Shown: positions 1 to 64,000 of the stretch, one piece after another
Layout of the letters: each line of letters begins with the position of its first letter
Position numbering within the stretch: position 1 is the first letter of the stretch
NCBI RefSeq assembly: GCF_048403405.1
Contig: NZ_CP183129.1
DNA from: Escherichia coli
GTDB taxonomy: Bacteria > Pseudomonadota > Gammaproteobacteria > Enterobacterales > Enterobacteriaceae
DNA: 64,000 nt
Strand: one strand, 5' to 3'
Translations under genes and position numbers: made by a program
Notes under the pieces: generated by a model
What the model was told of the DNA's origin: nothing
What the model saw: the letters and a program-made list of their open reading frames with translations, nothing else
Database searches by the model: none

Positions 1-33723: not shown

Positions 33724-34764
33724 TTATGGTGCCGGATAAGTATAAACCTGATGTACCGCTTCAATTTCAGCTAATACGTCTTCGCTTAACTCCAGATGCA
33801 AACTTTCGACGTTAGTTTTCAGCTGCTCCATCGTGGTTGCGCCCAGCAGAGTGCTGGCAACAAACGGTTGACGGCGTACAAAAGCGAGCGCCATCTGAGC
33901 AGGATCCAGGCCATGACGTCTGGCGATATCAACATACGCCGCGACGGCTTTTTGCGTTTGCTCACCGCTATAGCGGGTGAAGCGACTAAAGAGCGTATTA
34001 CGTGCGCCAGCGGGTTTTGCACCATTGAGATATTTCCCGGTCAGTGTGCCGAAACCCAGGCACGAATAGGCCAGCAGTTCGACCCCTTCATACTGGCTGA
34101 CTTCTGCCAGACCTACTTCAAAACTGCGGTTTAACAGGCTGTAGGGGTTCTGAATGGTGACAATACGCGGCAGATCGTGTTTGTCCGCCAGATGCAGGTA
34201 GCGCATTACGCCAAATGCAGTTTCGTTCGACACGCCGATATAACGAATTTTTCCCGCGCGTTGGTACTCTGCCAGTGCGTCCAGCGTATCCAGCAGCGAA
34301 ACCGCAGGCGCAGAATCTGTCCAGCTATAACCGAGTTTGCCGAAGCAGTTGGTTGGGCGCTGCGGCCAGTGCACCTGATAGAGATCGAGGTAATCAGTCT
34401 GCAGACGCTTGAGGCTGTCATGCAGCGCTTCGCGGATATTCTTCCGATCCAGCGCCTGATCCGGGCGGATGCCCTTGTCATTATTGCGCGACGGTCCGCT
34501 CACTTTGGAGGCGATAATTAACTTTTCGCGGCTGCCATGTTTCGCCAGCCAGTTGCCGACGTAGGTTTCAGTCAACCCTTGCGTTTCGGGGCGTGGAGGT
34601 ACTGGGTACATTTCGGCAACGTCGATAAGGTTAATGCCCTGAGCGACGGCATAGTCGAGTTGTGCGTGGGCGTCGGCTTCGCTGTTCTGTTCACCAAACG
34701 TCATCGTGCCAAGCCCCAGCGTGCTGACTTCCAGCGAACTGTGGGGTATACGGTGATATTGCAT
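33724..34764 (-). CDS. tas: NADP(H)-dependent aldo-keto reductase
   Basis: 346 aa; AKR family motifs (GLGTMTFG, IDVAEMY). Confidence 0.9.
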   Translation of the reverse strand: MQYHRIPHSSLEVSTLGLGTMTFGEQNSEADAHAQLDYAVAQGINLIDVAEMYPVPPRPETQGLTETYVGNWLAKHGSREKLIIASKVSGPSRNNDKGIRPDQALDRKNIREALHDSLKRLQTDYLDLYQVHWPQRPTNCFGKLGYSWTDSAPAVSLLDTLDALAEYQRAGKIRYIGVSNETAFGVMRYLHLADKHDLPRIVTIQNPYSLLNRSFEVGLAEVSQYEGVELLAYSCLGFGTLTGKYLNGAKPAGARNTLFSRFTRYSGEQTQKAVAAYVDIARRHGLDPAQMALAFVRRQPFVASTLLGATTMEQLKTNVESLHLELSEDVLAEIEAVHQVYTYPAP

Positions 34765-34871
34765 AGCCGTTTCCTTTTTATAATCACGACATAAGGAATA
34801 TAAAAATGGCAGAGGGAAGGGAAAAGGGAAAGAGAAAAATCTTAAGGCCAGCCGGATGCTGACCTTATTTG

Positions 34872-35090
34872 TTAACGTTCAATAATTTGCGAAACATCAT
34901 CACGGTTAATTTGCATCGCGTTACCTTGCTGATCGTGATAACTAACCAGCCCGGTATCATCATCAATTTCAGGTTTTCCATCGGTCAAAATCATACGGCC
35001 ATCTTTGGTCGCCATGACGTAATCACTGGAACACCCGGAAACAGCAAACGCCAGTCCGACTGCAGAAATTATTACTGCCCATTTTTTCAT
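34872..35090 (-). CDS. ygdR: Small lipoprotein
   Basis: 72 aa; signal peptide with lipobox VSGC. Confidence 0.8.
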
Positions 35091-35227
35091 CCGGTTATCC
35101 TCATTTGACCCACCTATGATAATAGTCTGTTTATAAACCGACGTTATATATCTTGAAAGCAGGAAAATCTTAAACTGTGAGGGTAACAGGAGTGAGCACG
35201 CCCTCCCGCAGGAGAGCGTACGGAGTA

Positions 35228-35941
35228 TCAGAGCGGATTCTTTTTGTTGCGAATCAGGTTGAGGCTTTCAACCGCAATAGAGAAGAACATCGCAAAGTAG
35301 ATGTAACCTTTCGGTACGTGGATGTCGAAACTTTCCAGAATCAGGGTAAAGCCCACCAGAATCAGGAAAGAGAGCGCCAGCATTTTTACCGAAGGATGGC
35401 GTTCGACAAAATCACCAATCGAGCGCGCGGCAAACATCATCACGCCTACGGCAATCACCACGGCTGCCATCATAATAAACAGGTGATCTGACAGACCCAC
35501 AGCGGTAATCACCGAGTCGAGGCTGAAGATAATATCCAGCAGCATAATCTGCACGATAGCGCCGAGGAATGATGAAACGCGTGTTTTCAGCCCTTCTTCT
35601 TCACCTTCAATGGATTCGTGGATTTCCTTGCTGGCTTTCCAGATAAGGAACAAGCCACCCAGAAGCAGAATCAAATCACGGGCGGAAATTTCCTGGCTGA
35701 ATATTGTAAAAAGCGGATTTGTCAGGCGCGTAACCCAGGCGATTGATGCCAGCAGCGCCAGACGCATAACCATGGCTCCCGCCAATCCCAGACGGCGCGC
35801 ATGAGCACGTTGTGCTGTGGGGAGCTTTGCCACCACCAGAGAAAGAAAAATAATATTGTCGATCCCAAGAACGATCTCCAGCAGCGTCAGCGTACCGAGC
35901 GCAAGCCAGGCGTTAGGATCGGTTATCCATGCAAATAACAT
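35228..35941 (-). CDS. ygdQ: TerC-family inner membrane protein
   Basis: 237-aa multi-TM protein with TerC-like repeated DNIIF/LD..ITAVG motifs. Confidence 0.85.
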
Positions 35942-36009
35942 CTAAAAAGCCCTGCCAAAAAAATGAAGCGGTAATTATATGCCCGGAAAGCGGCAGGTCA
36001 AAGCGATGG

Positions 36010-36699
36010 CTACTGGATCAGAAAATGACGGGCCAGTAGTGCACTGGTGAAATTCTTCTTCAAATAAAAGCCGCGTGGCAGCGTCAGAATCCGTTCGCCC
36101 CGGGCACCAATGGCTTCGGTAAGCGCTTTCGCATTCGCTGCTTTCGGTCGTATCTGTAAATATTCCCCGTGACGAGCGGTAATCCGCTCAACCTGACCGA
36201 GAACAATCATATCCATTAATTCTTCCCAGTCTTCGCGTAGCTGTCGGTCTTCCTCTTCATTCGGGCTCCACAGCAACGGTGATCCTACGCGACGCTGCGC
36301 TAGCGGGATGCTGCGCTCGCCTTCAACCGGTATCCACAGCACGCGTTTGAGCTTGTGGCGCACGTGGCTGGTTTCCCAGGTCACTCCGCTATTGCCCGTT
36401 AACGGGGCAACACAAACGAATGTTGTTTCCAGCGGACGACCAAGACTATCCACAGGGATAGTTTTAAGTTCCACGCCCAGAGCAGCAAAATCTTGCTCAG
36501 GTTTACTCCCTGCGCTGGCACCTAGCCAGATCTCCAGTAACACGCCAATCCAGCCCTTATCGCGTTTTAAATTCTCTGGCGTAACCAGCCCGGCAAGTGC
36601 CGCCAGTTCTCCCAATGTATAACCAGAAAGTTGTTGTGCTTGCGCTAACAACTGTTCTTCAGTTTCGGGAGGAGAGAGCAGTGGGCGAGGTTGGGACAT
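36010..36699 (-). CDS. mutH: DNA mismatch repair endonuclease MutH
   Basis: 229 aa beginning [46 protein letters not shown] upstream. Confidence 0.9.
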
Positions 36700-36849
36700 G
36701 TCACGATACCTTGGTTAAAAAACAAACAGCAATTATGTGCCGAATATTCGCAGTGTAACTTTTTCCACATGCGTTGTTCAATTCTCTGATTTATATTGCT
36801 TTTTAGGCTTCCTGTAATCGAGTTGCGCAACACTGCAACGGGTTTTCCA

Positions 36850-37250
36850 AATCTGGTCACTGAAAATAAACAGGATCTTACACCATGTTATCCACAGAAA
36901 GCTGGGATAACTGTGAAAAACCTCCACTACTGTTTCCATTTACAGCCTTGACGTGCGACGAAACTCCAGTTTTTAGTGGTTCAGTGCTTAACTTAGTGGC
37001 ACATTCTGTGGATAAATACGGCATTGGTTGATCTTTAGCCAACCCGTAAATGAGAGGTGTGACCTGGGTCACGAATTACTCTTTTTTATTACTCAAATTA
37101 CATGTAATGCATTGACTGATAATGAATATTTTAAAATGTCTATATCGGGCTTATTCAGAATGCTCCGGGTTTTCCCGTAGTAATTCCGTAGTTCTTCACA
37201 ACTCTATCCACAGAAAAGGTGAATAAAAACGGCTATCCACCCCTTCCTCT
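36850..37250. promoter_or_regulatory. DnaA-box cluster in the mutH-rppH intergenic region (DARS2-like DnaA-reactivating sequence)
   Basis: Perfect DnaA boxes TTATCCACA at 36888-36896 (+) and 37007-37015 (-, TGTGGATAA), near-consensus CTATCCACA at 37204-37212 and CTATCCACC at 37235-37243, within a 684-bp non-coding gap; DARS2 is recalled as mapping between mutH and ygdP (rppH). Element boundaries approximate. Confidence 0.5.
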
Positions 37251-37383
37251 GTTTATAACTCTGCACATAACTGTGAGTTATTCAATTGTTATTAGTGTGT
37301 AATGCCCTGCAGAGAGTGGTTTACCGTCTTCCTGGAGTATGAAACAATCATTCGTATATAAAGCTTTATTTTGAGGTAGTCCG

Positions 37384-37914
37384 GTGATTGATGACGATGG
37401 CTACCGCCCAAACGTAGGTATCGTGATTTGTAATCGCCAGGGGCAGGTAATGTGGGCCCGGCGATTTGGTCAGCACTCCTGGCAATTTCCGCAAGGCGGA
37501 ATCAACCCCGGAGAATCCGCAGAGCAGGCGATGTACCGTGAATTGTTTGAAGAAGTGGGATTAAGCCGTAAAGACGTTCGAATCCTTGCTTCAACGCGTA
37601 ACTGGTTGCGCTACAAATTACCGAAACGTTTGGTGCGTTGGGACACGAAGCCGGTTTGTATCGGCCAAAAACAAAAATGGTTTCTCTTGCAGCTGGTGAG
37701 CGGCGATGCAGAAATCAATATGCAAACCAGCAGTACACCAGAGTTTGACGGCTGGCGATGGGTAAGTTACTGGTATCCGGTCAGACAGGTGGTGTCATTT
37801 AAACGTGATGTCTACCGTAGGGTAATGAAAGAGTTCGCGAGTGTGGTGATGTCACTGCAGGAAAATACACCAAAACCACAAAACGCATCTGCTTATCGAC
37901 GTAAAAGAGGTTAA
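37384..37914 (+). CDS. rppH: RNA pyrophosphohydrolase (Nudix)
   Basis: 176 aa from GTG 37384; Nudix box [22 protein letters not shown]. Confidence 0.9.
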
Positions 37915-37926
37915 GTCACGCCAATT

Positions 37927-40173
37927 ATGCTCACTCGCCTGCGCGAAATAGTCGAAAAGGTAGCCAGCGCACCACGCCTGAATGAGGCGTTAAATATTCT
38001 GGTTACCGACATCTGTCTTGCGATGGATACCGAGGTCTGTTCGGTTTACCTTGCCGATCATGATCGACGTTGTTACTACCTGATGGCGACCCGGGGGCTG
38101 AAAAAACCACGCGGTCGCACTGTAACGCTCGCGTTTGATGAAGGGATCGTCGGCCTGGTTGGCAGGCTGGCGGAACCGATAAACCTTGCAGATGCGCAAA
38201 AGCACCCCAGCTTCAAATACATCCCCTCCGTAAAAGAAGAACGTTTCCGCGCGTTTTTAGGCGTACCAATTATTCAACGTCGCCAGTTGCTTGGTGTACT
38301 GGTGGTACAGCAACGAGAGTTGCGCCAGTATGACGAAAGTGAAGAATCCTTCCTGGTGACGCTTGCCACCCAGATGGCTGCGATTCTTTCTCAGTCGCAG
38401 TTGACTGCCTTGTTTGGGCAATATCGCCAGACGCGAATCCGTGCATTACCGGCAGCGCCTGGTGTAGCGATTGCCGAAGGCTGGCAGGATGCCACGTTAC
38501 CTTTAATGGAACAGGTGTATCAGGCATCAACGCTGGATCCAGCTCTGGAACGCGAACGACTGACCGGGGCGCTGGAAGAAGCGGCAAACGAGTTTCGCCG
38601 CTACAGCAAACGCTTTGCCGCCGGTGCACAAAAAGAAACGGCGGCTATTTTCGATCTTTACTCACACCTGCTTTCGGATACCCGGCTGCGGCGCGAATTG
38701 TTTGCCGAGGTTGATAAAGGCTCGGTGGCAGAGTGGGCGGTAAAAACGGTCATTGAAAAATTTGCCGAACAGTTTGCCGCGCTAAGCGATAACTATCTCA
38801 AAGAGCGGGCTGGCGATTTACGTGCGCTGGGTCAGCGATTGCTGTTTCATCTTGATGACGCTAATCAAGGGCCGAACGCCTGGCCGGAACGTTTCATTCT
38901 GGTGGCAGATGAACTGTCAGCGACAACGCTTGCAGAGCTGCCCCAGGATCGCTTAGTCGGTGTTGTCGTGCGAGATGGCGCAGCCAACTCCCATGCTGCG
39001 ATCATGGTACGTGCGCTGGGGATCCCTACCGTAATGGGCGCGGATATTCAGCCTTCGGTGCTGCATCGTCGGACGTTGATCGTCGATGGTTATCGCGGTG
39101 AATTGCTGGTCGATCCGGAGCCGGTACTGCTGCAAGAATATCAGCGGCTAATTAGTGAAGAGATTGAGCTTAGCCGTCTGGCGGAAGATGACGTCAATTT
39201 ACCCGCCCAGTTAAAAAGCGGCGAGCGCATTAAAGTCATGCTCAATGCCGGTTTAAGCCCGGAACATGAAGAAAAACTGGGCAGCCGTATTGATGGCATC
39301 GGTCTTTATCGCACTGAAATCCCATTCATGCTGCAAAGTGGTTTTCCGTCGGAAGAAGAACAGGTGGCGCAGTATCAGGGGATGCTGCAAATGTTCAATG
39401 ATAAACCCGTCACCTTGCGTACGCTGGATGTCGGAGCAGATAAGCAGCTGCCTTACATGCCGATCAGCGAAGAGAATCCATGCCTGGGTTGGCGTGGGAT
39501 TCGCATTACGCTCGATCAGCCGGAGATCTTCTTGATCCAGGTGCGGGCGATGCTGCGTGCTAATGCCGCTACGGGCAACCTGAATATTCTGTTGCCGATG
39601 GTCACCAGCCTCGATGAAGTTGACGAAGCACGCCGCCTGATTGAACGTGCAGGACGTGAAGTCGAGGAGATGATCGGTTACGAAATTCCCAAACCACGTA
39701 TCGGCATCATGCTGGAAGTGCCGTCAATGGTATTTATGCTGCCGCATCTGGCAAAGCGGGTCGATTTTATCTCTGTTGGCACCAACGATCTGACTCAATA
39801 CATCCTGGCCGTTGATCGCAATAATACCCGGGTGGCGAACATTTATGACAGTCTTCATCCTGCAATGTTACGAGCTCTGGCGATGATCGCCCGGGAAGCG
39901 GAAATACATGGAATCGATCTCCGTTTGTGCGGTGAAATGGCGGGCGATCCCATGTGCGTGGCAATCCTCATTGGGCTTGGGTATCGCCATCTGTCTATGA
40001 ACGGACGTTCTGTAGCGCGCGTAAAATACCTGCTGCGGCGCATTGATTTTGCCGAAGCAGAAAATCTTGCGCAGCGTAGTCTGGAAGCGCAACTGGCGAC
40101 CGAAGTTCGCCATCAGGTTGCAGCCTTTATGGAGCGTCGCGGCATGGGCGGGCTGATTCGCGGAGGGTTATAG
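37927..40173 (+). CDS. ptsP: Phosphoenolpyruvate-protein phosphotransferase EI-Ntr (GAF plus EI domains)
   Basis: 748 aa; N-terminal GAF domain and C-terminal Enzyme I domains with the phospho-His region (GAANSHAAIMVRALGIP). Confidence 0.9.
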   Translation: MLTRLREIVEKVASAPRLNEALNILVTDICLAMDTEVCSVYLADHDRRCYYLMATRGLKKPRGRTVTLAFDEGIVGLVGRLAEPINLADAQKHPSFKYIPSVKEERFRAFLGVPIIQRRQLLGVLVVQQRELRQYDESEESFLVTLATQMAAILSQSQLTALFGQYRQTRIRALPAAPGVAIAEGWQDATLPLMEQVYQASTLDPALERERLTGALEEAANEFRRYSKRFAAGAQKETAAIFDLYSHLLSDTRLRRELFAEVDKGSVAEWAVKTVIEKFAEQFAALSDNYLKERAGDLRALGQRLLFHLDDANQGPNAWPERFILVADELSATTLAELPQDRLVGVVVRDGAANSHAAIMVRALGIPTVMGADIQPSVLHRRTLIVDGYRGELLVDPEPVLLQEYQRLISEEIELSRLAEDDVNLPAQLKSGERIKVMLNAGLSPEHEEKLGSRIDGIGLYRTEIPFMLQSGFPSEEEQVAQYQGMLQMFNDKPVTLRTLDVGADKQLPYMPISEENPCLGWRGIRITLDQPEIFLIQVRAMLRANAATGNLNILLPMVTSLDEVDEARRLIERAGREVEEMIGYEIPKPRIGIMLEVPSMVFMLPHLAKRVDFISVGTNDLTQYILAVDRNNTRVANIYDSLHPAMLRALAMIAREAEIHGIDLRLCGEMAGDPMCVAILIGLGYRHLSMNGRSVARVKYLLRRIDFAEAENLAQRSLEAQLATEVRHQVAAFMERRGMGGLIRGGL

Positions 40174-40323
40174 CGCGGATCATATACATATCTTTTAACG
40201 GTATCCGGCAACCAGCCTGGTCCCCTTGTGCTATTATTCGCACCTTTGGAGCGCCTGAAACCTGCGGCGCGCATTTCAATCGCTGTTCTCTTTCAGCGAA
40301 ATAACAAGAACTTGTGGTGACAG

Positions 40324-41199
40324 ATGACCAGTAGCTATCTGCATTTTCCGGAGTTTGATCCGGTCATTTTCTCAATAGGACCCGTAGCGCTTCACTGGTA
40401 CGGCCTGATGTATCTGGTGGGTTTCATTTTTGCAATGTGGCTGGCAACACGTCGGGCGAATCGTCCGGGCAGCGGCTGGACCAAAAATGAAGTTGAAAAC
40501 TTACTCTATGCGGGCTTCCTCGGCGTCTTCCTCGGGGGACGTATTGGTTATGTTCTGTTCTACAATTTCCCGCAGTTTATGGCCGATCCGCTGTATCTGT
40601 TCCGTGTCTGGGACGGCGGCATGTCTTTCCACGGCGGCCTGATTGGCGTTATCGTGGTGATGATTATCTTTGCCCGCCGTACTAAACGTTCCTTCTTCCA
40701 GGTCTCTGATTTTATCGCCCCACTCATTCCGTTTGGTCTTGGTGCCGGGCGTCTGGGCAACTTTATTAACGGTGAATTGTGGGGCCGCGTTGACCCGAAC
40801 TTCCCGTTTGCCATGCTGTTCCCTGGCTCCCGTACAGAAGATATTTTGCTGCTGCAAACCAACCCGCAGTGGCAATCCATTTTCGACACTTACGGTGTGC
40901 TGCCGCGCCACCCATCACAGCTTTACGAGCTGCTGCTGGAAGGTGTGGTGCTGTTTATTATCCTCAACCTGTATATTCGTAAACCGCGCCCAATGGGAGC
41001 AGTCTCAGGCTTGTTCCTGATTGGTTACGGCGCGTTTCGCATCATTGTTGAGTTTTTCCGCCAGCCCGACGCGCAGTTTACCGGTGCCTGGGTGCAGTAC
41101 ATCAGCATGGGGCAAATTCTTTCCATCCCGATGATTGTCGCGGGTGTGATCATGATGGTCTGGGCATATCGTCGCAGCCCACAGCAACACGTTTCCTGA
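40324..41199 (+). CDS. lgt: Prolipoprotein diacylglyceryl transferase
   Basis: 291-aa membrane protein containing the Lgt signature ([14 protein letters not shown]). Confidence 0.9.
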
Positions 41200-41205
41200 G
41201 GAACC

Positions 41206-42000
41206 ATGAAACAGTATTTAGAACTGATGCAAAAAGTGCTCGACGAAGGCACACAGAAAAACGACCGTACCGGAACCGGAACGCTTTCCATTTTTGGTCA
41301 TCAGATGCGTTTTAACCTGCAGGATGGATTCCCGCTGGTGACAACTAAACGTTGCCACCTGCGTTCCATCATCCATGAACTGCTGTGGTTTCTGCAGGGC
41401 GACACTAACATTGCTTATCTACACGAAAACAATGTCACCATCTGGGACGAATGGGCCGATGAAAACGGCGACCTCGGGCCAGTGTATGGTAAACAGTGGC
41501 GCGCCTGGCCAACGCCAGATGGTCGTCATATTGACCAGATCACTACGGTACTGAACCAGCTGAAAAACGACCCGGATTCGCGCCGCATTATTGTTTCAGC
41601 GTGGAACGTAGGCGAACTGGATAAAATGGCGCTGGCACCGTGCCATGCATTCTTCCAGTTCTATGTGGCAGACGGCAAACTCTCTTGCCAGCTTTATCAG
41701 CGCTCCTGTGACGTCTTCCTCGGCCTGCCGTTCAACATTGCCAGCTACGCGTTACTGGTGCATATGATGGCGCAGCAGTGCGATCTGGAAGTGGGTGATT
41801 TTGTCTGGACCGGTGGCGATACGCACCTGTACAGCAACCATATGGATCAAACTCATCTGCAATTAAGCCGCGAACCGCGTCCGCTGCCGAAGTTGATTAT
41901 CAAACGTAAACCCGAATCCATCTTCGACTACCGTTTCGAAGACTTTGAGATTGAAGGCTACGATCCGCATCCGGGCATTAAAGCGCCGGTGGCTATCTAA
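41206..42000 (+). CDS. thyA: Thymidylate synthase
   Basis: 264 aa; active-site region [14 protein letters not shown] and other ThyA signatures. Confidence 0.95.
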
Positions 42001-42021
42001 TTACGAAACATCCTGCCAGAG

Positions 42022-42049
42022 CCGACGCCAGTGTGCGTCGGTTTTTTTT
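42022..42049 (+). terminator. Intrinsic terminator after thyA
   Basis: Stem CCGACGC / GCGTCGG with CAGTGT loop followed by T8. Confidence 0.7.
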
Positions 42050-42184
42050 ACCCTCCGTTAAATTCTTCGAGACACCTTCCCGAAATTTTGCAACGTCCTG
42101 CAACGGCGTAAATAGTCCGGAAGATGCGCCGAAGAAATAGAAACTGGCCCTCGTCTTTTTTTCTCCTCGCTCCATACTGCCGGC

Positions 42185-42655
42185 ATGAAAACACAACGTG
42201 GTTATACGCTGATTGAAACGCTGGTCGCGATGCTGATTCTGGTCATGCTAAGCGCAAGTGGACTCTATGGCTGGCAATACTGGCAGCAGTCGCAACGGCT
42301 TTGGCAAACCGCCAGCCAGGCGCGGGACTATTTGCTCTATTTACGTGAAGATGCCAACTGGCATAACCGCGACCACAGTATCAGTCTTATCAGGGAGGGG
42401 ACGTTATGGTGCCTTGTGAGTTCCGCTGCTGGGGCCAATACCTGTCATGGCAGTTCACCATTGGTCTTTGTGCCACGCTGGCCCGAAGTCGAAATGAGCG
42501 ATCTGACACCTTCGCTTGCTTTCTTTGGCCTGCGCAATACCGCATGGGCCGGGCATATTCGCTTCAAAAACTCAACGGGCGAGTGGTGGCTGGTGGTTTC
42601 GCCGTGGGGAAGACTCCGGCTTTGTCAGCAAGGAGAAACAGAAGGATGCCTATAA
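42185..42655 (+). CDS. ppdA: Prepilin peptidase-dependent pseudopilin-like protein A
   Basis: 156 aa; N-terminal type IV prepilin signal ([18 protein letters not shown]). Confidence 0.8.
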
Positions 42656-43209
42656 AAGAGCAAGGTTTTTCTCTGCTGGAAGTGTTGATTGCTATGGCGA
42701 TCAGTAGCGTATTGTTGCTGGGGGCTGCACGCTTTCTGCCTGCGTTACAGCGTGACAGTTTAACGAGCACCCGTAAGCTGGCGCTGGAAGATGAAATCTG
42801 GCTGCGGGTATTTACCGTTGCGAAGCATCTCCAGAGGGCGGGTTATTGTCATGGCAGCTGTACCGGCGAAGGGCTGGAAATTGTCGGACAGGGTGACTGT
42901 GTCATTGTGCAGTGGGATGCGAACAGTAACGGTATCTGGGATCGCGAACCGGTAAAAGAGTCCGACCAGATTGGATTTCGTCTGAAGGAGCATGTGCTGG
43001 AAACGCTACGCGGTGCGACATCCTGTGAAGGTAAGGGCTGGGATAAAGTCACTAATCCGGATGCCATCATTATCGACACTTTTCAGGTTACCCGACAGGA
43101 GGTCAGCGGTTTCTCGCCGGTGTTGACGGTTAATATGCACGCTGCCAGCAAGGCTGATCCGCAAACCGTGGTGGATGCCAGCTATAGCGTGACAGGATCC
43201 AACCTGTGA
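42646..43209 (+). CDS. ppdB: Prepilin peptidase-dependent pseudopilin-like protein B
   Basis: 187 aa from ATG 42646 (AGGAG upstream); prepilin-type N-terminus ([16 protein letters not shown]). The ORF-track start at 42406 is an extension overlapping ppdA. Confidence 0.8.
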
Positions 43210-43613
43210 ACCGCGAAAAGGGTGTTTCGTCACTGGCTCTGGTCCTTATGCTGCTGGTTTTGGGTAGCTTGCTATTACAAGGAATGAGCCAACAGGATCG
43301 CAGTTTTGCCTCTCGCGTGAGCATGGAAAGTCAGTCATTGCGCCGCCAGGCCATCGTTCAGTCGGCGCTGGAGTGGGGAAAAATGCACTCCTGGCAGACG
43401 CAGCCCGCAGTTCAGTGCTTACTGTATGCTGCCACCGGTGCCCGGGGTTGTCTGCGTTTATTGGCAGATAATGAGGCCGTATTGATTGCCGGTTATGAAG
43501 GCGTTTCGTTGTGGCGAACAGGCGAAGTCATCGATGGAAACATTGTTTTTTCGCCACGCGGCTGGAGCGATTTTTGTCCGCTGAAAGAGAGGGCGTTATG
43601 TCAGCTTCCCTGA
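43206..43613 (+). CDS. ygdB: Conserved protein in the ppd operon
   Basis: 135 aa from GTG 43206 overlapping the ppdB stop (GTGA); N-terminal hydrophobic segment. Confidence 0.7.
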
Positions 43614-43921
43614 AGAATCAACAAGGCTTTAGCCTGCCGGAGGTAATGTTGGCGATGGTGTTGATGGTGATGATTGTCACTGCGTTATCGGGTTTCCAGC
43701 GAACATTAATGAACAGTCTTGCCAGCAGAAACCAGTACCAACAGCTCTGGCGGCATGGCTGGCAGCAAACGCAACTGCGCGCGATTTCGCCACCTGCCAA
43801 CTGGCAGGTCAACCGAATGCAGACATCGCAGGCGGGATGTGTCAGCATCAGCGTTACGCTAGTTTCACCCGGGGGCAGAGAAGGCGAGATGACCCGCCTG
43901 CATTGCCCGAATCGTCAGTAG
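43598..43921 (+). CDS. ppdC: Prepilin peptidase-dependent pseudopilin-like protein C
   Basis: 107 aa from ATG 43598; prepilin-type N-terminus ([16 protein letters not shown]). Confidence 0.8.
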
Positions 43922-43933
43922 TCAGGAGCCGCT

Positions 43934-64000: not shown

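Follow-up and report, generated by a model that had tools for sequence, protein, structure and literature searches.

Identification of the DnaA-box cluster between mutH and rppH of Escherichia coli as the DnaA-reactivating element DARS2

What is the role of a cluster of DnaA boxes that lies in non-coding DNA between two divergent genes? The question is raised by a stretch of 64 kb (64,000 nucleotides, hereafter the window, whose numbering is used throughout) from Escherichia coli, in which the divergently oriented genes mutH (- strand) and rppH (+ strand) are separated by a gap of 684 bp (36700-37383). RefSeq gives the same genes in MG1655 and in a strain whose gap is 100% identical to the one analysed here. 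In comparison with MG1655 the mutH-rppH gap is 99% identical, with eight substitutions and no indels, and at an identity of at least 95% it is found in 5424 of 5426 complete E. coli genomes. A scan of positions 36500-37600 against Rfam, at E<=1, gave no RNA family. A consensus scan returned one promoter-like site, on the mutH strand (36759-36732, with a -35-like hexamer at 36754-36759), and two terminator-like sites; neither kind was found above the level of shuffled sequences, and a usable map of the mutH or rppH promoters was not obtained.

An earlier inspection of the letters without database searches (the sequence-only reading) had drawn attention to this gap between divergent genes, describing two perfect DnaA boxes in opposite orientation, accompanied by near-consensus copies, at a density unlikely to arise by chance. 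Each of these statements was borne out. The two perfect TTATCCACA boxes (boxes VI and V in Table 1) are on opposite strands; the only other perfect copy in the 64-kb window is at position 10643, while 0.55 copies per window are expected from shuffled sequence. The Poisson probability of at least two perfect boxes in 684 bp is about 1.7e-5 with the shuffle rate, or 5e-4 with the rate observed in the window. When the published DnaA-box consensus, TTWTNCACA, was searched with at most one mismatch, the gap was found to hold 10 sites, where the remainder of the window predicts 1.45 (P ~3e-6), and the densest 455-bp stretch of the window, with nine sites of this type, falls within it. Over the whole window, one-mismatch matches to TTATCCACA were not enriched (19 versus 16.7 expected), so the signal is one of local clustering and not of composition.

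The place is the one that the sequence-only reading gave for DARS2, a non-coding DnaA-reactivating element that the literature puts upstream of mutH. We mapped onto the window the primers and oligos of three DARS2 papers (PMC4245941, PMC8682772, PMC4585315). All of them land at the expected places with 0-3 mismatches, and they delimit a fragment of exactly 455 bp (MutH-2 and MutH-4 sequences from the PMC4245941 and PMC8682772 supplements) together with the 35-bp core (Table 1). The fragment is identical to MG1655 at 449 of its 455 bases, and DARS2 of MG1655 (Fujimitsu 2009; PMC4245941; PMC8682772; PMC11724364) has the same locus and the same 455-bp extent; the two do not differ in the core, in boxes IV-VI, in IBS1-2, in the 21-mer or in boxes V-a, V-b and V-c, and what separates them is six SNPs. 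No sequence feature was seen that speaks against this identity. We conclude, with a probability of about 97%, that the cluster in the mutH-rppH gap is DARS2, the non-coding DnaA-reactivating element of E. coli. The present strain, being nearly identical to MG1655 here, would be expected to share the reactivating activity. DARS2 is already known, and as a discovery nothing new is added. The term 'DARS2-like', used in the sequence-only reading, named the right element but understated the case, since the primer map and the 449/455 identity make the cluster DARS2 itself; likewise, the interval chosen there (36850-37250) takes in most of DARS2 but leaves the left 55 bp, with FBS6, outside.

Table 1. 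Features of the mutH-rppH region, in window coordinates
Feature	Position	Strand	Basis or remark
mutH	36010-36699	-	ORF calls and RefSeq annotation of identical sequence
Full DARS2 fragment, 455 bp	36795-37249		MutH-2 at 36795-36813, MutH-4 at 37231-37249
Fis site FBS6 GTTGCAGTGTTGCGC, non-essential	36825-36839	-	sequence from PMC8682772 supplement, 0 mismatches
Conserved right-half block	36862-36957		GATC, weak box, box VI, inverted site, LexA-type box
ygdT, 48-aa ORF	36885-37031	+	RefSeq annotation; overlaps boxes VI and V
DnaA box VI, perfect TTATCCACA	36888-36896	+	between Ksh-34 and Ksh-35
LexA/SOS-box-like palindrome TACTGTTTCCATTTACAGCC (CTGT-N8-ACAG)	36928-36947		proximal end 228 bp from mutH ATG
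Negative-feedback DnaA cluster around box V	36995-37036	-	subV oligos, PMC8682772
Low-affinity box V-a	36995-37003		position altered in subV-a oligo
DnaA box V, perfect TTATCCACA	37007-37015	-	substitution primers
FBS2-3	37016-37040		critical 21-mer (37016-37036) and remainder of FBS2 15-mer (37026-37040)
Low-affinity box V-b	37018-37025		position altered in subV-b oligo
Low-affinity box V-c	37029-37036		position altered in subV-c oligo
Fis site FBS1 GGTCACGAATTACTC, non-essential	37067-37081		between Ksh-4 and Ksh-3; matches GnnYAnnnnnTRnnC on both strands
IBS1 TAATGCATTGACT	37105-37117	+	IHF-binding site, 1 mismatch to TAAnnnnTTGATW
IBS2 TAAAATATTCATT	37121-37133	-	IHF-binding site, 1 mismatch to TAAnnnnTTGATW; 3 bp from IBS1
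DnaA box IV TTATTCAGA	37151-37159	+	between substitution primers Ksh-30 and Ksh-31
Core, 35 bp removed in published deltaCore/deltaDARS2	37192-37226		flanked exactly by MutH-14/MutH-15 and by MutH-9/MutH-10 arms
DnaA box III TTCTTCACA	37192-37200	+	head-to-tail with box II, 3-bp gap
DnaA box II CTATCCACA	37204-37212	+	
DnaA box I TTATTCACC	37218-37226	-	inverted relative to box II, 5-bp gap; head-to-head pair
rppH (ygdP/nudH)	37384-37914	+	ORF calls and RefSeq annotation; ptsP next

Alignment to the published core, IHF and Fis sites, the check proposed with the sequence-only reading, showed all defined sites to be intact. The same 35 bp are omitted by the deltaCore primers (MutH-14, MutH-15) and by the independent deltaDARS2 arms of Frimodt-Moller 2015, and they read TTCTTCACA-act-CTATCCACA-gaaaa-GGTGAATAA (box numbering follows the later papers of the Fujimitsu 2009 group). 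Boxes III and II are thus direct repeats separated by 3 bp and box I is inverted at a distance of 5 bp, which is the arrangement of the DARS family; ADP release has been tied to the head-to-head placement of boxes I and II at 5 bp (PMC6868365), and box III is part of a 'double DnaA box' in the ChIP-seq Table 1 of PMC11317965. The catalytic core is built from three boxes with one mismatch each, at the right-hand end of the interval considered earlier, the near-consensus CTATCCACA being core box II. The perfect boxes that had attracted attention are real DARS2 sites, but they are boxes V (regulatory) and VI, not the catalytic core. DARS1, in the bioD-uvrB gap of MG1655, reads TAATACACA-tgg-TTATCCACA-ggaat-AGTGGATAA, which agrees with the DARS2 core in orientation, in the 3-bp and 5-bp gaps and at 24 of 35 bases, and both elements adjoin a DNA-repair gene. 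Box II of DARS1 is a perfect consensus, whereas the core boxes of DARS2 all carry one mismatch; according to the literature, DARS1, unlike DARS2, is without an IHF- and Fis-dependent regulatory region and works without both proteins.

The regulatory part is laid out as published. The IBS block moved in the traIL primers maps to 37105-37133 without mismatches, and from its centre the distance is 90 bp to the core and 91 bp to FBS2-3, in agreement with PMC11724364, where the IHF site is described as about equidistant from the DnaA and Fis sites of DARS2. The delta21 primers MutH-24/MutH-25 flank the 21-mer, which is identical to that of MG1655, and the 52-bp FBS2-5 oligo maps with a single mismatch, located outside boxes V, V-a, V-b and V-c. 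The negative-feedback module is accordingly present as a perfect box V with flanking low-affinity boxes that overlap FBS2-5. Boxes IV-VI, FBS1 and FBS6 were dispensable in published plasmid assays, and the published DARS2 literature that we surveyed assigns no role to box VI.

Binding of DnaA to the region in vivo has been reported for MG1655. In the DnaA ChIP-seq data of PMC11317965 (Table 1), DARS2 accounts for three peaks: 2969124 (coverage 78), 2969306 (199) and 2969501 (213); in the same table the coverage is 218 at oriC and 213 at datA. Although that paper names NC_000913.2, we read its coordinates as NC_000913.3, because only the latter fits the intergenic region and oriC. So converted, the peaks fall at window positions 37237 (core), 37055 (box V/FBS region) and 36860 (box VI). 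Since the published reagents map to the gap and the ChIP-seq peaks lie in it, neither a location of DARS2 elsewhere nor an absence of DnaA from these boxes, the two outcomes that were to count against the sequence-only reading, was found.

The mechanism of DARS2 is taken from the literature; our own analysis establishes that its sites are present and intact. In the published scheme, ADP-DnaA would bind the three core boxes (37192-37226), where the two protomers sitting on boxes II and I, which are inverted and separated by 5 bp, would pair head-to-head through their AAA+ domains and release ADP in a Gln208-dependent manner, with the box III protomer supporting assembly. IHF at IBS1-2 would sharply bend or loop the DNA, and Fis at FBS2-3 would contact the core DnaA dimer, stimulating ADP release; since IBS1-2 are almost equally far from the core and from FBS2-3, the IHF bend would bring Fis to the dimer. 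Apo-DnaA would then leave and take up ATP, so that ATP-DnaA rises before initiation at oriC. At high ATP-DnaA, an oligomer growing from box V over V-a, V-b and V-c would displace Fis and switch DARS2 off, while boxes IV and VI, FBS1 and FBS6 would be accessory. In support of the scheme, ADP release was reconstituted in vitro from the MG1655 fragment with purified IHF and Fis, mutants of the core, IBS and FBS lose DARS2 activity in vitro and in vivo, and the MG1655 fragment was shown to stimulate initiation (PMC4245941).

To follow the element in other species, we used a degenerate core pattern, CACA-N4-TATCCACA-N6-GTGNATAA, in one genome per species. The pattern has one match in the window and none in shuffled sequences; across species it was found at 120 loci or more, with about 2 expected by chance. 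Among the matches listed, DARS2-type loci (beside mutH and/or rppH) are found in E. albertii, Citrobacter, two Enterobacter, Superficieibacter, Acerihabitans, Yersinia, Photorhabdus, Providencia, Arsenophonus and Enterovibrio. We aligned nine Enterobacterales mutH-rppH gaps and scored each element. No variation is seen in boxes V and VI in any of the nine species, nor in the 5-bp core spacer, and the core boxes have identities of 0.94-0.95, a figure that is partly circular at the core positions specified by the pattern because the loci were retrieved with it; this circularity does not affect the conservation of the spacer, of boxes V and VI or of the remaining elements. The 21-mer scores 0.75 and IBS1-2 0.61, while FBS1, FBS6 and box IV (0.46-0.53) are near or below the gap-wide mean of 0.65. 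From Escherichia to Providencia, Photorhabdus and Yersinia, the T-tract of FBS2-3 is kept together with boxes V and VI and the core spacer.

The six SNPs that separate this DARS2 from that of MG1655 are all outside the DnaA boxes, IBS1-2 and the 21-mer: three are at the FBS6-side end (36808, 36810, 36813), two lie between FBS1 and IBS (37087, 37094), and the last, at 37037, has A in this strain and C in MG1655, so that FBS2 reads GGCTA instead of GGCGA and comes closer to the Fis consensus GnnYA. Restriction of polymorphism to FBS sites and spacers was described earlier in 59 strains (PMC4585315). Among the 5424 E. coli genomes with the gap, a 64-mer over the core is identical in 5365 and one over box VI in 5406, making the latter the least polymorphic segment tested. 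A 64-mer of the FBS1-containing spacer is identical in only 222, a number that overstates the variability of this spacer because the present strain carries minor alleles there.

Could the cluster be something other than DARS2? That boxes accumulated by chance in AT-rich intergenic DNA might be argued from the lack of window-wide enrichment of one-mismatch TTATCCACA matches, but this reading is refuted by the data: the local Poisson probabilities run from 1.7e-5 to 3e-6, the gap contains the densest 455-bp stretch of the window, the boxes are invariant across genera, and DnaA binds the region in vivo in the published MG1655 ChIP-seq. Conservation around boxes VI and V might instead reflect a real small protein gene, ygdT, with the DnaA boxes incidental. 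RefSeq annotates ygdT across E. coli, an AGGA lies 9 nt upstream of its ATG, and that stretch is invariant in nine species. Against this, only E. coli and E. albertii have an intact frame: in seven of the eight other aligned species it is broken or the ATG is absent, by in-frame stops (Citrobacter, both Enterobacter, Acerihabitans, Photorhabdus, Providencia), a 1-nt length difference (Acerihabitans, Yersinia) or loss of the ATG (Yersinia, Providencia). Conservation over ygdT is, moreover, block-like on the DNA motifs and without codon periodicity. We thus regard a genuine ygdT as very improbable; to judge from the alignment, ygdT is probably not a conserved gene but a spurious ORF, its apparent conservation being best explained by the DNA sites that it overlaps, since the frame is not maintained elsewhere. 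The doubtful ygdT ORF is all that RefSeq annotates in the gap, so the earlier statement that gene-centred annotation leaves the gap blank is correct in that DARS2 is omitted but overlooked this 48-aa entry.

The other readings accept DnaA binding and differ in its purpose. The boxes could be ordinary operators through which DnaA regulates the divergent mutH and rppH (or ygdT) promoters, with reactivation secondary or absent. The cluster does lie in a divergent promoter region; the single promoter-like site has a TTTTCCACA box (36761-36769) immediately upstream of its -35-like hexamer; the right half contains a conserved LexA-type box; and DARS1, to go by the title of Wurihan 2018, also overlaps a promoter region regulated by DnaA and LexA, that of uvrB. 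However, nucleotide exchange has been reconstituted with IHF and Fis and is lost in core, IBS and FBS mutants (PMC4245941), and the inverted 5-bp geometry is common to DARS1. We consider this reading unlikely, and, as operator and reactivation roles are compatible, an operator role would be at most an added function. A far less plausible proposal is that the cluster is mainly a passive sink that titrates DnaA, as in the original view of datA, buffering free DnaA and not exchanging its nucleotide. Its ChIP occupancy is very high, comparable to that of datA and oriC, the perfect boxes V and VI bind either nucleotide form, and a 2025 study makes the case that DnaA is indeed titrated by the chromosome (PMC12371093). 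Yet deletion of DARS2 or mutation of IBS1-2 or FBS2-3 lowers ATP-DnaA, extra copies of DARS2 lead to over-initiation, the opposite of what a sink would do (both PMC4245941), and the catalytic core is made of the weaker boxes, not of the perfect ones.

DARS2 can also be set beside datA and oriC. Like DARS2, datA is a non-coding cluster of DnaA boxes with an IHF site, strong DnaA binding (the ChIP coverage of 213) and IHF binding timed in the cell cycle; unlike DARS2, it promotes hydrolysis of DnaA-bound ATP, has another arrangement of boxes and does not require Fis. The flanks here are mutH and rppH, not the glyV-X-Y tRNA/queG region that PMC11724364 gives as the context of datA. The oligomerisation regions of oriC resemble the box V cluster in that a high-affinity box is flanked by low-affinity boxes at 2-3 bp, with cooperative loading of ATP-DnaA. 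An unwinding element or origin function, in contrast, is not described for DARS2, and PMC6868365 contrasts the head-to-head pair of boxes I and II with the arrangement at oriC.

The block around box VI is the most conserved stretch outside the core, and its conservation across Enterobacterales equals that of the core. It reads GATC (36874-36877), CTTACACCA (36877-36885), tg, TTATCCACA (box VI), gaaag, CTGGGATAA; the last corresponds to an inverted TTATCCCAG at 36902-36910, 5 bp from box VI, and shares 8 of 9 bases with I2 of oriC (CTGGGATCA, taken from the R5MI2 oligo in the PMC8682772 supplement). The 15-bp windows with a mean identity of at least 0.88 cover 36863-36901 and 36929-36957. This layout mimics the III-II-I geometry of the core. 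When the block was considered as an extended duplicate of the core, local alignment yielded only the 12-mer TATCCACAGAAA and no wider paralogy; by that alignment, the likeness is one of geometry, not of descent.

Next to box VI is the LexA-type palindrome. CTGT-N8-ACAG has one match in the window versus 0.55 expected, which alone is not significant, and the motif draws its weight only from its invariance (CTG and ACAG are kept in 9/9 aligned species) and from a report on Salmonella. There, a putative LexA box with a heterology index of 12.99 lies 228 bp upstream of mutH (PMC8072944, Table 1), the same distance as in E. coli, and mutH is induced 3.6-fold by nalidixic acid (PMC8072944); in Vibrio parahaemolyticus the mutH promoter is bound by LexA in vitro (PMC3323433). 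A search of the available literature for a link between LexA, or this box, and DARS2 gave none, the three texts containing both words mentioning LexA in passing or in references. We tentatively suggest, as a possibility against which the odds still stand, that the right half (~36862-36957), with its core-like triad and LexA-type box, might be a separate functional module, which the published deletion analysis may have missed because it was read out on multicopy plasmids. In favour of such a module are the core-level conservation, the position of the segment as the least polymorphic tested, and its location under the strongest of the three DARS2 ChIP peaks. If it exists, such a module could make mutH expression, or DARS2 activity itself, dependent on DnaA status and on the SOS response, in parallel to DARS1 within the DnaA- and LexA-regulated uvrB promoter region.

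Outside Enterobacterales, the core pattern was also seen in other contexts. Among the matches listed, DARS1-type triads lie upstream of uvrB in Vibrio, Shewanella, Colwellia and Aliidiomarina; the Vibrio triads agree with the literature, according to which DARS-like sequences occur in V. cholerae. Many more triads among the matches listed belong to Pseudomonas, Xanthomonas, Legionella, Nitrosomonas and other beta- and gamma-proteobacteria. PriA is the neighbour at 14 of the loci listed (in 11 the triad is <=150 bp upstream of the predicted start, with box I proximal), and XseA at five; a DUF1232/FKBP pair is another neighbour among them, in Pseudomonas. These distant matches were judged by neighbouring genes only and are not counted as DARS elements. 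A triad resembling the DARS core is repeatedly found upstream of priA and xseA, further repair and restart genes, in bacteria other than Enterobacterales.

Recognition of DARS2 from raw sequence indicates that such a scan can catch functional non-coding elements that are absent from annotation. For E. coli, the element at this locus is the main driver of the rise in ATP-DnaA before initiation, and it links the timing of replication, by way of Fis, to the growth phase and, by way of IHF, to the cell cycle.

The half of DARS2 around box VI, a perfect DnaA box, is as conserved in an alignment of nine Enterobacterales as the catalytic core of the element, and among 5424 E. coli genomes this block is unchanged in 5406. 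Published plasmid assays found the right half dispensable, and our search of the DARS2 literature found no role for it. The block layout mimics the geometry of the DARS2 core: CTTACACCA is followed, after a 2-bp gap, by box VI and, after a further 5 bp, by an inverted TTATCCCAG, which agrees with oriC I2 at 8 of 9 bases.

The same block contains a LexA/SOS-box-like palindrome, TACTGTTTCCATTTACAGCC, whose CTG and ACAG are invariant in the nine species. It lies 228 bp from the mutH ATG, and a putative mutH LexA box has been reported at the same distance in Salmonella (PMC8072944). DARS1 likewise adjoins a LexA-regulated gene, uvrB. No connection between LexA and DARS2 was found in the literature searched. 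Of the 8 other aligned species, 7 show stops, a frameshift or no ATG in the small open reading frame ygdT, which is annotated across boxes VI and V and is probably a spurious annotation carried along by conserved DNA sites.

Features of DARS2, of the remaining window and of DARS-core triads elsewhere
Feature	Position	Strand	Remark
DARS2 right half (box VI)	36862-36957		conservation block
ygdT	36885-37031	+	annotated small ORF spanning boxes VI and V
LexA/SOS-box-like palindrome	36928-36947		within DARS2
TTTTCCACA	36761-36769	+	consensus-class DnaA box, outside the 455-bp DARS2 fragment
TTATCCACA	10643-10651	-	perfect DnaA box, only other perfect copy in the window
Example triads	L079:7524-7553; L010:2212-2241; L012:8088-8117; L072:7602-7631
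Legionella triads	L034-L037; L110-L116

Beyond the DARS2 fragment, TTTTCCACA stands immediately upstream of the -35-like hexamer (36754-36759) belonging to the promoter-like site at 36759-36732, the only such site found on the mutH strand; DnaA might regulate mutH through this box as an operator. The perfect TTATCCACA is isolated (no neighbouring boxes were found) and lies within a hypothetical-protein gene adjoining decayed type III secretion genes, a frameshifted OrgA/MxiK and then EscJ.

At position 37037 this strain has A and MG1655 has C, changing FBS2 from GGCGA to GGCTA, which fits the Fis consensus GnnYA better; the remaining five DARS2 substitutions all fall in spacers. In the collection of 5426 complete E. 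coli genomes, the region is absent from 2 and split between two places (61% coverage) in at least one, and one match lies on a record labelled plasmid; the hit cited is H15, NZ_CP084026.1. These cases could be natural disruptions of DARS2 or assembly artefacts. The DnaA ChIP-seq peaks in Table 1 of PMC11317965 are labelled as NC_000913.2 positions. Those listed for DARS2 and oriC agree with the annotated MG1655 features in NC_000913.3 numbering only.

Scanning one-genome-per-species contigs with the triad pattern CACA-N4-TATCCACA-N6-GTGNATAA gave at least 120 matches (L003-L122), against about 2 expected by chance. Among the matches listed, triads outside Enterobacterales lie upstream of priA at 14 loci, of xseA at 5 and, in Pseudomonas, of a DUF1232/FKBP pair at 7, and DARS1-type triads precede uvrB in Vibrio, Shewanella, Colwellia and Aliidiomarina. 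Two Legionella genomes, L. rowbothamii and L. nagasakiensis, have 5 and 8 copies among the matches listed, each with a similar extended flank (for example, CTGCTCACAGGTTTATCCACAGATTTTGTGGATAA, then an A/T-rich stretch with an AAAAT end). The Legionella copies look like a dispersed repeat family carrying DnaA boxes.
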